Made by a program: the position numbers and the translations under genes
Shown here: piece after piece, positions 1 to 64,000 of the stretch
How positions within the stretch are numbered: position 1 is the first letter of the stretch
Layout of the letters: each line of letters opens with the position of its first letter
Assembly: GCA_964642155.1 (NCBI GenBank)
Contig: CAZXNT010000003.1
Location: 64,899 to 128,898, forward strand
Source of the DNA: an uncultured Candidatus Saccharibacteria bacterium
Lineage (GTDB): Bacteria > Patescibacteriota > Minisyncoccia > UBA6257 > UBA9933
DNA: 64,000 bases
Direction of reading: 5' to 3'
The notes under the pieces: generated by a model
What the model was told of the DNA's origin: nothing
The model's database searches: none
What the model saw: only the letters and a program-made list of their open reading frames with translations

Positions 1-109
1 TTTGTCGCTTTACCGAGAAATTTTGAATATTCTTTTTTAAGTTGTGGAATATAAACGCCAATAGCCGACGGTCCGGGATTGCTCCGCGAACCACCGTCGC
101 AATATGCGA

Positions 110-946
110 TTATTTTATTTTTTTCCATGGAAATTTTGTTTCAGCGTTAAATGTAAAACCGGCAGCTGATTTATGCCCTCCGCCGCCGTATTTTTCCGCC
201 AAATCGGAAAGATTGATTTCTCCGCTATTTCTCAGCGACCCTTTAAATAATTTATTTCTGCGAGACCAAATCAAACCAATGGTTTTTTTGTTTTTTGAAA
301 CATAATTTCCCAATTCTGATTCCAAAATCGGCGAATTGACGACAAAAACTTGATGACCTTCAAAAATTGCTTTTTCGCCATATCCAACAATTTTTTTTAT
401 CAGATTATCCTGATATTTTACAATCGCCCTGCCCTCATTAATATATTTTTTTCTTTTTTTCGTATTTTCAAAATCATTCGCGATTTTATTCCATTTAACA
501 AAATCTAAATTATAAGTATTTAAAGAAGCCACTAATTCTCTTGTGTGGGGAATCTTGAATTTCCATATATCCATATCTTCAATAGCTCTTAAAAGTCGGG
601 GGATTTTTTTTGAGGGATAAAAATATTTCCAACTTAAAACCGCGGCGGAATTATCCACATTAAACAAATAATCCGTAGAAATTTTAATTTCGTCTTTTCT
701 GCCGATGTGATGGTCAATGACAACAACTTTTTTATTTTCATTTAAAAGGCGTTTCATCGTATTTTTATCAAAACATAAATCAACCAGATATATTTCCTTG
801 TTTTTTAATCCCTTCGGTAAAACGTCTTTTTCGCCCTTATATTGAATCGGCGTATAATCGGCTTTTCCGCCGAATTTTTTCCAAGCTGCCCAAGCGGCGC
901 CAAAACCATCCAAATCACTATGATATAAAACTATAATTTTCTTCAT
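110..946 (-). CDS. DHH-family phosphoesterase (NrnA-like nanoRNase/pAp phosphatase)
   Basis: DHH motif (VVVIDHHIG) and C-terminal DHHA1 GGGGH motif; 278 aa. Confidence 0.7.
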   Translation of the reverse strand: MKKIIVLYHSDLDGFGAAWAAWKKFGGKADYTPIQYKGEKDVLPKGLKNKEIYLVDLCFDKNTMKRLLNENKKVVVIDHHIGRKDEIKISTDYLFNVDNSAAVLSWKYFYPSKKIPRLLRAIEDMDIWKFKIPHTRELVASLNTYNLDFVKWNKIANDFENTKKRKKYINEGRAIVKYQDNLIKKIVGYGEKAIFEGHQVFVVNSPILESELGNYVSKNKKTIGLIWSRRNKLFKGSLRNSGEINLSDLAEKYGGGGHKSAAGFTFNAETKFPWKKIK

Positions 947-950
947 AAAT

Positions 951-2099
951 TTATTTTAGCGCTTCTATCCCCGGCAGTTTTTTGCCCGCCAAATATTCTA
1001 ACATTGCTCCGCCGCCAGTGGATAGAAACACTGACTTATGCGGACTCAACATCGACTTATACAGACCGCTTTCCGTATTAGTCCGTGTATAGTCAGTATT
1101 AGTCCGTATAAAAAGCGAAGCGGTTTCGCCGCCGCCGATAACCACAAAAGATTTACTGTTTAAAATCGCTTTTGCGATTGCCTCCGAGCCTTTAGCGAAT
1201 CGCTTATCTTCAAAATATCCCATCGGACCATTCCAAATTATTGTTTCGGATTTCTTTATAATATCAGAATATAACTTCACTGTGTTTGGACCGATATCCA
1301 AAATTCTATTCTTATCAATTACATAATCAACCGGTAAAATCACCAAATTATTTTTTAATATTTTTTTGGCGAAATCAACGGTTTTTTCTTCAAAAATGGA
1401 ATCGCCTATCGGCAATCCTTGCGCCAATAAAAAATTATGAGCAATGCCTCCGCCAATTAAAAAATAATCGGCGCGATTAAGAAAATTTTTAATCAATCCG
1501 ATTTTATCGGAAATTTTCGCTCCGCCCAAAATTATAACCAGTGGCTTCTTGGAATTTTTCATCACCGAAGAAAGATTCTTAATTTCTTTTTCTAAAAGCA
1601 ACCCCGCATATGACGGCAAAAATTTCGTGATTGCTGAAACTGACGCGACATTGCGATGACTTACCGCAAAAGCATCGTTTATATAAATATCGCCTAATTT
1701 TGCTAATTGTTTTGCCAATCGCAAATCATTTTTCTTTTCCCCTGGCAAAAATCGCAAATTCTCAAGTAAAAAAATGTTGTTTGATTTTGATTTTTCAATT
1801 TCTTTCTTTATTTTTTGAAAATCAAAATTGCTTATAAATTTTATTTTACGATTCAATAATTTTGATAAAATTCCCGCAAACGGCTTTAAACTTAATTTTT
1901 TATCAAAACCATTTGGCCTTCCGCGATGGCTCAAAATCACCACTTTCGCGCCGTTATTAATTAAAAATTTTATTGTCGGTAAAATTCCCAAAATTCGCGG
2001 AGAATTTCTCGCCTCTTTTTCGGCAATATTCAAATCAACCCGCAAAAGACAAGTTTTCCCGGATAAATTTTTTTTGTTTAAAGACTTGAGAAATTTCAT
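951..2099 (-). CDS. pgk: phosphoglycerate kinase
   Basis: N-terminal LLRVDLN...ILSHRGRP and overall PGK architecture, 382 aa. Confidence 0.9.
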   Translation of the reverse strand: MKFLKSLNKKNLSGKTCLLRVDLNIAEKEARNSPRILGILPTIKFLINNGAKVVILSHRGRPNGFDKKLSLKPFAGILSKLLNRKIKFISNFDFQKIKKEIEKSKSNNIFLLENLRFLPGEKKNDLRLAKQLAKLGDIYINDAFAVSHRNVASVSAITKFLPSYAGLLLEKEIKNLSSVMKNSKKPLVIILGGAKISDKIGLIKNFLNRADYFLIGGGIAHNFLLAQGLPIGDSIFEEKTVDFAKKILKNNLVILPVDYVIDKNRILDIGPNTVKLYSDIIKKSETIIWNGPMGYFEDKRFAKGSEAIAKAILNSKSFVVIGGGETASLFIRTNTDYTRTNTESGLYKSMLSPHKSVFLSTGGGAMLEYLAGKKLPGIEALK

Positions 2100-2112
2100 A
2101 ATATAAACTTCT

Positions 2113-2186
2113 TGGAGCGGGTAACGGGAATCGAACCCGTGCCTTATCCTTGGGAAGGATACATAATACCACTATACGATACCCGC
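2113..2186 (-). tRNA. tRNA-Gly (anticodon CCC)
   Basis: Reverse complement folds as cloverleaf: acceptor GCGGGTA/TACCCGC, anticodon stem TATCC/GGATA with loop TTCCCAA, T-arm ACGGG-TTCGATT-CCCGT, encoded CCA. Confidence 0.75.
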
Positions 2187-2203
2187 GCACCATACTTTTA
2201 AAC

Positions 2204-2776
2204 TTATTTTACTATAACTTCCTTCCCGTTCCACTCAAATCCAGATAAAAAAATATTCACTCGCGCTTGCGCCCTGATATCTTTTATTTTCTCGTCAAAA
2301 TCTATTCCCGCCAAAAACAATCTATTCTCCAAAATTTCTTTTTTCGCCTGCGGTTTTAAAACTCTCTCTTTAAATTCACTAAGTGAAAAACTATATAAAG
2401 TTTCAACCGCCTTATCGGCAATCTGGTTTTCCGAAATTTCGCTTATTTTTTTTTCAACCAACGCATTTAAGTCGTTTTGTTTGATCTCTTTTTTTAATTC
2501 TCGGTCAATTAAAATATCTTCAATTAAATTATCGAGCACCGCGCGTTTTATTTCTCGCCTGGCTTCATCGGCTTTAAGAACTTGTGAATCTTGCGCGTAT
2601 GTTTCAAGAGCTTTTTCGTAATAATTTAAGGAAGTTGAATAATTCCTATTATAATCATTGACCATAATGGGACTGATACCGACAAGCGCAATGGGATAAA
2701 CACCGAATAAAATTAAAATAACAATAATTCCAGTCGCCGATGCCGAAAAAATAATAAGCTTTTTTTTATTTATCAT
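2204..2776 (-). CDS. membrane-anchored SurA-N-domain-like protein (hypothetical)
   Basis: N-terminal TM helix then helical domain. Start moved to MINKKK to avoid the 90-nt overlap with lepA. Confidence 0.4.
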   Translation of the reverse strand: MINKKKLIIFSASATGIIVILILFGVYPIALVGISPIMVNDYNRNYSTSLNYYEKALETYAQDSQVLKADEARREIKRAVLDNLIEDILIDRELKKEIKQNDLNALVEKKISEISENQIADKAVETLYSFSLSEFKERVLKPQAKKEILENRLFLAGIDFDEKIKDIRAQARVNIFLSGFEWNGKEVIVK

Positions 2777-4554
2777 TTTATTATTTTTTTGAACACTTCC
2801 GCCGATATCCTCACCTGCGCCATGCTCAATAATTTCTTTTTCCCTTTTTTCTGCTTTTTCCATAATTTCATTTTACGCGTTCTATCGCCACCGTAAAGAT
2901 ACCCCGTAACGTCTTTTTTCATTGCGGACATGGTTTCCCGAGCGACAATTCTGCCGCCAGCCACCGCCTGAATTGCCTGACTAAACTGCTGACGCGGTAA
3001 AACATCTTTCAATTTTTCCACCATTTTACGCGCTTCATATTCAAGTTTTTTGCGCGGCACCACGCGTACCAACCCGGCAACCGACGCGTTAGCGACTAAA
3101 ATTTCCATTTTTTCAAGCTCAGCTTTTTGATAATCCGTCAATTCATAATTGAAAGAAGCGAATCCTTCGGAAACAGATTTCAACCGGTCATCAAAATCTG
3201 AAATAAGCTCAGCCAAGGGCATTTTAGCGGTTATTAAAATTATTCCTTCGGTCCCCAAATTATTCGTCGCTATATTTTCCATTCTGAAAATTTCTTTCAA
3301 TTGCAAAATTCCTCCGAGGTGTTCGCTTGGTGAAATAATTTCCAAATTTATCATCGGCTCTAAAATTTCCTTAATGTCATCCGGCAAATCCGCTGGATTA
3401 TCTATTATTAAATTATTAACTTTATAAGCGACTGACGGAAAACTGTTTATTGTTTTTATATCAAATTCTTTTTCCAAACGTTCAGCGGTAATTTCAAAAT
3501 GAAGCTTACCCAAGAAACCGACTTTAAATCCACGCCCAAGTACCTCATTAAAATCCGCTTCAAATTTTAAAGACGAATCATTTAGTTTCAACCGGCCAAA
3601 CGCTTTTTTCAAATCGTCGTATTGGTTACTTTCTTCGGGATAAAAAGAAACAAACACAACCGGCTTCGGTTCGTCATAGCCTGGCAAAGCCAAGTTCGCA
3701 AACTCACGCTGACTCAACGCAGAATTACGCAGAATGGTATCGCCAATTTTAATGTGACTTGGGTCTTTCAAGCCGGTGGCGATATAGCCGATTTCACCGA
3801 CTGATAATTTACCAATCGGCTTTAATTGCGGTAAAAAATATCCGATTTCTTTCATTTTAAATTTTTCATCGGCAGCTATTAAATACGCTTCTTCATTAAC
3901 ATTAAATTCTCCGTTAAAAACACGAATGGAAGCAATAATACCTTTGTGGTCGTCGTAAAATGAATCAAAAATGAGAGCGCGGGACGCGCTTGATAAATTT
4001 TCATTAAGATTTGGAATTTTTTCTATAATTTTTTTTAAAAGTTCTTCCACGCCTTTGCCGGTTTTAGCGGATATTTTATGAATTTCTTCCGGCTCACAGC
4101 CGATTAAATCCGCCAAATCTTTTATTCTTCTGCTTAATTGCTCTTCGCCGCTTATTAAATCAACCTTATTAATAGCGCCGATAATTTTAAGTCCGGATTT
4201 TTTAGCAGCATAAAATTTTGCCAAAGTTTGCGCTTGAATTCCCTGCGTTATATCAACAAGCAAAATCGCGCCTTCAACAGCCGCCAATGCCCGCGATACT
4301 TCGTAAGAAAAATCAGAATGCCCGGGCGTATCAATCATATTTAGAATATAATTTCCATAAATCATCCGTACCGGCGCCATTTTAATAGTGATTCCCCTTT
4401 CCCGTTCCGATTCCAAAGAATCCAAAAACTGCTCCTTCATTTGCCGGCTGTCAACGGTTTTGGTAATTTCCAAAAACCTGTCCGCCAAAGTTGATTTGCC
4501 GTGGTCAATATGACTGATTATCACGAAATTTCGGATATTTACAGCATTATTCAT
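2773..4554 (-). CDS. lepA: elongation factor 4 (LepA)
   Basis: GTPase G1 motif HIDHGKST, LepA-specific C-terminus, 593 aa. Confidence 0.9.
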   Translation of the reverse strand: MNNAVNIRNFVIISHIDHGKSTLADRFLEITKTVDSRQMKEQFLDSLESERERGITIKMAPVRMIYGNYILNMIDTPGHSDFSYEVSRALAAVEGAILLVDITQGIQAQTLAKFYAAKKSGLKIIGAINKVDLISGEEQLSRRIKDLADLIGCEPEEIHKISAKTGKGVEELLKKIIEKIPNLNENLSSASRALIFDSFYDDHKGIIASIRVFNGEFNVNEEAYLIAADEKFKMKEIGYFLPQLKPIGKLSVGEIGYIATGLKDPSHIKIGDTILRNSALSQREFANLALPGYDEPKPVVFVSFYPEESNQYDDLKKAFGRLKLNDSSLKFEADFNEVLGRGFKVGFLGKLHFEITAERLEKEFDIKTINSFPSVAYKVNNLIIDNPADLPDDIKEILEPMINLEIISPSEHLGGILQLKEIFRMENIATNNLGTEGIILITAKMPLAELISDFDDRLKSVSEGFASFNYELTDYQKAELEKMEILVANASVAGLVRVVPRKKLEYEARKMVEKLKDVLPRQQFSQAIQAVAGGRIVARETMSAMKKDVTGYLYGGDRTRKMKLWKKQKKGKKKLLSMAQVRISAEVFKKIIK

Positions 4555-4575
4555 AATTGCTATAATAATATATAA

Positions 4576-5358
4576 ATGAACAAAAAACTAATTGTTTTTA
4601 ACTGGAAAAGTAATCCTGCCACTGTTGGCGCGGCAATAAAATTGACAAAAGCAGTTGAAAACAATATTCCTCAAAAAAACGCGCTGGAAATCGTTATCGC
4701 CCCGCCGTTTCTTTTTATGGAAGAAATTGAGAAGTTAGTTAAAAAAGCGAAATTGGGAAGCCAAGATGTATTTTGGTCCGCCAGTGGGCGGACGCCAGCC
4801 GGCAAAGGCCCGTATACCGGAGAAATTTCGCCGAAAATGCTGAAAAATTTGGGAGTTGAATATGTTATTATCGGCCATTCCGAACGCCGCCGAATTTTGG
4901 GCGAGACTGACGAAATGATAAATAAAAAAGTTTTGGCGGCTTTGAAAACCGGCTTAAAAGTAATTCTCTGTGTTGGAGAAAATTTAATAATTCGCAAACG
5001 CGGGAAAAAAACAATTAAAAATTTCATTAAAAACCAACTAAAAAAAGATTTAAAAAATTCTAAATTCTTAATTCTGAATTCTAAATTACGCAATCACTTA
5101 GTGATTGCGTATGAGCCTGTCTGGGCAATCGGCACCGGACATAACGACACTCCCAAAGATGCAGTAGAAATAATAAAATTCATCAAGCAAAATCTACAAT
5201 CTACAATCTATAATCTACAAACTAAAGTATTATACGGCGGTTCGGTAGATGGTAAAAACATTAAAAATTTTGTAAAATATAAAGAGATTGACGGATTTTT
5301 AATCGGTGGTGCAAGCTTAAAACCGAAAGAAATAAAAAATATAATTAAATCAATATGA
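4576..5358 (+). CDS. tpiA: triosephosphate isomerase (with internal heptamer-repeat insertion)
   Basis: NWK...GHSERR...AYEPVWAIGTG...GGASLK motifs. Confidence 0.85.
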   Translation: MNKKLIVFNWKSNPATVGAAIKLTKAVENNIPQKNALEIVIAPPFLFMEEIEKLVKKAKLGSQDVFWSASGRTPAGKGPYTGEISPKMLKNLGVEYVIIGHSERRRILGETDEMINKKVLAALKTGLKVILCVGENLIIRKRGKKTIKNFIKNQLKKDLKNSKFLILNSKLRNHLVIAYEPVWAIGTGHNDTPKDAVEIIKFIKQNLQSTIYNLQTKVLYGGSVDGKNIKNFVKYKEIDGFLIGGASLKPKEIKNIIKSI

Positions 5359-5438
5359 AAAAGTGGACAAAAATACTCGCTAAAATAATTATAATTTTGA
5401 TTGCTCTGATGACAATCGCGTCATTAAGCTTTTTCTAA

Positions 5439-6107
5439 ATGCCTGAAAAAATATTTCTAAAAACAAAAGATGGCGTGAAAATCGCCACTGATTTGTATGA
5501 CGTTGAAAAACCGATTGGTTGGCTCATTTTATCGCATATGATGCCCGCGACAAAAGAATCTTATGAAGATTTGGCGATTAAACTACAAAATGCCGGCTAC
5601 GAAAACATTGCTATTGATTTGCGCGGACATGGAAAATCCGATGGCGGCCCAAAGGGATTTTTTAATTTTTTAGACGAAGACCACCAAAAAAGTATTTTAG
5701 ATATTCAAGCCGCGGTTGATTATTTAATAAAAGAACGCAATGCGACGCCGGATAAAATCTCACTTATCGGCGCTTCCATCGGAGCCAATTTATCGTTACA
5801 ATATATTATAGAAAATTCAAAGTTCCAAACCGCAATTTTGCTCTCGCCGGGATTAAATTATAGAGGAATAAAAACCGAACCATTTACCATAAAAATTAAA
5901 CCTGATCAAAAAGTATTTTTAATCTCTGCTAAAGATGATAATGTCCCTCAAAATGCCGAACAAACTAAAAAACTTTATGATTTAATTTATGAAAATAAAA
6001 ATAAAAAAATCCAGATTTACGAAACCGGCGGCCATGGAACGGATATTTTAAAAAACCAACCGAATTTATATAATTTAATTATTCAATTTATTAAAAATAA
6101 GATATAA
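5439..6107 (+). CDS. alpha/beta hydrolase (dienelactone hydrolase/S9-like)
   Basis: GxSxG nucleophile elbow (IGASIGA), HGxxD, 222 aa. Confidence 0.65.
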   Translation: MPEKIFLKTKDGVKIATDLYDVEKPIGWLILSHMMPATKESYEDLAIKLQNAGYENIAIDLRGHGKSDGGPKGFFNFLDEDHQKSILDIQAAVDYLIKERNATPDKISLIGASIGANLSLQYIIENSKFQTAILLSPGLNYRGIKTEPFTIKIKPDQKVFLISAKDDNVPQNAEQTKKLYDLIYENKNKKIQIYETGGHGTDILKNQPNLYNLIIQFIKNKI

Positions 6108-6114
6108 TAAATTT

Positions 6115-6621
6115 ATGGACATTCAATCAAATTCCTTAAAAAAACAAGTTGGGAAGTTCGCGATTGTCGGAGTTATAAATACGCTTATTGATATTGCCAT
6201 ACTCAACAGTTTGGTATTTTTAGGATTTACCGTCGCCTTAATGGTTGTCGGGCAAAAATTTTTAATCGCGAATATTATTTCCGTCGTCATTGCTATGATA
6301 AACAGCTTTATCTTAAATAAACAATGGACTTTCAAGACCGAAGAAGGAAATATTTACAAGCAAATTTTCCAATTTTTAGCCATTACGATTATCGGCATGT
6401 TTGTAATCCATCAAATAATTTTCAACGCGCTTTATTACGGCTTGCCGTCAATTTCAAATTTTATTGTTTCAATCGTCCACTTCTTAAAACTTAGCGGTAT
6501 TTTTTCAGATTCTTTTATAGCGCTTAATTTTGCAAAAATTATCGCCATCATCGGCTCTTTAATTTGGAATTTTATCGGATATAAATTTATTGTTTTTAAG
6601 AAAAAAGAGTTGACTTTTTAA
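6115..6621 (+). CDS. GtrA-family membrane protein
   Basis: Four TM segments, FAIVGVINTLID N-terminus typical of GtrA-like proteins. Confidence 0.65.
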   Translation: MDIQSNSLKKQVGKFAIVGVINTLIDIAILNSLVFLGFTVALMVVGQKFLIANIISVVIAMINSFILNKQWTFKTEEGNIYKQIFQFLAITIIGMFVIHQIIFNALYYGLPSISNFIVSIVHFLKLSGIFSDSFIALNFAKIIAIIGSLIWNFIGYKFIVFKKKELTF

Positions 6622-6703
6622 AAGTCTTTATATATAATGTTTCAATGAGTGGTAATAGCTCTGTACGATGATATCTATAAAGAGCCATTATTCCGGTTTG
6701 CAA

Positions 6704-6730
6704 CCCCGCCCTTGTGGCGGGGTTTTTGTT
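6704..6730 (+). terminator. rho-independent terminator after gtrA-like gene
   Basis: CCCCGCC-cttgt-GGCGGGG hairpin followed by TTTTTGTT. Confidence 0.6.
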
Positions 6731-7038
6731 GTGTAAAATTGTTTATTTATATAAAATAATATTGGGACCGTTGAAAGCACTCACTCATTGCAAGCTGGAG
6801 GTAAACGTCAGCGGTCCCATTTTAAATTATTTTTCCATTAAGAGCGCTTACCTCAGACAAACTTGTCTTTCAGAAACAGAATAATTTTGCTCCAGCGGCA
6901 AAATTTTCTTCGCCCTCGGCGCGCTGGCTTCACTTCACTCAGACCAAGCCCAGCGCGCCTGCGGGATGTTCCTCAAAACAAGTTCGTCTTCGGTTTTAAA
7001 TATCGTTAATAAAAAAATTTAAAATGATATTAAAATAA

Positions 7039-8040
7039 ATGGATTTTGAAACAAATGTTCCGTTAAAACAAATAAGCCATTATAAAATCGGCGGAAACGC
7101 CAAATATTTTTTTGAAGCGAAAAACACCGATGATTTAATTAAGGCGATAGAGAAACAAAGACAATTAAAAACGCCCTTATTTGTTTTGGCCGGCGCGACA
7201 AATGTTTTGATTGACGACAATGGATTTGACGGTTTAATTATAAAACCTGATTTAAAATTTCTTAAAAAAGAAAATGATGTTTTAATAAGCGCCGGCGCCG
7301 GCGTTTTAATAAAAGACTTGGTGAATTTCACTTTGGAAAAAAACTTTTCCGGACTAGAATGGGCCGCCGGCTTGCCCGGAACTTTAGGTGGAGCGATTCG
7401 CGGCAATGCCGGAGCTTTTAACGGAGAAATGAAAGATGCGATTAAAGAAGTTGTGAGTTTGGACATATCGCAGAAAAATCCCAAAATAATAAAACGCAAA
7501 TTTAAAGATTGCGATTTTCAATACCGTTCCAGTGTTTTTAAGAAGCAATCCTTCGACAAGCTCAGGACAAGTTCCTTCGACAAGCTCAGGACAAAAGAAA
7601 TTATTATGGAAGCGACGTTAAAACTCCAGAAAAGTAGCCGAAAAAAAATAGAAGAGGAAATGATAAAAAATATCAATTATCGCCTATTAAAACACCCCAT
7701 GGAATATCCCAGTTTAGGCAGCACATTCAAAAATGTTCCGCTAACACAAATAAATTCTAAAATTATTAACATAAATCCGCTTTTTAATCCGCATAAATCT
7801 GTGTCTATTATAAAAAATGACCCGTTCCCGATTATTCCGGCCGCTTATTTGATTTCTGAGGCAGGATTAAAAGGAATTTCCATAGGCGGAGCAATGATTT
7901 CGCCGAAACATCCGAATTTTATCGTTAATGTTCTTGACGCAAAAGCAAAAGACGTGGAAAATTTAATTCAACTTATAAAAAATGAAGTGAATAAAAAATT
8001 TAAAATTGAGCTTCAAGAAGAAATAGAATACTTAATCTAA
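7039..8040 (+). CDS. murB: UDP-N-acetylenolpyruvoylglucosamine reductase
   Basis: FAD-binding N-terminus (KIGGNAKYF...LAGATNVLI), MurB C-terminal domain. Contains a 24-nt tandem duplication. Confidence 0.85.
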   Translation: MDFETNVPLKQISHYKIGGNAKYFFEAKNTDDLIKAIEKQRQLKTPLFVLAGATNVLIDDNGFDGLIIKPDLKFLKKENDVLISAGAGVLIKDLVNFTLEKNFSGLEWAAGLPGTLGGAIRGNAGAFNGEMKDAIKEVVSLDISQKNPKIIKRKFKDCDFQYRSSVFKKQSFDKLRTSSFDKLRTKEIIMEATLKLQKSSRKKIEEEMIKNINYRLLKHPMEYPSLGSTFKNVPLTQINSKIININPLFNPHKSVSIIKNDPFPIIPAAYLISEAGLKGISIGGAMISPKHPNFIVNVLDAKAKDVENLIQLIKNEVNKKFKIELQEEIEYLI

Positions 8041-8058
8041 ATTTTTGAGCCGAAAAAG

Positions 8059-8077
8059 TTATCCACAGTTATCCACA
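8059..8077 (+). promoter_or_regulatory. two tandem perfect DnaA boxes (TTATCCACA g TTATCCACA)
   Basis: Exact matches to DnaA-box consensus, 1-nt spacer, in AT-rich murB-hpf intergenic region. Confidence 0.4.
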
Positions 8078-8344
8078 TTGCATTTCATTTTAAATTTGTT
8101 AAAATTTATATAAGAAGAATTAAAAATTATTTAAAATTAGAGAGCGAAATAAAAAGAAAAAGAAATTTTATTTTTATTGAGCGAACTAATTATATGAAAT
8201 ACAATTTCATATAAAAAATTCTTCTTTGTAAAAAAGTCGTCAAAGGTCAGCGTGTAAAATTAGGTGGTCGTCAATTTTATCGCTGATTATAAAATAAATA
8301 TCCGTCTTATCTTTAATAAAATTAAGATACAACGGATTACTTAA

Positions 8345-8386
8345 ATGGCTGCTAAGAAAAAAGCAAAGGGAAAGAAAAAGAAGTAA
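8345..8386 (+). CDS. tiny lysine-rich ORF (MAAKKKAKGKKKK), doubtful
   Basis: 13-codon ORF immediately followed by a perfect 13-bp-arm hairpin terminator. No clear SD. Confidence 0.15.
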   Translation: MAAKKKAKGKKKK

Positions 8387-8393
8387 TTTTCTA

Positions 8394-8430
8394 CCCCGCC
8401 AGTCCATGGACTGGCGGGGTCTTTTATTTT
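8394..8430 (+). terminator. rho-independent terminator (perfect palindrome)
   Basis: CCCCGCCAGTCCA|TGGACTGGCGGGG then TCTTTTATTTT. Confidence 0.65.
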
Positions 8431-8455
8431 AAAACAATTAATTTATAATAATAAC

Positions 8456-8794
8456 ATGCAAATAATCATCCATTCAAAAAATCTTGACATTACGCCGTCA
8501 ATTCGCGAATACGTGGAAATAAAAATCGGCTCGTTAAACCATCTTTTGCAAAGATTTGAAACTAGGGGAGAAATTAAAACGGAAATTGAAATAGCGAGAA
8601 CTACAAAACATCACAAACACGGAGATGTCTTTTACGCCGAAGCAAATCTACACTTGCCGAAAAAAATTTTACGCGCCGAACATTACGATTCCGACATCAG
8701 AATCGCTATTGACGAGATAAAAAACAAACTTCACAACGAAATTATTAAATATAAAGAACTTTCAGTCGACCATCGTCCGGAGAAAAAACAATAA
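8456..8794 (+). CDS. hpf: ribosome hibernation promoting factor (HPF/RaiA family)
   Basis: MQIIIHSKNLDITPSIREYVEIKI... typical sigma-54 modulation/S30EA fold N-terminus, 112 aa. Confidence 0.8.
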   Translation: MQIIIHSKNLDITPSIREYVEIKIGSLNHLLQRFETRGEIKTEIEIARTTKHHKHGDVFYAEANLHLPKKILRAEHYDSDIRIAIDEIKNKLHNEIIKYKELSVDHRPEKKQ

Positions 8795-8825
8795 AATAAA
8801 AATCGTCCCGCTAAGCGAGGGATTT

Positions 8826-9422
8826 TTATTTTCTGCCTATAATCTGTATCCAAGGAGACTTAATTTCAGAAAACACAATTTTAATCCCTAAATTTTGCAA
8901 ATATAATTTTATTTCATCAACGGTAAAATAACTAAAAAATCTTTCGTATTGGTATCCGTAATCATTTTCAATTTTTATTTCCTCTTCTACTCCTTGCGAT
9001 TTTTTCTCTTTAACCGCGATATAAATATATCCTCCTGTTTTCAACTTTGTTATAACTTTCTCCAATTTATCTTTTACTTTTCGTTTTGGAATATGAAGTA
9101 AAACCGCTTGCATGAAAATACCGTTAAATAAATAATCTAATTTATCTATTTCACTTAAATCAAACACAAAAAAATTTCCATTTGGAATCTCCCGCTTTGC
9201 GATTTCAATCATTTTTTCAGAAAAATCAACTCCAATCACTCGCAACCCTTTTTTAATAAGATATTTTGATTTTGTGCCGGCGCCACAACCAACATCAAGC
9301 GCCAAATCGCCTTTTTGTAAAAAAGAAATAAATTTATCCGTTCCTCCCGCCCACCAGTCGTCTTTTTGGTGATTTCTATGCCAATCTTCGGCTATTCGAT
9401 TATAAGTTTCTTTTAAATTCAT
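8826..9422 (-). CDS. class I SAM-dependent methyltransferase
   Basis: Motif I LDVGCGAGT, 198 aa. Confidence 0.75.
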   Translation of the reverse strand: MNLKETYNRIAEDWHRNHQKDDWWAGGTDKFISFLQKGDLALDVGCGAGTKSKYLIKKGLRVIGVDFSEKMIEIAKREIPNGNFFVFDLSEIDKLDYLFNGIFMQAVLLHIPKRKVKDKLEKVITKLKTGGYIYIAVKEKKSQGVEEEIKIENDYGYQYERFFSYFTVDEIKLYLQNLGIKIVFSEIKSPWIQIIGRK

Positions 9423-9450
9423 ATCTTATCCCCCATAACATTTTAAAATC

Positions 9451-9876
9451 TTATCTTTTTATCCGTAGAAATAATTTTAAATCCTTTACGCTTTTTTCTG
9501 TTAAATCATACTCAAAAACTTTATCCAGAGATATCCAATCAAAGCCCTCACCCTCCGATAACTGCATCTGCGATTTACCCAAATCACTTTCTACAAAAAA
9601 TACATATCTGTATGTTTGTAATTCTTCATTTAGATAATCGCAAAGTGGTACAATTTTTTCTTCTGGAATTTTTATGCCAAGTTCTTCTTCTAATTCTCTC
9701 ACAAAAATCTGCTTTGGCGATTCATCTCCCTTATTCAATCCACCGAAGAAAGCCCATTAATTTGGATTTATATTTGTCTTTGAATCTCGTTTATGCAACA
9801 ATACTGATTTATTTTTGAGATTGTATAAAAATCCGCCGGCGTAAAATTTTTCTTTTTTTATATTTTTATTTCCCAT
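9451..9876 (-). pseudogene. NUDIX hydrolase interrupted by in-frame TAA (codon 40)
   Basis: N-terminal MGNKNIKKEKFYAGGFLYNLKNKSVLLHKRDSKTNINPN then TAA, then in same frame WAFFGGLNKGDESPKQIFVRELEEELGI (perfect NUDIX box GX5EX7REUXEEXGU). Confidence 0.6.
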
Positions 9877-9984
9877 GGCATTTTTTGATTTTATTTCTGT
9901 GTCCGCAGAAATTGTTTATGACCATTTTCTACGTATTGTCTTGCAATTTTATCATCTTCAATAGTTCGAAACTTATGATGATAG

Positions 9985-10350
9985 CTAAAAAAAACTTTCA
10001 ATTAATTTCCTTTCATCTTCGGGTATTTCACTCCATTTCTTAATTGATATCATGGTTTCATCAACAGCCACGATTTTATCGTCTTCATCGTCACGTCTTA
10101 TTAAAGCTATGGGTTCAACCTCAATTTCTTGACCAACTTCTAATGCCTTATTTGATAATATCAATATATCAATCTCGTCGCCTTCCTTTTCATTCAACGT
10201 TTCAGGAATATATCCATAGTGAATTGGCATAATTCCATCATTAACTGAAATTACATCTTTAGTAGGACCAAGATCTATAAATCCAGACTTATCATACTTG
10301 ATATGTCGTCTCCTATTATCACCTTTTGGAATTTCGATAATTGCCTTCAT
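9985..10350 (-). CDS. ppa: inorganic pyrophosphatase (family I)
   Basis: EIPKGxxxKYE...DGDPLDILIL-like motifs. Start trimmed to avoid secA overlap. Confidence 0.8.
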   Translation of the reverse strand: MKAIIEIPKGDNRRRHIKYDKSGFIDLGPTKDVISVNDGIMPIHYGYIPETLNEKEGDEIDILILSNKALEVGQEIEVEPIALIRRDDEDDKIVAVDETMISIKKWSEIPEDERKLIESFF

Positions 10351-10360
10351 ATATTTATTC

Positions 10361-12682
10361 CTATTTTCCATGGCATTTTTTAAATTTTTTCCCGCTTCCG
10401 CAATAACATATGTCATTTCTTCCAAGTTTATGCGATTTAATATCTATAGATGAATGGCTTACTAAATTTTCCGTTTCCTGATTCCTATTTACTGATTCCT
10501 GCTTACTAAATTTTTCTTTATTCTCTTCCAGCCATTTATCAAAATTCGCGACCATTTCTTTATACATCATATTGCTTTCTCTGCGATATTCCACCAAAGG
10601 GTCGTGCTGACCGTAAGCGCGCAAACGCACTGATTCGCGAAGCGCTTCCATATTTTCCAAATGGCTCATCCAAAGCGCGTCAAGCATTCCAAAAATTTGA
10701 GGATTAACTCCGCCCTCAAGCATCTTTTGTCTTTTTTCGTAAATCGCGGTTCTTTGTTTGTTTAAAACATCGTCGTATTCCAATAAATGTTTTCTGGAAT
10801 CAAAATTCAATCCCTCAATTTTTTTCTGGGCCTCATTGACGACTCTGGAAATAAGCCGCGATTCAATCGGATGGTCTTCAGGTAAATCAAGCCGCTCCAT
10901 CAGCGATTTTATTTTTTCTCCGCCGAAAATTCTCAATAAATCGTCTTCCAATGAAAGAAAGAATCTAGTTTCTCCCGGGTCGCCTTGCCTTCCGCTTCGG
11001 CCGCGCAACTGATTGTCAATCCGACGAGCTTCATGGCGTTCAGTGCCAATAACGCACAATCCTCCCAATTCTTTTATTTTTTGTTGTTCTTCAACGCTTG
11101 AAGGAGTGCCGCCGAGAACAATATCAACGCCGCGCCCCGCCATATTGGTCGCCACTGTCACGGCTCCGATTCTTCCCGCTTGAGCAATAACCGCTCCTTC
11201 TTGTTCATGATTTTTTGCGTTTAAAACTTCGTGAGGAACGCCGGCTTGCCTCAATAGATAAGAAAAAAGTTCGTTATGCTCAATTGAAGCGGTACCGATC
11301 AAAACCGGCTGGCCCAATTGGCGGCGTTTTTTTATTTCTTCAACCACAGCGCCGCATTTCGCCTTAAAAGTTTTGTAAATCAAATCCGCTTGGTCTTTGC
11401 GAACCATCGGTTTATTGGTCGGGATATTGGCAACTTCCAGATTATAAACTTTGTGAAATTCCTCGGCAGAAGTCTGAGCCGTGCCGGTCATTCCGCTCAA
11501 CTTTTCATACAAACGAAAATAATTTTGGATGGTAATGGAAGCGTATGTCCGCGACTCCTGTTTCACTTCAATGCTCTCCTTTGCTTCAATCGCCTGATGC
11601 AAACCGCCGGAATATCGGCGGCCGTACATTTTCCTGCCGGTAAATTCATCAATAATTACTATTTCGTTATTCTCAACGATATAATTTTTGTCTCTCTTAA
11701 AAAGCGCGAAGGCTTTTAACGATTCTTCAAGATAATGAACCAGCCGAAGATTTTCCGGCTCGTAAAGATTTTTGATGTTTAAAATTTTTTCGATCTTGGC
11801 AATGCCTTCGTCCGTAATCGTCGTCGCTTTCGCTTTTTCCTCAACTGAATAATCTTTTTCTTTTTCAAGCCGACTGACAATTTTGGCGAATACTTTATAA
11901 TATTCGCTTGATTCAGCGTCGGGCGCGGAAATAATTAAGGGCGTCCGCGCTTCGTCTATTAAAATACTGTCAACCTCGTCAATAATCGCGTAGTAAAACG
12001 GTTTTCTCTGAGCCTGGTCTTCCGGCCGATACGCCAAATTATCCCTTAAATAATCAAATCCGAATTCATGGTTGGTGCCGTAAAGAATATTGCATTGATA
12101 AGCTTCTTTGCGGGAAATCGGCCGAAGAAAATCATAAAAAATTTTATAACTTCCAAAAATATCGCGTTCTTTGTCTTCTTGGGTAGTTTCTTTTTTATAA
12201 TGCGAATCATAAATGAACGCCGCTTCATGCGTTAAACACCCAACCGTTAAACCAAGCGCGTCGTAAATCTGACCCATCCAAATCGCGTCTCTGCGAGCTA
12301 AATAATCATTAACAGTAATTATATGAACTCCTTTTCCGGATAAGGCGTTAGAGTAAGCCGCCAAAGTGGCGGTTAAAGTTTTCCCTTCACCGGTCGCCAT
12401 TTCCACGATTTTGCCCTGATGCAAGACAATGCCGCCAATAAGCTGAACGTCAAAATGCCGCTGGCCAAGAGTTCGTTTAGCGGCTTCGCGGCACAAAGCG
12501 AATGCTTCCGGTAAAACATTATTTAATAATTCACCTTCAGTAATTCGCTTTTTCAACGCCAAACTTCTTTCTTTTAAATTATCATTATCGAGTTTTTCCA
12601 ATTCCGGCTCCAAATTATTAATAGCCGCGATTAGCGGCTTAAAATCCTCCTTGCCAAATAAATTCCTTAAAAAACTAAACAT
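10361..12682 (-). CDS. secA: preprotein translocase ATPase SecA
   Basis: DEAD-like motor motifs, 773 aa, C-terminal Zn finger CYCGSGKKFKKCHG. Confidence 0.95.
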   Translation of the reverse strand: MFSFLRNLFGKEDFKPLIAAINNLEPELEKLDNDNLKERSLALKKRITEGELLNNVLPEAFALCREAAKRTLGQRHFDVQLIGGIVLHQGKIVEMATGEGKTLTATLAAYSNALSGKGVHIITVNDYLARRDAIWMGQIYDALGLTVGCLTHEAAFIYDSHYKKETTQEDKERDIFGSYKIFYDFLRPISRKEAYQCNILYGTNHEFGFDYLRDNLAYRPEDQAQRKPFYYAIIDEVDSILIDEARTPLIISAPDAESSEYYKVFAKIVSRLEKEKDYSVEEKAKATTITDEGIAKIEKILNIKNLYEPENLRLVHYLEESLKAFALFKRDKNYIVENNEIVIIDEFTGRKMYGRRYSGGLHQAIEAKESIEVKQESRTYASITIQNYFRLYEKLSGMTGTAQTSAEEFHKVYNLEVANIPTNKPMVRKDQADLIYKTFKAKCGAVVEEIKKRRQLGQPVLIGTASIEHNELFSYLLRQAGVPHEVLNAKNHEQEGAVIAQAGRIGAVTVATNMAGRGVDIVLGGTPSSVEEQQKIKELGGLCVIGTERHEARRIDNQLRGRSGRQGDPGETRFFLSLEDDLLRIFGGEKIKSLMERLDLPEDHPIESRLISRVVNEAQKKIEGLNFDSRKHLLEYDDVLNKQRTAIYEKRQKMLEGGVNPQIFGMLDALWMSHLENMEALRESVRLRAYGQHDPLVEYRRESNMMYKEMVANFDKWLEENKEKFSKQESVNRNQETENLVSHSSIDIKSHKLGRNDICYCGSGKKFKKCHGK

Positions 12683-12722
12683 TCCTTAATTATAATGTTT
12701 TTTTGCCAAAAATAAAGAAAAT

Positions 12723-13583
12723 CTACGGACTCCAATTTATAATCACATCGGTTACTGTCGGGGAATTCGTTCCGGAAGCGTCAGAATATAAAAATATTTT
12801 GTAACGGAAATATCTTTGATTGTTATGATACGCCAAATTTATTTGAGTCGAAATTCCCGTGTTCGCCGGAGCGTAATAAGTTGTTGCCGAACCGTCCGGA
12901 CCCTTGTAATCCCATGGTCCAGCAGCGCTGTTTGACGAAGCGATTTGAAATTTAACGCTTGTTCCGCTCAACTGCGTTCCTTGCCACATAATGGTATTTA
13001 TCGCTGAACCGCCAATTGCCCAAGTGTCAAAAACCGAAGAAACTAAACTGCCAGAAGTGGATGTTGAAACAGAACTTGTTTTAACTTTATAATCGGACGG
13101 TGAACAACCGCCAGCGCCGGAATTAACGCAATTAAAACTAAACCAGCCGACATTATCATTCCACGCCCAGCCGGAAAAATCGCCGTTTGACGGATTAACA
13201 AAAACGCCATAAGCCTGGCTTTGTGTTGTTGTACCGGAAAAACTGAGCCAACCAAAATTATCATTCCAAGCATAACCGCTCAAACTTCCGGTTCCGTCTT
13301 TTAAAACTTTAAAATCGCTCGTTCCGCAAACATTACCGCTCGGCGAAGTAGCGCAATCAAGTGCGATAAAGCCGATTGATGAAGAAGCGTAGCCAGTCAG
13401 TTGTGTTGAAGAGACATTGACATTATTCGTCGTATAAAAATCAACCCAACCGATTACATCATTCCAGGCATAGCGGTAGGTTGAATCAATATTGGTGGCG
13501 GCGGAAACAGTAGTAAGTAGAAAGTAGATAGTAGATAGTAAAACAACGAGGCACACCGCAAAAATAATTTTTATTTTAAACAT
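12723..13583 (-). CDS. secreted protein with three W-A-W-N-D-x-x-G-W-x-x-F repeats
   Basis: Signal peptide. Repeats YAWNDVIGWVDF / YAWNDNFGWLSF / WAWNDNVGWFSF. Paralogous repeat block in 15650..16822. Confidence 0.55.
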   Translation of the reverse strand: MFKIKIIFAVCLVVLLSTIYFLLTTVSAATNIDSTYRYAWNDVIGWVDFYTTNNVNVSSTQLTGYASSSIGFIALDCATSPSGNVCGTSDFKVLKDGTGSLSGYAWNDNFGWLSFSGTTTQSQAYGVFVNPSNGDFSGWAWNDNVGWFSFNCVNSGAGGCSPSDYKVKTSSVSTSTSGSLVSSVFDTWAIGGSAINTIMWQGTQLSGTSVKFQIASSNSAAGPWDYKGPDGSATTYYAPANTGISTQINLAYHNNQRYFRYKIFLYSDASGTNSPTVTDVIINWSP

Positions 13584-13696
13584 ATTTTAATTTATTTTAT
13601 CATAATCCAATTATCATTACAAATTACCTATGTTCAATTTCGTATAAATTTTTATATAAATTATCGCAGATATTAAATTTTATATCTTTAATCTTT

Positions 13697-13720
13697 CTTG
13701 CTATCCCATAGGATAGCAAG
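13697..13720. promoter_or_regulatory. palindrome CTTGCTATCC-cata-GGATAGCAAG (candidate operator)
   Basis: Perfect 10-bp arms. Family member of 8 related palindromes around the two TrpR-like genes. Confidence 0.5.
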
Positions 13721-13772
13721 AATAGTTGAGTTAAATTGAGATTACGGGGCCTGATCACGAAATCTTTAATTT

Positions 13773-13800
13773 CCCTTACAATCCTATGAAATAGCAAGGG
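13773..13800. promoter_or_regulatory. degenerate copy of the CTTGCTATCC palindrome
   Basis: CCCTTACAATCC-tat-GAAATAGCAAGGG; right arm intact, left arm degenerate. Confidence 0.3.
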
Positions 13801-13929
13801 TTTTGTATAAAAAATTAAAAAAAATACCCCGTTAGAAATAATACCTCTTTGTTCTACGGCGAGGTTACATTTTAGAATAATTCTGGCGGGGTCTAATGCC
13901 CCGCTGGAATTTCTAACGGGGTTTACTTT

Positions 13930-14454
13930 TCAATTTATTAATTTCTTTCTCCGCCTTGGCATTGTTGGGTCAAGGAATTTCCATCTCCCCTTTCCGGATG
14001 CGTTCGGCAATCTGTCAAATATCTCATCCATAATATTAATGATATCCGCCATTCCGTCCGCCATATCGCTAAATGAAAATTGAAGAAAATGTTTTGGTGT
14101 TTTATCTGATTTATTGTTATTTTTATTTTTTTTGGAAATTTCAAAATAACTCTTATATTCGCCGTTTCCAATACTTTTTTTAATTGAACTAATGGTGTTC
14201 GGAGACAGCCAAAGAATTTCGCTGATTTGGTGATAATTCATTCCTTTTTTAAATAAAGAAATGATCGCCAATCTCCTGATAATATTTCTTTTTTCTTGAT
14301 TGGTTAATAAATTATTTAAAAATAATTCTAATTTTTTATTGCTCGCGATTTTTGAAAACTCTTTCCAAAGATAGTTTTCCCATTCTTTCCGGGACGAAAA
14401 TTCGGAAAGATTTTTTATATTTTCCATAATTTTAAATTTTGATATTTTAAGCAA
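13930..14454 (-). CDS. TrpR/YerC-like helix-turn-helix regulator (paralog 1)
   Basis: SRKEWENYLWKEF... and HTH QISEILWLSPNTISSIKKS. Paralog of 28218..28745. Confidence 0.55.
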   Translation of the reverse strand: MLKISKFKIMENIKNLSEFSSRKEWENYLWKEFSKIASNKKLELFLNNLLTNQEKRNIIRRLAIISLFKKGMNYHQISEILWLSPNTISSIKKSIGNGEYKSYFEISKKNKNNNKSDKTPKHFLQFSFSDMADGMADIINIMDEIFDRLPNASGKGRWKFLDPTMPRRRKKLIN

Positions 14455-14496
14455 AATAGAATATTAAGATAAAACATTAATAAGATTTTAAAACAT

Positions 14497-14534
14497 CCTT
14501 GCTCTTGCTATCTTATAGGATAGCAAGAGCAAGG
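14497..14534. promoter_or_regulatory. 38-bp palindrome CCTTGCTCTTGCTATC-N-GATAGCAAGAGCAAGG
   Basis: 16-bp perfect arms, in promoter region of TrpR-like gene. Confidence 0.5.
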
Positions 14535-14614
14535 AAAAAAGCAAACAAAATAGACAAGGAATAGTAAGAAGAATGATAGAAGAGCAAGAAGAAAAAGAAT
14601 AAAGAGGATATATT

Positions 14615-14640
14615 CCTTGCTATCCTGTAGGATAGCAAGG
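14615..14640. promoter_or_regulatory. palindrome CCTTGCTATCCT-gt-AGGATAGCAAGG
   Basis: 12-bp perfect arms, upstream of TrpR-like gene. Confidence 0.5.
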
Positions 14641-14903
14641 AAAAGAATAGGTGGAATACTTAAACAGATTAATAGAAAAACGGAAATATAAAAAAATCAC
14701 TCTAAAATGGCTAAAAGAAATTGATTTGGGCAACGAAAAAATAAAAAAGTTAACTCTGGAATAAATTATTGACTTACGAAGTCAATAAGATTGGGGTAAT
14801 TATTTATTTTCTAACGCTTCAATTCTTGATTTTAATTCTTTGATCTCAGTGTCTTTTTCCGCTTTGAGTTCTTTAATTGTCAACCATTGTCCCTATTTAT
14901 TTT

Positions 14904-15629
14904 TTATTTTCCTAGTTTATAAACCCTTGAATAGAGTGTTGTTGTGCCGTCATGATAACATCTATAATTTTCTCCTTTTCTAACAACCGCCGTACATCCA
15001 GCTTGATTGACTGCCGGTAGAGCATTTTGTGAATATACAGATATTCCACCCGCCTCACACAGTATATAAGTCAATGTTCCGCCAACGCCATTACACATAA
15101 AAATTAAGTCTGTATCTGCTAGATAGTAAGTAGTATTAGTCATACCTGTTGTTGGCACTCTCAAAATTGAAACTGTCCCCACAACATCAAGAGTTGCATC
15201 CGGCGTTGGCGTCCCAATGCCGACGTAGCCATTGCTCCCGTCTATAACTAAATAATTTGCTCCCGTAAAATTACCAATTTCAAATTTTCCTGCTCCAATA
15301 GCATTCCCTGACCCAGACGACATTAAACTAAAAGTTCTCGCCCCAACTCCTCCTCCAGTAAGATTTAAAATTCCGCCGGCAGTTCCTGTATTAGTGATAC
15401 GCGCAAGAGTATTAAGAGAAAAAGGATTATTATTTGATGCCACGATATCTAAGGAAACTTGAGGTGTTGATGTCCCGATGCCGACGTTGCCGTTGTAATA
15501 ATATAAAGCGCCGCCGCCGGAAGGAGGGTTGGCGGTAGGATTGGTCCAAGCATTAACCAAAACAGCAATTAAAAGACCGACTATTATTGAAGTTAAAATT
15601 GGAAATAAAATTTTTTGTTTATTTTTCAT
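14904..15629 (-). CDS. secreted Gly-rich repeat protein (GxVGIGTxTP...LDVVG repeats)
   Basis: N-terminal signal anchor, two GNVGIGTSTPQVSLDIV-type repeats. First gene of pilus locus. Confidence 0.5.
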   Translation of the reverse strand: MKNKQKILFPILTSIIVGLLIAVLVNAWTNPTANPPSGGGALYYYNGNVGIGTSTPQVSLDIVASNNNPFSLNTLARITNTGTAGGILNLTGGGVGARTFSLMSSGSGNAIGAGKFEIGNFTGANYLVIDGSNGYVGIGTPTPDATLDVVGTVSILRVPTTGMTNTTYYLADTDLIFMCNGVGGTLTYILCEAGGISVYSQNALPAVNQAGCTAVVRKGENYRCYHDGTTTLYSRVYKLGK

Positions 15630-15649
15630 TTTTTTTATTATAACATATC

Positions 15650-16822
15650 CTACGGACGCCAGCTAGTTTTCACCTTATAATTAACCGTTCCGCAAGTGCT
15701 TGTGTTGGAACAATTGAACGAAACCCAACCCTTGATATCGTTCCACGCCCAGCCGGAAAATTCTCCCGTAGAAGTATTGATAACGACCTGATACGTTGGA
15801 TTTGACGGACAAACCCAATTACTGCCACTTAAAGTTGAACCGCCGGAAGCGTTTCCGCAAAAACTTGTCCAGCCGATTCCATCATTCCACGCCCAACCTG
15901 CCAAATTTCCGCTCGCGTCATTGGAAACTTTAAAATTACTCGTCCCGCAAATATTATTATTCGGCGTGGAATTACAATTCAAAGCGACAAAACCGACTGA
16001 TAAACTTGCGTATCCTTCAAGCCGGTCAGAATAAACTTTTACATTGCCTGTTGAAAATCCGAAATCAATCCAGCCAATTAAGTCATTCCATGCCCATTTG
16101 TCCGTTGAATCAATGGTGCCAGTGGCGTTACTGCCCCCCCCCGCAGCGCCGCTAATCGTTATTGCGCCCGTTGAACTTGAATAATTAATATTGGTTGAAC
16201 TGGCGAATTTATTGTTTATTAAAGTGTTATTGGTGCTGGTTGAAAAAAATTCTTGATTATTACCGCCGCTCCAATCGGTCTGAATAAAAACTTTATTCTG
16301 GTTCCGCGTCAGATATTGGATTTTATTCAGATTGCGTCCGCCTTCCCAATTTACATAAACCATTATTTTTTGAGTTGAAGGGTCATCCGCAATTCCGCTG
16401 TCGCCCACAGCCGCGCAGGAAGTAGTGGCGTTAGTTGTGATATTGCCGATGCCGCATAAATCACGACTTGCGTTTTCAATTAAAAAATAACGGGTAAAAT
16501 TTTTGCCTTCAATAATAGTAGTGGTAGCGCCGGAAACCAACGCAAAAGCCGTGCCCGAAGCAGTTAAATAAAATTGTGAGTCCACTCCTTTACTCGCCGG
16601 TGGAATATAAACTTTTTGCCAGTCGGAATAAGCGAGCGATTGAAGATTATCAATATATTCCGAAGCCAAAGACAAAGCGATTTGCGCTGTTTTGGTGTCA
16701 AAATTACTTCTTAACACAACAACGATCGTTGTGGCCGCCGCGCCGATTAAAATAGTGGCAATCGCCATGCCGATAATGACTTCTATTAAACTTTGTCCCT
16801 TATTAGTATTGAATCTGTCCAT
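15650..16822 (-). CDS. minor pilin (prepilin-type N-terminus) with C-terminal WAWND repeat domain
   Basis: KGQSLIEVIIGMAIATIL prepilin cleavage/methylation-type N-terminus. Repeats KWAWNDLIGWIDF / GWAWNDGIGWTSF / GWAWNDIKGWVSF. Confidence 0.6.
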   Translation of the reverse strand: MDRFNTNKGQSLIEVIIGMAIATILIGAAATTIVVVLRSNFDTKTAQIALSLASEYIDNLQSLAYSDWQKVYIPPASKGVDSQFYLTASGTAFALVSGATTTIIEGKNFTRYFLIENASRDLCGIGNITTNATTSCAAVGDSGIADDPSTQKIMVYVNWEGGRNLNKIQYLTRNQNKVFIQTDWSGGNNQEFFSTSTNNTLINNKFASSTNINYSSSTGAITISGAAGGGSNATGTIDSTDKWAWNDLIGWIDFGFSTGNVKVYSDRLEGYASLSVGFVALNCNSTPNNNICGTSNFKVSNDASGNLAGWAWNDGIGWTSFCGNASGGSTLSGSNWVCPSNPTYQVVINTSTGEFSGWAWNDIKGWVSFNCSNTSTCGTVNYKVKTSWRP

Positions 16823-17261
16823 TTGTGTTAACGATTATTGTTTTGGAAATTGACGCGTCTCTTTTAAGGGAAATTATAATAGTGGTTGACGCGTTCGGCA
16901 AACCGCTGACCGGAGCGAAAATAACGTCTTTGCTGTTTCCGGATGTTGGGTCGGAAAATTGAATAGTCGGCCTAAACGAATTTTTAGAGATTATCGTTCC
17001 AGTGGCATAAGTCGTTCCGGAAAATAAATCGTAAAATCCGCCGCTGGAAACTGAATTTTCAAAATGAATGCCATAATGGCTGCTTGATTCCTGCGAGATT
17101 GACCTATCCTGCGCGTTTCTTAAAATTATCGTAATTTCCCGCGCCGTTAAATCAAGGTCTTGCGTTCCGCGATAACCGAAAAGATTTAAAAAAGAAACCG
17201 TGGATACAACTGCAATAATGCCGATAGTTATTAATAATTCTATAAGTGTAAAGGCTCTCAT
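16803..17261 (-). CDS. type IV pilus pseudopilin/minor pilin
   Basis: MRAFTLIELLITIGIIAVV prepilin N-terminal domain. Confidence 0.7.
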   Translation of the reverse strand: MRAFTLIELLITIGIIAVVSTVSFLNLFGYRGTQDLDLTAREITIILRNAQDRSISQESSSHYGIHFENSVSSGGFYDLFSGTTYATGTIISKNSFRPTIQFSDPTSGNSKDVIFAPVSGLPNASTTIIISLKRDASISKTIIVNTNGQIQY

Positions 17262-17262
17262 T

Positions 17263-18474
17263 TTAGAATTGTCCTACTAACTGATATATCGGCACGATGA
17301 CCGCCAAAGCGATGGTGCCGATGATAAGTCCGATAACCAAAAGCAAAATCGGCTCCAAGAATGAAACCATTGATTTTATCGCGGTCTCTATCTCCGAAGT
17401 GTAAAAATCAGCCAAGGTCGTTAAAATGCTTTCCATATGGCCGGCCTTTTCAGAAATTGACATCAGATTAACCACCACTCTCGGGAAAGTCGGCTCTTTG
17501 CGAAAAGCTTCGCCGATGGTCAAACCTTTGGAAATTCCTTCCCGCGCTATTCTGCGTAAGCTTGTTTTTAATTCTTCATTTCCGACGGCATCAGCGGTGA
17601 TTTCCAGAGAATCAAGGATCGGCAATCCCGAAGAAAGTAATGCCGAAAATGTTGAAGCAAACCGCTGTAAGGCTATTTTTTTAAGAACTCCTCCGACAAT
17701 CGGCGTTTTTGCGATAAATCTTGAAAAAAGTTTTATTCCGATAATAGACTTTGTTATAAAAAACCAAGCGCCAACTAAAAGAATAATTATAAAAACCAAA
17801 ATAAACAAAAAATATTTTCCCATAAAAAGGCCGATTGCAAAAACGATTTTTGAAAATAACGGCGGCTCAAAACCTCCGGACGTAAAAATGTTGGCGATTT
17901 TTGGAAGCGCGAAACTCACCAAGAGGAAAAGAATCGCGGCCGAAGCGGTTAAAAGAATAATTGGATAAGTAATCGCCGCTTTAATCTGCCGTCTTAAATC
18001 CTGCTCTTTTTGCAAGGCAATGCTTAATTGATTAAAAACAAGTTCCAAATTTCCGGAAGTTTCTCCGGCTTTAATCATATTTATAAAAACCGAGGAGAAA
18101 AATCTCGGATACCTGACAAACACGGAATGAAAGGGCTGTCCCTTTTCCAGTGAAGTCCTGATTTCCATCAATAAAGCTTTAAGCGCCGGCTTTTCAAAAT
18201 CAGCGATTAAAATATCAATCGCCCTTAAAAGGTCAGTGCCGACTCTTAGCATTAAAGCCAGATACTTAGTGAGAAAAACCTTGTCTTCAACGTCAATTGA
18301 CTGGCTAAAAATTTTAAACCGGCCGGTTTTTGAAAGTTCTTTCGGCGCTTTTAATGAAATCGGCCTTAATCCCTGGCTGGCGAGAAACCCCAAAACTTCA
18401 GCCACACTTTCAGCTTCATGGTCGCCTTCAATTATTTTCCCATTGGATTGTGATGCAATATAATGAAACCTCAT
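17263..18474 (-). CDS. pilC: type IV pilus assembly platform protein PilC (GspF family)
   Basis: Two GspF repeats, 403 aa, three TM segments. Confidence 0.85.
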   Translation of the reverse strand: MRFHYIASQSNGKIIEGDHEAESVAEVLGFLASQGLRPISLKAPKELSKTGRFKIFSQSIDVEDKVFLTKYLALMLRVGTDLLRAIDILIADFEKPALKALLMEIRTSLEKGQPFHSVFVRYPRFFSSVFINMIKAGETSGNLELVFNQLSIALQKEQDLRRQIKAAITYPIILLTASAAILFLLVSFALPKIANIFTSGGFEPPLFSKIVFAIGLFMGKYFLFILVFIIILLVGAWFFITKSIIGIKLFSRFIAKTPIVGGVLKKIALQRFASTFSALLSSGLPILDSLEITADAVGNEELKTSLRRIAREGISKGLTIGEAFRKEPTFPRVVVNLMSISEKAGHMESILTTLADFYTSEIETAIKSMVSFLEPILLLVIGLIIGTIALAVIVPIYQLVGQF

Positions 18475-18640
18475 CCCTCACCCTTCAAAGATTTTAATTT
18501 TCATTTAAAAAATGAAAAATATTAATTCTTTGAATTTTTATTTTTATTTGAATTTTTATCCACTTACTCTTCAACCCCTCACCCTTTAATTTTAAAGGGT
18601 GAGGGGTTATTTTTTCAAAATATCTTTGAAGGGTGAGGGA
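18474..18640. repeat. IR-bounded element (19-bp perfect terminal inverted repeats TCCCTCACCCTTCAAAGAT) with internal 32-bp perfect palindrome
   Basis: Left IR 18474-18492, right IR 18622-18640 (exact reverse complement). Central CCCCTCACCCTTTAA|TTAAAGGGTGAGGGG 18575-18606. Fills the entire pilB-pilC gap. Confidence 0.6.
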
Positions 18641-20350
18641 TTATTCTCGTATTACACGAAACACTTCTTCTATCGTTGTCATTCCCAATTCGGATTTTCT
18701 CAATCCATCTTCAAACATCGTAATCATCCCTTTATTTTTCGCCAATTTTATCAAATTGTCCAAAGAAAAATTAGGATTAATAATTTCCTTACGGCTATCT
18801 TCATTAATATTTAAAATTTCAAAAATTCCTATTCTACTATAATAACCCGTATTACCGCAACTCATACATCCCTTACCTTGATATAAAATTTTCGGCGCCC
18901 TAAATTCAAATTCAAGATTTAATTCTTTTAATTGTTTTTTAATGGAATTTAACAAATCTTCCGACGGCACAAATGAACTAATACAATCCAAACAAATTTT
19001 TCTAACCAAACGCTGAGCAACAATCATATTTAAAACAGCGGCGGTTAAAAATTGCGGAATTTTCATATCAATCAAACGCGGAATCGCGGTTGCCGCGTCA
19101 TTAGTGTGCAAGCTGGATAAAACCAAATGGCCGGTTAAAGCTGAATGCACAGCAATTTCAGCGGTTTCTTCATCACGAATTTCTCCGACCATAATAATAT
19201 TCGGGTCTTGCCGAAGTATTGAACGCAATCCGCTTTCAAAAGTGATTCCCGCCAAAGGATTAATTTGAATCTGATTGATATATTTCATATTGTATTCAAT
19301 CGGGTCTTCAATGGTCACTATATTCACTTCCGGCCTGTTTAAAATGTTTAAAATGGCGTAAAGCGTGGTGGTTTTTCCGCTGCCGGTCGGTCCAGTTACA
19401 AGAATCATTCCGTAAGTTTTTTTAATATTTTCTTCAACGATTTTAACCATATCATCCATCAACCCGACTTCTCTTAAAGAAAGCGGTTTTTGGGCCGCGG
19501 GCAAAAGCCTCATTTCTATCTTTTCGCCGTAAAAAGTCGGAATAATGGAAATCCTGATATCAACTAAATCCGAACCGACTTTATAATGAGTTCTACCATC
19601 TTGTGGCCTCTGATGTTCGTCTATTTTTAAAGCCGCGAGCAGTTTAATCCTTGCCACAATCGCCGGATGAACTTCTTTCGGAATTTTGGTTATTTCATGA
19701 AGAACGCCGTCAATCCTGAATCTCATTAAAATTCCGTCTTCAAAAATTTCCATATGAATATCCGAAGCGCGCAAAGAAAAAGCATAAAAAAGAATATTAT
19801 CAATAAGGGCGACGATGGGAATCGCCGAGGCCGCTTCTTCAACTGTGCCGGCCTTTTGCCTCAATGACGCCTGAATATTTTCTTCAACTATTTTTTTAAA
19901 ATTTTCCGCAAAACGGCGGCTATACATCGCAAATCCTTTGTTTAAATCGTCTTGAGTCGCAAGATACGGCTTGATATTAGCTTTTAAATTATTTCTCAAA
20001 AATTCCACCGTTCCCAAATCACTCGGATCTTCCATGGCAACGCTAATGCTCCCATTGGACTCCTTGTCAAAAACAATAACCATTTTTTGCTTGGCTAAAT
20101 TTTCAGCAAGAAGATTAAGAATTCCTTCGTCTATTTTTCTGCCGATTAAATTGGCTTTCTGAACATTAAAATAATCCGCTATAACATCATAAAAATAATC
20201 TGTTGTGATAATATTGCGCGAAATCAAAATATCGCCGATATTCTGGTCCATATGCTTCGCCTCGCTTACCAAAAAGTCAAAATTTTCCTCAGTTATCAAA
20301 CTATCTTTAATTAAAATCTCTTTTAATTTTTTATCGGGAATTTTAAGCAT
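18641..20350 (-). CDS. pilB: type IV pilus assembly ATPase PilB (GspE family)
   Basis: Walker A GPTGSGKTTT, Asp box, His box, tetracysteine motif CLDC...CMSC, 569 aa. Confidence 0.9.
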   Translation of the reverse strand: MLKIPDKKLKEILIKDSLITEENFDFLVSEAKHMDQNIGDILISRNIITTDYFYDVIADYFNVQKANLIGRKIDEGILNLLAENLAKQKMVIVFDKESNGSISVAMEDPSDLGTVEFLRNNLKANIKPYLATQDDLNKGFAMYSRRFAENFKKIVEENIQASLRQKAGTVEEAASAIPIVALIDNILFYAFSLRASDIHMEIFEDGILMRFRIDGVLHEITKIPKEVHPAIVARIKLLAALKIDEHQRPQDGRTHYKVGSDLVDIRISIIPTFYGEKIEMRLLPAAQKPLSLREVGLMDDMVKIVEENIKKTYGMILVTGPTGSGKTTTLYAILNILNRPEVNIVTIEDPIEYNMKYINQIQINPLAGITFESGLRSILRQDPNIIMVGEIRDEETAEIAVHSALTGHLVLSSLHTNDAATAIPRLIDMKIPQFLTAAVLNMIVAQRLVRKICLDCISSFVPSEDLLNSIKKQLKELNLEFEFRAPKILYQGKGCMSCGNTGYYSRIGIFEILNINEDSRKEIINPNFSLDNLIKLAKNKGMITMFEDGLRKSELGMTTIEEVFRVIRE

Positions 20351-20389
20351 AGTGGTTAATAATTAAATTATACTATACAATTATTAATT

Positions 20390-21301
20390 ATGAAAACCCT
20401 TCTTCTCGTTGATGCCAATGCTTTAATTCATCGTTGCTTTCACGCTTTGCCGCCGTTCACCACAAAAGAAAACAAGCCCAGCGGCGCGATTTACGGACTA
20501 GCGAGTATTCTTATTAAAATCGCGCGAGATAACTCCGCCTTCGCTAAAGCTTCGGTGGACAAGGAAGAAATCGGCGTCAATGGAAAAGCGCCGGATTACG
20601 CAGTGGCTTTTTTTGACCGGCCGGAACCGACTTTTAGAAAAGAAATGTACGACGAATATAAAAGCCATCGTCCCAAGGCGCCCAATGAATTAATTTCGCA
20701 AATTATTGAAGCTCATCGGCTGTTTGAAAATTTCGGAATAAAAAGTTTTGAAATCCCGGGATTTGAAGCTGACGATTTAATCGGCACGGCGGTTGAAAAA
20801 TTCAAAAACAATCCGGATTTAAAAATAATAATTTTAACCGGCGATTTGGACGCGCTCCAACTTATTGAAAATGAAAAAATTATGGTTGAAACTTTTAAAA
20901 AAGGAATCAGCAACACGATAATTTATAACGAAAAAGAAACTTTGGAGAAATTCGGCGTTCTGCCGCGCCAACTTATTGATTATAAGGGACTTGTCGGCGA
21001 CCAATCAGATAATATCAAAGGCGTTTCCGGCATCGGGCCGAAAACAGCGGCTCAAATAATCCAAAAATACGGCACAATTGAACAATTTTTGGAACAAGGG
21101 CAAAAGGAAAAATCTTATGAAAAAATCAACGCTTCGCGTGAAATGGCTTTATTATCAAAAAAATTGGCGACGATCAGACGCGACACGCCGTTGGAAATAA
21201 ATAATCTTGAAGAATTAAAATACGAAGGAATCTTCAAAGAAAAACTCCTCGCGTATTTTGAGGAGTTTGGATTCCAAAGTTTAGCAAAGAGAATAAACTA
21301 A
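20390..21301 (+). CDS. 5'-3' exonuclease (FEN/PolI N-terminal domain homolog)
   Basis: LLLVDANALIHRCFHAL..., GIGPKTA helix-hairpin-helix, 303 aa. Confidence 0.8.
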   Translation: MKTLLLVDANALIHRCFHALPPFTTKENKPSGAIYGLASILIKIARDNSAFAKASVDKEEIGVNGKAPDYAVAFFDRPEPTFRKEMYDEYKSHRPKAPNELISQIIEAHRLFENFGIKSFEIPGFEADDLIGTAVEKFKNNPDLKIIILTGDLDALQLIENEKIMVETFKKGISNTIIYNEKETLEKFGVLPRQLIDYKGLVGDQSDNIKGVSGIGPKTAAQIIQKYGTIEQFLEQGQKEKSYEKINASREMALLSKKLATIRRDTPLEINNLEELKYEGIFKEKLLAYFEEFGFQSLAKRIN

Positions 21302-21726
21302 ATAGGTTTTATTACTACGTACCTCTCCCTCCCCTCTCCCACGCTTTCCGTTTTAATATCAGGATGTTTAGCAAGTTCCGTATGGACAAGACGGCGCTCA
21401 TAAGCATTCATTATCGGCAAAGACATTTCTTTTTTCTCGGCAATAGATTTTCTCGCCGTCACCCGAGCAATTTCCAAAATTAAATCTTCGCGTTTCCGAC
21501 GATAATTATTAATATCAACTATAACAAAATCAACATTATTTTTTTTGGCTATCAATTTAATAATTGAATCAAAACTGTTCATAATTGACGGCAAATTATT
21601 TTCCGAAATAAAACTGTCATTTATAAATATAGAAAATCTTCCGTTGTCAGCGGAATAATTAACCGAAAAATCATCAAACCCCATCATCCCGATAATTTCT
21701 TTAATTATTGATTCAATTTTTTCCAT
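21298..21726 (-). CDS. khpB: Jag/KhpB-like RNA-binding protein (KH + R3H)
   Basis: C-terminal R3H motif (ERRLVHTELAKHPDIKTESVGEG). Position after yidC. Confidence 0.7.
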   Translation of the reverse strand: MEKIESIIKEIIGMMGFDDFSVNYSADNGRFSIFINDSFISENNLPSIMNSFDSIIKLIAKKNNVDFVIVDINNYRRKREDLILEIARVTARKSIAEKKEMSLPIMNAYERRLVHTELAKHPDIKTESVGEGRERYVVIKPI

Positions 21727-22396
21727 TTGTGTTTATGTTTAACCGTTTATTGATGACTATTTGTTGAATAACCGAAAAAATAGACGTTGTCAACCAATAA
21801 AGTCCAACGGCCGAAGGCAAATAACTTAAAAACATCACCGTTAAAACCGGACCGAAAAAAACCATTTGCCTTCCCATTTTTTCCATCGGCGACAATTCTC
21901 CGCCGTCCTTGACTGTTTTCGGCAAAGCCAATTTTCCCTGAAAATACTGCGCCAAAGCCGCCAAAACAACAATAACCAAACTACGACTGTTCAAATCAAT
22001 AAAACCGAGAAAATAATGATTTAAAACTCCATTACCGTTTATGCCCTTAAGAAAAACCCAATAAAGAGCGATTAAAACCGGCAATTGAATGATAATAATC
22101 AGAAACTGAGAAAGAGGATTCACTTTATGTTCGCGATAAAGTTCCATCATCACCTGCGCTTGTTTGGCGCGGTCGTCTTTATAGTCTTTTTGAATTTCTT
22201 TTATTTTAGGCGCCAAACGCTGCATAATCGCCTGGTCTTTAGCGCCCTTATAAAACAACGGCAATAAAATAATTCTAATCGCAATTGTTAAAACAATAAT
22301 GGCAACGCCCAAATCATGGCCGGGAATATTTTCGTATAAAAAAATCAAGGCGCTTAATAATGGATTATATAAATATGTGTTAAAAAGTGATGACAT
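21713..22396 (-). CDS. yidC: membrane protein insertase YidC (short form)
   Basis: Five TM, 227 aa. Conserved rpmH-rnpA-yidC-jag synteny. Confidence 0.85.
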   Translation of the reverse strand: MSSLFNTYLYNPLLSALIFLYENIPGHDLGVAIIVLTIAIRIILLPLFYKGAKDQAIMQRLAPKIKEIQKDYKDDRAKQAQVMMELYREHKVNPLSQFLIIIIQLPVLIALYWVFLKGINGNGVLNHYFLGFIDLNSRSLVIVVLAALAQYFQGKLALPKTVKDGGELSPMEKMGRQMVFFGPVLTVMFLSYLPSAVGLYWLTTSIFSVIQQIVINKRLNINTNGKN

Positions 22397-22706
22397 TTTT
22401 TAATTCTTTTTCAATTTCATTTTTATCTAATTTCGCGGTTGCGGACAAAACAGTTATCGCCGCATCCCGACCGCCGATTTCATATAACTTATTCAATCGA
22501 ATAAAATCATAAATAATTCTTTTAATTCTATTTCGTTTTACCGCTGATTTTGAAACTTTTGCGCTGATAATCACTCCAAAACGGCTGAAAGATAAATCAT
22601 TAGCGGACATCCTTACAATAAAAAAATCGCTTCTGCGGCTTATTATTTTCTTATTCCTATTTTTCAACCAATTTTGAATTTGAAGCCGAAATTTTTTAGC
22701 AAGCAT
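22380..22706 (-). CDS. rnpA: RNase P protein component
   Basis: Basic 108-aa protein, RNR-like motif (KRNRIKRIIYDF). Follows rpmH. Confidence 0.8.
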   Translation of the reverse strand: MLAKKFRLQIQNWLKNRNKKIISRRSDFFIVRMSANDLSFSRFGVIISAKVSKSAVKRNRIKRIIYDFIRLNKLYEIGGRDAAITVLSATAKLDKNEIEKELKNVITF

Positions 22707-22708
22707 AT

Positions 22709-22843
22709 TTACACGGTGATTTTCTTTCTTCCCTTTCTCCTTCTTCTATTCAAAACATTCGTTCCTCCGACGGTTCGGCTGCGCTTCAAAAATCCATGCG
22801 TTCTGCTCCTTTTTCTTTTTTTCGGCTGATATGTTACTGACAT
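22709..22843 (-). CDS. rpmH: 50S ribosomal protein L34
   Basis: Not in ORF track (<60 aa): [44 protein letters not shown], classic bL34. Confidence 0.85.
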
Positions 22844-22920
22844 TTTTAAAATATATCAAAACAAACAATAAAAAACAATACCCGCAAATGCGGGTATTGT
22901 TTTTTTCTAATTTCTAAACT

Positions 22921-23268
22921 TTATTGTCCTGTTGCCAAGAAGGTGGATACAATCGTGTCCACGCTAACGGCAATAAGAGCGACGATAATCGCGATTGCCG
23001 CGTAAATAATTTGGTCTCTCGCGTTTTTCACTTTCTCCGGGTCGCCTTGCGCGGTCAGATAAGTAAAGGCCGCGAAAAGAATGAATAAAACCGCGATGAT
23101 AAAGAATATTATATAAACCCACCTGACGAGATTTTTAATCACGTCAACGGTGCCGGTTACGGTTGTCGGACCAGTCGGAGTAATTCCGGGGATATCAACT
23201 GCCATTGCCGAACTCGCCAACACCAAAGACATTGCCACGATTCCTAAAATTCCAAAAAATTTTTTCAT
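22921..23268 (-). CDS. T4SS-pilin-like small membrane protein (TrbC/VirB2-like; paralog 1)
   Basis: Signal peptide plus 2 TM. Conserved YLTAQGDPEKVKNA...QIIYAAIAI core shared by 6 paralogs. Confidence 0.55.
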   Translation of the reverse strand: MKKFFGILGIVAMSLVLASSAMAVDIPGITPTGPTTVTGTVDVIKNLVRWVYIIFFIIAVLFILFAAFTYLTAQGDPEKVKNARDQIIYAAIAIIVALIAVSVDTIVSTFLATGQ

Positions 23269-23324
23269 ATTTGAACTTTTAAACTTTGAAACTTTTATTT
23301 TCTCGACCTTTTTGATTTATTCTA

Positions 23325-23407
23325 TCCCTCACCCTTCAAAGATATTTTAAAAAATAATTACTTATTATTCAAGTATCTATGTCTTTCTATTTTTGAAGGG
23401 TGAGGGA
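23325..23407. repeat. second copy of TCCCTCACCCTTCAAAGAT inverted-repeat element
   Basis: Left IR 23325-23343 perfect, right IR 23389-23407 (1 mismatch), 45-nt spacer. Confidence 0.55.
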
Positions 23408-23436
23408 TAATACAAAAAATTTTTTAAAATTACAAA

Positions 23437-23880
23437 TCATTTTAGTGGCTGATAGCGTTGTTCAAAACCTTTCGGCGTTGGCCAATACTGTTTGCCACCA
23501 CCCCCACCTCCTTGATTATCTATAATGCTCTTTACAATCAAATCAATTCCCAGCGCCATAAATGCCACAACAATCGCTATTGCGGCATAAATAATCTGAT
23601 TATGGGCATTTTTTACTTTTTCCGGATCGCCTTGGGCGGTCAGATAAGTGTAAGCCGCGAAAATAATAAACAGCACGGCAATAATGAAAAATATAATATA
23701 CGTCCATCGAACAATGGTTTCAATGATGCTTTTGATTCCGCCCGCCGTTTCATTTTGTAAAGTTTTGCTAATACCCAAATCGCCGGAATCGGGAATCTGA
23801 CCGGCAGTAATAGCAAAAACCGATGAAATCAAAATTAAGAAACTTATAGAAATTAATAAACTTAAATATAGTATTCGCAT
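23437..23880 (-). CDS. T4SS-pilin-like protein (paralog 2)
   Basis: Same conserved core, Gly-rich C-terminal tail. Confidence 0.55.
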   Translation of the reverse strand: MRILYLSLLISISFLILISSVFAITAGQIPDSGDLGISKTLQNETAGGIKSIIETIVRWTYIIFFIIAVLFIIFAAYTYLTAQGDPEKVKNAHNQIIYAAIAIVVAFMALGIDLIVKSIIDNQGGGGGGKQYWPTPKGFEQRYQPLK

Positions 23881-24011
23881 TATTTTAAATTAAATTTGTA
23901 TATTTGCGTTTGATTTGTATATTCGCGATTACTCTTATATTTTATAATATGTATAAAAAAAAGCAATAATAAATCCCCTGCTCGCCATCGCGAAAACAGG
24001 GGATAAAAAAA

Positions 24012-24512
24012 TTATTTCGGCTGGTATGCATACCAATGGTAGTCCTTGCCGAAATATTCAAACATACGCGGGCCTGATGTAATTTCACCAACGCGGTCCA
24101 ACTTTCCGTTAATAATATAAAAAACTTTGTAAGTGCCTGGCAAAAGATAATTCTCTTTCCAGTCGCCGGGGGACAAAACATAACTCTTCACCTCATATCC
24201 CTTTTTATGTTTTATAACAATCTGAACGGTTTCGTAATTACTATCATTATGCACAACGCCCTTGTAACCCTGATTAACACCATTAATAATTTTTGTTTCT
24301 ATCGGTTGCTCTTTTAATTTAGAAATAGCCATCGCGCCCACTTCCTTATCAAAAGCCAACTGAGCTTTGTCGCGCTTAATTTCTGCGACTTCGTTTAAAT
24401 ATGCATCGCCCTTCCATTCACCTTTGTCATACTGCGCTTCACTTTTGAAACGCGGTCCAGCACAACCTATAAACAAAAACACTACCATAACTATCATCAC
24501 TATCTTTTTCAT
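24012..24512 (-). CDS. lipoprotein (hypothetical)
   Basis: Lipobox LFIGCAG after signal peptide. Confidence 0.5.
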   Translation of the reverse strand: MKKIVMIVMVVFLFIGCAGPRFKSEAQYDKGEWKGDAYLNEVAEIKRDKAQLAFDKEVGAMAISKLKEQPIETKIINGVNQGYKGVVHNDSNYETVQIVIKHKKGYEVKSYVLSPGDWKENYLLPGTYKVFYIINGKLDRVGEITSGPRMFEYFGKDYHWYAYQPK

Positions 24513-24645
24513 AGTAATACCTCCTTATTTAAATATAGTTATTTATTTTTAAGAACCTTAAATAGGGTATCACAAATTTTTTATTTTGTCAATACTATTG
24601 TCCAGGAAGATTAGTAGCACTTCTTTCCTTCGGAGTGAATGTTTT

Positions 24646-25113
24646 TTAATAAGTAGGAGCAGAAGCAGGAGTAGGATAAGTAGGACTTTGTGTTTGAGAT
24701 GCGCCACTATTGCCTCCGCCACTCGAAGGGCCAATAATGCTTCCGACTATCGCGTTTATGCTTACCGCCAGCAAAGCTACGGCAATCGCTATAGAGGCGT
24801 AAATAATTTGGTTGGTGGCGCTTTTAATTTTTTCCGGTTCGGCTTGGGCGGTCAAATAAGTATAAGCCGCCAATAAAATCATAAACACCGCGACAATGAA
24901 GAAAATTGTGTAAGTCCATCTAAGAACCGTCATAAGAATGACGACTACTCCTTCAAACCTTGAAATACCCGCTCCTTTGGGAATAAGAGGATTTGTAGTA
25001 GGAGAAGCAACTTCACCAGTATAAGGAATAACAGCATTAACAAAATTACATGACAAAAAAACGCTAAATAATATAATTATTGATAAAATAATAAAATTTT
25101 TTCTAATAAACAT
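24646..25113 (-). CDS. T4SS-pilin-like protein (paralog 3)
   Basis: Conserved YLTAQAEPEKIKSA core. Start set to MFIRKN to avoid overlap. Confidence 0.5.
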   Translation of the reverse strand: MFIRKNFIILSIIILFSVFLSCNFVNAVIPYTGEVASPTTNPLIPKGAGISRFEGVVVILMTVLRWTYTIFFIVAVFMILLAAYTYLTAQAEPEKIKSATNQIIYASIAIAVALLAVSINAIVGSIIGPSSGGGNSGASQTQSPTYPTPASAPTY

Positions 25114-25114
25114 T

Positions 25115-25468
25115 TTATTTAATAAAATTTTTAATAATTTCATTAGCGCCGACGGAAATTAAAGCCACGGCAATGGAGATAGCGGCATAAATAATTTTGT
25201 GATTTGCACTTTTAATTTTTTCCGGGTCATCGCCGCCGGTTAAATAACTGAATGCCGCCAAAATAACAAATCCAATTGCCACTATAAAAAATGCTGTGTA
25301 AAGAACATTAACAATTTTTGTTAAAATATTCATTACATCGTTTATGCCTGTTACTGGACAATCTACGCTTGTATTACCAGGACATGGTTTAGCAAAACCA
25401 ACAGCCGGGAAAATAATTATTAAATAAAAAATTGTTAAAAATAATAAAATTTTTGAGAATTTATTCAT
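25115..25468 (-). CDS. T4SS-pilin-like protein (paralog 4)
   Basis: YLTGGDDPEKIKSA core. Confidence 0.5.
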   Translation of the reverse strand: MNKFSKILLFLTIFYLIIIFPAVGFAKPCPGNTSVDCPVTGINDVMNILTKIVNVLYTAFFIVAIGFVILAAFSYLTGGDDPEKIKSANHKIIYAAISIAVALISVGANEIIKNFIK

Positions 25469-25941
25469 TTTTTTGTTGAGATAAACGCATCCGACTTATT
25501 GGTTATTATTTCTCCCATTATATAAATAACTCCCCAAGAACACAAGACAATAATATAACCCACCACCGCCCAAAGAATGACATCCTTGCCGGATTTCACT
25601 TTTTCCGGACTGTCGCCCGCGGTCAAAATAAGAAAACCGCCGTAAATCACCATAATCGCCAAAATCGGCGCGCCAATTTTAATAAGATAACCGATAATGT
25701 TTTGGATAATGGTGAAAATTGTTTTACCGGCGAAGGGGTCTTGGAGGTTACCATTAGATGATCCTCCTTGAGCATAAGGTGAACCCTGACCAAGGGGCAA
25801 TGGACCAATAAAATTAGCATCGCCTGGCTGCGGCGCTGCCATTACAATATCATTATTAATGACAAAAAATAAACCACCAAAAGAAATAATAAATATTATA
25901 ATCAAATATAAAAACTTATTTCTGAAAAATAATTTAATCAT
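25465..25941 (-). CDS. T4SS-pilin-like protein (paralog 5, divergent)
   Basis: LTAGDSPEKVKSG core, 2 TM. Confidence 0.45.
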   Translation of the reverse strand: MIKLFFRNKFLYLIIIFIISFGGLFFVINNDIVMAAPQPGDANFIGPLPLGQGSPYAQGGSSNGNLQDPFAGKTIFTIIQNIIGYLIKIGAPILAIMVIYGGFLILTAGDSPEKVKSGKDVILWAVVGYIIVLCSWGVIYIMGEIITNKSDAFISTKK

Positions 25942-26086
25942 TTAATTAATTATATTATAAATTAAATTTATTAATATTTCAAGACTTAATATATTAATTT
26001 TATTATAACAAATAATTTAAAAATAAAATAGCTGCGTTTGGATAAATCCGCGCGCAGCTTTTTTTTAACACCTCCTAATTATATAA

Positions 26087-26881
26087 TTATATTTTGGTTA
26101 TTCTTATTAAGGTATCAGGTTGGATACCCTTAAGACCCAATCTCCCAATAGATCCTGTGCCGTTCCAATATGAAACGCCGGTTGGCATTTCATACTCTTT
26201 TATTCCCACAACTGAATCCCAAGAAAGAGCAATGAATGGCTTATCGCTTTCTAAGCGGTGATGTGTTCCAGAGGACACAACCACTGTTTGAATTTCTTTC
26301 CCGACTTGCAGATAGAACTCTTCTATCGGGGAAATTGCCGCTACCGACGCGCCAGCATTCGTAATTTTTAACGGCTTCGATTCAAACTTACCCGCCGCTT
26401 TATCTCTCCCCCCGAGGAAAAAAATAATGGTTAAGATAATAGCAATAAGTGCCATAGCGCTAATTGCCGTCTTCTGTATCCTTCCTTTTGTTCCAATCGC
26501 AAGGAAAAATATCGCAACAGCAACCAAAACCACTACGGGAACCAATCCTCGGTCATTCCAAACCGGAACGATTGAAAAATAAACTCCGAGAACCAATTCC
26601 GCGGCAATTATTGTGGCAATCCAAGCAAGAACCGTGCGGCCTTTTTTAAAGGCGGCGACTACGGCTATTATAATTGGATCAATAGCGGCAATAATAGAAA
26701 ACGCTATCGCCACAACCGGTATTAAGGCCGCTATGGACGTTACTGCAGGAGAGCCTATTAAAGCTACCCCGCAAATCAATATCGGCCATAATACTATCAA
26801 TAAAATCGCAGCCCGCGCAATTCTATTCCCTGTGTTCCAAAGAGCGACGAATATCGCCCATAATTCTTGCAGAGTGTTCAT
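26087..26881 (-). CDS. polytopic membrane protein with soluble C-terminal domain (hypothetical)
   Basis: About six TM helices. Locally GC-richer codon usage. Confidence 0.45.
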   Translation of the reverse strand: MNTLQELWAIFVALWNTGNRIARAAILLIVLWPILICGVALIGSPAVTSIAALIPVVAIAFSIIAAIDPIIIAVVAAFKKGRTVLAWIATIIAAELVLGVYFSIVPVWNDRGLVPVVVLVAVAIFFLAIGTKGRIQKTAISAMALIAIILTIIFFLGGRDKAAGKFESKPLKITNAGASVAAISPIEEFYLQVGKEIQTVVVSSGTHHRLESDKPFIALSWDSVVGIKEYEMPTGVSYWNGTGSIGRLGLKGIQPDTLIRITKI

Positions 26882-27534
26882 TATCTTATCCCCCTTTCTG
26901 CCATAATTTTTCTGAAACCGCCGAGTTTCTGAGCAACAGCTTGATCAGTTTTTTTAATGGTATCGCTTATCTGGAATTCCTGATTGAATTCCTTACTGAA
27001 CTCTATAAGTCCGTCTGAGAATTCACGGAATCCCTTGATAAAAGACTTCCACTTTTTCTGCCAATCAATTGGTTCATCGACCGGCTCGGTTTTTACCTCT
27101 AACTTTGGCTTTGGTTTTGCATCTTCAATAAGCTTAAGAAGCGCCAGCCGACACTCAAATTCTATTTTCATTCTTTCGGCTTCCGCTTTTGGATCTTTGG
27201 ATTTTTTAAGACGCCATTTCGCGTCGTTAAAAAATTCATCCATCCAATCTTCCACTGCCCCTTTTTTCTCTTTTTCTGAAGCTCCGCCAAGCGCTCCGGT
27301 AAAAAAATCGCTAAAATCAATGGCTTTCTCAACCGCTATCGCAGCAGTTGGTGGTAACTTTTCAGCCATGGATTCAACAAATCCTTTTACAACGCCTTGC
27401 GCCACTCCAAAAAGGTCTGAGCGCAAGTAGCTATTTGTTGGAATCTTTTTTGCCAACTTTTGCGCCCAGTTTTTTAAAACCGGATCAAGGGCGCCAATAG
27501 CTGCGCCTAAAAATTCCTTTTTCTTTGCCATCAC
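26881..27534 (-). CDS. hypothetical charged protein
   Basis: 217-aa ORF start-overlapping downstream gene; GC-richer than neighbours. Confidence 0.4.
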   Translation of the reverse strand: MMAKKKEFLGAAIGALDPVLKNWAQKLAKKIPTNSYLRSDLFGVAQGVVKGFVESMAEKLPPTAAIAVEKAIDFSDFFTGALGGASEKEKKGAVEDWMDEFFNDAKWRLKKSKDPKAEAERMKIEFECRLALLKLIEDAKPKPKLEVKTEPVDEPIDWQKKWKSFIKGFREFSDGLIEFSKEFNQEFQISDTIKKTDQAVAQKLGGFRKIMAERGIR

Positions 27535-27780
27535 ATCCTCCTCGGCTATTCAGCCATTCAGTTTTTTATTTTCAATCATTTTTAATTTTTAAGGTCCAAA
27601 ATCAAAAGACAAAGCCTCTTGATTTATGGCCAAATAATAACATAGGAGTTCAAAAAAGTCAACCCCATGCAAAACCGGTTCAAGAAACTAACGCAACATA
27701 AGTAAATCGAAGTTTTTCTCTATTGTTTATTCTTTTGCTTTTTTACTATTTTTCTTTATTTTTATATTATTATTCTTCTC

Positions 27781-27806
27781 TTCTGCTATCCCCAGGGATA
27801 GCAGAA
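27781..27806. promoter_or_regulatory. palindrome TTCTGCTATCCC-ca-GGGATAGCAGAA
   Basis: 12-bp perfect arms. Confidence 0.5.
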
Positions 27807-27903
27807 ATATTTCTTGGATTTATTTTGTAAATCTTACAAGGTTAAACCTTGTAAATAATTTTGAGAGTAATAATTTTATAAACAAACGCTATCACTAAAA
27901 TGT

Positions 27904-27929
27904 TCCTGCTCTCCCTGGGGAGAGCAGGA
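27904..27929. promoter_or_regulatory. palindrome TCCTGCTCTCC-ctgg-GGAGAGCAGGA
   Basis: 11-bp perfect arms. Confidence 0.5.
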
Positions 27930-28083
27930 TAAAAAAGACATAAGAAAAAATAAGAACATAAAAATATAAGGGGAAAATAAAAAAAAGAAATGAAAGGGGG
28001 GAATAAAATAAAGGAAATAAAATAAAGAATAAAATAAAAAAGATAAAAATAAAAAATGAAGAAAGTGAAAAATAAAAATAAAT

Positions 28084-28109
28084 TTCCTGCTCTCCCCATG
28101 GAGAGCAGA
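28084..28109. promoter_or_regulatory. palindrome TCCTGCTCTCC-ccat-GGAGAGCAGaA
   Basis: One mismatch. Confidence 0.45.
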
Positions 28110-28217
28110 ATAGAATATAATATAAAGAAAACACAAAAGGTCGACCTTAATAATTAATGATAAAAAATAATAAAAATTAAAATTTAATTCATTTATAATT
28201 TATAATGATATAATTTT

Positions 28218-28745
28218 ATGATTAATTTATTTATGAAACATCTTTCTTCTGAAAATTCCATAAAACAACTCCCAGAATTTAAATCAAGAAAAGAATGGCA
28301 AGAATACATTTGGCAAGAATTTATAAAAAAACTTTACAAAGCAAAATCGGCAAAACAAACGCAAGAATATCTGGAAAGTTTTTTAAGCGCGAGAGAGCGA
28401 GATTTAATTATTAAACGAATAATTGCCACTGCCTTAATCAGCCAAGGTAAAAAATACAGAGAAATAGGAGAAATTTTATGGCTATCCCATAACACAATTA
28501 GCGCCATTAAAAAGGGTCTTTTAAAAAAGACTATTTATCACGGATATAAATATTATCGCGTTCAAAAATTAAAAAACGGCCCTGATAATAAAAATTCACT
28601 TAAAATAACGATTGATAATTTAGGAGAGGCGACTTTGGATTTTGTAAATTGGCTTTCTCGATTACCGATTTCACCGGCAGCGATTAAATATGGAAAACTC
28701 TTTAATTCATATGAGCAAGATAAGGCAAAATATAGTAAAAAATAA
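28218..28745 (+). CDS. TrpR/YerC-like HTH regulator (paralog 2)
   Basis: SRKEWQEYIWQEF... and HTH EIGEILWLSHNTISAIKKG. Paralog of 13930..14454. Confidence 0.55.
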   Translation: MINLFMKHLSSENSIKQLPEFKSRKEWQEYIWQEFIKKLYKAKSAKQTQEYLESFLSARERDLIIKRIIATALISQGKKYREIGEILWLSHNTISAIKKGLLKKTIYHGYKYYRVQKLKNGPDNKNSLKITIDNLGEATLDFVNWLSRLPISPAAIKYGKLFNSYEQDKAKYSKK

Positions 28746-28798
28746 AAATAAATTAAAAATAAAATATTCTTGAACTTAAATACTGCTTTGATTAATTT

Positions 28799-28830
28799 TA
28801 TCCTTGCTCTCCCTGGGGAGAGCAAGGATT
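28799..28830. promoter_or_regulatory. palindrome ATCCTTGCTCTCC-ctgg-GGAGAGCAAGGAT (possibly also terminator)
   Basis: 14-bp perfect arms followed by TTTTT. Confidence 0.5.
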
Positions 28831-28920
28831 TTTAAAAAAGATAATTACCATAAAATATAATTACTATAATTTAATACAAATAGTCACTATTTGATTCTCC
28901 TATCTGCGAACTCTAATTCC

Positions 28921-29346
28921 TCAAGGACAATTCAAATACCTTTTGCCTCCCCATTCCCAAGGGACGAAACTACCGCCGCCGACAGCGGAAAGAACCATAT
29001 TAATAATCATCCATGCGCCGAGCGCGATTAAAACTCCGACAATGGCGGATTGAATCATTTTTCTGCCTTGTGAAACTTTTTCCGTGGAATCGCCGGCAGT
29101 CATAATCGTCAATCCGCCCCAAACGATAAAAACAACGACCAAGGGAATGGCGATATTATAGAGAGCGAAATTAATAACATTTCCAATTAATATAATCAGA
29201 TCACAAAATTGACAACCTTTTCCGCCATGAGAATCCGGTCCGCAAGGAACCAAAGGATCAGCCGCTTGCGCGCTAACAACGGTAACTAGTAAATAGAAAA
29301 TAGTAACTAGTAAAATAATTTTGAATTTTGATTTTTGATTTTGCAT
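28921..29346 (-). CDS. T4SS-pilin-like protein (paralog 6)
   Basis: LTIMTAGDSTEKVSQG core. Signal peptide near-identical in style to 12723..13583. Confidence 0.5.
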   Translation of the reverse strand: MQNQKSKFKIILLVTIFYLLVTVVSAQAADPLVPCGPDSHGGKGCQFCDLIILIGNVINFALYNIAIPLVVVFIVWGGLTIMTAGDSTEKVSQGRKMIQSAIVGVLIALGAWMIINMVLSAVGGGSFVPWEWGGKRYLNCP

Positions 29347-29381
29347 AATTATTATCTTTTCAGCTTATCAGCTTTTAAGCT

Positions 29382-30683
29382 TTATAAACTATTCACTTCA
29401 TTTTCCGCTTGTTCCAACGCGCGGTCAACTGACAATCTGCCGCTTGATATTGATTCTATCATATTGGAAAAAATCCGCCTAACCGCGTCGCTATCCGGCT
29501 GAGGCCAAGATCTCGCGGTTAACGCCTGCTGGCCAAAAACTCCCAAATCCAAATCATTAAGATATTTTTGAATTAAGCTCCTTAAAGCCGGCGGTCTTTT
29601 TGATTCTTGAATATATTTTTCGGCAACGGACAAATCGGTAGTAAAATACATAATAAAATTCCAGGCAATTTCCGGATTGCGGCTTTGATTAGAAACCGCC
29701 AAGCCCCAATAATCGGCGTAATTTATCGGCTGGTTCGTCCCGGCTGATTGAATCATCGGCGCCACCGCCAAATTCAAAAACGGATTTTTCGCTTTAATAG
29801 CGGAAATTGCGGATTGATAATTGAAAATCGCCGCCACTGTTCCCTGGCTAAAACTATCCAAAGAATCGCGGAAATTGTCATTCCAAGTATAAACGGAATT
29901 GCCGGGATTGCTGAATTGAAGATAAAAATTCAACGATTTATCTCCGCCGTTTCTCGCAAAATCAATACTTCCCGCCTGGTCAATCATTTTCATTCCCGAT
30001 TGAAGCATTATTAAACTCAAAAGGTCTGTTGCCTTATTAATGCTTTTTTCCGAACCGCCGATGGCGGCCGCGGCTTTGACAACTTTATTGCCAAAATCCA
30101 ACTCCCTTAATCGCGGAATAACATATTGAAATTCGTTCCAATTTTTCGGCACCACTGCCACACCCTTGGCGTCAAAAAAATCTTTATTATAAAGAAAAGC
30201 CAAAGTATCAATGTAAATCGGCAAAGCGTAAATTCCGTTGCTTCCGGAAAAATCCGCTTCCACCACTTGCGGAAATAGTTGCCTTAACTGCGTTATGGAA
30301 AATCCGCTCACTGCCGGCAATGGCGATAATCTGCTTGCATGTTTCGTCAACCAAGTATTATGGAGCATTAAAATATCCGGCGCTTGGCCGCTAGCCATGG
30401 CATTAACCAATCTCTTTTCATAATCGCTCTCGCTAAATTGCGTGTAAGCTATTCTTGCCGCTTTATTGACTTGCGAATAAGAATCAATAATCGGCCGAAT
30501 GAATTGTTCATCTTCCACTCCCCAAAAAGTTATTTCTGTTTGCTGTTCATTGCCGATTGCGCCAAGGCCGGGACCGCCGCCTTGTTTTCTCCCCGGCAAA
30601 ACGCCGATAAAGATTAAAACAATAATTATAACGACCAGCGCCGCCCCGAAAATTATTATTATTTGATTTTTGGTTAAGTTCAT
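29382..30683 (-). CDS. extracellular solute-binding protein (ABC SBP family 1), membrane-anchored
   Basis: N-terminal TM anchor, SBP_bac_1-like fold, 433 aa. No adjacent permease. Confidence 0.65.
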
Positions 30684-33097
30684 AATATTACCACTCCCAT
30701 TACTTTGTCTTTTTCTTTTAATCTCATGATTTTTACTCCACTGGTGGCGCGGCCGGCTGTTCTGATGGCGGAAATTTTCGTTCTGATTATCTGGCCCTTT
30801 GACGAAAGCGCCAACAATTCTTCCTCTTCGCCGATAATCTGAATTGCGACTATAAAACCGGTTTTGGCGGTGATTTTCGCGGCTTTAATTCCGGAACCGC
30901 CACGGCTCTGAATTCTATATTCTTTCAGCGACGTCTGTTTTGCAAACCCGTTTTCCGTCACCACCAACAATTTCTTACTTTCTTTTATTATATCAAGTCC
31001 TGCCACAAAATCACCACTCTTTAATCTAATTGCCGAAACTCCGGCCGCTCCTCTTCCCATTGACCGCAATTGAGATTCTTTAAATCTTATCGCTTGCCCC
31101 TTGGCAGTCGCCAGAATTATCTCGTCTTTCCCCGATGAAAGTTTTACCCATTTCAACGCATCGCCTTGTTTCAAGCCAATGGCAATAATGCCTGTCCGCC
31201 TCACGCTTTCAAATTCTTCCAGCGCCGTTTTTTTGATAACGCCTTTTTTCGTCACCATCACCAAAAAATCTTTTGACCCGTGCGGATAATTTACGATCGC
31301 GTTCACGTTTTCGTCCGACGGAATTTCAAGAAAATTTTGTACCAGTTTTCCTTTTGACGTTCGTGTCCCAACGGGAATTTCATAAACTTTTGTCTGGAAA
31401 GCGCGGCCCTTGTCCGTAAAGAACAAAATATTATCGTGAGTGCTGGCGGAAATAAAATGGCTCAAAAAATCTTCTTCGCCGACTTCGGAACCGATTAACC
31501 CCTTGCCGCCCCGTTTCTGCGATTTAAATGTTTGCGGTGGCATTCTTTTGATGTAGCCGTCAGCGGTCATCACAATAACCGTCTCTTCCAAGGAAACCAA
31601 ATCTTCTTCTTTAAATTCTTTGAGTCCGGAAGCGACAATTTGCGTACGGCGGTCACCTTTATATTTTTCTTTAAGCTCCGTTAATTCGTCCTTAATGATT
31701 TTTAAAATCTTTTGCGGGCTTTTAAGCAAAATTTCCAGTTCTTTTATCAATTTCATTTTTTCCGTTAATTCGTCTTCTATTTTTTTTCTTTCCAAAGCCG
31801 CCAAAGTGGCAAGCTTCATATCAAGAATCGCGTTTGCCTGAATTTCCGTAAGTTTGAATTTTTTAATCAAATTTTCCCGCGCCTCGTCGCGGTCTTTTGA
31901 TTTTTTGATTGTTTCAATTATTTTATCAATAACGGACAACGCTTTCGCCAATCCCTCTAAAATATGGGCGCGTTCTTTGGCTTTTTTTAATTCAAATTCC
32001 ACGCGACGGCGAACCACCTCCTTGCGATGTTCAATATAAAATTCCAAAATGTCTTTAAGCGACATTGTCTGCGGCTGAATACCGCCGGCCAACGCAATCA
32101 TATTAAGATTGAAATTTTTTTGAAGGTCGGTGTATTTAAAAAGCTGGTTCAAAATTTTCTGCGCCGAAACATCTGATTTCAATTCAACAACAATCCTCAT
32201 TCCTTCGCGATCGCTTTCGTCGCGCAAATCCTTAATCCCTTCTACTTTCTTTTCCTGAACCAAACTCGCGATTTTTATAATCAATTCCGATTTGTTCACC
32301 TGATAAGGAATTTCCGTGATAATAATGTTTAATTGATTTTTGCCACGCTCCTGAATTTCGGCTTTTGCCCTCACGGTGATGGGCCCGCGTCCGCTGGAAT
32401 AAGCGTCCGCAATCGCTTTTTTATCGTAAATAATTCCTCCTGTTGGAAAATCCGGACCTTTGATAAAATTCAAAATATTTTCTGCCGCTACCTTAGGATT
32501 GTCTATTAAATGAAGAACTGCATCAATCACTTCGTGCAGATTGTGCGGCGGAATGCTAGTCGCCATACCTACGGCAATTCCAGAAGTTCCGTTTAAAAGA
32601 AGATGGGGCAATTTAGCCGGCAAAACTTTCGGCTCCTGAACACTGCTGTCGTAATTCGGCTGCCAATCAACGGTTTCTTTTTCAATATCATATAAAAGTT
32701 CTTCGGAAATTTTTGACAAACGACACTCTGTGTAACGCATCGCCGCTTGATTATCGCCGTCAATGCTACCCCAATTTCCCTGTCCGTCAATTAACGGATA
32801 ACGCAAAGAAAAATCCTGCGCCATTCTTGCCATTGCGTCATAAACCGAAAGATCGCCGTGTGGATGGTATGATTTCAAAACTTCGCCGACAACCGCCGCC
32901 GATTTTCTGTATTTCACGCCGGCTTTTAATCCAGTTTCCCACATCGCCCAGAGGATTCTTCTTTGTACCGGCTTCAAACCGTCGCGAACATCCGGCAAGG
33001 CGCGGCTCACAATAACGGACATCGCGTAATCCAAATAAGATTCTTTTAATTCTTCCGTTATTTCCCTATTTTCAATTTTACCTATTTGTTTTTCCAT
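30680..33097 (-). CDS. gyrA: DNA gyrase subunit A
   Basis: Active-site region and GyrA box, 805 aa, C-terminal beta-pinwheel repeats. Confidence 0.95.
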
Positions 33098-33139
33098 AAA
33101 ATATTCGCATTATTTAATATTAATTCGCATTATTCGCGA

Positions 33140-33439
33140 TTACTTCTCCACTTCAATAAACATTTTTCCTATTGCCTGGCTGTATAAATTTTTAACTTCT
33201 TCCCAACCAGACCCGCTCACTGAGTTTAATCCTGTTTTAAAAACCTGCCAAAATGAAGTTTCTTCCGATGGTTCAATTTTATCCGTTTTATTTTCTCCGA
33301 TCGGGGAATTTAAAAAAAACAGCCAAATTGCCACAATAATTGCCATTGAAACAACGCTCATTAAAACAAGCCATCTTTTTTTAATTTGTTCATCCGATTC
33401 CTGAATTTTGTTTAATTTATTTTTTAAGCTTTCAAACAT
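33140..33439 (-). CDS. small membrane protein (hypothetical)
   Basis: Single TM, 99 aa. Confidence 0.35.
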   Translation of the reverse strand: MFESLKNKLNKIQESDEQIKKRWLVLMSVVSMAIIVAIWLFFLNSPIGENKTDKIEPSEETSFWQVFKTGLNSVSGSGWEEVKNLYSQAIGKMFIEVEK

Positions 33440-34059
33440 ATGACTTTCGTTTTCTTAATCTCCGCCAAATCTTTCTTTTTGACGGTTAATTTTTCCTGCG
33501 TTTCGGCCTTATATCCCCCTTCTTCAAGAAAAATTTTCAAATCAGCGGACGGCCTCTTTAATCCGGAAATTTTAAAGAAAGACGGAATAACTATTTTTGG
33601 CGCTATTTGTTTGATTAATTTTACAGCCGCTTTTTGCTCAATAAACGGCTTGCCGCCGGCGGGAATAAACAAAACGTCAATTTCTTCTAGATGCTCGGCA
33701 ATATCCGTCGCTAATGCTTCAGAAACATGTCCCAAAAAACACATTTTAATTCCCTCAATTTCAACCAAATAAATCGTCTTGATAAATTCATCCGTTGATT
33801 CATTTGCCAGTCCGTAACCGGAAATAACAATATTTTTAATGTCGTATTCTCCGGGACCGATTATTTTAAATCCCTCTCCATCAACGTTTCTTAAAAATCC
33901 GGATTCAACCTCTTCGCTTGAAACTAAAGTTTTTAACAGAATGTCAAACTTAAAACGCGGCGGGGTTAAACCGCTTTGAGGAGACGGTGGGTCAATTAAA
34001 ACAACCGCTTCTCCGCTTTGAATTTTAAAACAGCCTTCGCCGTAAAAAGAAATAACCAT
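33424..34059 (-). CDS. metallo-beta-lactamase-fold protein
   Basis: MBL-like N-terminus (VVLIDPP) but no clear HxHxDH motif. Confidence 0.45.
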   Translation of the reverse strand: MVISFYGEGCFKIQSGEAVVLIDPPSPQSGLTPPRFKFDILLKTLVSSEEVESGFLRNVDGEGFKIIGPGEYDIKNIVISGYGLANESTDEFIKTIYLVEIEGIKMCFLGHVSEALATDIAEHLEEIDVLFIPAGGKPFIEQKAAVKLIKQIAPKIVIPSFFKISGLKRPSADLKIFLEEGGYKAETQEKLTVKKKDLAEIKKTKVICLKA

Positions 34060-34130
34060 AATTGATTTTTAATAATATCACTATTGCCCTTGATTTTCAA
34101 TATGCGATAGTTTATTATTCACAAATTATT

Positions 34131-35258
34131 ATGGATACAGTGCAAACAGTGAACAATAATAAAGATATTTTAGCGCAGATTATTAAAAATGAGCCGGAGC
34201 TTATTTCATTTTTAAAAGAAGGCGACTTGATAGAAGCCGAATTATTGGAGAAAACTCCGAAAGCAGCCTATTTTGATTTGGGAAAATTCGGCACCGGAAT
34301 CGTTCTCGGCGCCGAACTTAACAACGCGAAAGACGTTTTTAAAAATCTTGATAAGGGTGGGAAAACAAACGCCAAAGTTTTAGTCCCTGAAAATGACGAG
34401 GGATTTATTGAGCTTTCATTGGCTGATGCCCATAAACAAAAAGGCTGGCAGGAATTAAAAAATATTATGGAAAGCGACGAAGTTTTAACGATTAAAATAA
34501 TCGGCGCCAACAGCGGCGGCCTTATCGCCAATATAAATGACATCAAAGCTTTTATGCCGGTTTCCCAATTAAGCAATAAAAATTATCCGCGCATTGAAAC
34601 AAAAGAAGACGGCGAAAATGGCCAGCAAAAGAACGAAATTCTCAAAGAATTGAGAAAATTGGTCGGACAAGAATTGAAAATAAAAATCATTGACCTTAAC
34701 CCGCGAACCAATAAGCTGATTATTTCCGAAAAAGCTTCTGAAGAAGAAGATATTAAAAAATTGCTTGAAAATTACAAGGTGGGCGACGTTGTTGAAGGAA
34801 TTGTTTCCGGCGTTGCCGATTTCGGCGCGTTTATCCGTTTTATTGATAACCCGTCAATTGAAGGATTTGTGCATATTTCCGAATTTGACCACAAAATAAT
34901 AGACAGCCCGAAAGAAATAGTGAAAATTGACGACGTGATAAAAGTGAAAATCATGGAAATAAAAAACAATCAAGTCAATCTTTCACTTAAGGCCCTAAAA
35001 GCAGACCCATGGATAAACGTTGAAGAAAAATTGAAAGAAAATCAGGAAATTAAAGGGGTTGTCAGTAAATTCAGCCAGTTTGGCGCGCTTGTAAATCTGG
35101 AAAATGATTTGCAGGGAGCGATCCACGTTTCCGAATTTGGAAGCTTGGAAGAAATGAAAAAACAAATTGAAATCGGCAAATCGTATGATTTTATTGTCGC
35201 CTCAATTAAGCCGCAAGAAAAAAGAATACTCCTTAAATTAAAGAATTTAGAATCATAA
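34131..35258 (+). CDS. rpsA: 30S ribosomal protein S1 (four S1 domains)
   Basis: Repeated S1 RNA-binding domains. Start set at MDTVQT. Confidence 0.75.
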   Translation: MDTVQTVNNNKDILAQIIKNEPELISFLKEGDLIEAELLEKTPKAAYFDLGKFGTGIVLGAELNNAKDVFKNLDKGGKTNAKVLVPENDEGFIELSLADAHKQKGWQELKNIMESDEVLTIKIIGANSGGLIANINDIKAFMPVSQLSNKNYPRIETKEDGENGQQKNEILKELRKLVGQELKIKIIDLNPRTNKLIISEKASEEEDIKKLLENYKVGDVVEGIVSGVADFGAFIRFIDNPSIEGFVHISEFDHKIIDSPKEIVKIDDVIKVKIMEIKNNQVNLSLKALKADPWINVEEKLKENQEIKGVVSKFSQFGALVNLENDLQGAIHVSEFGSLEEMKKQIEIGKSYDFIVASIKPQEKRILLKLKNLES

Positions 35259-35508
35259 CAGCTGTTTTTCAAAATTAGTTATCCACAGGCGCCGTATTGC
35301 TATTTTTTAATTTTGTCTTATAATCTTAAAGTGGTTCTCATTGCCGGAAAAGGCCGGCGGCCATAATCGCTGGAAAAAGCTGGCGAATATGAGCGAATAT
35401 AAATTTCTCCTCTTTAGCTAAAGGGAACCACTAAAACTCTGTTCTTTTAAATTTAAAATAAAAATAGTGGGGGCGATAAACAATTAAACCAGTTTGAGGA
35501 GGATTTAC

Positions 35509-35802
35509 ATGAAGAATAAGAAGTCTATACCCAATATAATGGTAATTGGGTATGTAAAGGTGGAGAAGAAATTATTACAAATAATTTTTCCGGAGGTGCC
35601 AAGAGGGGTAATGCGTCCCCTTCGCTCATTGATTAAATATAATCATGGTAGGGTGCACAGAAACGCGACAGGAGGTATTACGATTACAGCAGAAGATTCT
35701 TGTTGCGCTGAAGCCATATCCAGCCTAGCACTGGATATCGGAGATTTGGGAGTAGGTCTAAATGTAGACGCCGAAACCATACCAAGGTTAAAATTAAATT
35801 AA
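35509..35802 (+). CDS. doubtful small ORF inside GC-rich island (strong SD GAGGAGG)
   Basis: AGGAGG 6 nt upstream of ATG, but atypical composition. May instead be structured RNA. Confidence 0.2.
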   Translation: MKNKKSIPNIMVIGYVKVEKKLLQIIFPEVPRGVMRPLRSLIKYNHGRVHRNATGGITITAEDSCCAEAISSLALDIGDLGVGLNVDAETIPRLKLN

Positions 35803-35824
35803 GTATTCCCTCGCCCCCCACCCA

Positions 35825-35860
35825 ATATAGTTCGGCTCTCTGAGTCGAACTATATTTTTT
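35825..35860 (+). terminator. rho-independent terminator
   Basis: ATATAGTTCG-gctctctgagt-CGAACTATAT then TTTTTT. Confidence 0.55.
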
Positions 35861-35901
35861 ATAAATTGACATAGCGTTTTTTTAACAATACAATAAATCC
35901 T

Positions 35902-37740
35902 ATGAAAAGCTTTTCTAAAAACATTTTTTGGGCGATTATAGCGTTTTTAATAATAACGTTTCTTTTTTCACTCGCTTATCAAGAAAAAAAGGCGGAGGTT
36001 GTTTTAAGCCTTGACCAATTGGCGACAAAAATCAATTCTAATGAAATTTCCAAAATCGTTGTAAGCGCGAATAATTTGGATATTGAATTGGCAAACGGCG
36101 AAAAAACGACCGCTAAAAAAGAATTTGAATCGGGGTTATCTGAAACTCTGCGAAATTTCAACGTTGACGCCAGCGCGTTTAAAAAAGTAAATATAGAAAT
36201 CAAAGAAGAATCCGGCTGGAAATATTGGGCGAGTATTTTACTCCCCTCTCTTTTGCCGCTTTTAATCATTGGCTGGTTTTTATGGATGATGTTCAAACAA
36301 GCCGGACGCGGAATGAGCCAAGCGATGACTTTCGGCAAGGCCAATATCAAACTTTTTACTCAATTTAAAGACCGCGTCACTTTCAACGACATTGCGGGAC
36401 TAAAAGAAGCAAAACAAGAATTGATGGAAGTGGTGGACTTTCTGAAAAATCCGAAAAAATATCTTGATATCGGAGCAAAAATTCCGCGCGGAGTTTTATT
36501 ATATGGAGCTCCGGGAACGGGGAAAACTTTATTGGCGCGCGCGGTGGCCGGCGAAGCCAATGTTCCGTTTTTTCACATTTCCGGTTCGGAATTCGTGGAA
36601 ATGTTTGTCGGCGTAGGAGCCAGTCGCGTCCGGGATTTATTTGACACTGCCAAGAAAGCCGGACGGTCAATAATTTTCATTGATGAGATTGACGCCGTAG
36701 GCAGAGAAAGGGGAGCCGGATTGGGCGGCGGGCATGATGAAAGAGAACAAACTTTAAACCAAATTCTCGTTGAAATGGACGGTTTTGAAAAAAACGACAA
36801 ACGGATAGTTGTCGCCGCCACCAATAGACCGGACGTCTTAGATATAGCGCTGTTGCGACCGGGCCGTTTTGACCGCCGCGTTATTCTTGATTTACCGGAC
36901 ATCAACGACCGCGAAGAAATTCTAAAAATTCATGCCAAGGGAAAAATTCAGGCAAGTGATATTAATTTAAGAAAAATAGCCGAACGAACTCCGGGATTTT
37001 CCGGAGCTGATTTGGCAAATTTGCTGAATGAAGCCGCTCTGCTGGCCGCCAGAAAAAACCAAAAAGAAATAAAGCAATTTGATATTTTTGAATCAATTGA
37101 AAAAGTATTGCTCGGTCCGGAACGCCGTAGCCGAGTTTTTTCCAAAAAAGAAAAAGATATCACCTCTTTTCACGAAGCCGGCCACGCTTTAGTCGCCGCT
37201 TCGCTCAAAAACGCCGACCCTGTTCATAAAGTTTCCATCGTCGCCCGCGGCCGAGCCGGCGGCTACACTTTAAAACTGCCGCTTGAAGAAACATACCTCC
37301 GCACTAAATCGCAATTTATGACCGACTTGGCAATGATGCTCGGCGGATATATTGCTGAAAAATCTGTTTTTGGAGATGTTTCCACGGGCGCATCCAGCGA
37401 TTTACAAAGCGCTTCTTCTTTGACGCGCAAACTTATTACCAAATACGGAATGAGCGAAAAACTGGGGCCGATTACTTTCGGGAAAACAGATGGAATGGTT
37501 TTTCTTGGACGGGAAATCGCCACTGAAAAAAATTATTCCGAGGACGTGGCAAAACAAATAGACGAAGAAGTGAAAAATTTTATTGATAAAGCTTACAACG
37601 CAGCCGCAAAAATTATTACTTCGCGCAAAAAAGTTTTAAACGCCATAGCCAAAACGCTTATGGAAAAAGAAACCATTGAACGCGAAGAATTTGATAATTT
37701 AATAAAAAGCTTTAAACTTAAACTTGTTGAAATAAAATAA
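35902..37740 (+). CDS. ftsH: ATP-dependent zinc metalloprotease FtsH
   Basis: Walker A GPPGTGKT, SRH, HEAGHA zinc motif, 612 aa. Confidence 0.95.
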
Positions 37741-37744
37741 ATTT

Positions 37745-37821
37745 GCGCCTGTAGCTCAGCTGGTTAGAGCATCGAGCTTATACCTCGAGGGTCCTTGGTT
37801 CGAGTCCAAGCAGGCGCACCA
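37745..37821 (+). tRNA. tRNA-Ile (anticodon UAU)
   Basis: Acceptor GCGCCTG/CAGGCGC, anticodon stem TCGAG/CTCGA, loop CTTATAC, T-arm CTTGG-TTCGAGT-CCAAG, encoded CCA. Confidence 0.8.
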
Positions 37822-38265
37822 CGTTGGAAATGTCAAAGATTCAGATGTCGCCTCGCTTCGCTCGGCGACCAAATCGTACGGATTTTTCGGGGCAAAAAGA
37901 AATTCCCGATTCCGTAAAATATGGTTCGAGCCGATGTTTTTCAGAAATGTTGTCATTTCGGAAAGATTTTCTGATTCAAGCAATTTAGCGGCTTGATTCA
38001 ATGATAAAACGAACTCACGAGCCGGTTCGAGCCAAGACAGACCTTTTTGCTCAAAGTCGGTGATTTTTTCGTTTAGCGCGACCTTTTGGGAAATGAGGAT
38101 GTCTTTTTTGGCGGCATATTCTTTTTGTGTAAGCGCGTCATCCAAATATACATCGAGCAATTTTTGGAGCTTCATCTCGATTTGCGATAATTGATTTTTC
38201 AGATTTATCACTTCGCCTTGTGCTTGTTCCTTTGCTTGCATTTCTTCTGCGTTTAGCGCCGCCAA
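37756..38265 (-). pseudogene. C-terminal (coiled-coil) part of large serine recombinase, in frame after a TAA; 3' end reads through IR-B/IR-A into tRNA-Ile
   Basis: Same frame as 38281..39285, separated by single TAA (38281-38283) plus 5 codons. Coiled-coil-rich sequence typical of large serine recombinase C-terminus. Confidence 0.5.
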
Positions 38266-38280
38266 AACTTTTTCAGTGTT

Positions 38281-39285
38281 TTAGCTCGACAAAGAAACTT
38301 TTTGTAGGAAACTTTTGATTTGTACCACTAACTGATTTTCGCCGAGATACTTTTCTTGGCATTTGCCTCGCTTCTTCGTGCAACGATAGTAAGTGTAAAT
38401 ACCACCATTTCCTTTAGCGTATTGAGCAGTTATCGAACAACCACACGAGGCGCATTTCATTAGGCCAAGAAAAGCAAAATCATGTTTTCTGTCTGGTCGG
38501 ACTTTTCCGCGCTTTGTCATAACTTCCTGACATCTATCAAAAAGTTTCTTTGAAATTAATGGCTCGTGTTTTCCCTCAAAAATTTCCCCTTTGTATCTCA
38601 TTAACCCGATGTAAAAAGGATTTTGTAAGATATGCTGAATATTGCTCATTGAGATTTTGTTTCCGGCATTTGTCAGCAACTTCTTTTTCTCACACCAATT
38701 TGCGAGAGTGTTGAGAGGATATGCTCCGGTGGCGTACATCTCAAAAATCTTTTTCACTTTAGAGGATTTCTCGCTATCAACATCAATACCTCGCGTCTTG
38801 GGATTATTTGCATATCCCACCGGAGCCCAGCTTGGCCATACTCCATTTCGTATCTTTTGGCGTAGTCCTCGTTTCACATTCTCTCGTAAATTGTCTACAA
38901 AGTATTTACTCTGTCCAAAAGCAATGTTCAGCATAAATAATCCTTGTGGTGTTGGTTCAAACCAAAAAGTAGGAAATTTTAGAGAACGAATCAAGCCGCG
39001 ATCTACAAAATGGATAATCTTTCCGCCGTCCACACTATTGCGGGCCAACCTATCCGGATGCCATGAGATTATGCCGTCAGCTTTTCCTTTCTCAATCAAG
39101 GACAACATTTCTGCGAATTTAATTCGCCCGGGTTCTTTTGCGGTTTTGGCTTCCCGAAAGGAAGCAACGATTTCAAGTTTTTCTTTGGCGGCAAATTCTT
39201 TGAGCTCAACGAGTTGCGCTTCAATACTCAATACTTGGCGGTCATCTTCTTCTGTGCTTTTTCTCGCGTAGATAATATATTTCAT
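38281..39285 (-). CDS. large serine recombinase (resolvase/invertase catalytic + recombinase domain), N-terminal 334 aa
   Basis: MKYIIYARKSTEEDD...SIEAQ catalytic-serine motif, recombinase domain, zinc-ribbon CxxC...CxxC. Confidence 0.8.
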   Translation of the reverse strand: MKYIIYARKSTEEDDRQVLSIEAQLVELKEFAAKEKLEIVASFREAKTAKEPGRIKFAEMLSLIEKGKADGIISWHPDRLARNSVDGGKIIHFVDRGLIRSLKFPTFWFEPTPQGLFMLNIAFGQSKYFVDNLRENVKRGLRQKIRNGVWPSWAPVGYANNPKTRGIDVDSEKSSKVKKIFEMYATGAYPLNTLANWCEKKKLLTNAGNKISMSNIQHILQNPFYIGLMRYKGEIFEGKHEPLISKKLFDRCQEVMTKRGKVRPDRKHDFAFLGLMKCASCGCSITAQYAKGNGGIYTYYRCTKKRGKCQEKYLGENQLVVQIKSFLQKVSLSS

Positions 39286-39772
39286 AGTTTTGTTTGGTTA
39301 ATGATTAAAATTTTTCTTTTCTGCTTCTAACGGAATCGGGAATTTCTTTTTGCCCCGAAAACTCCGTACGATTTGGTCGCCGAGCGAAGCGAGGCGACAT
39401 CTGAATCTTTGACATTTCCAACGTGGTGCTCTATTCTTGAATTAGTCCGAACCGCTTTTGCCACCGCAGGCGGCGAGGAAGTCCCCCCGCGAAAATTCGG
39501 GAAGGCGGTGGAGCCGCACGAATCAAAACCGCAAAAGAACCCGTTAAAAACATCGGCTCGAACCATATTTTGTAGAAGCAGAAAAGAAAAATCTTCATAA
39601 GGAATTGGGACTAAGAGAACAGCGGAAACGCATTTTTTGTTTGAGCTTGACTTCCAACCTATAATATGCTATTCTTATTAGAATCAAAATTAATTAGGTA
39701 AGGGCCATTAAATTTGATATACCTGCCACGAGGGAATCGTGGAAATCTGTACTTTAAAAAGGAGGAAAAACC

Positions 39773-40291
39773 ATGTTTAACTTCATTAGGAGTATCTTCG
39801 GATACTACAAGGCGAAGTCCCTTGAGGAATTCGTCGAAGTCTTGGAAAGAGAAAGAAAGGATCGCGGAGTAGCAATAACAGTCAAACCGTACACAAAGTT
39901 TAAGGGGATTTGTATAAGTATAGACAACGCGAATGTCCAGCTTATGCTGAAATTCACGGGCATAATGTCTTGCGGTCGTAAGGTTGTCTACAAACGGCGT
40001 GGCGCCTTTTTGAAAACATCTCGAAACTCTCATTACAAACAAACCAAAGGCAAAGCCTATTTAAAAAACTTTATGATTGGCGAACAGAAAGTTATAGAGC
40101 TACGGGAAAAATTTCCCGGCGTGTCTGTGAACCTTATCTTCGAGAAGATGGAAGTAGAGTTCCATAGCGACAGATCTCTAAAAAGCTTTGGTTTTGCTGA
40201 ACAAGTTATGGACAGTAACTTGTTCAGCAAACTTCATAAGGAGGCGGCGGGATATGGCCTCTTTATCCACGATGTCTTAGAAGAAAACTGA
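39773..40291 (+). CDS. hypothetical protein carried inside IR-C-bounded segment
   Basis: Perfect SD AAAGGAGG 7 nt upstream of ATG, 172 aa. Confidence 0.5.
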   Translation: MFNFIRSIFGYYKAKSLEEFVEVLERERKDRGVAITVKPYTKFKGICISIDNANVQLMLKFTGIMSCGRKVVYKRRGAFLKTSRNSHYKQTKGKAYLKNFMIGEQKVIELREKFPGVSVNLIFEKMEVEFHSDRSLKSFGFAEQVMDSNLFSKLHKEAAGYGLFIHDVLEEN

Positions 40292-40569
40292 TGCCTCCCA
40301 TCATCTACCAGAGGGAATACGCTTACGCGATTCCCTCTTTTTATTTTTTATAATTTAAAAGAATAAAGAATTTGCCGCTAACCAATACATTTTTCAATAA
40401 TTTTTAAATTGAAAAATGTATTGAAATGAGTTATTATTAACTCATTAGAAAAACTTGAAATTGTCATTCGTGCGGCTCCACCGCCTTCCCGAATTTTCGC
40501 GGGGGGACTTCCTCGCCGCCTGCGGTGGCAAAAGCGGTTCGGACTAATTCAAGAATAGAGCACTTTCTC

Positions 40570-40641
40570 GCGCGCTTAGCTCAGTGGCAGAGCATCTCGT
40601 TTACACCGAGAGGGTCGGGGGTTCGATCCCCTCAGCGCGCA
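40570..40641 (+). tRNA. tRNA-Val (anticodon UAC)
   Basis: Acceptor GCGCGCT/AGCGCGC, anticodon stem TCTCG/CGAGA, loop TTTACAC, T-arm GGGGG-TTCGATC-CCCCT. CCA not encoded. Confidence 0.8.
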
Positions 40642-40664
40642 CAAAAAATATAAAAATAATTTAT

Positions 40665-41096
40665 TTAGCGGATTTTTTCCAATATCTTTTTAATCATTTC
40701 TTCCTGTTTTTCAAGATTTTCCAAAATCGTTTCTATTTCCTTTTCAGCTTTCAAATTTATTTCAAAATCGTTTTCTGCTCTCATTTCGGCGTGCCGTTCT
40801 TGAAGATTTTGGCTTATCATAATAAGCGGTAAAAAGAAAAGCTGAAGCATATTGGAAATAAAAAGCCAAAACACGAATGCTGGAAATGGGTCAAAACGCA
40901 ATTCCATCGGCGTAAAAATATTCCATAAAAACCAGAGAATTGTCCAAATTAAAATAATAAAGAAAAATCCGGTTGTGCCAATGCGGTCGGTAATCCAAAC
41001 CGCGAATTTTTCCGACGGCGTCAGACTTTTTTTATGATTGATATTAACATTCCGAATCGACTTTCTTTGTTTTTTTAATTCGGCTAAAGTACTCAT
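40665..41096 (-). CDS. DUF1003-family membrane protein
   Basis: FDPFPAF...LIMISQNLQ...RAENDFEINLKAE matches remembered DUF1003 core. Confidence 0.55.
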   Translation of the reverse strand: MSTLAELKKQRKSIRNVNINHKKSLTPSEKFAVWITDRIGTTGFFFIILIWTILWFLWNIFTPMELRFDPFPAFVFWLFISNMLQLFFLPLIMISQNLQERHAEMRAENDFEINLKAEKEIETILENLEKQEEMIKKILEKIR

Positions 41097-41174
41097 ATAG
41101 ATATTTTAATATTATACAGTTTGCTTGTAAATCCCCTTCTTGCTTTTAAGCTTTTAAGCTTTTAATATTTGAGA

Positions 41175-41261
41175 GGAGGGTTGGCTGAGTGGTCTAAAGC
41201 GCCGCACTCGAAATGCGGTTGGGGAGAAATCCCCTCAGGGGTTCAAATCCTCTACCCTCCG
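41175..41261 (+). tRNA. tRNA-Ser (anticodon CGA)
   Basis: Acceptor GGAGGGT/ACCCTCC, anticodon loop CTCGAAA, long variable arm GGGGA-gaaa-TCCCC. Confidence 0.8.
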
Positions 41262-41426
41262 CAATATTTTTCCGCTACCATTTTAATGGCGGCGGGAAAA
41301 TATATCAGAAATGTAAAGGATTTGAAGACCGCAGCGCAGCGCGAGTTATTGCCGTAGGCGATAAGCGAGCGCCGCGAGGGGCGGCCTGCGAAAAATTTCC
41401 GTCAGGAAATTTATTTGTAGGCAAAT

Positions 41427-41445
41427 CCTCTACCCTCCGCCAATT
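41427..41445 (+). repeat. direct duplicate of tRNA-Ser 3' end (AAATCCTCTACCCTCCGC)
   Basis: 19-nt identity to 41246-41261 region, about 165 nt downstream of the tRNA, separated by GC-rich DNA. Confidence 0.5.
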
Positions 41446-41580
41446 TTCAGAATTCCCCCCTCCTTATATCTTTGGCCGTCCTTGACCCTCCCGCTCATTC
41501 GCGGACGGCAGCAAGGAACCCCCTTATAGTTTAATATTGCTTTGTTTAAGCTAAAATTAGCTTTTTTTGCGACTCATCAT

Positions 41581-41615
41581 TTGACAGAACAGTTATTTTA
41601 TGCTAAAATTTATTA
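41581..41615 (+). promoter_or_regulatory. near-consensus sigma70 promoter (TTGACA-17-TGcTAAAAT)
   Basis: Perfect -35, 17-bp spacer, extended -10. Confidence 0.5.
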
Positions 41616-41786
41616 TTGATCTTTGAAAATTTAATTACGCTGCCTAATGAAGAGAATTTCAAATTTTACTTGGAATTTTGTTTGTTGGGCAGCAAACCAT
41701 CCTTTGGATGGTCAAATTTCCAAACCGACCTGGTGAAACTATGATGAAAGTCAAGTTATCAAAAACAGGCGGTATTAGGAGGATGT

Positions 41787-42227
41787 ATGAACAGCTTTAC
41801 TATCAGAACGAAAAAATGGAGTGGAAAAAGTACAGAAAAAAAAGACTTGGGAATCTTCGATATATACCAAGGCAGGCATGATAGGGATGAGGTCTGTGTC
41901 GAAGTAACCCTTTTGGGACATTTCATCCTTCCTGCTCATCGCGAAATAGGTATCTATTCCATCCCAGCAAATCTTGTTGTAAATTCTGCCGAGATAAGAG
42001 TACCTGTTCCCGTGGCCTGCGACACGACAGTGATGATAGGCGACTACATTGTCGCTGGGGCCGTCGGTACTGTTGTACTGGAAGATTTTTTAGCGAAGCG
42101 CTACAAAATTTTTATCCAGGCAAAACAGGAATATGCTGCCCACTATCTTTTACAGCAAATTCTCGGGGGAGAACTGCCTCCGACAATAAGTCTTGAAAAA
42201 CTACAGATAGCAGCAAAGGAGGAATAG
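41787..42227 (+). CDS. hypothetical protein (island cargo?)
   Basis: AGGAGG SD, strong promoter upstream, GC-richer composition. Confidence 0.5.
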   Translation: MNSFTIRTKKWSGKSTEKKDLGIFDIYQGRHDRDEVCVEVTLLGHFILPAHREIGIYSIPANLVVNSAEIRVPVPVACDTTVMIGDYIVAGAVGTVVLEDFLAKRYKIFIQAKQEYAAHYLLQQILGGELPPTISLEKLQIAAKEE

Positions 42228-42337
42228 GTCTTGCAGTAATTGTAATGGCCTCTCCCTTTTACGCGACCTTCTTAAGGAAAAAGGCAAGGGAAGGTTGGGA
42301 GGCAAGCTTCCAATAAAAGTCGTTTCTATATTATAAG

Positions 42338-42378
42338 CGGGTATGCCACCAACATGGCACACCCGCTTTCTTTTTTTA
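42338..42378 (+). terminator. rho-independent terminator
   Basis: GCGGGTaTGCCA-ccaaca-TGGCAcACCCGC then TTTCTTTTTTT. Confidence 0.55.
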
Positions 42379-42460
42379 AAATTGCATAAAAGTAGGCAAT
42401 ATGCTATATTTTATTTGAAAAGGATTAACTTTTTTAAATATTAATTAAATTATAAACAAT

Positions 42461-43222
42461 ATGTTTGATGAAAGAAAACTAATAAAAATAGAGACTGTGG
42501 ATGAAAAAGGACAAGGCGAATCTGGTTCATCGGTTTCCCGTCAAGCTATTTTAAAAAATTGGGACGAAATAAGGGATACGGCTAATAATGGATTAAATGT
42601 TACGGGAAGCTATAGCCCCGAAGAAGAATTGGAAGATCCCGAAAAATTAAAACACAATCGGTGGAATCGTGAGCAAAGAGTCCAATTGGTGGCTGACACC
42701 ACAACCGTTGTTCCTGAAAAGAGAGCAGAATTTGAAATTGATAACATTTGGGAACAGGTTCTGAGTGATATAAAAGCTTATCGGCAAAATGATATAAATA
42801 AATACGCAAGAATGGCATATGGTGTTAAAAAAATATGGCCTGAAAAATTTTCTGAAATAGACTTTAATGACGATGTTCGTGCTGAAATTAAAGAAAAAAT
42901 AAAAGAAGATCGGATAAATAGCACAAATTGGAGAGTTTGGCCAAATCTTTTAATAATTTCAAAAGAACTCTGCCCCGAAATAATTGAAAAAAATGAATTA
43001 GAAAAAGATCTTGAGGAATTAAGAAGTGTGCTTAAGGTTTGCTATAATACTAACTGGTCAAATTACCTCGATGCTTTGGTTAATTTGAAAATCATTGCCC
43101 CTGAAGAGGTAGCAAAATATTTGGATGAAAAAAGCAAAGAAAATATTAAAAAGATTGTTTCAGATGAAAAGTATAGATATTCGGAAAAAGCAGCTAAATT
43201 AAATATTGTTTCAGGAGAATAA
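42461..43222 (+). CDS. hypothetical protein
   Basis: 253-aa acidic ORF, no recognisable motif. Confidence 0.45.
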   Translation: MFDERKLIKIETVDEKGQGESGSSVSRQAILKNWDEIRDTANNGLNVTGSYSPEEELEDPEKLKHNRWNREQRVQLVADTTTVVPEKRAEFEIDNIWEQVLSDIKAYRQNDINKYARMAYGVKKIWPEKFSEIDFNDDVRAEIKEKIKEDRINSTNWRVWPNLLIISKELCPEIIEKNELEKDLEELRSVLKVCYNTNWSNYLDALVNLKIIAPEEVAKYLDEKSKENIKKIVSDEKYRYSEKAAKLNIVSGE

Positions 43223-43555
43223 AAAAATTGTGAAGGGAGATATAAAATGAAAAAATTTGCGCGCATGGGTGGGCTCAGAGCAAGCAAATTTTACTTTTGA
43301 ATAAATATAGCGTAGTCCTGCTTTCCGCCGTTCCGAATTCTCGGAACTCCAAAACAAAAAATTTTCTTTTCCTTTTTGAAAAAAATTTGGGGCGCGCGAC
43401 ATCAAAAAAATGTGGAGAAAATTTTTCTGTTTTGGACGCAATTCGCCGCGGCGAATTGCGGGCGGAAGCGGGCGGAGCGCTAAAAGTCGGAGTCCGGATT
43501 TTCCGCAAAAAAAGTTCGGATTTTAACCAAAAGGCACCGCCGCCAAAAATTAACA

Positions 43556-44272
43556 ATGTCTAATTTTGTAAAAATAATTAAAAAAGTGATGCCTGCCATA
43601 GTGTCTATTGTCGTTTCGGAAAATCTTAAAGAAATTCCGAAAAAACTTATTACTCCGGCAACGCGAAAGAAATTAAAAAAAATCGTTAATAACAACGGCG
43701 ATATTGAAGTTGGCGGCGGTTCGGGATTTATTATTGATAAATCCGGCCTTATCGCCACAAGTAAACACATTGTCGCCGACCCCAAAGCCGATTATACGGT
43801 AATAATAAATAATGGGAAAAAAATCAAGGCAAAAGTTATTTTTCGTTCCCCGCACAATGATATAGCTATTCTAAAAATTTTCAATTTTCATCCGCCAGCT
43901 GGCGGATCAATTTCTAATTTTCAAACACTTAAGCTTGGCAATTCCGATAAAGTCCAATTAGGCGAAAACGTTTTGGCATTTGGAAGTCCGCTTGGAAATT
44001 TCCCCAACACTGTTTCCGAGGGCATTATTTCAGGATTGCACAGGAAGATAAAAGCGGAAACCGACTTAAAACCCGGCGAAGATACTTTGAAAGAAATGAT
44101 TCAAACAGACGCGGCGATAAATCCGGGCAATTCCGGCGGCCCGCTGGTAAATATGAAAGGAGAAGCAATCGGCATTAATACCGTTGCCGTAATGAATGCG
44201 GAAAACATAAGCTTGGCAATTCCCATTAATCCGATAAAGGATATTTTAAAAACTAATAAACGTAATCGCTGA
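43556..44272 (+). CDS. trypsin-like serine protease (S1C/HtrA-like, no PDZ)
   Basis: Catalytic His (TSKHIV), Asp, and GNSGGPL serine motif. Confidence 0.8.
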   Translation: MSNFVKIIKKVMPAIVSIVVSENLKEIPKKLITPATRKKLKKIVNNNGDIEVGGGSGFIIDKSGLIATSKHIVADPKADYTVIINNGKKIKAKVIFRSPHNDIAILKIFNFHPPAGGSISNFQTLKLGNSDKVQLGENVLAFGSPLGNFPNTVSEGIISGLHRKIKAETDLKPGEDTLKEMIQTDAAINPGNSGGPLVNMKGEAIGINTVAVMNAENISLAIPINPIKDILKTNKRNR

Positions 44273-45176
44273 CCAATAAGCCATCATTGTCAAAAAGGTC
44301 TAAGCGATCGTGCTGGGAATCTAAAATATCGCTGTTCACCCACAATCTCCATTCACTGGACAAAAAATCTTTATCCTGAGAATATTTCTCAAAACAATTT
44401 CCGTATGTGCCGACCGTGTTTAAAAAAGCGCGGCAAACATTTCCTTCGCTGGTCCCCGTAAGAAGAGAATTGTAAAAAGTAACATCAACGGGCTTGCATC
44501 CTCCCAAAGAAAAAAGATATGTCTGGCATTGACCCGATAAATAAGCGACTTCATAACGCGACCTGTATACCATCGGACAGCTTTGCGGTAATAATGGATT
44601 AAAATTAAACGAGTTTTCCAAATATCCCATACATTTATTCAAGCGAAAATTTTTATTTATGGCGCTTGTAGTGCTATAAATATTGACGTAATTATTTGAC
44701 GATAAAATTACGTTTTTTTCTTCATTTGTTCCCGATGGTTTATAAATTTCCACCGCTTTGGGAATAATAAATTCATAACGGTTGCTTTTTAACCGCCAAC
44801 CGGTGATATTAATCGGCGAATCGCCACTTTCCAAACGTGAATAAAGCCTGATTGTTGAAGGTTTATTATATCCCGTACTGAATGACGCCGAAGCAATTCT
44901 TATTTTTTCAAAAAAGGGAGAAAGTTGCTCTCGGCTAAACCCTGATGGAATTCTTGAATTAGAAATCTCTGTTTTTTTAGAAGATATTGTGGCAGAAACT
45001 TGCGGTTGCGTTGAGGGCGCGGTCTTAATTGTCGCTTTTTGCGCCGAGGAAACAATTTTTTCGGTTGACGTCGCATTAAGGCCTTTCTTTAAATCATAAT
45101 CTTTAAAAAATTTAGGCGCGGTAATAACAAAGAATATAATTCCGCCGACAATTACTATAAATAAAATTATTTTCAT
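44253..45176 (-). CDS. secreted/membrane-anchored Cys-containing hypothetical protein
   Basis: N-terminal TM, 307 aa. Confidence 0.45.
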   Translation of the reverse strand: MKIILFIVIVGGIIFFVITAPKFFKDYDLKKGLNATSTEKIVSSAQKATIKTAPSTQPQVSATISSKKTEISNSRIPSGFSREQLSPFFEKIRIASASFSTGYNKPSTIRLYSRLESGDSPINITGWRLKSNRYEFIIPKAVEIYKPSGTNEEKNVILSSNNYVNIYSTTSAINKNFRLNKCMGYLENSFNFNPLLPQSCPMVYRSRYEVAYLSGQCQTYLFSLGGCKPVDVTFYNSLLTGTSEGNVCRAFLNTVGTYGNCFEKYSQDKDFLSSEWRLWVNSDILDSQHDRLDLFDNDGLLVSDYVY

Positions 45177-45181
45177 ATTGT

Positions 45182-48142
45182 TTAAATCACGAAATTAATA
45201 AGTTTATTCGGGACAAAAATTATTTTTTTGATTTTTTGCCCGGAAACGGCATTTTTTATTTTCTCCCGCTTTAATATTAATTCTTCCGCTTCTTTTTGAA
45301 CAATGCCGATTTTTGCCGCGACTTTATCTTTAAATTTTCCATTTATCTGAATAATCAATTCAAATTGTTCTTCAATAATCAATTTTAGATTATATTTGGG
45401 CCATTGTTCAATGTGAATGCTTTTAAAAGTTTGTAGTTTATAGTTTGTAGTTTGTAGTTGTTGCCATAATTCTTCCGCCAAATGAGGCGCGAAAGGAGCG
45501 AGTAATTTAATTATCAATTTCCAATTTCCAATTTCCAATGACGGTTGTTTTTCTATTTCATTGAATAAAATCATCAGCGAACTTATTGCCGTATTAAAGC
45601 GAAAGTTTTCAATATCTTCTGTTACTTTTTTGATTGTTTGGTGTAATAACCTTTCAAATTTTGAATTTTGAATTTTAGATTTTGAAATTTTAGAAGTTAT
45701 TTTATATATTCTATTAATAAATCTTTTCATCCCTCTGATTCCGTCTATATCCCAAGCAATACTTTGCATAAACGGTCCGAGGAACATTTCATATAAACGC
45801 AACGAATCCGCGCCGAATTGTTGAATCATATCGTCGGGATTAACCACATTATTCCAACGCTTGGACATTTTTCGCCCGTCTTCGGCCAATATCAAACCTT
45901 GATTAACCAATTTTTTAAAAGGCTCTTTTGTTGAAACTGCCTTAATATCATATAAAAATTTATGCCAAAAACGAGCATATAGAAGATGGCGAGTCGCATG
46001 CTCCACTCCGCCCACATATAAATCAACCGGCAACCATTTATTGATTATCTTTTTATCCCAGACATATTTTTTGCCCTTTTTAATCAAATAGCCGATGTAA
46101 TACCAGCAAGAACCGGCCCACTGAGGCATTGTATTTGTTTCACGCTTGGCAATTCCCTTGCATTTTGGACATTTTATATTCACCCATTTATCAATTTTAA
46201 CCAATGGCGATTCTCCAGTGCCCGTTGGCTCATAATATTTAACGTCCGGCAATTTTACCGGCAGATTATTTTCCGGAATCTGAATCCATCCGGGATTCAT
46301 CAATCCGCCTTTTGTAAATTCTTCTTTTCTATATTTACCACTTTTTATTTTCTTCGCGCAAGCTTCGCAATAAACCAACGGAAACGGTTCTCCCCAATAT
46401 CTCTGACGGGCAAAAACCCAGTCGCGCATTTTATAATTTATTTTTCTAGCGCCGAATTTATTTTTTTCAAGCCACTTTACCATTTTCTCGCGAGCCTTTT
46501 CAGAAGTTAATCCGGAAAATTGACCAGAGTTAACTACAAAACCGTCATCAATAAATGCTGTTTCATTTTCCTTAAGCCTTTTAATCCAAACATCCAATTC
46601 CGCATGGCACAATGTGCCGTAATTAATTTCGCTTTCATCAATCCACATCATCTCATGTTCATCCGCCCAATCTTTATCTACGGCAGATTTTTCATCGTTA
46701 ATCAAATCAAACATAACCGCCGTCGTAAAAGCAATTCTGTTTTCATCTTTATGTTTAGCAAAATATTCCGCCCGTACTTCTCCGCCCAAAATTTTTACCA
46801 ACTTAAGATTTTTATAACCTGTTTCTTCCTCTACTTCTCTTTTTGCCGCATCAACAAAACTTTCATTTTCTTCAATCCCGCCCATTGGAAAAGTAACCCA
46901 TAAAAACTTTTTTGACCTTAAGCATAAAAATTTATTATTTTTCGGATTCCGCACAAGAACATGAACATTTTTTCTTGCTTGTGTTTTTTTACCCTCAACA
47001 GGAGGATTTTTAATATCTACTCTATTGGGAATAATAACTTCTTTAATCGGCAAATTGTATTTTTTAGCAAATTCCCAATCGCGTTCATCATGCGCCGGCA
47101 CCGCCATCACCGCGCCGGTGCCATAATGCCCCAAAACATAATCAGCGACAAAAATAGACACCTCTTCATTATTGAAAGGATTGAGCGCTTTGATACCTTT
47201 TAATTCCACGCCGGTTTTCTCTTTTGCTAAATCAGTTCTTTGTAAGTCGGATTTCTTTTTTGAATCGTCAATATACCGCTTAACTTCTCCATAATTCATA
47301 ATTCCTAATTCATTATTCTGAATAATCGAATGCTCCGGCGCGACCACCAAATAAGTACAGCCGAAAATAGTGTCTAAACGAGTGGTAAATACTTCAATTG
47401 GAAATTGGAAATTGGAAATTGGAAATTTTATAACGGCACCCTGAGATTTCCCTATCCAATTTCTTTGCTGTTCTTTGATTGATTCCGGCCAATCTAATGA
47501 TTTTAAACCGTCCAAAAGTTTTTCCGCATAAGCGGTCATTTTTAAAACCCACTGCCGTAAAGGCTTTTTTTCAATCTCACTACCGCACCTTTCGCACTTG
47601 CCGTTTTCCAAATCTTCCAGAGCCAAACCGGTTTTACAACTTGGACACCAAATAATCGGCTCCCGCGATTCATAAACCAAGCCGTTTTCAAAAAGTTTTA
47701 AAAATATCCATTGAGTCCACTTATAATATTCCAAATCAGTAGTATTGACTTCCTTTTTCCAATCGTAAGTAAAGCCGAATTTGCTAAGCTGTTCTTTAAA
47801 TCGCTTGATATTTTTTTGAACCGCTATTTTGGGATGAATTTTATTTTTAAGCGCGTAATTTTCCGCCGGCAATCCAAAAGCATCCCAGCCCATGGGATGC
47901 AAAACGCTATAACCCTGCATCATTTTAAAACGAGCGACTATATCGGTGGCAATATACCCCCTCGGATGGCCAACGTGAAGCCCGTCTCCCGAAGGATACG
48001 GAAACATATCTAAAACATAGAATTTCTTCGATTTTTTGTAATTTTTATAAATCCCTTCTTTCTCCCATATTTTTTGCCACTTTTTCTCAATCTTGTTGAA
48101 ATCCATATTGAATATGTTATCACCGCAAAAAGAACTTATCAA
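45182..48142 (-). CDS. leuS: leucyl-tRNA synthetase with inserted NUDIX domain
   Basis: HIGH-type motif (HVGHP), KMSKR (KMSKRWNN), CP1 editing region (TTRLDT...GTGAVMAVPAHDERD). About 165-aa insertion carrying NUDIX box. Confidence 0.9.
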   Translation of the reverse strand: MISSFCGDNIFNMDFNKIEKKWQKIWEKEGIYKNYKKSKKFYVLDMFPYPSGDGLHVGHPRGYIATDIVARFKMMQGYSVLHPMGWDAFGLPAENYALKNKIHPKIAVQKNIKRFKEQLSKFGFTYDWKKEVNTTDLEYYKWTQWIFLKLFENGLVYESREPIIWCPSCKTGLALEDLENGKCERCGSEIEKKPLRQWVLKMTAYAEKLLDGLKSLDWPESIKEQQRNWIGKSQGAVIKFPISNFQFPIEVFTTRLDTIFGCTYLVVAPEHSIIQNNELGIMNYGEVKRYIDDSKKKSDLQRTDLAKEKTGVELKGIKALNPFNNEEVSIFVADYVLGHYGTGAVMAVPAHDERDWEFAKKYNLPIKEVIIPNRVDIKNPPVEGKKTQARKNVHVLVRNPKNNKFLCLRSKKFLWVTFPMGGIEENESFVDAAKREVEEETGYKNLKLVKILGGEVRAEYFAKHKDENRIAFTTAVMFDLINDEKSAVDKDWADEHEMMWIDESEINYGTLCHAELDVWIKRLKENETAFIDDGFVVNSGQFSGLTSEKAREKMVKWLEKNKFGARKINYKMRDWVFARQRYWGEPFPLVYCEACAKKIKSGKYRKEEFTKGGLMNPGWIQIPENNLPVKLPDVKYYEPTGTGESPLVKIDKWVNIKCPKCKGIAKRETNTMPQWAGSCWYYIGYLIKKGKKYVWDKKIINKWLPVDLYVGGVEHATRHLLYARFWHKFLYDIKAVSTKEPFKKLVNQGLILAEDGRKMSKRWNNVVNPDDMIQQFGADSLRLYEMFLGPFMQSIAWDIDGIRGMKRFINRIYKITSKISKSKIQNSKFERLLHQTIKKVTEDIENFRFNTAISSLMILFNEIEKQPSLEIGNWKLIIKLLAPFAPHLAEELWQQLQTTNYKLQTFKSIHIEQWPKYNLKLIIEEQFELIIQINGKFKDKVAAKIGIVQKEAEELILKREKIKNAVSGQKIKKIIFVPNKLINFVI
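46544..47032 (-). other. NUDIX-fold domain inserted in LeuRS (residues about 371-533)
   Basis: GGIEENESFVDAAKREVEEETGY = GX5EX7REUXEEXGU at residues 421-443, between the editing domain and the leucyl-specific region. Confidence 0.6.
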
Positions 48143-49017
48143 TTACTTTGCGAATTTTGAGGATTGGGGCTGGTTTGAATTTTAAATTCGCCGCTATTCC
48201 AAGAGCTGGAAATCCGCTCTAAACTTTGTCCTTTTATAATTTCATCCCAGCTGATATCTTCAATCGCTTTGCCATCGACATTATAAAGAGTCACCGCATT
48301 GTTTTTATAAGCCAAATTTGTTGAATATAAAATATCCGGCCGTGGTGAGCCCGTCAAACCATATCCATCTTTTTGCGCCAATAAAAGATATTTATGCGGC
48401 ATAATTTTTTTATTTTTAAAATTTCCCGCCACATTGCCCGCCCCAGTATTGTTAGACACAAGTGTTGATATATTACCCGTTGAGTTTCTTTTTTTAATTG
48501 AATAGCCCGTTAAATCAATTACTACGTCATTGGGATTATAAAGTTCAATAAATTCATAGTCCGCGTTGCCGTCAATACCGACTAAAATTTCGCTAATACC
48601 GATATTGATAATATTTGAAGAAGCTTCTTGGGTAGCTGGCGTAACGGGAACAATAGGCGCAACGGCTATTAAAGCGGTTGACGCGATTGGCTCAATCGGC
48701 GCGGTTGATGTTGACGTAGATGCTATAGGCGCAATTGGCGCGACGGGCGCTATGGGCGCGGTTGGCGTGATAATCGAAGTGATATTTGTAATTTTATTAT
48801 TTTTATTATTTTTTAAATCGCTTGTTTGCCGAATAGACGAAGAAACTTGCTGATTTTCCAATAAATCCACTTTACCGACAAATTGAAAACCGTTCGAAGA
48901 AATTTTATCGGCTTTCCCAAAAAGATTTTCCGGCGCGTTAATTTTTATAATGCCGAAATAAGAGGCAAAAATAACAATACCTAAGAAAATTAAAACGACG
49001 ATAATGATGTTTTTCAT
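48139..49017 (-). CDS. membrane-anchored lamin-tail-domain (LTD) protein with Ala/Pro/Ile-rich linker
   Basis: ISEILVGIDGNADYEFIELYNPND matches LTD signature. APIAPVAPIAP low-complexity linker. Confidence 0.55.
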   Translation of the reverse strand: MKNIIIVVLIFLGIVIFASYFGIIKINAPENLFGKADKISSNGFQFVGKVDLLENQQVSSSIRQTSDLKNNKNNKITNITSIITPTAPIAPVAPIAPIASTSTSTAPIEPIASTALIAVAPIVPVTPATQEASSNIINIGISEILVGIDGNADYEFIELYNPNDVVIDLTGYSIKKRNSTGNISTLVSNNTGAGNVAGNFKNKKIMPHKYLLLAQKDGYGLTGSPRPDILYSTNLAYKNNAVTLYNVDGKAIEDISWDEIIKGQSLERISSSWNSGEFKIQTSPNPQNSQSN

Positions 49018-49991
49018 TGCGACTTTTTTCCGCCAGAGGCGGATCCGCCAAGGGCGGAAAAATAATCGTTAATATTCAAAACCGCCCTAATGGCGTCGCC
49101 GATAGCGATATTTATCTGGCCATATAGAACATCGGTGACGTCGCCGGCTGCCCAAATGCCGTCGCAAGAAGTTTTTTGAGTTTGATGGTCAATAATAATT
49201 TTTCCGTTTTTATTTAATTTAACCAAATCTTTGACAATGCCACTGTTGGGAGCGTAGCCGATTGCCACAAAAACTCCTTCTGTTTTTATTTCTTTAATTT
49301 CCTTACTTTGCCGGTCTTCATATTTTATCGCCGAAACAAAAGTTTCTCCCACAACTTCTTTCGCTTCCGCCATTGTGATAAATTCAACTTTTCCCGATGT
49401 TTTGGCTTTATCAATATAAATCGGGTCTGCTCGAAATGCATCGCCGTATTCCAAAACATAAATTTTTGACGCATGGGGCAATAAATCTAAAACTGCGTAA
49501 AAACCGGAATTACCGCCGCCCACCACGGCCACCGTTTTATTTTTCATCAAAGGCGCGTCGCAAGTGGAACAATAAAAAACTCCCCTACCCGTAAATTCTT
49601 TCTCACCCGGAATACCAAGTTTGCGGTAGCTACTACCCAATGCGACTAAAACCGTTTTTGTTTCAAATTGTTCGCCTCCTACAAAAACTGAAAATCCCGC
49701 ATCAGATTTTTTAATTTCATTAACCCGCGCGCCTTCTTTAATTTCTATTCCCTCGTGAGAACGCAAATGTTCTTCTAAAATATTTTTCATCTCAATACCA
49801 CTCACGGACTTAAACCCAATAAAATTATTTATTTGAGCGGCAACCACGGACTGACCACCAAAAGATTCGGCAACTAATAAAGTTTTTAATTTTTTCCTGG
49901 CGGCATAAATACCGGCCGCAATGCCGGCCGGTCCACCGCCGAGAATAATTAAATCATAAACCATAAAGCATAAAGCAAATTCATGCTTCAT
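49014..49991 (-). CDS. trxB: thioredoxin reductase
   Basis: GGGPAG FAD motif, redox CSTC, NAD(P) GGGNSG motif. Confidence 0.85.
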   Translation of the reverse strand: MKHEFALCFMVYDLIILGGGPAGIAAGIYAARKKLKTLLVAESFGGQSVVAAQINNFIGFKSVSGIEMKNILEEHLRSHEGIEIKEGARVNEIKKSDAGFSVFVGGEQFETKTVLVALGSSYRKLGIPGEKEFTGRGVFYCSTCDAPLMKNKTVAVVGGGNSGFYAVLDLLPHASKIYVLEYGDAFRADPIYIDKAKTSGKVEFITMAEAKEVVGETFVSAIKYEDRQSKEIKEIKTEGVFVAIGYAPNSGIVKDLVKLNKNGKIIIDHQTQKTSCDGIWAAGDVTDVLYGQINIAIGDAIRAVLNINDYFSALGGSASGGKKSQ

Positions 49992-50015
49992 GCTTCATGC
50001 TTCATGTTTCATGTT

Positions 50016-50243
50016 TCATGCTTTCAACGCCTTATCTATCTCCGGCCTGTTGAATCCGACAATAATTGTTCCATCAATATCAATTACCGGAACTCCCATT
50101 TGGTGGGATTTCGCAACTAATTCTTCGCGCGCTTTCTCGTCAACCGAAACGTCAAAATCCTGATATTCAACTCCGAGCTTTTTGAAATAATCTTTTGCCA
50201 TTACACAGTAAGGGCAAGTTGGCGTGGAATAAATTTTTATCAT
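50016..50243 (-). CDS. glutaredoxin/NrdH-like redoxin
   Basis: CPYC active site, 75 aa. Confidence 0.75.
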   Translation of the reverse strand: MIKIYSTPTCPYCVMAKDYFKKLGVEYQDFDVSVDEKAREELVAKSHQMGVPVIDIDGTIIVGFNRPEIDKALKA

Positions 50244-50413
50244 AGTAATGGTGGTTTATTTCCGAATATTTTCCACAAAGCAGTGATAATAATCAAAACG
50301 CCGGCAACCACATTACTCCACATCGCTAAAGTATATGTGGAAAAACCGAGAATCCAGGGAGAAACTAAAACCCATAATCCAAGCAAAAAAACAATCCATT
50401 TAAGTCCTTTCAT
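50240..50413 (-). CDS. SPW-repeat small membrane protein
   Basis: Not in ORF track: MKGLKWIVFLLGLWVLVSPWILGF..., 57 aa, stop overlaps grx start (ATGA). Confidence 0.45.
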   Translation of the reverse strand: MKGLKWIVFLLGLWVLVSPWILGFSTYTLAMWSNVVAGVLIIITALWKIFGNKPPLL

Positions 50414-50485
50414 ATATTCGTATATTTAATATTTCGTGAATTTCAACGACCTTTTAAATATTATAACAAACCTTCCAAAATAACA

Positions 50486-50508
50486 AAACCCCCGATAAAC
50501 GGGGGTTT
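50486..50508 (-). terminator. rho-independent terminator
   Basis: AAACCCCCG-ataaa-CGGGGGTTT, U-rich 3' flank on minus strand. Confidence 0.5.
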
Positions 50509-50522
50509 CGATTTTTCTGCGA

Positions 50523-50912
50523 TTATCTGCGGAATCCTCCTCTGCCACCTCTGCCTCCGTCCCTGCCTCCTCCAAAAGATTGTCTCTTTTGGCGATGGCA
50601 ATCGCGACACAAAAGCTGTCCAACTCTGGACGGGTCGGGTTCAAAAGGAAGTTCTGAGATCTTTGAATTGCACTGAGAGCACTGCCAGTCGCCTTGGTAC
50701 ATTTGGCTGGTGCCAAACGAGCGTCCGCCTCTGTCTCCTCCGCCGCTAAAAGAACCTCTTTTAGCTTTGTGACAGCTGCTGCACAAAAGCTGATCAAGCC
50801 TTGATTCATCCGGCTCAAAAGGAAGCTCTGTGATTTGGTTGTCGCATTGCGAACATTGCCAATTGCCTTGGTACATCTTGCGCTGAAAATCGCCTTGATT
50901 TCCGTAAGCCAT
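50523..50912 (-). CDS. tandem zinc-ribbon protein with RGG-rich tail
   Basis: Two copies of WQCSQC-x17-LLCxxCH plus GGRDGGRGGRGGFRR tail. Alternative-frame ORF 50426..50818 rejected. Confidence 0.5.
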   Translation of the reverse strand: MAYGNQGDFQRKMYQGNWQCSQCDNQITELPFEPDESRLDQLLCSSCHKAKRGSFSGGGDRGGRSFGTSQMYQGDWQCSQCNSKISELPFEPDPSRVGQLLCRDCHRQKRQSFGGGRDGGRGGRGGFRR

Positions 50913-51089
50913 TTTGCCTTTCTACGAATTACGAATATTACGAATATGCGAAAAAAAATCGCGCCTTAGTATTTATTTTGTATTTCGTAGCACTTATATT
51001 TATCGTCCCTTTTTTACGTTTAATGCTAAGGCAAAATAGCTGAAAGCCCCTTGTCTTATACTAAACTTGTTGTATTTTATTACTAAAAT

Positions 51090-52430
51090 TTGAAATTGTC
51101 AACTGTTTCAATTTGCGGTAGAATAAACCGTATGTTAAATACACGAATAAGCTTTAAAAAATTGATTATTATTTTCAGCGATATTGCCATTCTTTACGGC
51201 TCGCTTATTTTGACATTGATAATCCGCTACGGCGCGGTTCATTTTCCTAACGCCTTCCAAAGCCACTTGCAACCGTTTTCATTGATTTTTATTTTCTGGA
51301 TTTTAATTTTCTATCTTTTTAATTTTTATTCCGAAAAATTTTTCAAATACAATCTGGCGGCGACGCAAAACTTCATTTCGGCGATTATCGTAAACATCGC
51401 CATTTCCATGGCCATATTTTACGCTTTTGAGCCGTTTTTCAAACTTACTCCGAAAACCAATCTTTTAATTTTTTCGCTGATATTCTTAATCGCGGATTAC
51501 GCCTGGCGCGTGGGCTTATCCAAAATTTTTATCGCCCGGGGCTTAAAAAAACAAATTGTTATTATCGGCGATTCGCCGGTTGCCGAAGAATTGGCTGATT
51601 ATTTGAATAATAATCCGCAAATCGGATACAGCGCTAAAATTAAAAAAATTGAGGATATTAAAAATATCAATGGCGCCGAGGAAATTGTCATAAGTAACGC
51701 GCTTAAAAAAAATCCGGACGTCATAAAAATAATTTACGGGCTTTTACCTCTTAACATTAAAATTTTCAATCTTGCGGATTTTTATGAAATGATTTTTCAA
51801 AAAGCGCCGCTTAAAGAAGTTGAAGAATTGTGGTTTATCGAGCAAATAACCGCGACAACTCATTTTTACGACGCCTTAAAAAGAATAATGGATGTTGTTT
51901 TATCCGTAATTTTAATAATCGCATTTTCACCGATAATGCTGTTAATCGCGATTTTAATAAAAGTTAATTCAAAGGGACCAATTATTTATAAACATAAAAG
52001 AACAGGGATCAATGATAAACCATTTATTCTTTATAAATTCAGAATTATGATAGCCAATCACAATGGTCCTCTTGTTACAGAAAAAAATGATTCTCGTCTA
52101 ACTTTTATTGGAAAAATTATTAATTACACTCATTTGAATGAAATCCCTCAATTATTTAATATTTTAAAAGGAGATATGTCTTTTATCGGTCCGCGACCGG
52201 AAAGTAGCCAATTGGTTGAGATTTACAAAAAATTACCGTATTATGAAATCCGCCATATCATTAAACCCGGACTCACGGGCTGGGCGCAAGTAAATTATAA
52301 ACCCAGCGCCTCACTGGAAGAAGCATTTGAAAAACTGCAATACGATATTTACTACATCAAAAACCGCTCGCTAGTTCTGGATTTCCTGATTTTAATAAAA
52401 ACCATAAAATATTTATTTATTTCACACTAA
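51090..52430 (+). CDS. undecaprenyl-phosphate sugar phosphotransferase (WbaP/CpsE-like initiating transferase)
   Basis: Bacterial sugar transferase C-terminal domain (KFRIM...FIGPRPE), N-terminal TMs. Confidence 0.8.
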   Translation: MKLSTVSICGRINRMLNTRISFKKLIIIFSDIAILYGSLILTLIIRYGAVHFPNAFQSHLQPFSLIFIFWILIFYLFNFYSEKFFKYNLAATQNFISAIIVNIAISMAIFYAFEPFFKLTPKTNLLIFSLIFLIADYAWRVGLSKIFIARGLKKQIVIIGDSPVAEELADYLNNNPQIGYSAKIKKIEDIKNINGAEEIVISNALKKNPDVIKIIYGLLPLNIKIFNLADFYEMIFQKAPLKEVEELWFIEQITATTHFYDALKRIMDVVLSVILIIAFSPIMLLIAILIKVNSKGPIIYKHKRTGINDKPFILYKFRIMIANHNGPLVTEKNDSRLTFIGKIINYTHLNEIPQLFNILKGDMSFIGPRPESSQLVEIYKKLPYYEIRHIIKPGLTGWAQVNYKPSASLEEAFEKLQYDIYYIKNRSLVLDFLILIKTIKYLFISH

Positions 52431-53900
52431 ATGATAAATCGCCTTAAAGACCTTTTATTCACAAACCGCTCGGCTAAACAAACAATAGCAAAAAATGTTT
52501 TTTGGTTAAGTGTTGGACAAATCGGTAGCCGCCTGATAAGAGCAGCAATTATTATTTACGCGGCGCGAATTCTAGGCGCTGCGGAATACGGAATTTTTTC
52601 TTATGTTTTAGGATTAGCGGGATTTTTCACTATTTTTGCCGATTTAGGCGTAAGTCCACTGATGACGCGCGAAATTGCCAGCCACCCGGATAAACGCGCG
52701 GCATATTTTGCCAACGCATTTTGGATAAAAAATATATTATTGGCAATTACTGCCGCTTTAATTATTTTTGTCGCTCCTAAATTCTCTAACATAGAAGCCG
52801 CCATTGCTCTACTTCCTTTTGTTGCCCTACTTGTCCTTTTTGATAATTTCCGCGATTTTATTTTTTCTTATTTTAGAGGAATTGAAAAAATGGAATTAGA
52901 AGCGTTTTTAGTTATTATTATGAACACGGCAATAACCGTGTCTGGATTTATTATTTTAAATTTTTATCAAACCGCCGGCGCTTTATTATTTTCTTATATT
53001 TTTAGCGTTGGAATTTTAAGCATTATTTCTTTCTATTTTGTTAAAGATTTTATTAAAGGAGTTTTTAAAAATTTTGACAAGGAAATTTTAAAACAATTTT
53101 TTCATGATTGTTGGCCGTTGGCTTTTAGCGGATTATTCGGCGTATTTATGCTCAATATTGATATTGTAATGCTTGGCTGGTGGCGTAGCGCTGAAGAAAT
53201 CGGCTATTATTCCGCAAGCCAAAAAGTTGTTCAATTATTTTATACTCTGCCTGCGATACTTGCCAGCGCCGTTTTTCCGACGATAGCGCGTTTTATAAGA
53301 CAAAATGAGAAAGATAAAGCGCGCGTTCTTAATGAAAAATCAATGACTATTTTATATTTTATCGCCATTCCTTTAGCAATTGGCGGCATTATTTTAAGCA
53401 AGTCTATTATAAGATTTCTTTTCGGCGAAGCATATCTGCCAGCCTCCGCGTCATTCCAAATATTAATCGCCGCTTTGTTTATTAATTTTCCCGGCGCCAT
53501 TCTTAGCAATTTATTGATGGCATATAATCAACAAAGACGACTTATCAATTATGTGATTGCCGGCTCCGCCAGCAATGTAATTTTAAACGCCCTGCTTATT
53601 CCTTCTTTTGGCATTGTTGGCTCGGCAATCGCCACTATAATTGCGCAATTTGCTTATTTCGCGCCAATTTGGCTGAAAATGAAAAAACTTGGAAATTTTA
53701 AAACCCTTCGCCATTTAAAAAAAATAATAACCAGTGCGGCTATTATGGGAATTTTCTCCTTTTTTATCAATAAATTGGGTTTAAATGTAATTTTAAATAT
53801 TACTATTTCCGCCGGAATTTATTTTCTGTCCCTTTATTTATTAAAAGAAAAAATCTTAAAAGAAGTGCTTGAGCTTTTTAAGAAAGTTAAAACGCCTTAA
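52431..53900 (+). CDS. oligosaccharide flippase (Wzx/MOP family)
   Basis: 12-14 TM, polysaccharide biosynthesis protein architecture. Confidence 0.7.
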   Translation: MINRLKDLLFTNRSAKQTIAKNVFWLSVGQIGSRLIRAAIIIYAARILGAAEYGIFSYVLGLAGFFTIFADLGVSPLMTREIASHPDKRAAYFANAFWIKNILLAITAALIIFVAPKFSNIEAAIALLPFVALLVLFDNFRDFIFSYFRGIEKMELEAFLVIIMNTAITVSGFIILNFYQTAGALLFSYIFSVGILSIISFYFVKDFIKGVFKNFDKEILKQFFHDCWPLAFSGLFGVFMLNIDIVMLGWWRSAEEIGYYSASQKVVQLFYTLPAILASAVFPTIARFIRQNEKDKARVLNEKSMTILYFIAIPLAIGGIILSKSIIRFLFGEAYLPASASFQILIAALFINFPGAILSNLLMAYNQQRRLINYVIAGSASNVILNALLIPSFGIVGSAIATIIAQFAYFAPIWLKMKKLGNFKTLRHLKKIITSAAIMGIFSFFINKLGLNVILNITISAGIYFLSLYLLKEKILKEVLELFKKVKTP

Positions 53901-54619
53901 TAACTTTTTCTCCACCAAGCCAATAAAAAGGCCAAAAAGATTCCTGTAAATAAACCTGACATTCCCCCAATAACAACATTAAGCAACGATTTTCTGTTTG
54001 ATGATTTTTCTGTTGCCGCTGAAAAAGAAATCATTTCTGTTGGTTGGATGTCCGCCATTTCCTCTTTCAATTTGTTAATTTGTTGTATTTCCGCACTTTT
54101 TAACAAAAGTAAAACAAATTGTTGGCCGGATATCTTCATCTCTGATTCTATATTTTTTTCTTCCTGTTCCAATAAATCAATTTTTATTTGTATTCTGTTT
54201 ATTTCGCTTTCCAATATTCCCTTTTTGGCGTTTATTTTTTTATTATGCGCGTTAAGTATCGCGCCGCTCACTTCATCTAAAGCGTTTTTGATTTTTTCTT
54301 GGTTGCCACCCTCTATTTTTATTTCAATTAAATTGGTTTTTATCGGATTTGAAGCGATAATTTTGCCGTCAGCGTATATTCCATAAACCTCTTGCCCAAT
54401 TTTTTCCAATAATTGTTCAGGCTGTTCCACTAATTCTAATTTATTTTTATAACCTGTTTCCAATAATATTTTACCTTCGTAAACTTTATCTTTTGAAACA
54501 AATTCGTAATTAAAACCGGCTGCAAAAATAATTCCCAATAAAAACAGCCCAAAAATCAACTTTTTGTTTCCAAATATCAATTTAATATAATCCCTTAAAT
54601 CAACTTCTTTTTCATCCAT
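53897..54619 (-). CDS. Wzz-like chain-length determinant (two TM flanking coiled-coil)
   Basis: N- and C-terminal TM helices, central coiled-coil. Confidence 0.45.
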   Translation of the reverse strand: MDEKEVDLRDYIKLIFGNKKLIFGLFLLGIIFAAGFNYEFVSKDKVYEGKILLETGYKNKLELVEQPEQLLEKIGQEVYGIYADGKIIASNPIKTNLIEIKIEGGNQEKIKNALDEVSGAILNAHNKKINAKKGILESEINRIQIKIDLLEQEEKNIESEMKISGQQFVLLLLKSAEIQQINKLKEEMADIQPTEMISFSAATEKSSNRKSLLNVVIGGMSGLFTGIFLAFLLAWWRKSY

Positions 54620-54696
54620 TGAATTATCTTAAAATAGTTTTTCTAATTTGTCCATATGAGCATTAAAAAATTATTCACAAAAAATAAAAGCGTAAA

Positions 54697-55878
54697 TTAT
54701 CGTTTAAAATTTCCAATAAATTCAATAATTCTTTTTGCCACTACGCCATCTCCATAAGGATTATTGCCAGACGCCATTTTTTTATAAATATTTTCATTAT
54801 CCAATAATAAAAGCGCTTCCTTTATGATATTCTCTGAATTTGTTCCGACGAGTTTTGATACACCGGCTTCTATTCCTTCTTGGCGTTCAGTTTTATTTCT
54901 CATCACTAAAACCGGCTTTTTTAATGACGGCGCTTCTTCCTGAATTCCGCCGGAATCGGTTAAAATCAAATATGATTTATCCATCAAAAATACGAACTCG
55001 TCATATTCCAATGGCTCAACCAGATGAATATTTACGACACCCTCCAATATCTCATGCGCCAAATGATAAACATTTGGATTTAAATGAACCGGATAAATTA
55101 TTTCCACATCATTTCTTTTTTGCGCGATTTCTTTAATCGCTGAAAAAATATTCTGTAGTCCTTCGCCGAAACTTTCTCTTCTATGTGCGGTGACTAAAAT
55201 TATTTTTTTATTATTTAAATTAACTCTATATTTTTTTGAAAAATTTTCTTCGTATTTTTTAATATTATTTTTTTGATTTTCTTTTATTATAAATAACGCA
55301 TCAATCGCCGTATTGCCGGTTAAAAATATTTTTTCTTCCGCGATGCCTTCTTTTAAAAGATTATCTTTTGCCTGTCTTGTCGGCGCGAAATGAAAATCGG
55401 CCAGGCGGCATATAAGCTGACGATTCATTTCTTCGGGAAAAGGACTATATTTGTCATAAGTTCTTAAGCCGGCCTCAATATGAGCAATTTTAATTTTAAA
55501 GTGATAAGCTAAAAAAGCGGCTAAAAAAGCGGTAGAGGTGTCTCCCTGAACCATTAAAATATCCGGCTTTTCTTTTTTTAAAATCCGTAAAAATTTCAAA
55601 AACGAAAATCCGCTTATGATTAAATTTTTGGCTTTTTTAAAAATATTTATTTTTTTGCCAAATAATGATTTATCATTTAACGTAATTCTTAAATCATAAT
55701 TCGGCTCAATATTAAAAACCTTTAATATGTGGTTGAGCATCTTATCGTGTTGGCGAAAAACACAAATAATTCCCTTTAATGAAGAATGATTTTTAATTTC
55801 TTTAATTATCGGCGCGAATTTAATCGCTTCCGGCCGCGTACCGAATACTATTAAAATTTTTTCCATATTATTATTCAT
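54697..55878 (-). CDS. wecB: UDP-N-acetylglucosamine 2-epimerase (non-hydrolysing)
   Basis: MEKILIVFGTRPEAIKFAPI N-terminus, 393 aa. Confidence 0.85.
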   Translation of the reverse strand: MNNNMEKILIVFGTRPEAIKFAPIIKEIKNHSSLKGIICVFRQHDKMLNHILKVFNIEPNYDLRITLNDKSLFGKKINIFKKAKNLIISGFSFLKFLRILKKEKPDILMVQGDTSTAFLAAFLAYHFKIKIAHIEAGLRTYDKYSPFPEEMNRQLICRLADFHFAPTRQAKDNLLKEGIAEEKIFLTGNTAIDALFIIKENQKNNIKKYEENFSKKYRVNLNNKKIILVTAHRRESFGEGLQNIFSAIKEIAQKRNDVEIIYPVHLNPNVYHLAHEILEGVVNIHLVEPLEYDEFVFLMDKSYLILTDSGGIQEEAPSLKKPVLVMRNKTERQEGIEAGVSKLVGTNSENIIKEALLLLDNENIYKKMASGNNPYGDGVVAKRIIEFIGNFKR

Positions 55879-57101
55879 ATTAACAATTTTTCAAATTTAT
55901 CCACACAAACTTTTTTCTCCATATTTTCCAAAAGATATTTTAAGCCATTTTCGCCATATTCTTTTAATTTTTCTTTTTCATTATACATTTTTAAAATTAT
56001 TTCCAGCGCTTTTTCTTCATCATTTGAAACTGCGCCATAACCGCATTTGGCTTCTTTAACGATTAACAAACCCTCGCTTTCTTTATGTAAAAAAGCGACA
56101 ACCGGCACAGCGGTGGCCATATAGCCCAAAATTTTTGCCGGCACCGCGGGAGTGGTGTTTCGCGCGGTAAGACAAATTATGCCAACGTCGCAATCTTTAA
56201 CCAATTCGGGATATTCTTCCAAAGAAACAAATGGTTTAAAAATCACATTTTCCAAATTATGTTCTTTTGCCATTTTCACCAAATTTTCTTTTACCGATCC
56301 GTCACCCACAAAAAGAAAAATAATGTCTTTATTATTTCTTATTTTATCCGCCATTCTAATAAACAAATTAAGTCCTTGCGACGGCCCAAGCACTCCGCCG
56401 AATAAAAAAATGAATTTATTTTCTAAACCGTATAGTTTTCTGAATTTACCGGTTTTTTTTACATTCAAAAACGGCTCGCTGTCTATCCAATGATTCACTA
56501 TTTGTGTTTTTCCCATTGCCACGTTTCTTTTTTCTTCAATAAATTTTTTATGCTCATTAGAAGGCACTACAATCAAATCAGAATTTTTATAAGCGCTTTT
56601 TTCCATTTGCTTAAAAAGCCAAATAGCCGGCCAATGCTTCCATTTTTTTAAAACTCCAAGATCAATGGCATTTTGCGGAAAAATATCATGAAGATTAAGA
56701 ATATATTTCGCGCCGTAATATTTTTTTACTTTATAAGCGGCTATTGAAAGCGGCAACGGCGGGCTATGAACAATTACGACATCTAATTTTCCTTTAATAT
56801 TTTGTTTAATTTTACGGAAAAAAATATAGGGCATCAAAACCTGCGCTATGCCCCTGATAATAAAATTTACCTTGTGGTGCGGAAGGGTTTTTATGCGTAA
56901 AACTTTTATGCCGTTTTCATCAACAACTTCCGTCCAAGCGGTGTTTCCAGAATCCGCTAAATTATATTTAGGATAAGAAGTGGCAACCCAAACATTATGC
57001 CCTTTATCGCGCAAACCATCCGCTAAATCTTTCATTAATTGCGCGGCTGAACGGATTTCCGGAGGATAAGAATCTGTAATGATTAAAATATTTTTTTTCA
57101 T
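55875..57101 (-). CDS. glycosyltransferase family 4
   Basis: GT-B fold, C-terminal EX7E-like region. Confidence 0.7.
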   Translation of the reverse strand: MKKNILIITDSYPPEIRSAAQLMKDLADGLRDKGHNVWVATSYPKYNLADSGNTAWTEVVDENGIKVLRIKTLPHHKVNFIIRGIAQVLMPYIFFRKIKQNIKGKLDVVIVHSPPLPLSIAAYKVKKYYGAKYILNLHDIFPQNAIDLGVLKKWKHWPAIWLFKQMEKSAYKNSDLIVVPSNEHKKFIEEKRNVAMGKTQIVNHWIDSEPFLNVKKTGKFRKLYGLENKFIFLFGGVLGPSQGLNLFIRMADKIRNNKDIIFLFVGDGSVKENLVKMAKEHNLENVIFKPFVSLEEYPELVKDCDVGIICLTARNTTPAVPAKILGYMATAVPVVAFLHKESEGLLIVKEAKCGYGAVSNDEEKALEIILKMYNEKEKLKEYGENGLKYLLENMEKKVCVDKFEKLLI

Positions 57102-57113
57102 AAAAATGCGGCT

Positions 57114-58739
57114 TCACTTAAAATAACTCCAAAATCTTTCTTTGGCTTTATCATATCTGTCGCCCCAGTCTTTCATTTTTTGAAGTTTCTCTTCAAGGTC
57201 AAGCATTATTTTTGCCGATATAAGAATTGATTCTATTGAATCCCCGTCTTCGTTATTGGCTATTTTTCTTCCTATCTCTTGATACATATCTCTATAGCTA
57301 TTAGTTTTAAATATTCTCTTTTTTCTGATTATTCTGTAATTGTCTTCGGATTGATATTTTATGGCATCTATTATTCTTATGTTTCTTCCGTGGACTTTTA
57401 ATTCCACAATATCCCTTGGCCCCACTCTTAAGCTGCCTTTTTCGCTAAAAGTCGTCGTGAATGTGGCTCCATTTTCAAGTTCTATCCAAACTTCAACTGC
57501 ATTGTCCTGTAACAATTTAATGTCTGAATTTATCGGCTTGCTGAAATTATTAAGATGAAGAAAATGGTCAATCTGATGACAGCCATTGGCGAAAAACGTG
57601 CTTCTTGAAACCGGCCAATTATACCAAAAAAATTCCGGCTGAAGCAATTCATAAACTATTGAGTGATAGGAAATCGGCTCTCCGTATTTTACGCCGAGGT
57701 CTTCAAGGGCAAATTTATTAAATGCGCCATAGCGTTTGTGAAATCCGATAAAAAGTTTTCTTCCGGATTTTCTTAAAGCTTTTTCCAATTCATTTAATTC
57801 ATCATAATCGTTGACAACCGGTTTTTCCACGACAACATACGCGCCTTGGTTTAAAGCATGTAAAGTTATCGGAACATGGGTGTGATTGTAGCTGGCAACA
57901 AAATAAACGTCGTATTTTTCGTCTTTTCTCGGAAGGGGCGAAGAATCCCATCTTTCAATTCCTTGTTCAAAAAATATCTGTGTTGGGTCGATTTCATGGA
58001 CTGATTTTATTTCCACAAAAGGCTTGGAATAAGGAATGATATTGGTTTTCGCGTAATTGCCATAACCAAACAAAACCCCACTCTTTTTATTATTAGAATT
58101 TATATTGCTAATTTGCCCTCTAGTTTCTGAAACAGGATTTGCATTTTTTATATCAATCTTTTGAGAATTGAGCCATTTACTATTTTTAATCTCGTTTACT
58201 AATCCATCCGCCAACTTTTTCCGCGCTTCTTTGGAAATTTCTATTCCCGAATAAACACTCCACCCCATAACATCTTTCCACCAAACGTCTTGCTGTTCAT
58301 TTTTTCCAAAAGAGGAATATAAAATCGCATCTTCCGACATTTCAGGCAAATTAGATTTATCAATTCCAAAAATTAACTCTTCCGGCAAAACAACCCGCTC
58401 TACAAGAGCCGGATGCAAAGGCGCCACAAAATCAACCCAATCTCCTTTTTGAAAAATTTTATTGTCGGGGCTTTCAATAATTTTCCCCATTCCACAAGAA
58501 ACATATTTTTCATTACGCCGTTCTTCTCTGAGTCGAGACCATGTTTTTGTGAATAAACCATGAGGCCCAACAACTGGAAAATAATTAATCAATAATCTCA
58601 AACTTTTTACTCTTGTGTGATAAACATTTTCAAGTTTTTCAAGATTTTTCCAAGCAAAAACCTGAATTCTGTATTCATTTTTATTTCGGCAATAATCCAA
58701 ATAACCCTCTCTCCATTTTTTGCCAGCAAGTATTCTCAT
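57114..58739 (-). CDS. Gfo/Idh/MocA-family oxidoreductase with 210-aa N-terminal extension
   Basis: Rossmann GYGNYA and EKP motif in C-terminal half. Confidence 0.55.
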   Translation of the reverse strand: MRILAGKKWREGYLDYCRNKNEYRIQVFAWKNLEKLENVYHTRVKSLRLLINYFPVVGPHGLFTKTWSRLREERRNEKYVSCGMGKIIESPDNKIFQKGDWVDFVAPLHPALVERVVLPEELIFGIDKSNLPEMSEDAILYSSFGKNEQQDVWWKDVMGWSVYSGIEISKEARKKLADGLVNEIKNSKWLNSQKIDIKNANPVSETRGQISNINSNNKKSGVLFGYGNYAKTNIIPYSKPFVEIKSVHEIDPTQIFFEQGIERWDSSPLPRKDEKYDVYFVASYNHTHVPITLHALNQGAYVVVEKPVVNDYDELNELEKALRKSGRKLFIGFHKRYGAFNKFALEDLGVKYGEPISYHSIVYELLQPEFFWYNWPVSRSTFFANGCHQIDHFLHLNNFSKPINSDIKLLQDNAVEVWIELENGATFTTTFSEKGSLRVGPRDIVELKVHGRNIRIIDAIKYQSEDNYRIIRKKRIFKTNSYRDMYQEIGRKIANNEDGDSIESILISAKIMLDLEEKLQKMKDWGDRYDKAKERFWSYFK

Positions 58740-58791
58740 GATTTTTAAATATACTAAATTTTATTCTGTTTATCAACTTTTAATTTTGTTT

Positions 58792-58858
58792 CATAAATTT
58801 TCGCGTCAATTAAAAACCTGTACCAAAAAGCCTGTAAAAAGTGAAATATCAAGCCCTT
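58792..58858 (-). pseudogene. GT2 C-terminal gene fragment (duplicate of 60334-60400)
   Basis: Translates to GLIFHFLQAFWYRFLIDAKIYE, matching the C-terminus of GT2 60312..61103. About 60-bp direct DNA repeat. Confidence 0.45.
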
Positions 58859-58871
58859 ATTATTTGCGAAT

Positions 58872-59489
58872 TTATATTTTTAAATTATAAAAATCAATAG
58901 TTTTGATAATTTCTTTTATTAAATCTAAATCTATGCCGCCAAAATTTATAAGAAGATAATTTTTATCTACTTCTGATATTTTAATCGGTTTAGGATATTT
59001 TATGATTAAAGCAGCTGATTTATATGAATCATCTTTTGATGTAAAACTTTCAGAAATTATTAATCGTCCTTCCTGCCCATTAATTTGTAATTTCTCAATT
59101 ACGGGATACGCGCCGTATGGTTGCATTCTTTGATTAATTTCATCATAAACAATATCATCCATTGTTATTTCACTTTCTAAAAAAGACGATATAAAAATCA
59201 TCTCTCCTTTATCTCCACTAACCCCTGAATCATTAACACCCCCTGAATCACTAACTGAGTAGTTCCAAAAAACCGGATGTTTAAAAGTAATTCTATAAAT
59301 TGGCGAAGAATAAACGCTCCAATTTATAGTTTTATCCGCAGAAATTTTTTCGATGTTATTTTTTTGGATATTATCGTAAATAAGTTGACTTCGTATTTGG
59401 TATTTGTTCTCAATTTTTTTATAAATTAAAAAAAATATTGTAATAAAAATTATTGCCGTTAAAAAAATAACAAGATTTTTCTTATTCAT
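58872..59489 (-). CDS. membrane-anchored hypothetical protein
   Basis: N-terminal TM, 205 aa. Confidence 0.4.
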   Translation of the reverse strand: MNKKNLVIFLTAIIFITIFFLIYKKIENKYQIRSQLIYDNIQKNNIEKISADKTINWSVYSSPIYRITFKHPVFWNYSVSDSGGVNDSGVSGDKGEMIFISSFLESEITMDDIVYDEINQRMQPYGAYPVIEKLQINGQEGRLIISESFTSKDDSYKSAALIIKYPKPIKISEVDKNYLLINFGGIDLDLIKEIIKTIDFYNLKI

Positions 59490-59600
59490 GTTTTTATTTA
59501 AAATTCAAAATTAAAATAAGCGAAACTTAACGATAAAATAACGAAAACAAATGCTGATTTTTTAAACATAATTTAATATTTTTATTTACATTTCGACTTT

Positions 59601-60224
59601 TTATAATTTAATTTTTTCCGCTAAAACGAAAATTGAATGTGAAATTGGATATATTCTACCATAATATCCAATCTTAACAGCTTTTAAACCGTTTTTATTT
59701 AACAAATTTAATAATGTCTTTTTTGAGAAAAATCTAATATGAGCGCCAGTTGGATTAAAATGTTTATTAAAAGCGAAAATTGTAATCAATAAATTTTTTA
59801 TAAAACAATGATAAGGAGTTGTGAGTAATATTTTACTACTTGGCCGTAAAATGCGAGCAATTTCCATAAAAGCATTTTCCGTATCATAAATATGTTCGAT
59901 AACTTCTGAAGAAAAGATAAAATCGACTATTTCATTATTAAGAGGGAATTTCTCGCCATCGCTGATTTTATAGAATTCAACATCCGGCAAATCTTTTTTC
60001 GCTTGTTCTAATGCCGCCTCAGAAACATCAAGGCCTATTAATTTCGCCTTGGGATTTATTTTTTTTATTTCTCCTAAAATTTTCCCGTTTCCACAGCCAA
60101 AATCAACAATCACAACATTATTATTCAATGGAATATAATTTTTCAATTTAGGCCATTTAAGCGCGAAATCGCTTAAATAATCATCTTGCCCCTTCCAATA
60201 ATTTTCATAAAATTTTTTAGTCAT
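59601..60224 (-). CDS. class I SAM-dependent methyltransferase
   Basis: Motif I VDFGCGNG. Confidence 0.7.
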   Translation of the reverse strand: MTKKFYENYWKGQDDYLSDFALKWPKLKNYIPLNNNVVIVDFGCGNGKILGEIKKINPKAKLIGLDVSEAALEQAKKDLPDVEFYKISDGEKFPLNNEIVDFIFSSEVIEHIYDTENAFMEIARILRPSSKILLTTPYHCFIKNLLITIFAFNKHFNPTGAHIRFFSKKTLLNLLNKNGLKAVKIGYYGRIYPISHSIFVLAEKIKL

Positions 60225-60311
60225 ATCATTAAAATCACTTCAAAATTTTCAAAAACTTGTTGTTTTTTATCCATTAATGAATTATAGCTCTTTAAAATTA
60301 AAAAACAATTA

Positions 60312-61103
60312 TTATTTTGATTTATTTTTATGCTCATAAATTTTCGCGTCCACAAGAAAACGATACCAAAAAGCCTGTAAAAAGTGAAATATCAGGCCTT
60401 CTTTGCCGTCCAAAAAGCCCAAGCGGAAAAAATAACGATAAATAAAATAAAGGAAAGCTCGGCAAAAAATCGGCAGATGGTAATAAAATTTCTTTTTACC
60501 GCACCCATAATCGTCGCTAATCGTAGCCACCATTTCTCTCGTGGAATAATTGTTATGCTTGGCAACCCACCATTCCAAATTTTTTTTATTGTCATCAATA
60601 AAATCGTTTTTCAATTTTCCGGATTTGCCCTTCAGTAAAACAATATGTTCGTCCATTGCTCTTTGTTCGGAACGCGCCTTGCCTTTTTTAAATAATCTTA
60701 AAAACCAAACCGGATAATAAGCGCCGTGCTTTATCCAGCGACCCATAAAATAAACCTTTCGCTTAATATAAAAACCGGTTATTGATGGCTGCGTCTTCGG
60801 CAAAACTTCGTTGATTTCATTTTTAAGTTCTTTCGTTAAATATTCATCCGCATCTAATCGTAAAATCCAATCGTTTTTGATTTTTATATTATCCAAAGAC
60901 CAATTGAATTGCTGCGCCTGATTTTCAAATTTATGCTGAAAAATTTTACATCCGTATTTTTGGGCAATTTCCAACGTTTTATCAGTCGAAAAAGAATCAA
61001 CAATAAAAATCTCATCCGCCCAATCGCCGATGTTTTTCAACAACCGCTCAATATGAATTTCTTCGTTATAAGTTAAAATTATAACACTAAGAGGAAATTT
61101 CAT
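60312..61103 (-). CDS. glycosyltransferase family 2
   Basis: VIILTYNEE...DSFSTD GT-A motifs. Confidence 0.8.
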   Translation of the reverse strand: MKFPLSVIILTYNEEIHIERLLKNIGDWADEIFIVDSFSTDKTLEIAQKYGCKIFQHKFENQAQQFNWSLDNIKIKNDWILRLDADEYLTKELKNEINEVLPKTQPSITGFYIKRKVYFMGRWIKHGAYYPVWFLRLFKKGKARSEQRAMDEHIVLLKGKSGKLKNDFIDDNKKNLEWWVAKHNNYSTREMVATISDDYGCGKKKFYYHLPIFCRAFLYFIYRYFFRLGFLDGKEGLIFHFLQAFWYRFLVDAKIYEHKNKSK

Positions 61104-61111
61104 TTTTTATA

Positions 61112-62314
61112 TTAATAATTATTTACTATCTTTTTAAATTTTTCAATCATTTTGTCGGTAACCTTATTAAAATCAAATTTTTCTTTTGCCAATATTTTCC
61201 CGTTTTTGCTTAAATCTTGGGCTAATTCTTTATTGTCAATAATTTTAATAATAGCTTCACTAAGTCGCAAGACGTCGCCAGCCGGAATAACCAAGCCTCC
61301 ACTTGTTTCTGTTATTTCATTATGAACCCCGACCGTATCGGTGGTAATAACCGGCAATCCGCAAACCATCGCTTCAACTATCGCCATCCCGAAATTTTCC
61401 GAATATGACGGTAAAACAAAAATATCGCTGCCGCTCAACGCTTCCAATTTTTCTTTACCCGTGAGCATTCCAGTAAAAGTTATTTTTTCTCCCTCTAAAA
61501 CTCCTTCGTTTTTAAACCATTCTTTAACTTTCTTTTTAAAACTATCCGGTCCGTCTCCCACAACCAATAAATGGACATCATTTCTTTGTTTAATCACATT
61601 TCCATACGCCTTCGCCAAAACATCCAAACCCTTTTTCCAATCCAACCGACCCAAAAATAATATTACTTTTTTATCTTTAAGCATAGGATATTTATCCCTT
61701 AAAACTCTTTTTGCCGGAAGATTATCAAATTCCGACAAATCAAGGCCATTGGGAATAATAAAAGTTTTATTGTTTTTTATTCCTAAAAAAGAATGGCCTT
61801 TTTTGAATTCATCTATACTTGTGTAATGAATGGCCGCCGCCCCTTCCAAATCTCTTTTTGTAATTAATTTATAATAAGGCCATTTCTTCCAAATTTTTTT
61901 ATTAAAAGTATACGGATAAAATATTCCCCGTGGCGCGATAATATAAGGTTTTTTATATTTTCGGCAATAATAACTTGCGATAGCGGTCGGATAATTCCAA
62001 ACTGCTGAAATATAAATCAAATCAAAATTCGGCACATTCTCTTTTAGCGCCTTGCTTAAAGGAACGGAAAATTGCCAGCCAGTCGGCCCGAAAAATTCAA
62101 AAAATTTTAAAAATGAAAAGTAGGTGACCCTAACGCCGTCTATTAAGACTTCTTTATTCGCGATAACTTTATCTTTTAACCCGACATTTGTAGTATATAC
62201 CGCTATATCAATTCCTTTTTGGACAAATGATTTATTCAAATTATGGACCGAAGCAATAGGCCCTCCGAATTGGAAAGCTGGATAATATGACGGAATTACG
62301 CAAAGAATTTTCAT
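61112..62314 (-). CDS. glycosyltransferase family 4
   Basis: GT-B fold, 400 aa. Confidence 0.7.
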   Translation of the reverse strand: MKILCVIPSYYPAFQFGGPIASVHNLNKSFVQKGIDIAVYTTNVGLKDKVIANKEVLIDGVRVTYFSFLKFFEFFGPTGWQFSVPLSKALKENVPNFDLIYISAVWNYPTAIASYYCRKYKKPYIIAPRGIFYPYTFNKKIWKKWPYYKLITKRDLEGAAAIHYTSIDEFKKGHSFLGIKNNKTFIIPNGLDLSEFDNLPAKRVLRDKYPMLKDKKVILFLGRLDWKKGLDVLAKAYGNVIKQRNDVHLLVVGDGPDSFKKKVKEWFKNEGVLEGEKITFTGMLTGKEKLEALSGSDIFVLPSYSENFGMAIVEAMVCGLPVITTDTVGVHNEITETSGGLVIPAGDVLRLSEAIIKIIDNKELAQDLSKNGKILAKEKFDFNKVTDKMIEKFKKIVNNY

Positions 62315-63741
62315 GCTGTTGATGTCGCTAATTTGTTTAAATTAAATAAAACGCCGATAAAAAACCATAAAGTTGCCAATGTGGTGGCATCGCCGAATGT
62401 CTGATGATGCAAAAATGAAAACCATATTAACATTAAAAAGGAAAATGTAGAAATTGCAACTGCTAAATTCCTTAAGGGAGAGATATTTAATTTCTTGATT
62501 TCTTTTTTCGTCCGATAAAATAAATACCCCCAGAAAAAATAAAAAATAATCAGTCCCGCGAATCCAAGCTCAAAAATAATCTTGCTAACGCCATTTTCAA
62601 ACCAAGAATCAGTCCTTAATTCTTGCGTTTGATATCGAATCCAATCCAAACCGCCGGGAATATAATCCAAGCCCTGAGACATTGTCCCGGCTCCATTCCC
62701 AAACAGCTTCGCTTCGGGAAATGTCCTGTTAAATTCCTTAAACATCATCGAAGGAATTCTTTCTTGAAAAGCGTAATAAAATGCCGTTATTTGGAATATT
62801 CCCAAATCACTGATTATAAAAACCATTAATCCTGCCAACGCCAATATTGAAACTAATAAAGACGCTTTAACCCGGCTATTGCGCCACAAAGAAAATATTT
62901 TATTATTTTTAACATAAACGGCGGATATTATAAATAAAACAATTCCCATTATTGTTAAAACAAAAGCGCTGCGGCTGCCGCTTAAAATTATCCCCAAGAA
63001 AGCGGAAATAGTGGAAATTATCAAAATTTTACTCTTTTTTATTGTTAAAAGCCCCACCCCTAGAAAAAATAATAACATTGAGAAGCGAGCATATCTGTGA
63101 GCGCTACCGAAAACTGATGATAATAATGGTATTTTTTCGCTTTCCACCAAAGTGAAATTATGAAATTGATGACCCGTTGACAAAGACCTTAAAAAAACAA
63201 TATTTGAATCCCAGAATAAATATTGAAATATGATTAATGCAAAAAGCGGAATGGCCGCATAAACCAAAATTCGGCAAAATTTCAATAATTTTTCTTTATC
63301 ATCAAACATATGATAACCCAAAAACGCCAATGGCAAATACCACAAATAATGACGCAATCCAATCGCGCCAAAAAATAAATTTGGCGCGTTATAATTAAAA
63401 ACTTCTATCAAGACGAATCCGATAAATAATAAAAGAGGGACAATAAATGAAGGCTGCCAAATTTTTTTCTTTTTTATTGCCATTATCGCTAAAAAAGAAA
63501 AATAAGTTAAAAAAATCAGAATATCCTTAATTAGCATTATTTGACCCGGTTGGCCGGGAACAAGCCGACGAATTACATCTTCAATTAAAAGCCAACTGAA
63601 TATTAAAATAACCCCCGTCTGCCAACGACGCAAAATAACGGCGGCAATTAAAAAAAATAAAGGAATTACAATAAATAAATATTCGTTAATCATTTTTATA
63701 AGCGAAAATTTCGTTAATTCCATCCAAACTGTTGCCCGCAA
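62311..63741 (-). CDS. O-antigen ligase/polymerase-like polytopic membrane protein
   Basis: 10-12 TM, Wzy/WaaL-like periplasmic loop. Confidence 0.55.
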   Translation of the reverse strand: MRATVWMELTKFSLIKMINEYLFIVIPLFFLIAAVILRRWQTGVILIFSWLLIEDVIRRLVPGQPGQIMLIKDILIFLTYFSFLAIMAIKKKKIWQPSFIVPLLLFIGFVLIEVFNYNAPNLFFGAIGLRHYLWYLPLAFLGYHMFDDKEKLLKFCRILVYAAIPLFALIIFQYLFWDSNIVFLRSLSTGHQFHNFTLVESEKIPLLSSVFGSAHRYARFSMLLFFLGVGLLTIKKSKILIISTISAFLGIILSGSRSAFVLTIMGIVLFIISAVYVKNNKIFSLWRNSRVKASLLVSILALAGLMVFIISDLGIFQITAFYYAFQERIPSMMFKEFNRTFPEAKLFGNGAGTMSQGLDYIPGGLDWIRYQTQELRTDSWFENGVSKIIFELGFAGLIIFYFFWGYLFYRTKKEIKKLNISPLRNLAVAISTFSFLMLIWFSFLHHQTFGDATTLATLWFFIGVLFNLNKLATSTA

Positions 63742-64000
63742 TTGATTTCAGACCATATCCCGCATTTTTAAGAAAATCACAGCAATTTTTATGGATTTTA
63801 TCGTCAAATATATGAATAGACAAAAATATCGCGGGCCCGTATTTTTTTAAAATAAAAGCGGCGCCTTTTAAAACGGAGAATTCCGCTCCTTCAACGTCAA
63901 TTTTGATAATATTCGGCGCCGACAATTTTCCGCTTTTAACCAAATTATCAAGAACAACTGTTTTTACTTCAAATCCTTTATTTTTGACAATTTTAGCGTA
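63686..64000 (-). CDS. FkbM-family methyltransferase (partial, continues past window end)
   Basis: C-terminal FkbM motif (IDVEGAEFSVL). Confidence 0.55.
   Translation of the reverse strand, partial: YAKIVKNKGFEVKTVVLDNLVKSGKLSAPNIIKIDVEGAEFSVLKGAAFILKKYGPAIFLSIHIFDDKIHKNCCDFLKNAGYGLKSIAGNSLDGINEIFAYKND

Follow-up and report, generated by a model that had tools for sequence, protein, structure and literature searches.

The TrpR-like genes and their palindromes

The window, that is the whole 64-kb stretch of DNA analysed here, contains two genes for TrpR-like regulators, paralog 1 (locus W1) and paralog 2 (locus W2), and the family HMM found no third copy in it. Palindromes of the form CTTGCTATCC-N4-GGATAGCAAG lie on both sides of paralog 1, whose surroundings are organised as follows (homologous loci are designated by L numbers):

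12723..13583, minus strand: secreted protein of 286 aa with WAWND repeats and no Pfam match, candidate second target
13695..13722: perfect downstream palindrome (13 of 14 pairs, perfect core 13697-13720), 114 nt upstream of the 12723..13583 start
13773..13800: decayed downstream palindrome (about 8 of 12 pairs), in the same place as the putative downstream operator of L026, L028 and L005
13826..13922: 97-nt insertion bounded by inverted repeats of 14 nt (ACCCCGTTAGAAAT), separating the stop codon from the old downstream putative operator
13930..14427, minus strand: TrpR-like regulator gene, paralog 1, 165 aa from ATG 14427, with a TTG extension to 14454
14485..14490, minus strand: -10-like box TAAAAT of a predicted promoter, 5 nt past O1 on the gene strand
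14496..14535: O1, promoter-proximal putative operator, a 40-bp palindrome without loop (19 of 20 pairs, 24-bp core 14504-14527)
14536..14610, plus strand: purine-rich spacer between O1 and O2, read from the sequence, pyrimidine-rich on the gene strand
14611..14644: O2, distal upstream putative operator (core 14616-14639, perfect 14-nt arms 14613-14626 and 14629-14642)

The preliminary description of this DNA had reported four palindromes around paralog 1, with an A/G-rich spacer between the two upstream ones; all were found again, with small corrections of their coordinates, and the spacer is indeed rich in purines on the plus strand. In the outer arms of O1, the half-site segment CTTGCT is repeated. 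Alignment with orthologs revealed the palindromes as invariant blocks inside diverged intergenic DNA: O1 and O2 are both conserved (O1 in L026, L028 and L005), the DNA flanking O1 has diverged, and a T(T/C)AAAAT block is kept at the -10-like box. Since in this alignment 13773-13800 falls on the downstream palindrome that the orthologs conserve, we consider it a decayed copy. The palindrome 13695-13722 is followed by a AGATATAAAATTTAATATC block, which is kept in L028 behind its own downstream palindrome. The 97-nt insertion is absent from the orthologs, its termini recur in L089, L096, L097 and L101, and Logan contigs stop inside it at 13903; it is outside the regulatory module. Rfam at gathering thresholds detected four tRNAs only in the window, with no match at the palindromes or the 97-nt element.

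A search of the 64 kb for TGCTATCC-N4-GGATAGCA with up to three mismatches gave 7 matches against 0.11 expected, a number reached in 0 of 100 shuffles. All 7-8 copies of the motif in the window adjoin the two TrpR-like genes, and none lies elsewhere. A genome-wide spread, as in REP or MITE elements, which the preliminary description had put forward as counter-evidence, was not borne out, the sites being strictly local in the window and at the family loci.

Paralog 2, noted earlier at 28 kb as having a palindrome family of its own, shows a comparable arrangement:

27781..27806: distal upstream palindrome with a paralog-1 type core (TCTGCTATCC), 0 mismatches to the paralog-1 motif
27904..27929: second upstream palindrome, CCTGCTCTCC type
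27930..28084, plus strand: extremely purine-rich spacer between two palindromes
28085..28110: proximal upstream palindrome, CCTGCTCTCC type, with TATAAT 6 nt past the core
28218..28745, plus strand: TrpR-like regulator gene, paralog 2, 175 aa, whose true start may be ATG 28233; the exact product is on record
28800..28829: downstream palindrome, 54 nt past the stop codon, followed by TTTTT

The two proteins share 37% identity, and the family HMM matches paralog 2 with E=7e-46. Its palindromes are distinct variants, as had been described, but the distal one carries the core of the other paralog. The spacer contains, at 27942-28043, the 60-nt windows with the highest purine content in the 64 kb (88-90%, the mean being 48%).

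Paralog 1 encodes a predicted TrpR-superfamily protein

The gene had originally been delimited as 13930..14454. This open reading frame exists and starts with TTG, but ATG 14427 is the likely start, giving 165 aa and not 174: public assemblies list exactly this 165-aa product, whose N-terminus agrees with those of homologs, whereas an exact look-up of the 174-aa product in public records returned no match.

Against Pfam PF01371 (Trp_repressor), paralog 1 scored 35.0 bits, above the gathering cut-off of 27, and the same model matched 66 of the 68 aligned family members. The best matches in a PDB profile search were 3kor, 3frw and 3g1c (E=1e-8 to 8e-6). In the AF2 monomer model, residues 13-102 form six helices with pLDDT about 85-90; a Foldseek comparison of this model with the PDB gave TrpR or TrpR-like structures for all top 27 matches, with probabilities up to 0.97, E-values that are not significant (0.19 or higher) and high rmsd for a monomer query. 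TrpR itself is an intertwined dimer. Scores against NCBIfam models of the characterised regulators stayed below the cut-offs, both for TIGR01321 (TrpR equivalog, cut-off 67.25; paralog 1 23.9 bits, paralog 2 30.6 bits) and for TIGR02531 (YerC/YecD, that is HisR, cut-off 42.2; paralog 1 23.6 bits, paralog 2 no match). The former label "TrpR/YerC-like" thus fits as far as the TrpR-superfamily HTH is concerned, but its YerC part applies at the level of the superfamily only. From these profile and structure matches, paralog 1 is assigned as a TrpR-superfamily HTH protein that is neither TrpR nor HisR/YerC.

The protein consists of a TrpR-like core of ~100 aa and a poorly ordered C-terminal extension with a conserved P..GKGRWKFL motif at its end. 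R52 is invariant across the family, and in our own sequence comparison LLTNQEK..R52 aligns with LLTPDER..R54 of E. coli TrpR.

The bracketed layout recurs across a family of Patescibacteria

Homologs at E<=1e-10 form 349 clusters at 50% identity. At least two palindromes with the same core accompany 50 of the 62 distinct homologs, all of which come from Patescibacteria metagenomes or MAGs, and at 47 of 62 they are found on both sides of the gene. Protein length in this subfamily is about 135-175 aa. Palindrome density reaches 3.65 per kb in the 400-nt flanks and 0.41 per kb elsewhere. At loci with at least two family sites, 124 of 159 sites are within 200 nt of the ORF and only 3 of 159 are found farther than 600 nt away, a range in which 170 kb was surveyed. 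Between the nearest upstream and the nearest downstream site, the median centre-to-centre spacing is 543 bp. Number and distance of the sites vary among loci; most have 2-3, and arrays occur at L085 (3 upstream and 6 downstream sites, period ~50 nt) and at L081, L078, L072 and L029 (4-6 sites). Testing the spacings for helical phasing (Rayleigh test, periods 10.0-11.0 bp) gave nothing that survives multiple testing. Homopurine/homopyrimidine spacers comparable to that of W1 are present at W2, L011, L072, L081 and L050/51.

Palindromy often continues far beyond the 24-bp core, up to 22-23 pairs. Such pairing goes beyond what an HTH dimer needs, and a simple operator model gives no account of these over-long palindromes.

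The genes next to family members are mostly housekeeping genes (rsmA, comM, thrS, dnaE, infA), and no universal partner gene, regulon or neighbour was found across the family loci. The L026 ortholog, 89% identical, is placed between infA-rpsM-rpsK, neighbours unlike those at W1. L028 has a counterpart of 12723..13583 (91% identity) at the same downstream position, and the L031 neighbour contains a related C-terminal domain. Control of 12723..13583 by the regulator, proposed earlier, is plausible only, given the perfect palindrome upstream of its start and the AGATATAAAATTTAATATC block shared with L028. In PHROGs, paralog 1 had no match and paralog 2 had two weak ones (E 0.001-0.002), including phrog_6223 "transcriptional repressor"; relatives of the family were not found on IMG/VR viral contigs. 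The idea of an oriC with DnaA boxes, raised by the TATCC core, was set aside, no dnaA or dnaN being near and the sites tracking the paralogs; domain IV of DnaA is TrpR-like.

Our literature search found no description of this CPR regulator family. Since about 50 of 62 relatives have the same layout, we conclude that the bracketed TrpR-like genes form a real and apparently undescribed Patescibacteria regulator family.

Site cores co-vary with the recognition helix, and upstream sites often precede -10-like boxes

The cores vary by lineage (CTATCC, CTATCA, CTTCCC, CTTTCC, CTACTAC, CTATGCC and others) but match on the two sides of any given gene. Residue X, the first of the recognition helix (W-x-S-P-X-T-I-S), co-varies with half-site positions 7, 8 and 9 by 0.71, 0.60 and 0.79 bits, respectively, each with a permutation p<=0.01 in statistics that ignore kinship. 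There are exceptions: L038 has the W1 helix but a ACTACCAC core, and the core difference between W1 and W2 is unexplained by the helix residues.

A generic sigma-70/terminator scan of the region gave promoters not above shuffles, owing to the AT-rich DNA. Promoter position was instead evaluated by comparing sense and antisense strands around the symmetric sites, which provide their own internal control. Within 0-14 nt past the core of upstream sites, a -10-like box is present at 26/67 in sense against 11/67 in antisense, with a peak at +4, mostly of the TGnTATAAT form. After downstream sites no enrichment of such boxes was observed (14/71 against 18/71).

In summary, the conserved islands, the recurrence at 50 of 62 homologs, the covariation with the helix and the proximal site abutting a -10 box all agree with the preliminary proposal that the palindromes are operators of the adjacent regulator. 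On this comparative evidence the palindromes are very probably operators of the encoded protein.

A model of autorepression and its alternatives

The best explanation of these results, and in our judgement a probable one, is a dimeric TrpR-fold repressor that would occlude its own promoter, with extra flanking sites. The computation supports the fold family, the conservation and locality of the sites, the covariation between helix and operator, and the position of the proximal site with respect to -10-like boxes; what we infer is that the protein binds DNA, that it represses instead of activating, and that loops or a ligand may be involved. The product of 13930..14427 would belong to a Patescibacteria-specific subfamily of TrpR-fold HTH proteins and would, as a dimer, recognise 24-bp sites with two-fold symmetry, nnn-R-C-T-x-x-x-nnn | nnn-x-x-x-A-G-Y-nnn, with CTTGCTATCCTA as the predicted W1 half-site. 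O1 would take the place of the -35 element and spacer, just upstream of the -10-like box, so that its occupation would shut RNA polymerase out and make the gene self-repressing. O2 and the sites after the stop codon, the decayed and the perfect one, would raise local occupancy; these further sites would cooperate with the proximal site, probably through looping over ~0.5-0.8 kb, or serve as a roadblock. In the W1 clade, the downstream site probably also sets the expression of 12723..13583. More generally, the second operator ~540 bp off, past the stop codon, may take part in a loop, form a roadblock or be the operator that controls the next gene. Paralog 2 would be another switch built in the same way, its specificity being shifted (GCTCTCC). 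Ordinary autorepression is most likely the function of the whole arrangement.

It is conceivable, though we rate it as unlikely, that bracketing is itself the function. The sites could then be protein-controlled boundaries used throughout Patescibacteria, acting as roadblocks or terminator-insulators between co-directional housekeeping genes, or chromosome-organising, centromere-like landmarks. The long palindromes, the homopurine spacers, and the ~50-nt arrays in some genomes might all find a place in such a scheme, in which each genome would carry several orthogonal protein/site pairs and which, if true, would put the TrpR fold to a new use and make the family a natural recognition-code series.

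The palindromes could also act in RNA, as terminators or as 5'/3' stabilising or SD-sequestering hairpins that delimit the transcript and are unrelated to protein binding. Stems beyond the 24-bp core differ between sites and are nevertheless complementary, the more so downstream. Moreover, the scan marks 14535-14496 and three of the four paralog-2 sites as terminator-like, the fourth, 28800-28829, being the one with the T-run, and the rsmA start of L006, L039 and L040 is preceded at 8 nt by the downstream palindrome, which overlaps an SD-like AGGAAG. However, hairpins would not account for cores that co-vary with a recognition helix, nor for the central 4 nt, which are usually palindromic too and are needless for a hairpin loop. 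A strand bias of G.U in stem mismatches is absent (14 vs 12 upstream, 12 vs 14 downstream), T-runs follow only 6 of the 50 nearest downstream sites, other hairpins in the window do not resemble these palindromes in sequence, and the family core is found beside this gene family only. We therefore regard an RNA-level role as distinctly improbable.

A similarly slim chance is given to control of the adjacent type IV pilus operon (14904..18474 and beyond) as the main job of the regulator. The proposal had come from the position of the locus, which adjoins PilC-like (T2SSF), pseudopilin (N_methyl) and PilB-like genes, and paralog 2 is likewise found among T4SS_pilin-like genes. Pilus control is unsupported, however, because the sites are downstream of the co-directional operon and none is placed at its 5' end as a pilus promoter would require; the window holds no further motif copy even at 3 mismatches, and pilus genes are not conserved neighbours in a family that sits mostly among housekeeping genes.

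Still less probable, in our opinion, is a cluster of centromere-like or nucleoid-organising sites (cf. sopC/SopB and parS/ParB) on which a higher-order complex would form for segregation or domain organisation. The arrays at L085, L081, L078, L072 and L029, the par-like clustering of sites round the gene of their own binding protein and the lack of a conserved regulon or neighbour are consistent with it. It is opposed by the absence of a ParA, ParM or TubZ type NTPase among conserved neighbours, by the presence of just 2-3 sites at most loci, by the occurrence in each genome of two or more paralogous systems that differ in specificity and by the tie of the proximal site to a -10 box. The family moreover belongs with small-molecule-responsive repressors (PMC9413887).

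Least probable of all, to the point that we give it little weight, is a mobile or recombining cassette, in which the HTH protein would bind the ends and the palindromes would be recombination sites or terminal inverted repeats. Identical palindromes do bracket the gene, each pair being both a direct and an inverted repeat, the L026 ortholog has other neighbours, many metagenomic contigs stop within about 1 kb of the gene, and weak sub-threshold matches to HTH_23 and IS630-type models were seen; yet the protein has no catalytic domain besides TrpR core and disordered tail (IS630 model 12 bits, cut-off 100), paralogs within a genome are too diverged (37%) to be recent copies, the variable number and distance of sites are unlike defined element ends, and viral contigs and PHROGs offered next to nothing. 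In one clade, the synteny comM-like -> X -> rsmA-like is kept around proteins 45-89% identical, with cores diverging in place, which indicates vertical inheritance. Independent assemblies from Logan show 100% collinearity with the window, without inversion or alternative junction, and their only shared break, 13903, falls inside the 97-nt insertion and not at a palindrome.

Significance

Patescibacteria (CPR) have tiny genomes with very few recognisable regulators and are hard to culture, and to our knowledge almost no CPR regulators have assigned binding sites. The present analysis predicts, from sequence alone, operators across the family and where the promoter lies, and it singles out a residue that may determine specificity; this yields testable regulator-site pairs for organisms that are difficult to grow. 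The co-varying series of TrpR-fold helices and operators may be of use in recognition-code work or as orthogonal synthetic repressors. For annotation, family members should be named neither TrpR nor HisR/YerC. Novel features could lie in the second site that is consistently found beyond the stop codon, in the excess length of the palindromes and in the spacers rich in purines.

Comparison with known systems

REP/RAYT, MITE and IS200-like elements likewise combine a small gene with flanking hairpin-forming palindromes; unlike in those elements, the palindromes here are local, a HUH or transposase domain is lacking and the copies are not recent. The ParB/parS, SopB/sopC and ParR/parC systems have a partner NTPase, whereas none is present among the conserved neighbours here and arrays are confined to a few loci.

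HisR (YerC/YecD), the Firmicutes histidine repressor represented by 3kor, 3frw and 3g1c, is the best match in sequence and structure, PF01371 being common to both. The operators of TrpR and HisR are 20-bp palindromes, the HisR site being cacTTTAn6TAAAgtg, and HisR is predicted to autoregulate its own gene in about half of the studied genomes (PMC9413887). In contrast to the 20-bp HisR site, the sites described here have 24 bp and RCTATC-type half-sites, and they bracket the gene, unlike those of HisR. HisR has less than 100 aa, compared with 165-175 aa here, where a C-terminal region is added. While HisR binds upstream of his or histidine-transport genes, the genes analysed here have no his genes or conserved targets beside them, their neighbours being pilus, secreted-protein and housekeeping genes.

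TrpR autoregulates and binds operators in tandem. The E. coli protein has the same fold family, with no evident trp or aro regulon for the proteins studied here. Arg84, a corepressor-binding residue of TrpR, appears from the alignment not to be conserved in them. The half-sites hold (A/G)CTA, recalling the ACTAG of the trp operator (TGTAcTnGTnnACnAgTACA per PMC9413887). Their spacing is about 4 bp wider than that of TrpR.

Phage CI-type switches differ from the genes described here in fold, lambda-cI/XRE as opposed to TrpR-like, and in setting, which here is not a prophage. In lambda OL/OR, 186 FL/FR, TP901-1 OR/OL/OD and lac O1-O2, several operators are a few hundred bp apart, and looping repressors of the CI and LacI types assemble into a dimer of dimers or a higher oligomer. 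As in CI-type switches and lac looping, the TrpR-like gene lies between or beside copies of a palindromic putative operator, at a median distance that would be suited to a loop.

Two TrpR-like genes and their palindromes

The open reading frame 13930..14454 is genuine, and the ATG at 14427 is its likely start; the resulting 165-aa version is recorded in public assemblies and agrees with the N-termini of homologs. The second TrpR-like gene of the window (paralog 2) shares 37% identity with this one (paralog 1), and no third copy was found there by the family HMM. Paralog 1 passes the Pfam Trp_repressor model (35 bits, cut-off 27), which is matched by 66 of 68 aligned relatives, but stays below the equivalog cut-offs of TrpR (TIGR01321, 23.9 bits vs 67.25) and YerC/YecD (TIGR02531, 23.6 bits vs 42.2). 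The protein is thus a TrpR-superfamily HTH that is neither TrpR nor HisR, so that only the superfamily holds of the "TrpR/YerC-like regulator" in the preliminary description. In a profile search against PDB sequences, the best natural matches were 3kor, 3frw and 3g1c (E=1e-8 to 8e-6), which are YerC/HisR-type TrpR-like proteins, while E. coli TrpR gave E ~0.05. In the AF2 model (mean pLDDT 71), the N-terminal 100 residues form six helices and are confident, and the last 60 are poor; the top 27 Foldseek matches in the PDB are all TrpR or TrpR-like, with non-significant E-values that may stem from modelling an intertwined dimer as a monomer. The family has a C-terminal extension of its own, in which a P..GKGRWKFL motif is conserved, and existing annotations of its members are only hypothetical, 'YerC' or 'Trp family regulator'.

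The four palindromes described around paralog 1 are all present, with slightly corrected coordinates, and four more accompany paralog 2.

Features at the two TrpR-like genes
13695-13722: palindrome, 13/14 pairs; perfect core CTTGCTATCC-CATA-GGATAGCAAG at 13697-13720
13773-13800: palindrome, degenerate copy
13826-13922: 97-nt element with 14-nt terminal inverted repeats (ACCCCGTTAGAAAT), immediately past the regulator stop codon
13930..14427 (-): paralog 1
14496-14535: 40-bp palindrome, 19/20 pairs; CTTGCT segment repeated in the outer arms
14611-14644: palindrome, perfect arms of 14 nt
27781-27806: paralog-2 palindrome, GCTATCC core of paralog-1 type
27904-27929: paralog-2 palindrome, GCTCTCC core
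28085-28110: paralog-2 palindrome, GCTCTCC core
28218..28745 (+): paralog 2
28800-28829: paralog-2 palindrome, GCTCTCC core

The motif TGCTATCC-N4-GGATAGCA (up to 3 mismatches) has 7 matches in 64 kb against 0.11 expected, a number attained by 0/100 shuffles, and all of them adjoin one of the two genes; a general palindrome census of the window showed the same confinement. The site farthest upstream of paralog 2 (27781-27806) has 0 mismatches to TGCTATCC...GGATAGCA, the other three being of the GCTCTCC type, which hints at cross-regulation between both paralogs.

The orthologous locus lacks the 97-nt element in L026, L028 and L005, and two independent Logan contigs stop within it, at 13903. 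Identical termini lie ~110 nt apart around a different interior in four other homolog loci (L089, L096, L097 and L101). It has a folding energy of -42.7 kcal/mol (z=-5.8) and no match in Rfam. It looks like a MITE that several CPR genomes share. Beside this insertion the original downstream predicted operator, 13773-13800, has decayed, and the perfect copy lies 52 nt farther on.

Predicted cognate sites across the family

An exhaustive profile search returned 349 cluster representatives (50% identity) with E<=1e-10, and scans of genome and metagenome collections gave 100 loci. Of the 20 loci from genome collections, nearly all carry a Patescibacteria label (Wolfebacteria, Harrisonbacteria, Paceibacterota, Parcubacteria and 'Saccharibacteria' MAGs), and one MAG is labelled Spirochaetia. 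Removal of identical proteins left 62 distinct ones, both window genes counted. When palindromes with >=9 pairs and GC >=0.3 are counted, the 400-nt gene flanks hold 9-fold more per kb than the remainder of the loci (3.65 vs 0.41). At least two palindromes with the same core occur in 50/62 loci, and on both the upstream and downstream sides in 47/62, counts that miss a few single sites (L012, L058, L063). One 24-bp register fits all sites, namely nnn-R-C-T, six lineage-specific bases and the mirror image; the core differs by lineage (CTATCC, CTATCA, CTTCCC, CTTTCC, CTACTAC, CTATGCC, CTTTGAC and others) and is identical at the two ends of a single gene. A locus-specific 18-nt consensus (<=3 mismatches) gave 159 sites, of which 124 are no more than 200 nt away from the ORF and only 3 are beyond 600 nt, with 170 kb surveyed at such distance. 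This clustering, together with matches only beside the two window genes, argues against the dispersed REP/MITE-like repeat considered in the preliminary description, over the 64 kb and the homolog loci.

Many metagenomic contigs stop less than ~1 kb from the TrpR-like gene (for example, L005, L007, L010, L014, L015, L018, L020 and L023), perhaps because paralogous repeats or long perfect palindromes interrupt assembly there.

Covariation of the recognition helix with the half-site

The window locus and its orthologs (80-89% protein identity) have diverged in their intergenic DNA except at the palindromes, which form invariant blocks. In a set of 43 distinct helix/site combinations, half-site positions 7, 8 and 9, the bases directly inside the invariant C-T, share 0.71, 0.60 and 0.79 bits with residue X of the conserved W-x-S-P-X-T-I/V-S helix (permutation p<=0.01 for each position, phylogeny uncorrected), and the other helix positions share little information with the half-site. 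The residue/base pairings are N/ATC, G/TCC, K or A/TTC, C/ACT and Q/ATG, with exceptions such as L038. The sites might instead act as a sense-strand RNA hairpin, but this fits less well, as stem mismatches have no G.U vs A.C strand bias (14:12 upstream, 12:14 downstream) and the central four bases are mostly palindromic as well. Both features would fit better with a two-fold symmetric dimer that recognises duplex DNA.

Upstream sites and predicted promoters

The symmetry of the sites makes their antisense flank available as an internal control. A -10-like hexamer (at least 5/6 matches, starting 0-14 nt past the core) follows upstream sites in 26/67 cases in sense and 11/67 in antisense. Start positions peak at +4, where TATAAT is found in seven loci, in five of these as TGnTATAAT; the 24-bp site then covers about -40 to -17, i.e., the -35 element and spacer, the classical position for promoter occlusion. 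On the strand of paralog 1, 14496-14535 is followed by TGTTT-TAAAAT (14490..14485), a block kept in orthologs, and paralog 2 has TATAAT 6 nt past the core of its proximal site.

Downstream sites

Downstream sites lie a median of 15 nt past the stop codon, and the nearest upstream and downstream site centres are a median of 543 bp apart (10-90% range 496-654 bp), with no helical phasing of the spacings. After them, -10-like boxes are not enriched (14/71 sense vs 18/71 antisense) and T-runs are rare (6/50). We prefer the inference that the downstream site would serve as an auxiliary looping operator, as in CI-type and lac O1-O2 systems. It could also be the operator of the next gene, an option with local support: the block AGATATAAAATTTAATATC is conserved after the palindrome in the window and in L028, before the same secreted WAWND-repeat protein, the downstream site of L098 abuts GGGTATAAT, and that of L006, L039 and L040 lies 8 nt ahead of the rsmA start. 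The proposed control of the secreted gene 12723..13583 is accordingly plausible. A protein roadblock or a hairpin closing the transcription unit is a further option. In L006, L039 and L040, the downstream palindrome occupies the gap between the regulator stop and the rsmA ATG, overlapping an SD-like AGGAAG.

Gene neighbourhood

No partner gene is common to the whole family. The commonest neighbours, all co-directional, are rsmA/ksgA-like genes downstream (12 loci) and comM/YifB-like genes upstream (8 loci), and the order comM/YifB-like, TrpR-like, rsmA/ksgA-like is found in L006, L012, L034, L039, L040, L049, L068 and L094. In this clade, synteny is kept across 45-89% protein identity while the palindrome core is altered in place, a pattern that favours vertical descent, the sites co-evolving, over a mobile cassette of gene and sites. 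The family is absent from IMG/VR contigs, and in PHROGs paralog 2 has only two weak matches (E ~1e-3) and paralog 1 none. Control of the pilus genes 14904..18474, also proposed earlier, is unsupported, because the window sites lie downstream of the pilus operon and not at its promoter, and pilus neighbours are confined to the window's own clade.

WAWND-x2-GW repeats, a domain with no Pfam family, are common to the 286-aa secreted protein (12723-13583) and the 390-aa N_methyl pseudopilin (15650-16822), in the latter within the C-terminal half; by tblastn, the L028 neighbour matches these regions at 91% and 61% identity, respectively. At 14800-14883 (-), a short ORF remnant, LTIKELKAEKDTEIKELKSRIEALENK*, is like the C-terminal coiled coil encoded by the longer upstream neighbour of the regulator in L028, an indication that the 241-aa gene 14904..15629 is a shortened form of a larger surface or tail-fibre-like protein.

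Extended palindromes, spacers and arrays

Palindromy frequently reaches 30-46 bp, with extensions unlike between sites within one locus, and some of the extended palindromes are composites of repeated half-sites (14496-14535 at paralog 1, L041, L057, L092). Homopurine/homopyrimidine spacers lie between or beside palindromes (27930-28084, 14536-14610, L011, L072, L081, L050/L051); the most purine-rich 60-nt windows of the 64 kb are in 27942-28043 (88-90% purine), and the spacer strand relative to the gene is opposite in paralogs 1 and 2. Arrays of 4-9 cognate palindromes occur in L085 (2761-3823), L081, L078, L072 and L029, those of 5-9 sites with a period of ~50 nt in a few genomes. L085 has 3 upstream and 6 downstream copies at this period, with a recurring GGGTTAGAAGAGG..GGATTTT unit after each of them, a layout resembling iteron or centromere arrays. 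The site-specific extensions, the spacers and the ~50-nt arrays are compatible with a boundary/insulator or centromere-like role, which we consider improbable.

Comparison with known systems

The observations are best explained by a TrpR-fold regulator that represses its own gene and has cognate predicted operators on either side of it; the arrangement noticed in the preliminary description is confirmed and its interpretation partly supported. No description of this Patescibacteria TrpR-like family was found in the literature searched. Its main value lies in a ready-made set of predicted regulator-operator pairs from CPR bacteria. Among characterised proteins, HisR (YerC) and TrpR are closest, short corepressor-dependent dimers on 20-bp palindromes, cacTTTAn6TAAAgtg for HisR and TGTAcTnGTnnACnAgTACA for TrpR, and autoregulation of the HisR gene is predicted for roughly half of the genomes examined (PMC9413887). 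In outline, the present family would work like HisR and TrpR. Unlike theirs, its predicted sites are 24 bp wide and bracket the gene. Its proteins have an added C-terminal extension and show no link to amino-acid genes, and the family is confined to Patescibacteria, with two or more orthogonal paralogs in each genome.

Follow-up and report, generated by a model that had tools for sequence, protein, structure and literature searches.

What occupies the junction between pilB and pilC in this genome, and does it belong to the pilus genes at all? In distant relatives this junction mostly consists of an overlapping TAATG or of a spacer of 0–7 nt; here it holds 166 nt with no open reading frame inside (ORF list). 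A reading made from the sequence alone had proposed a miniature inverted-repeat element (MITE) or, alternatively, an attenuator or terminator controlling the pilB:pilC expression ratio.

Anatomy of the pilB–pilC junction

Throughout this work the window is the whole stretch of DNA analysed, 64 kb long. Both genes lie on its minus strand, pilB encoding a pilB-type ATPase (18641–20350; ORF list and translation; Pfam T2SSE, E = 8e-118) and pilC a pilC-type platform protein (17263–18474; ORF list; Pfam T2SSF, E = 1e-49). The pilB stop codon TAA (18641–18643) is directly followed by the element, and the pilC ATG comes directly after it. One arm, TCCCTCACCCTTCAAAGAT, lies at 18474–18492 and its exact reverse complement at 18622–18640, both read from the sequence and recovered with a repeat finder; if one mismatch is allowed, the inverted repeat reaches 23 nt (18473–18495 / 18619–18641, 96%). 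Because the pilC ATG has its A at 18474 and position 18640 immediately follows the pilB stop, the repeat fills the gap exactly, so that both arms and both gene boundaries agree with the 19-bp perfect inverted repeat first described. The mRNA strand reads pilB-TAA-T-CCCTCACCC...GGGTGAGGG-ATG-pilC.

Read along the minus strand, the first part of the element is the stop-proximal arm T-CCCTCACCCTTCAAAGAT (18622–18640), complementary to the SD-like arm at the other end and identical in dozens of copies from other genomes. Next to it comes a 13-nt linker, ATTTTGAAAAAAT (18609–18621), delimited by comparison with a second copy in the window, with which linker and arm have a 33-nt stretch in common (1 mismatch). 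An inner palindrome (18573–18608) is followed by an AT-rich interior (18522–18572) that includes TTGAAGAGTAAGTGGATAAAAAT, a sequence common, according to the alignments, to subfamily members at other gene junctions, and by a hairpin (18495–18521; repeat finder) 2 nt upstream of the start-proximal arm. The latter, ATCTTTGAAGGGTGAGGG-A (18474–18492), is fully paired in the predicted mRNA fold and contains an SD-like GGGTGA (18483–18478), then GGG and the pilC ATG (18474–18472). The SD-like character of this arm, and the exact filling from stop to start seen across the family, had been overlooked in the sequence-only reading.

The inner palindrome, recognised by repeat finder, alignments and terminator scan, is built from an arm-like CCCTCACCCTTTAA motif. 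It had been described as a 32-bp perfect palindrome followed by a T-run. The palindrome is real, but it consists of perfect 17-nt arms (18573–18589 / 18592–18608) around a non-palindromic TT, longer than originally given and not perfect throughout; the T-run is also present (18610–18615), but it follows the palindrome on the plus strand only, antisense to pilB and pilC. According to the alignments, the palindrome is a module that not every copy carries, the most similar ones (L034 and L017_6198) lacking it.

The element is not an assembly artefact: independent short-read assemblies whose pilB or pilC is identical contain its two ends, and their contigs break off within it, as expected of a repeat. 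The window itself contains a second, shorter copy of the same family (83 nt; 23325–23407, plus strand; motif scan, sequence and Pfam) between two T4SS-pilin-like genes. This copy lacks a 3' hairpin and touches neither a start nor a stop codon, and its interior is oriented antisense to the genes on either side; an exact-protein look-up of the product of the adjoining gene returned no record. Overall, CCCTCACCC occurs 7 times in the 64-kb window against 0.12 expected, and the 18-mer arm with up to 3 mismatches 4 times against 0.05 expected, a repeat pattern beyond chance.

A repeat family at unrelated operon junctions

Scanning one genome per species with the 18-mer arm gave 65 loci, mostly Patescibacteria MAGs with inverted pairs 95–174 nt apart, while the lone 18-mer matches in unrelated taxa fit the estimate of ca. 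17 chance matches in 596 Gb. Some genomes carry many copies: MAG SRP118108_co5_4 has at least 17 in the contigs examined, and Jorgensenbacteria GW2011_GWA1_48_11 at least 11. The flanking gene pairs are mutually unrelated (rpsM–rpsK, rpsK–rpsD, ftsE–ftsX, ssb–rpsR, or a junction downstream of tpiA). The count of further copies proposed in the sequence-only reading therefore comes out in favor of a repeat, with a second copy in the window and many in related genomes at unrelated junctions. The element is a genome-wide repeat and not a pilus-specific control region.

We compared 53 distinct copies, of 81–174 nt, in which the arms (18–20 nt) are almost invariant. An ATG directly follows GGGTGAGGG in 50 of them, and in 46 of these 50 a stop codon (mostly TAA-T), in most cases the end of a long ORF, stands 1–2 nt ahead of CCCTCACCC. 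The orientation of the interior matches the direction of the genes in 49 of the 53. A hairpin beside the start-proximal arm is found family-wide, with a sequence that varies between subfamilies (at least 5 bp and ending at most 5 nt from the arm in 44/51 copies), and the last 40 nt fold with an average dG of −8.2 vs. −3.4 in shuffles and −3.0 in the first 40 nt. The interior of the window copy as a whole aligns at 78% identity with L017_6198 and 70% with L034, and its last ca. 85 nt are, judged by eye from the alignment, ca. 95% identical to L017_6198. This closest relative occupies a different junction in another MAG. Two copies at different junctions within one MAG have interiors 95% identical.

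With Rfam 15 at the gathering threshold the window yields four tRNAs only and no family over the element; a relaxed search over the element gave generic hairpin matches far below threshold (e.g., RybB, 23.9 bits vs. 40). Full-text literature searches that included the arm sequence found no published description. Neither was an autonomous element with these arms: among the arm-containing loci, arms separated by more than 300 nt never have a transposase between them, and the 2.7-kb pair of L052, considered as a candidate, turned out to be two distinct small copies on either side of ordinary genes, tpiA among them. Searching with nhmmer over all 144 loci retrieved truncated copies and no autonomous partner, and viral contigs had 0 matches to the arms.

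Filled and empty sites

The pilB–pilC spacing varies among relatives. At 97% amino acid identity in pilC, one relative (L070) has TAA-GATT-ATG at the junction; another at 95% (L066) has a member of a different subfamily there, with an interior only 63% identical to that of the window copy; and two at 93% (L067/L068) carry an unrelated 195-nt inverted-repeat insert. A solo arm sits at the same junction in another MAG. Comparing the spacing in related genomes, as had been suggested, thus reveals presence and absence among close relatives, and the spacer is clearly neither single-copy nor conserved, the two circumstances that together would have spoken against a mobile repeat.

The filled and empty states of pilB–pilC cannot be linked by one simple insertion. 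A second orthologous site is filled in L040 and empty in L058, and the single verified empty site, at 21733–21737 of the window against the filled L050, displays a 5-bp target duplication (TTTAT). Duplications of ATGAA, ATGAG or ATAAA are visible in about 8–10 copies, giving the 5-bp pattern ATRAR in part of the family. In the majority class (TAA-T...ATG) only a palindromic AT is visible, indistinguishable from the repeat itself. A single duplication rule was rejected, given that the 2-bp (AT) and 5-bp (ATRAR) models each fit only part of the copies and that neither explains the TAA-T class, nor the filled and empty pairs at pilB–pilC and L040/L058.

Prokaryotic MITEs are characterised by terminal inverted repeats, small non-coding size, dispersed multiple copies and presence/absence polymorphism at orthologous sites, all of which we found here, and by an autonomous IS relative sharing the terminal repeats, which did not appear among the arm-containing loci examined. 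Target-site duplication, a further MITE trait, is visible in part of the copies. The initial MITE reading is in this way supported by the multiple copies, the unrelated junctions, the variability in relatives and the 5-bp duplication in a filled/empty pair.

A predicted stem joining stop and start codons

The explanation we favor, with a probability of roughly 0.6, is that the pilB–pilC spacer is a copy of a MITE-like family residing in operon junctions of Parcubacteria/Patescibacteria, whose arms probably keep the translation of pilC coupled to that of pilB. The sense strand of the window copy folds with a dG of −73.9 kcal/mol (z = −9.5), and its minimum-energy structure contains a perfect 20-bp closing stem; 51/53 copies have their arms paired when folded to minimum energy. 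The predicted structure pairs GGGUGAGGGAU with AUCCCUCACCC directly after the UAA, masking the downstream SD and start, which is the anatomy of a coupling stem.

If co-transcribed with pilB and pilC, as seems probable, the element would form through its arms a 20-bp stem in the mRNA, placing stop and start codons side by side, with the last base of the pilB stop and the following U paired to the A and U of the pilC AUG at its base. The start-proximal arm would supply the SD-like GGGUGA 3 nt before the AUG, equivalent to GGAGG at ca. 6 nt, and the stop-proximal arm would mask it. On reaching the pilB UAA, a terminating ribosome would then enclose and melt the outer ca. 9 bp, which would expose exactly the SD and the AUG, while the inner ca. 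10 bp would keep both tethered beside the stop codon. In this manner pilC may be translated in step with pilB, as in the relatives in which the two genes overlap (TAATG), and the element would represent selfish DNA adapted to being almost neutral within an operon rather than a dedicated pilus regulator.

The canonical SDs in the window are few (AGGAGG, 6–8 nt before the ATG) and imply a standard CCUCC anti-SD; the 16S 3' end is GAUCACCUCCUU, and GGGUGA with a 3-nt spacer aligns to the anti-SD register. Most genes in this genome lack any SD. A sister family with CCCGTTAGARAT arms also abuts the ATG (ending in ...GGG|ATG) with no SD-like sequence, so the adjacency to ATG may stem from target choice (ATGAA-like sites) and not from a function in translation. 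The interiors fold equally well on both strands (24 copies sense vs. 28 antisense), and substitutions in one arm, counted from the alignment, are about 14 sense-compatible and about 12 antisense-compatible, with no G-U bias on the sense strand. These data thus do not demonstrate selection acting on the RNA, and the conservation of the arms could reflect transposase binding alone.

More tentatively, the family may represent a new mobile-element superfamily of candidate-phyla-radiation bacteria, with terminal repeats that evolved as a ribosome-binding site and its mask and with a folded mRNA that loops the element out. Such a structural bypass would allow selfish DNA to colonise even ribosomal-protein operons with their translational coupling unbroken, and would explain why identical arms appear across MAGs assigned to different candidate phyla.

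Alternative explanations

The main rival to coupling is processing by RNase III, in which the arms would act as a portable candidate cleavage site, the 20-bp stem being cut in the polycistronic mRNA to separate the pilB and pilC cistrons; the upstream fragment might then keep a stabilising hairpin and the SD of the downstream one be freed. We consider this scenario rather improbable, although it has several points in its favor. Phage T7 intercistronic sites are processed by RNase III in this way, the stem of the window copy is perfect over 20 bp, nearly all copies (51/53) have paired arms, and the elements lie within operons, a setting in which transcript processing would be of consequence. 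For Correia elements, RNase III is moreover documented to cut at the inverted repeats of a MITE (PMC10969869). However, a cleavage site needs neither a stem abutting stop and start codons to the nucleotide nor an SD-like arm, and cleavage is in any case compatible with coupling and does not exclude it. Slightly less probable still is a purely selfish MITE that leaves expression unaffected and whose arms are conserved for transposase binding only. Its adjacency to ATG could derive from a 5-bp target ATRAR (e.g., ATGAA) that is commonest at start codons, as suggested by the ATGAA, ATGAG or ATAAA duplications of about 8–10 copies, by the empty site that confirms 5 bp, and by the sister family that ends likewise in ...GGG|ATG without an SD-like arm. 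It could similarly have acquired its adjacency to stops, with comparably low probability, by later deletion of spacers in compact genomes; the solo arm at the pilB–pilC junction of another MAG does show decay by deletion, but same-strand gaps of at least 15 nt in 29/47 cases indicate that spacers here are usually not eroded to zero. The absence of sense-strand bias in arm substitutions and fold energy also fits selfishness alone, whereas the polarity of the interior, following gene direction in 49/53, is not what random insertion of a transposon with symmetric arms would produce, and a 20-bp stem that covers the SD and start codon of, e.g., rpsK or rpsD could, if transcribed, hardly remain without effect.

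The attenuator or terminator offered as the second option by the sequence-only reading, in which the central palindrome and T-run would set the pilB:pilC ratio, is very improbable and finds no support on the sense strand. The inner palindrome followed by TTTTTT does score as a terminator, and alternative pairings among the four CCCTCACCC/GGGTGAGGG motifs are possible in principle. Yet the Rho-independent terminator scan detects 18573–18608 followed by ATTTTTT on the plus strand only, antisense to both genes, and none on the minus strand within the element; the palindrome is missing from the closest copies, close relatives have the element absent or replaced at pilB–pilC, and the family resides in many unrelated operons.

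Several other candidates were rejected. An internal promoter was considered for the sigma-70-like TTGAAA-N18-TAAAAT and TTTTCA-N16-TAAAAT of the minus strand, which are not conserved between subfamilies, such matches being common in this AT-rich DNA (37 vs. 24 expected). A leaderless start was discarded too: many genes of the window have TATAAT ca. 7 nt before the ATG, where the arm has GAAGGG. Integron attC sites consist of an imperfect palindrome that follows the cassette ORF and is delimited by R''/R' core sites (RYYYAAC ... GTTRRRY); the arms here contain neither GTTRRRY nor RYYYAAC, and the genes on both sides belong to housekeeping operons and are not cassettes. Like attC, the REP/BIME, riboswitch, CRISPR-repeat and translational-bypass readings do not fit the anatomy, which shows neither core sites, clustering nor spacers, and in which each neighbouring ORF is an entire gene of its own with its termini unaltered.

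Comparison with known elements

The best-studied bacterial MITEs, the Correia elements of Neisseria (NEMIS/CREE), resemble this family in being non-coding, of ca. 100–160 bp, and bounded by terminal inverted repeats, with many copies per genome that are mostly gene-adjacent and co-transcribed. Their sequence and host phylum are unrelated to those described here. They have a TA duplication, a characteristic 26-bp repeat and a Neisseria host, compared with 5 bp, where visible, in this family, and membership was rejected on the arms (CCCTCACCCTTCAAAGAT), the Patescibacteria hosts and the 5-bp duplication. To our knowledge, Correia elements have not been described as exact bridges from stop to start, nor with SD/anti-SD arms. 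The stem formed by their inverted repeats in mRNA is a substrate of RNase III, and they differ from the present family in carrying promoters and an IHF site (PMC10969869). The ERIC/IRU, RUP, BOX and SPRITE elements of enterobacteria and pneumococci are, like this family, small, repeated, hairpin-forming and intergenic; as parts of operon transcripts they can affect how stable the mRNA is, and the same review (PMC10969869) reports for them no exact placement from codon to codon. Their consensus is different, with no sequence similarity detected and no Rfam family at threshold. REP/BIME sequences with their RAYT transposases are also repeated palindromic units in the intergenic regions of operons, often just after stops; REPs, however, are single, clustered, imperfect palindromes of 20–40 nt, while this family has two separated arms enclosing 60–140 nt with a fixed polarity, and no RAYT-like gene was seen near the element.

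Coupling by masking of the ribosome-binding site is well known from RNA phages (MS2, Qbeta) and many E. coli operons, where the downstream SD and AUG are buried in a stem, with the opposing strand located at the end of the upstream cistron or just beyond it, and upstream translation opens that stem. Qbeta is an example of translational coupling through a masked downstream ribosome-binding site (PMC2978339). Those known cases are single mRNA structures inherited vertically, whereas here the stem is made of the terminal repeats of an apparently mobile element and the coupling is inferred. As to a possible source of transposition, members of the IS1380 family have ends beginning with CC and 4–5-bp, often AT-rich, target duplications, which bear a likeness to arms beginning with CCC and a 5-bp ATRAR duplication; the loci examined contained no transposase gene or full-length element of this kind.

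Implications for Patescibacteria genomes

CPR bacteria have not been cultured, and little is known about the signals that govern their gene expression. The recurrence of this element at dozens of stop–start junctions provides natural replicates in which translation initiation, coupling and mRNA processing could be followed through metatranscriptomes. At a more practical level, the repeat fragments short-read assemblies, here at pilB|pilC, and in annotation such spacers should not be taken as gene-specific regulators. If our interpretation is true, a mobile element can live in the tightly packed operons of very small genomes with its own translational repair kit, and this would be a new way for selfish DNA to remain harmless.

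Inverted-Repeat Elements at Gene Junctions

The ORFs of the PilB-type ATPase (18641-20350, Pfam T2SSE) and the PilC-type platform protein (17263-18474, Pfam T2SSF), both on the minus strand, are separated by a spacer that reads, on the mRNA strand, pilB-TAA-T-CCCTCACCCTTCAAAGAT ... ATCTTTGAAGGGTGAGGG-ATG-pilC. The sequence-only reading had described this gap as filled by 19-bp perfect inverted repeats, which is borne out by the sequence and a repeat finder: the arms (start-proximal, 18474-18492; stop-proximal, 18622-18640) are perfectly complementary over 19 nt, the extended match reaching 23 nt at 96%. The central palindrome it reported is also present and slightly bigger than noted (perfect 17-nt arms, 18573-18589 and 18592-18608), although the accompanying T-run lies on the plus strand and hence is antisense to the pil genes. 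The arm pattern in the window is non-random, the 9-mer core occurring 7 times (0.12 expected) and the 18-mer, at ≤3 mismatches, 4 times (0.05 expected). Independent short-read assemblies with identical PilB or PilC recovered both element ends, with contigs ending inside the element, so the sequence is real and repeat-like in assembly graphs.

The 64-kb window holds two family copies only, this one and another of 83 nt (23325-23407, plus strand) situated between two pilin-like genes, whose first 33 nt differ at a single position from the stop-proximal end of the pilB-pilC copy. An 18-mer scan of one genome per prokaryotic species gave 65 loci; by our own estimate ~17 chance matches are expected in 596 Gb, with which the lone matches in unrelated taxa are consistent. 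The remaining loci belong to Patescibacteria MAGs, where the 18-mer forms inverted pairs spaced 95-174 nt. The host lineages named are Jorgensen-, Wolfe-, Lipton-, Brenner-, and Harrisonbacteria, Paceibacterota, and several MAGs labelled Saccharibacteria (Jorgensen- and Brennerbacteria being different candidate phyla within the Parcubacteria group in the NCBI taxonomy). Among 53 distinct copies, counted at ≤3 mismatches per arm, 50 have an ATG immediately 3' of GGGTGAGGG, and in 46 of these 50 CCCTCACCC is additionally preceded, at 1-2 nt, by a stop codon (usually TAA-T), in most cases the end of a long ORF. The flanking genes are varied (rpsM-rpsK in two MAGs, rpsK-rpsD, ftsE-ftsX, ssb-rpsR, and a junction downstream of tpiA). 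Exact filling from stop to start is therefore the rule of the family, which is not pilus-specific.

The pilB-pilC junction was compared across 75 metagenomic relatives of PilC, and the spacer is not conserved. One relative (L070, 97% amino-acid identity) has TAA-GATT-ATG, another (L066, 95%) carries at the identical position a member of another subfamily, with an interior just 63% identical to that of the window copy, and two more (L067 and L068, 93%) have an unrelated inverted-repeat insert of 195 nt. Farther relatives show mostly a TAATG overlap or 0-7-nt spacers, and others further inverted-repeat inserts. At the pilB-pilC junction of another MAG (L041, 5893-5915), the stop-proximal arm stands alone between the stop and the PilC-like start (TAA-T-CCCTCACCCTTCAAAGAT-AG-ATG), suggesting the remnant of an element decayed by internal deletion.

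Evidence for Mobility and Target Duplication

The interior nearest to the window copy (L017_6198, 78%) is found in another MAG with different genes flanking it, and over the last ~85 nt the two are about 95% identical, by eye from the alignment. Two copies at separate junctions of one MAG also have interiors 95% identical. One clean filled/empty pair comes from L050 (MAG H52-bin056, 7331-7474), filled as GTG-TTTAT-element-A-TTTAT-ATTCAACCG, and the empty window site (21733-21737), GTG-TTTAT-GTTTAACCG, where TTTAT lies just upstream of the ATG (21726-21724) of an R3H-domain gene. Both flanks align gap-free at 89% identity, and the pair shows a 5-bp target duplication. Another 8-10 copies have the form 5-mer-T-CCC...GGG-same 5-mer, with ATGAA, ATGAG, or ATAAA as the 5-mer. 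In the majority TAA-T...ATG class nothing is duplicated other than the palindromic AT, and a single simple insertion fails to connect filled with empty junctions, both at pilB-pilC and between the loci L040 (filled) and L058 (empty). No autonomous element bearing these arms was found among the arm-containing loci, in viral contigs, or by nhmmer over the loci. Structurally the element is a MITE, small, noncoding, and multicopy, with inverted repeats and insertion polymorphism; a target duplication is visible in some of the copies. The MITE-like nature first proposed for it is supported by the copies elsewhere, at unrelated junctions, and by the varying pilB-pilC junction in relatives; that finding is confirmed and much extended here, with a mechanism that we infer.

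Conserved Plan and Predicted Folding

Copies were oriented by the downstream gene before interior alignment, and once so oriented their interiors are alignable within subfamilies, 49 of the 53 being closer to their nearest relative in this orientation than reversed. All subfamilies have a common plan that goes from the stop-proximal arm through an AT-rich variable stretch and a hairpin to the start-proximal arm and the ATG, the AT-rich stretch sometimes opening with an extra arm-like hairpin (e.g., the window inner palindrome). Before the start-proximal arm, 44 of 51 copies carry the hairpin (5-16 bp, ending 0-5 nt upstream of that arm), and the final 40 interior nt have a mean dG of -8.2 kcal/mol, compared to -3.4 in shuffles and -3.0 in the first 40 nt. 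The hairpin sequence is wholly different among subfamilies (CGCTTC/GAAGCG, GTCGC/GCGAC, TTGTAAATTT/AAATTTACAA, or the arm-like CCCTCAC/GTGAGGG). The two arms are predicted to pair in the minimum-energy fold of 51/53 copies, and the predicted fold of the window copy has a dG of -73.9 kcal/mol (z = -9.5) and a closing stem of 20 bp. Arm substitutions show no G-U bias on the sense strand in our count from the family alignment, and interiors fold equally well on the sense and antisense strands, so either protein recognition or RNA function, or the two together, could underlie the extreme conservation of the arms.

Probable Translational Coupling and Alternative Explanations

With a G+C content of 36.6%, the window is scarce in Shine-Dalgarno (SD) motifs, which most of its 63 crudely called genes do not have; AGGAGG appears in about 5-6, placed 6-8 nt upstream of the ATG, pointing to a standard anti-SD. 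TATAAT-like hexamers end about 6-9 nt before the ATG in many window genes (e.g., upstream of 2773-4554, 4576-5358, 6115-6621, 14904-15629, 25465-25941, and 28218-28745), and these hexamers suggest that leaderless mRNAs are widespread. The 16S 3' end, UCACCU, is able to pair with GGGUGA. GGGUGA in the start-proximal arm, with its 3-nt GGG spacer, would stand in a register equal to that of GGAGG at about 6 nt, and the stop-proximal arm is the exact complement of this SD-like arm. At the stem base, the final A of UAA and the following U would pair with the U and A of AUG. A ribosome pausing at the pilB stop would cover several nt past the A site and melt the outer stem, exactly the SD and AUG, and the inner CUUCAAAGAU/AUCUUUGAAG half would stay paired, tethering the start site next to the paused ribosome. 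The coupling seen as TAATG overlap in relatives would be reproduced over 166 nt. Most likely, then, the element acts through stop-to-start translational coupling by an SD-masking stem.

The main rival is that RNase III cuts the 20-bp arm stem, as described for the inverted-repeat stem of Correia elements (PMC10969869), a cleavage that would be compatible with coupling. Another possibility is a selfish element that is purely neutral and prefers ATGAA-like targets; this would account poorly for the fixed interior polarity (49/53) and for the tolerance of a 20-bp stem covering the starts of ribosomal-protein genes. The attenuator or terminator initially offered as an alternative is not supported, given that the T-run follows the hairpin on the antisense strand only, the palindrome is one of the optional parts of the family plan, and close relatives dispense with the element here.

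Rfam searches led us to reject membership in an Rfam family, and sequence comparison did the same for Correia, ERIC, REP, and attC. Full-text literature searching, arm sequence included, found no published description of the element. Promoters, IHF sites, RNase cleavage, gene inactivation, sRNAs, and terminators are among the functions of prokaryotic MITEs in a 2024 review, of which the gene-expression section does not include arms as ribosome-binding site and mask; a term search of that paper gave zero occurrences of "stop codon," "start codon," or "ribosome binding."

Other Junction Inserts

The window also contains a perfect 17+17-nt palindrome (22870-22905, AAAAAACAATACCCGCA / TGCGGGTATTGTTTTTT) with A/T runs on either side, which resembles a bidirectional terminator and is located downstream of a 115-aa pilin-like gene, and a tRNA-Ile (37745-37821, ARAGORN) with anticodon TAT (UAU), an isoacceptor uncommon in bacteria. 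A distinct inverted-repeat element at ~13824-13924 has CCCCGTTAGAAAT arms (CCCGTTAGARAT family) and a GC-rich hairpin beside one arm, followed by a T-run on the minus strand. The CCCGTTAGARAT-arm family fills pilB-pilC in two other loci (L078 and L090), ending in ...AACGGG|ATG with an ATGAA-like duplication, and may be a sister family sharing machinery. Intergenic inverted-repeat pairs at 14495-14648 and 27906-28108 (ATCCTTGCTCTTGCTATC... and, at 24 nt and 96%, CTGCTCTCCCTGGGGAGAGCAGGA) are possibly additional small element families. Between pilC and the next gene (window 17252-17267), L066 has an insertion of ~500 nt (3862-4361), flanked by GCTGAAAAG / CTTTTCAGC repeats, that encodes a 116-aa 23S_rRNA_IVP four-helix-bundle protein (Pfam E = 5e-41). 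An AT-rich inverted-repeat insert family (AATTTTCAATT... / ...AAATTGAAAATT) occupies two different junctions, in L067 (4214-4357) and L070 (242-389), where the window has 1-6 nt. Close relatives differ by such junction inserts, so gene junctions in this lineage serve quite generally as landing sites for small elements.

Follow-up and report, generated by a model that had tools for sequence, protein, structure and literature searches.

TrpR-like regulators of CPR bacteria and predicted palindromic operators that have changed with them

Two paralogous genes for TrpR-like proteins, W1 and W2, and the palindromes around them were analyzed in a 64-kb stretch of DNA (the window) and compared with homologous loci in other CPR genomes. 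The comparison shows that regulator and predicted site have changed together across about 48 related loci. We consider it probable that the family consists of self-repressing TrpR-like proteins with 20-bp predicted operators placed around their own genes, and that the specificity of protein and operator has changed in concert.

CPR bacteria (Patescibacteria) do not grow alone and encode few regulators, and to our knowledge almost nothing is known about the control of transcription in this group. A literature search on the TrpR-like family in CPR returned nothing relevant. A regulator that changes together with its site offers an uncommon insight into how genes are controlled in this poorly known group, and the predicted operator of this family can be read straight from the genome.

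Two TrpR-like regulators in one genome

The loci of W1 and W2 (locus 1 and locus 2) are separated by 14 kb. A preliminary description had called both products TrpR-like and homologous to each other, and both points were borne out. The proteins scored 35.0 bits (W1) and 30.3 bits (W2) against Pfam PF01371 (Trp_repressor), above the gathering threshold of 27, and their N-terminal 88 residues aligned with 45% identity (E = 4e-23). The AF2 model of W2, with pLDDT >90 across residues 20-100, displayed the TrpR-like fold with the helix-turn-helix (HTH) formed by helices D and E. When this model was searched against the PDB with Foldseek, the top 34 matches were all TrpR, 3KOR, 3FRW or 3G1C (target-normalised TM 0.65-0.73, probability at least 0.95), with E-values of only 0.03-0.4. 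The entries 3KOR, 3FRW and 3G1C, which are of the YerC/HisR type, were also the best natural-protein matches in a profile search of PDB sequences.

The two proteins fell below the cut-offs of the more specific NCBIfam models, with 30.6 and 23.9 bits against 67.25 for TIGR01321 (TrpR equivalog), and with 23.6 bits for W1 against 42.2 for TIGR02531 (YerC/YecD, that is HisR), where W2 was unlisted. Searches of Pfam, NCBIfam, PHROGs and PADLOC returned HTH-type matches only, and no nuclease, transposase, phage or defence domain. The TrpR-like family comprised 208 clusters at E <= 1e-10. W1 and W2 probably belong to a branch of the TrpR/HisR repressors (PF01371) that is specific to CPR.

The recognition helix reads W88-L-S-H91-N92-T-I-S-A-I-K-K in W2 and W-L-S-P-N-T-I-S-S-I-K-K in W1, and an hhalign comparison of W2 with Escherichia coli TrpR aligned N92 with A80. 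The helix sequences given in the preliminary description were correct and the differences P/H, S/A and S/G are real, but they did not track the operator across the family.

W1 and W2 are located at the edges of a type IV pilus cluster and a T4SS-pilin-like cluster, so control of surface structures is a concrete hypothesis. Such structures matter for the episymbiotic lifestyle of CPR bacteria. The proposed association with pilin and pilus genes is true of the window but is conserved only within sub-clades; elsewhere the neighbours are housekeeping genes. At Rfam gathering thresholds the whole window contained four tRNAs as its only known RNA families, and around both loci there were only sub-threshold generic hairpin matches.

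Palindromes in the window

All four palindromes proposed around W2, three upstream and one downstream, were found (Table 1). Of the eight proposed for the two loci together, seven are intact, while the eighth is a decayed relic. The pattern TGCT-N-TC-N6-GA-N-AGCA occurs exactly seven times in the 64-kb window, compared with 0.06 expected by chance, and all seven copies are within 500 bp of W1 or W2. A search with TGCTNTCNNNNNNGANAGCA allowing at most one mismatch gave 7 matches (0.06 expected), a number reached in none of 100 shuffles. No weaker copies were detected elsewhere in the window, since a 16-base version with 3 mismatches returned the same 7 sites (0.19 expected). The palindromes are thus not abundant in the window away from the regulators.

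Table 1. Features of the two loci (window coordinates; a point in the strand column marks features without strand)
Feature	Position	Core and half-sites	Strand	Basis or remark
W1, W2 paralog, TrpR/HisR-family regulator, 165 aa counted from ATG	13930..14427		-	PF01371, W2 alignment
W2, TrpR/HisR-family regulator, 175 aa	28218..28745		+	PF01371, AF2/Foldseek, hhalign
Locus-1 downstream dyad	13695..13722	13699-13718	.	intact
Decayed locus-1 dyad CTTACAATCCTATGAAATAGCAAGG	13775..13799		.	4 positions off consensus
Long inverted repeat, arms CCCGTTAGAAAT / ATTTCTAACGGG, then U-run	13828..13920		-	fold -44.5 kcal/mol, z = -5.9
Locus-1 proximal upstream dyad	14496..14535	14506-14525, TGCTATCTTA/TAGGATAGCA	.	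arms extended to 17 nt
Polypurine tract between locus-1 upstream dyads	14547..14612		+	sequence
Locus-1 distal upstream dyad	14613..14642	14618-14637	.	intact
Polypyrimidine tract just left of site A, purine-rich on - strand	27713..27763		+	sequence
Site A, 20-bp dyad TTCTGCTATCCCCAGGGATAGCAGAA	27781..27806	27784-27803, TGCTATCCCC/AGGGATAGCA	.	ATC triplet
Site B, dyad TCCTGCTCTCCCTGGGGAGAGCAGGA	27904..27929	27907-27926, TGCTCTCCCT/GGGGAGAGCA	.	CTC class
Polypurine tract between sites B and C	27940..28082		+	sequence
Site C, proximal upstream dyad CTGCTCTCCCCATGGAGAGCAG	28087..28108	28088-28107, TGCTCTCCCC/ATGGAGAGCA	.	CTC class
TATAAT, candidate -10 box, 8 nt past site C	28116..28121		+	same layout in 23/36 related loci
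Site D, downstream dyad ATCCTTGCTCTCCCTGGGGAGAGCAAGGAT	28800..28829	28805-28824	.	14-nt perfect arms, then TTTT

The consistent difference at the inner positions was also confirmed: the locus-1 sites have ATCC or ATCT, while those of locus 2 have CTCC in three cases and ATCCCC in one. The paralog dyads are accordingly ATC-CTA versus CTC-CCY, with site A being ATC-CCC. Site A carries the triplet class used by locus 1, and the gene nearest to it is the divergent 26881-27534 (-). Site D is located between W2 and a convergent T4SS-pilin-like gene, 28921-29346 (-).

The dyad accompanies the gene in related CPR genomes

Related loci were found with an alignment of eight sequences; an alignment of 50 sequences was without any conserved stretch. 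The comparative set comprised 41 distinct loci, 39 from other CPR genomes and the two of the window, and reached about 48 with later additions. Loci L006, L027 and L066 came from Hainich groundwater samples. Among the 41 distinct loci, 38 had a homologous gene adjoined by a 20-bp dyad of the same format, with differing neighbours, and in 34 the dyads were present on both sides of the gene. The arrangement proposed for the window therefore recurs in related genomes. A total of 116 sites were detected across the 38 loci, 62 upstream and 54 downstream. The dyad was also present in seven further loci added later, and six loci picked by helix class displayed the same layout. Across the flanks, about 170 kb in all, only 3 of about 120 sites were located at a distance of >700 bp from the gene.

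The dyad consensus is TGCTATC-N6-GATAGCA. Its symmetry reaches the centre, with complementary bases at +-2 in 87% of the sites and at +-1 in 51%, versus 28% expected. A second genome, CAYOSD01, holds both paralog types, and their dyads differ (GCTTCTATT at locus L009 and GCTATCCTA at L016).

Synteny was kept within clades, where the palindromes differ, and the loci are vertically inherited. A mobile cassette was ruled out by this synteny together with the lack of transposase, phage or defence domains. A conserved regulated neighbour was rejected as well, since the neighbours vary and include rsmA, rtcB, a Mur ligase gene, uvrD, thrS, rpsM and genes for surface proteins. No trp, aro or his genes adjoined any of the loci.

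Covariation of a helix residue with the half-site triplet

The second residue of the recognition helix (x2), equivalent to TrpR Ala80, is the most variable position in an otherwise near-invariant helix. It paired with the inner triplet of the half-site as N with ATC, G with TCC or TCT, S with ACC and Q with ATG. The mutual information between x2 and triplet was 1.65 bits versus 0.68 in shuffled data, and none of 5000 shuffles gave a value as high, p-values that overstate independence because the loci are phylogenetically related. The pairing of G with TC was observed in two separate clades, and that of Q with ATG in three loci. The W2 clade, which is syntenic, has N/CTC in W2 and L069, G/TCT in L009 and S/ACC in L010. 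Exceptions to the code are L013 (S with ATC), L034 (N with ACC) and the W2/L069 pair (N with CTC). L069, the closest relative with an identical helix, likewise uses CTC. Residue x2 is N in both W1 and W2. The neighbouring position x1 (P/H) was rejected as a specificity determinant, as it was not associated with the operator across the family (p = 0.19).

The comparison shows the inner triplet of the half-sites to be the main determinant of the predicted specificity. This triplet in turn appears to be set by one residue of the helix (N, G, S, Q, A or others). Syntenic orthologous loci have different dyads, and specificity would therefore change in place. The paralogs now use different dyads and would thus be mostly insulated from each other, with site A (ATC-CCC) as a possible point of cross-talk between W1 and W2. 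A duplicated regulator-operator pair that has diverged in specificity, as suggested before, is supported by the TrpR-family scores and fold matches, the presence of the dyad across the family, the covariation of triplet and helix, and the CAYOSD01 paralogs. The family thus provides a natural example of duplicated regulators becoming insulated, with specificity shifting in place among both orthologs and paralogs.

Promoter overlap and proposed mechanism

In 23 of 36 loci (64%) the 20 nt that follow the proximal upstream site contained a -10-like hexamer, versus a background of 24% and 12-28% for the other site classes. This enrichment fits autorepression. In W2 the proximal site (C) is about 110 nt from the ATG, and the candidate box at 28116 would place it over the -35 region and spacer. 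Promoter overlap is uncertain at W2 because three other TATAAT boxes, at 28194, 28201 and 28209, are closer to the start, directly before the ATG. A window-wide promoter scan was uninformative in this AT-rich DNA (6 sites versus 8.3 expected).

The analogy with TrpR and HisR suggests that a dimer of each protein would bind the 20-bp dyad TGCT-NNN-N6-NNN-AGCA, copies of which flank the gene in the version particular to that protein. Judging from its position, the proximal copy would overlie the -35 region and the spacer in the promoter of the regulator gene, and the protein would therefore repress itself. The distal copies and those after the stop codon may be extra binding sites, possibly for cooperative binding, for looping around the gene, or as roadblocks that insulate the gene from its neighbours. 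At locus 2 the extra copies may also control the divergent pilin-side operon.

Additional features and alternative explanations

Several features accompany the dyads. Their symmetry extends past the core, to +-13-15. Some loci have arrays of 3-8 copies, including tandem units of 51 and 80 bp, and modules of palindrome plus purine tract are located in frame within the neighbouring rsmA, where they arose at least two independent times (L012; L014/L049). The whole spacer between sites B and C (27927-28087) consists of 68% A, 16% G and 2.5% C. Curved DNA was rejected, since the purine tracts are without A-tract phasing of 10-11 bp. ORFs of 31-32 aa were called downstream in L006 and L007, and also in L004 and L005; the L006 and L007 calls are translations of the purine tract and were discarded. 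The extended symmetry, the abutting polypurine tracts, the tandem units and the in-frame rsmA copies go beyond what a simple operator accounts for. The polypurine tracts and in-frame intragenic copies point to an additional process at the DNA level.

One reading of these features, which we regard as unlikely, is that palindrome and polypurine tract form a locally self-propagating module with the TrpR-like protein as its co-evolving binder. If true, repeat and protein would make up a new kind of partnership in CPR genomes, similar to REP/RAYT or the Rickettsia palindromic elements but lacking a transposase, and possibly with a boundary or roadblock function where other regulators are few. Similarly unlikely is that the palindrome, often with its polypurine tract, is primarily a selfish repeat of the REP/REPIN or Rickettsia palindromic element kind that proliferates locally, with the TrpR-like protein as its cognate mobiliser, silencer or domesticated binder and not an ordinary transcription factor. 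The arrays, the rsmA insertions and the arm symmetry past the core would suit such a repeat, as would a gene bracketed by its cognate repeat in the manner of RAYT/REP. However, the protein is without nuclease or transposase domain, the copies are strictly local (none elsewhere in the 64 kb and 3 distant ones in the flanks) and the loci are syntenic and vertically inherited. The promoter position and the covariation with a contact residue are those expected of a transcription factor and its operator.

We consider it very improbable that the palindromes are RNA hairpins, that is terminators or stabilisers on either side of a small gene, unrelated to the TrpR-like protein. T-runs follow site D and a few other sites, three of the four locus-2 sites scored as terminator-like on either strand, and many arms extend well past 10 nt. 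However, at least five T in the next 8 nt of the gene strand were found at only 5 of the 54 downstream and 6 of the 62 upstream sites, with site D marginal (TTTT), which leaves 49 downstream sites without a gene-strand T-run and rules out intrinsic termination as the general role of the dyad. The proposed terminator function of site D is plausible for that site but is not a feature of the family. In addition, symmetry is kept at the central 2-4 nt, which are unable to pair in a hairpin, the proximal upstream copy precedes a -10-like box rather than trailing a gene, and the palindrome sequence varies in step with an amino acid of the protein encoded next to it. W1 also has a separate conventional terminator of its own: the long inverted repeat in Table 1 is likely its intrinsic terminator, and the same 12-mer arms adjoin homologs elsewhere, with exact copies in L009 and L065. 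Very improbable too, finally, are iteron- or centromere-like arrays for a replication, partition or chromosome-organisation protein, as in ParB/parS, RTP/Ter or Tus/TerB. DnaA domain IV belongs to the TrpR-like fold class, genes of replication and partition proteins often sit beside their own sites, and several loci have multiple regularly spaced copies. Against this, the GC-skew switch of an origin or terminus was absent at both the W1 and the W2 locus, two loci are present 14 kb apart in one genome, the housekeeping neighbours vary between clades, and the perfect symmetry of the sites leaves them without polarity. The self-repressing regulator with its own operators is thus the reading that we prefer.

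Comparison with known systems

E. coli TrpR is a dimeric repressor whose palindromic operator overlaps its own promoter. It shares with W2 the Pfam family, the fold and the helix-turn-helix register, and its W19, E47, R54, R69 and T81 correspond to W32, E60, R67, R81 and T93 of W2. Of the residues that bind tryptophan in TrpR, R54 corresponds to the invariant R67, while T44 is replaced by S57 and R84 by A96 (A, S or T family-wide). Unlike TrpR, the present family has extra N- and C-terminal segments and no link to tryptophan metabolism.

A close likeness is also to HisR/YerC-YecD (PF01371; 3KOR, 3FRW, 3G1C): the fold is the same, the first HTH helix has the conserved Tyr, and the T-I-S core recurs in the recognition helix. 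The predicted operator of the CPR family is likewise a 20-bp palindrome. The reported binding sites of TrpR and HisR are palindromes of 20 bp, and about half of the hisR genes have a HisR site of their own upstream, so that autoregulation of the kind proposed here is frequent (PMC9413887). The proteins of the present family are longer (140-175 aa versus <110). Their N-terminal part carries the motif SRKEW...W, and they end in a tail of about 60 aa, often containing G-K-G-R-W-x-F-L. The predicted operator consensus is TGCTATC..GATAGCA, in contrast to the HisR operator cacTTTA-N6-TAAAgtg, which is located upstream of his genes or transporters. In the CPR family the sites flank the gene on either side and form arrays, with no his or trp genes near, and the residue at the Ala80 position is hypervariable, whereas it is conserved in the HisR/YerC-YecD type.

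RAYT genes are flanked by REPs. As in REP/REPIN-RAYT systems and the Rickettsia palindromic elements, a single-copy, vertically inherited gene stands amid its own class of palindromic repeats, the repeat sequence varies by gene lineage, and palindromic modules occur in frame in a housekeeping gene. Unlike REP/RAYT, the TrpR-like family has no HUH/Y1 transposase or other catalytic domain, and its repeats, undispersed in the 64-kb window and the flanks of about 170 kb, are located over predicted promoters and co-vary with an HTH contact residue.

Palindromes flanking the regulator genes

Exactly seven copies of TGCT-N-TC-N6-GA-N-AGCA were detected in the window, by regular expression as well as by pattern search, and the span from TGCT to AGCA was 20 nt in every copy. 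The chance expectation is 0.06, and a tolerance of three mismatches yielded no extra copies. These dyads, palindromes considered predicted operators, surround two TrpR-family regulator genes, W1 (locus 1) and W2 (locus 2). The dyad sequence is TTGCTATCC at locus 1. At locus 2, sites B and C share CTGCTCTCC, site D carries TTGCTCTCC and site A CTGCTATCC. Site A belongs to the ATC class, and W1 could cross-regulate locus 2 there. Further perfect inverted repeats with 17-18-nt arms (8393-8420, 18573-18608 and 22870-22905) are unrelated to the dyads in sequence and are probably ordinary terminators.

Related loci (L numbers) were gathered from other CPR genomes and metagenomes by exact look-ups, one genome scan and one metagenome scan; together with the two window loci, 41 distinct loci were left after removal of duplicates. 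The common palindrome format, (T)[G/A]CT-NNN-N6-NNN-AG[C/T](A), was identified in 38 of the 41 (116 sites), and 34 loci had it both upstream and downstream of the regulator gene. The proximal upstream dyad is centred roughly 30-160 nt ahead of the coding-region start, and the proximal downstream dyad 13-81 nt past the stop codon in 28 of 36 loci. The preliminary description had given the palindrome sequences at both loci accurately. The two observations proposed there as refuting it were not made: the palindromes are not abundant elsewhere, with only three dyads located >700 bp from the regulator gene in ~170 kb of flanking sequence, and W1 and W2 are homologous (45% identity over the N-terminal 88 residues, E = 4e-23). 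The C-terminal tails of W1 and W2 are unlike each other. The regulator gene is no more than ~800 bp away from an end of the retrieved stretch in several MAG contigs (e.g., L009, L010, L016, L020); given this position, repeated dyads or low-complexity tracts may break assemblies.

The adjacency to surface-structure genes proposed in the same description was found at both window loci, but it is not a general trait and is kept only within each sub-clade. Locus 1 adjoins PilB, PilC and pseudopilin genes, in a type IV pilus cluster of a T2SSE ATPase, a T2SSF platform protein and two N_methyl pseudopilins. T4SS_pilin paralogs occur on both sides of locus 2, the PF18895 match being confirmed for 25465-25941 and 28921-29346 and weak for 25115-25468. 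In other clades the neighbours were rsmA, rtcB, thrS, rpsM and so on.

Features of the window and related loci
Feature	Coordinates	Remarks
W1	13930-14427 (-)	locus 1
W2	28218-28745 (+)	locus 2
Dyad cores, locus 1	starts 13699, 14506, 14618	pattern match
Decayed eighth dyad copy	13775-13799	locus 1
Dyad cores, locus 2	starts 27784 (A), 27907 (B), 28088 (C), 28805 (D)	pattern match; A-C upstream of W2, D downstream
TATAAT, candidate -10 of W2	28116-28121	8 nt after site C
Locus-1 flanks	12723-13583; 15650-20350	type IV pilus cluster and two WAWND-repeat proteins
T4SS_pilin-like (PF18895) paralogs	24646-25941; 28921-29346	flank locus 2; three tandem small ORFs, and one
Unrelated small palindrome	27834-27854	TTACAAGGTTAAACCTTGTAA, between sites A and B
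Unrelated small palindrome	28137-28148	AAGGTCGACCTT, between site C and W2
Polypurine/polypyrimidine tracts	14547-14612; 27713-27763; 27940-28082	all abut dyads
Dyad-abutting tracts, other loci	L006 2019-2403; L016 447-607; L012 2672-2754, 3424-3513	
Tandem 51-bp units, a dyad in each	L055 2261-2401, 3099-3321	three upstream, five downstream; spacer GGGTTAGAAGAGGCAGTCTTGGATTTT-like
Tandem ~80-bp units, a dyad in each	L053 2181-2445	four upstream
In-frame rsmA dyads	L012 3307-3500; L014 2477-2522, 2919-2940; L049 1002-1033	
Second inverted repeat	13828-13839/13909-13920; L009 416/502; L065 761/789; L069 about 592-630	

Co-variation of recognition helix and half-site

The recognition helix follows the pattern W-[LIV]-S-x1-x2-T-I-S-x-I-K-K. 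Of the helix positions, x2 varied far more than any other among 100 family members (N 25, Q 22, S 20, A 11, T 8, R 4, V 4, G 2); an invariant S precedes it and an invariant T is the very next residue (order S-x1-x2-T). Profile alignment to E. coli TrpR placed x1 and x2 at Ile79 and Ala80, and the helix T, S and A after x2 at Thr81, Thr83 and Arg84, all of which are listed as DNA-contacting residues (PMC9413887).

The triplet after [G/A]CT of the half-site tracks x2. N occurs with ATC (22/25), G with TCC or TCT (5/5, two separate clades), S with ACC (4/5), Q with ATG (3/3; L062, L064 and L017) and A with ACG or ACA (L066 and L065); single loci combine P with TTC, T with ATC and R with ATC. L062 and L064, two of the three Q loci, were obtained once this rule was known, as was every A, R and V locus, and these served as an out-of-sample test. 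The mutual information between x2 and triplet was 1.65 bits versus 0.68 in shuffles, a value reached by 0 of 5000 shuffles, although such p-values overstate independence because the loci are related. By the same test, x1 was not associated with the triplet (p = 0.19).

Contrasts within clades are more telling than these p-values. W2, L009, L010/L027 and L069 are orthologs of one another. All but L069, whose contig is too short to show neighbours, have convergent T4SS-pilin-like and solute-binding-protein genes downstream. Their x2/triplet combinations are N/CTC in W2, G/TCT in L009 and S/ACC in L010 and L027. L069 has N/CTC and a helix identical to that of W2, which makes CTC a specificity held stably in that sub-clade rather than drift. 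ATC-CTA is retained by every W1-clade member. In the genome CAYOSD01, too, each paralog type is present once, and the dyads of the two differ (L009, L016). Together with the co-variation, these ortholog and paralog contrasts support the earlier proposal of a duplicated regulator-operator pair that would have diverged in specificity. The main specificity residue, x2, does not account for the ATC-to-CTC change, because W1 and W2 both have N there. Since L029 (WLSPNTISAIKKGL) uses ATC, replacement of P by H may have an effect in the sequence context of W2; counter to such an effect, H co-occurs with ATC in L004, L037 and L050.

Promoter position and nature of the palindromes

On the gene strand, a -10-like hexamer begins no more than 20 nt past the 20-bp core of the proximal upstream dyad in 23 of 36 loci; random upstream positions give a background of 24%, and distal or downstream dyads give 12-28%. 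The dyad therefore covers the -35 region and spacer, which, judged from sequence, would be the classical autorepression position. TGnTATAAT directly follows the dyad in several loci, just 7-15 nt ahead of the ATG, and this short distance suggests leaderless or short-leader mRNAs. The promoter assignment for W2 is uncertain because three additional TATAAT boxes occur just ahead of its ATG.

It is unlikely that the palindromes act instead as RNA hairpins. Complementarity near the centre was 97% of sites at positions ±4, 92% at ±3, 87% at ±2 and 51% at ±1 (28% expected at ±1); these central positions could not pair inside a hairpin loop. A T-run on the gene strand follows only 5 of 54 downstream sites, and W1 has its own separate, conventional terminator-like structure. 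These points argue for DNA dyads.

Elements beyond a simple operator

The three purine- or pyrimidine-biased tracts beside the window dyads are the only strong ones in the whole 64 kb. Such tracts (50-240 nt; A 60-68%, G 15-32%, C ≤7%) recur next to dyads in L006, L012 and L016/L045/L048, are absent in most related loci, and displayed no 10.5-bp phasing of A-tracts. Dyad symmetry runs past the 20-bp core to about ±13-15, with extensions particular to each site. Quasi-palindromes can be symmetrised by template switching, which is the likely source of these extensions on general grounds; the alternative is a wider protein footprint.

In the clade with rsmA (ksgA) downstream, palindrome-plus-purine-tract modules lie in frame inside that gene as lineage-specific inserts encoding the peptides ATASCSK..., RSRVALPYREAPPCF, ALPYREVP and DAMTCHSV. 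The L012 rsmA has two dyad copies within a ~65-aa insert. L014 and L049 have a common insert encoding ALPYRE(A/V)P, where the dyad matches each locus's own type. The L014 dyad GCTATGACA (2919-2940) is of Q type and differs in class from its regulator, no Q-type gene being present in L014. Tracts, extended symmetry, tandem units and rsmA copies are not explained by a simple operator model; in view of them, the dyad module may also propagate locally as DNA.

A second inverted repeat was found beside the regulator gene in divergent genomes, with exactly conserved arms (CCCGTTAGAAAT/ATTTCTAACGGG) around a 16-74-nt loop. It is downstream of W1 and terminator-like there; in L009, L065 and L069 it sits directly ahead of the start codon. 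It matched no Rfam family.

Relation to TrpR and HisR/YerC

The window is low in GC (36.6%), and its relatives were all MAGs of Patescibacteria/CPR (Wolfebacteria, Paceibacterota, Harrisonbacteria and records labelled 'Saccharibacteria'). An exhaustive HMMER search recovered 208 clusters of the regulator family at E ≤ 1e-10 and 1012 at E ≤ 1e-3. W1 (35.0 bits) and W2 (30.3 bits) both exceed the Pfam Trp_repressor cut-off of 27 bits and are members of this family by score and fold. Both are below the NCBIfam cut-offs, and identity as TrpR or HisR/YerC orthologs was rejected; therefore, they represent a variant of the TrpR/HisR-like repressor. We consider it likely that this type binds the dyads and is autoregulated, with self-flanking, co-evolving predicted operators. 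No description of this CPR TrpR branch or its operators was found in a literature search. Unlike TrpR and HisR/YerC, the W1/W2 branch has another operator consensus, no trp or his genes nearby, and extra N- and C-terminal segments; compared with TrpR, the R84 equivalent is replaced. For TrpR and HisR, the characterised members of the same Pfam family, 20-bp palindromes are the reported binding sites (PMC9413887), a geometry identical to that of the W1/W2 dyads.
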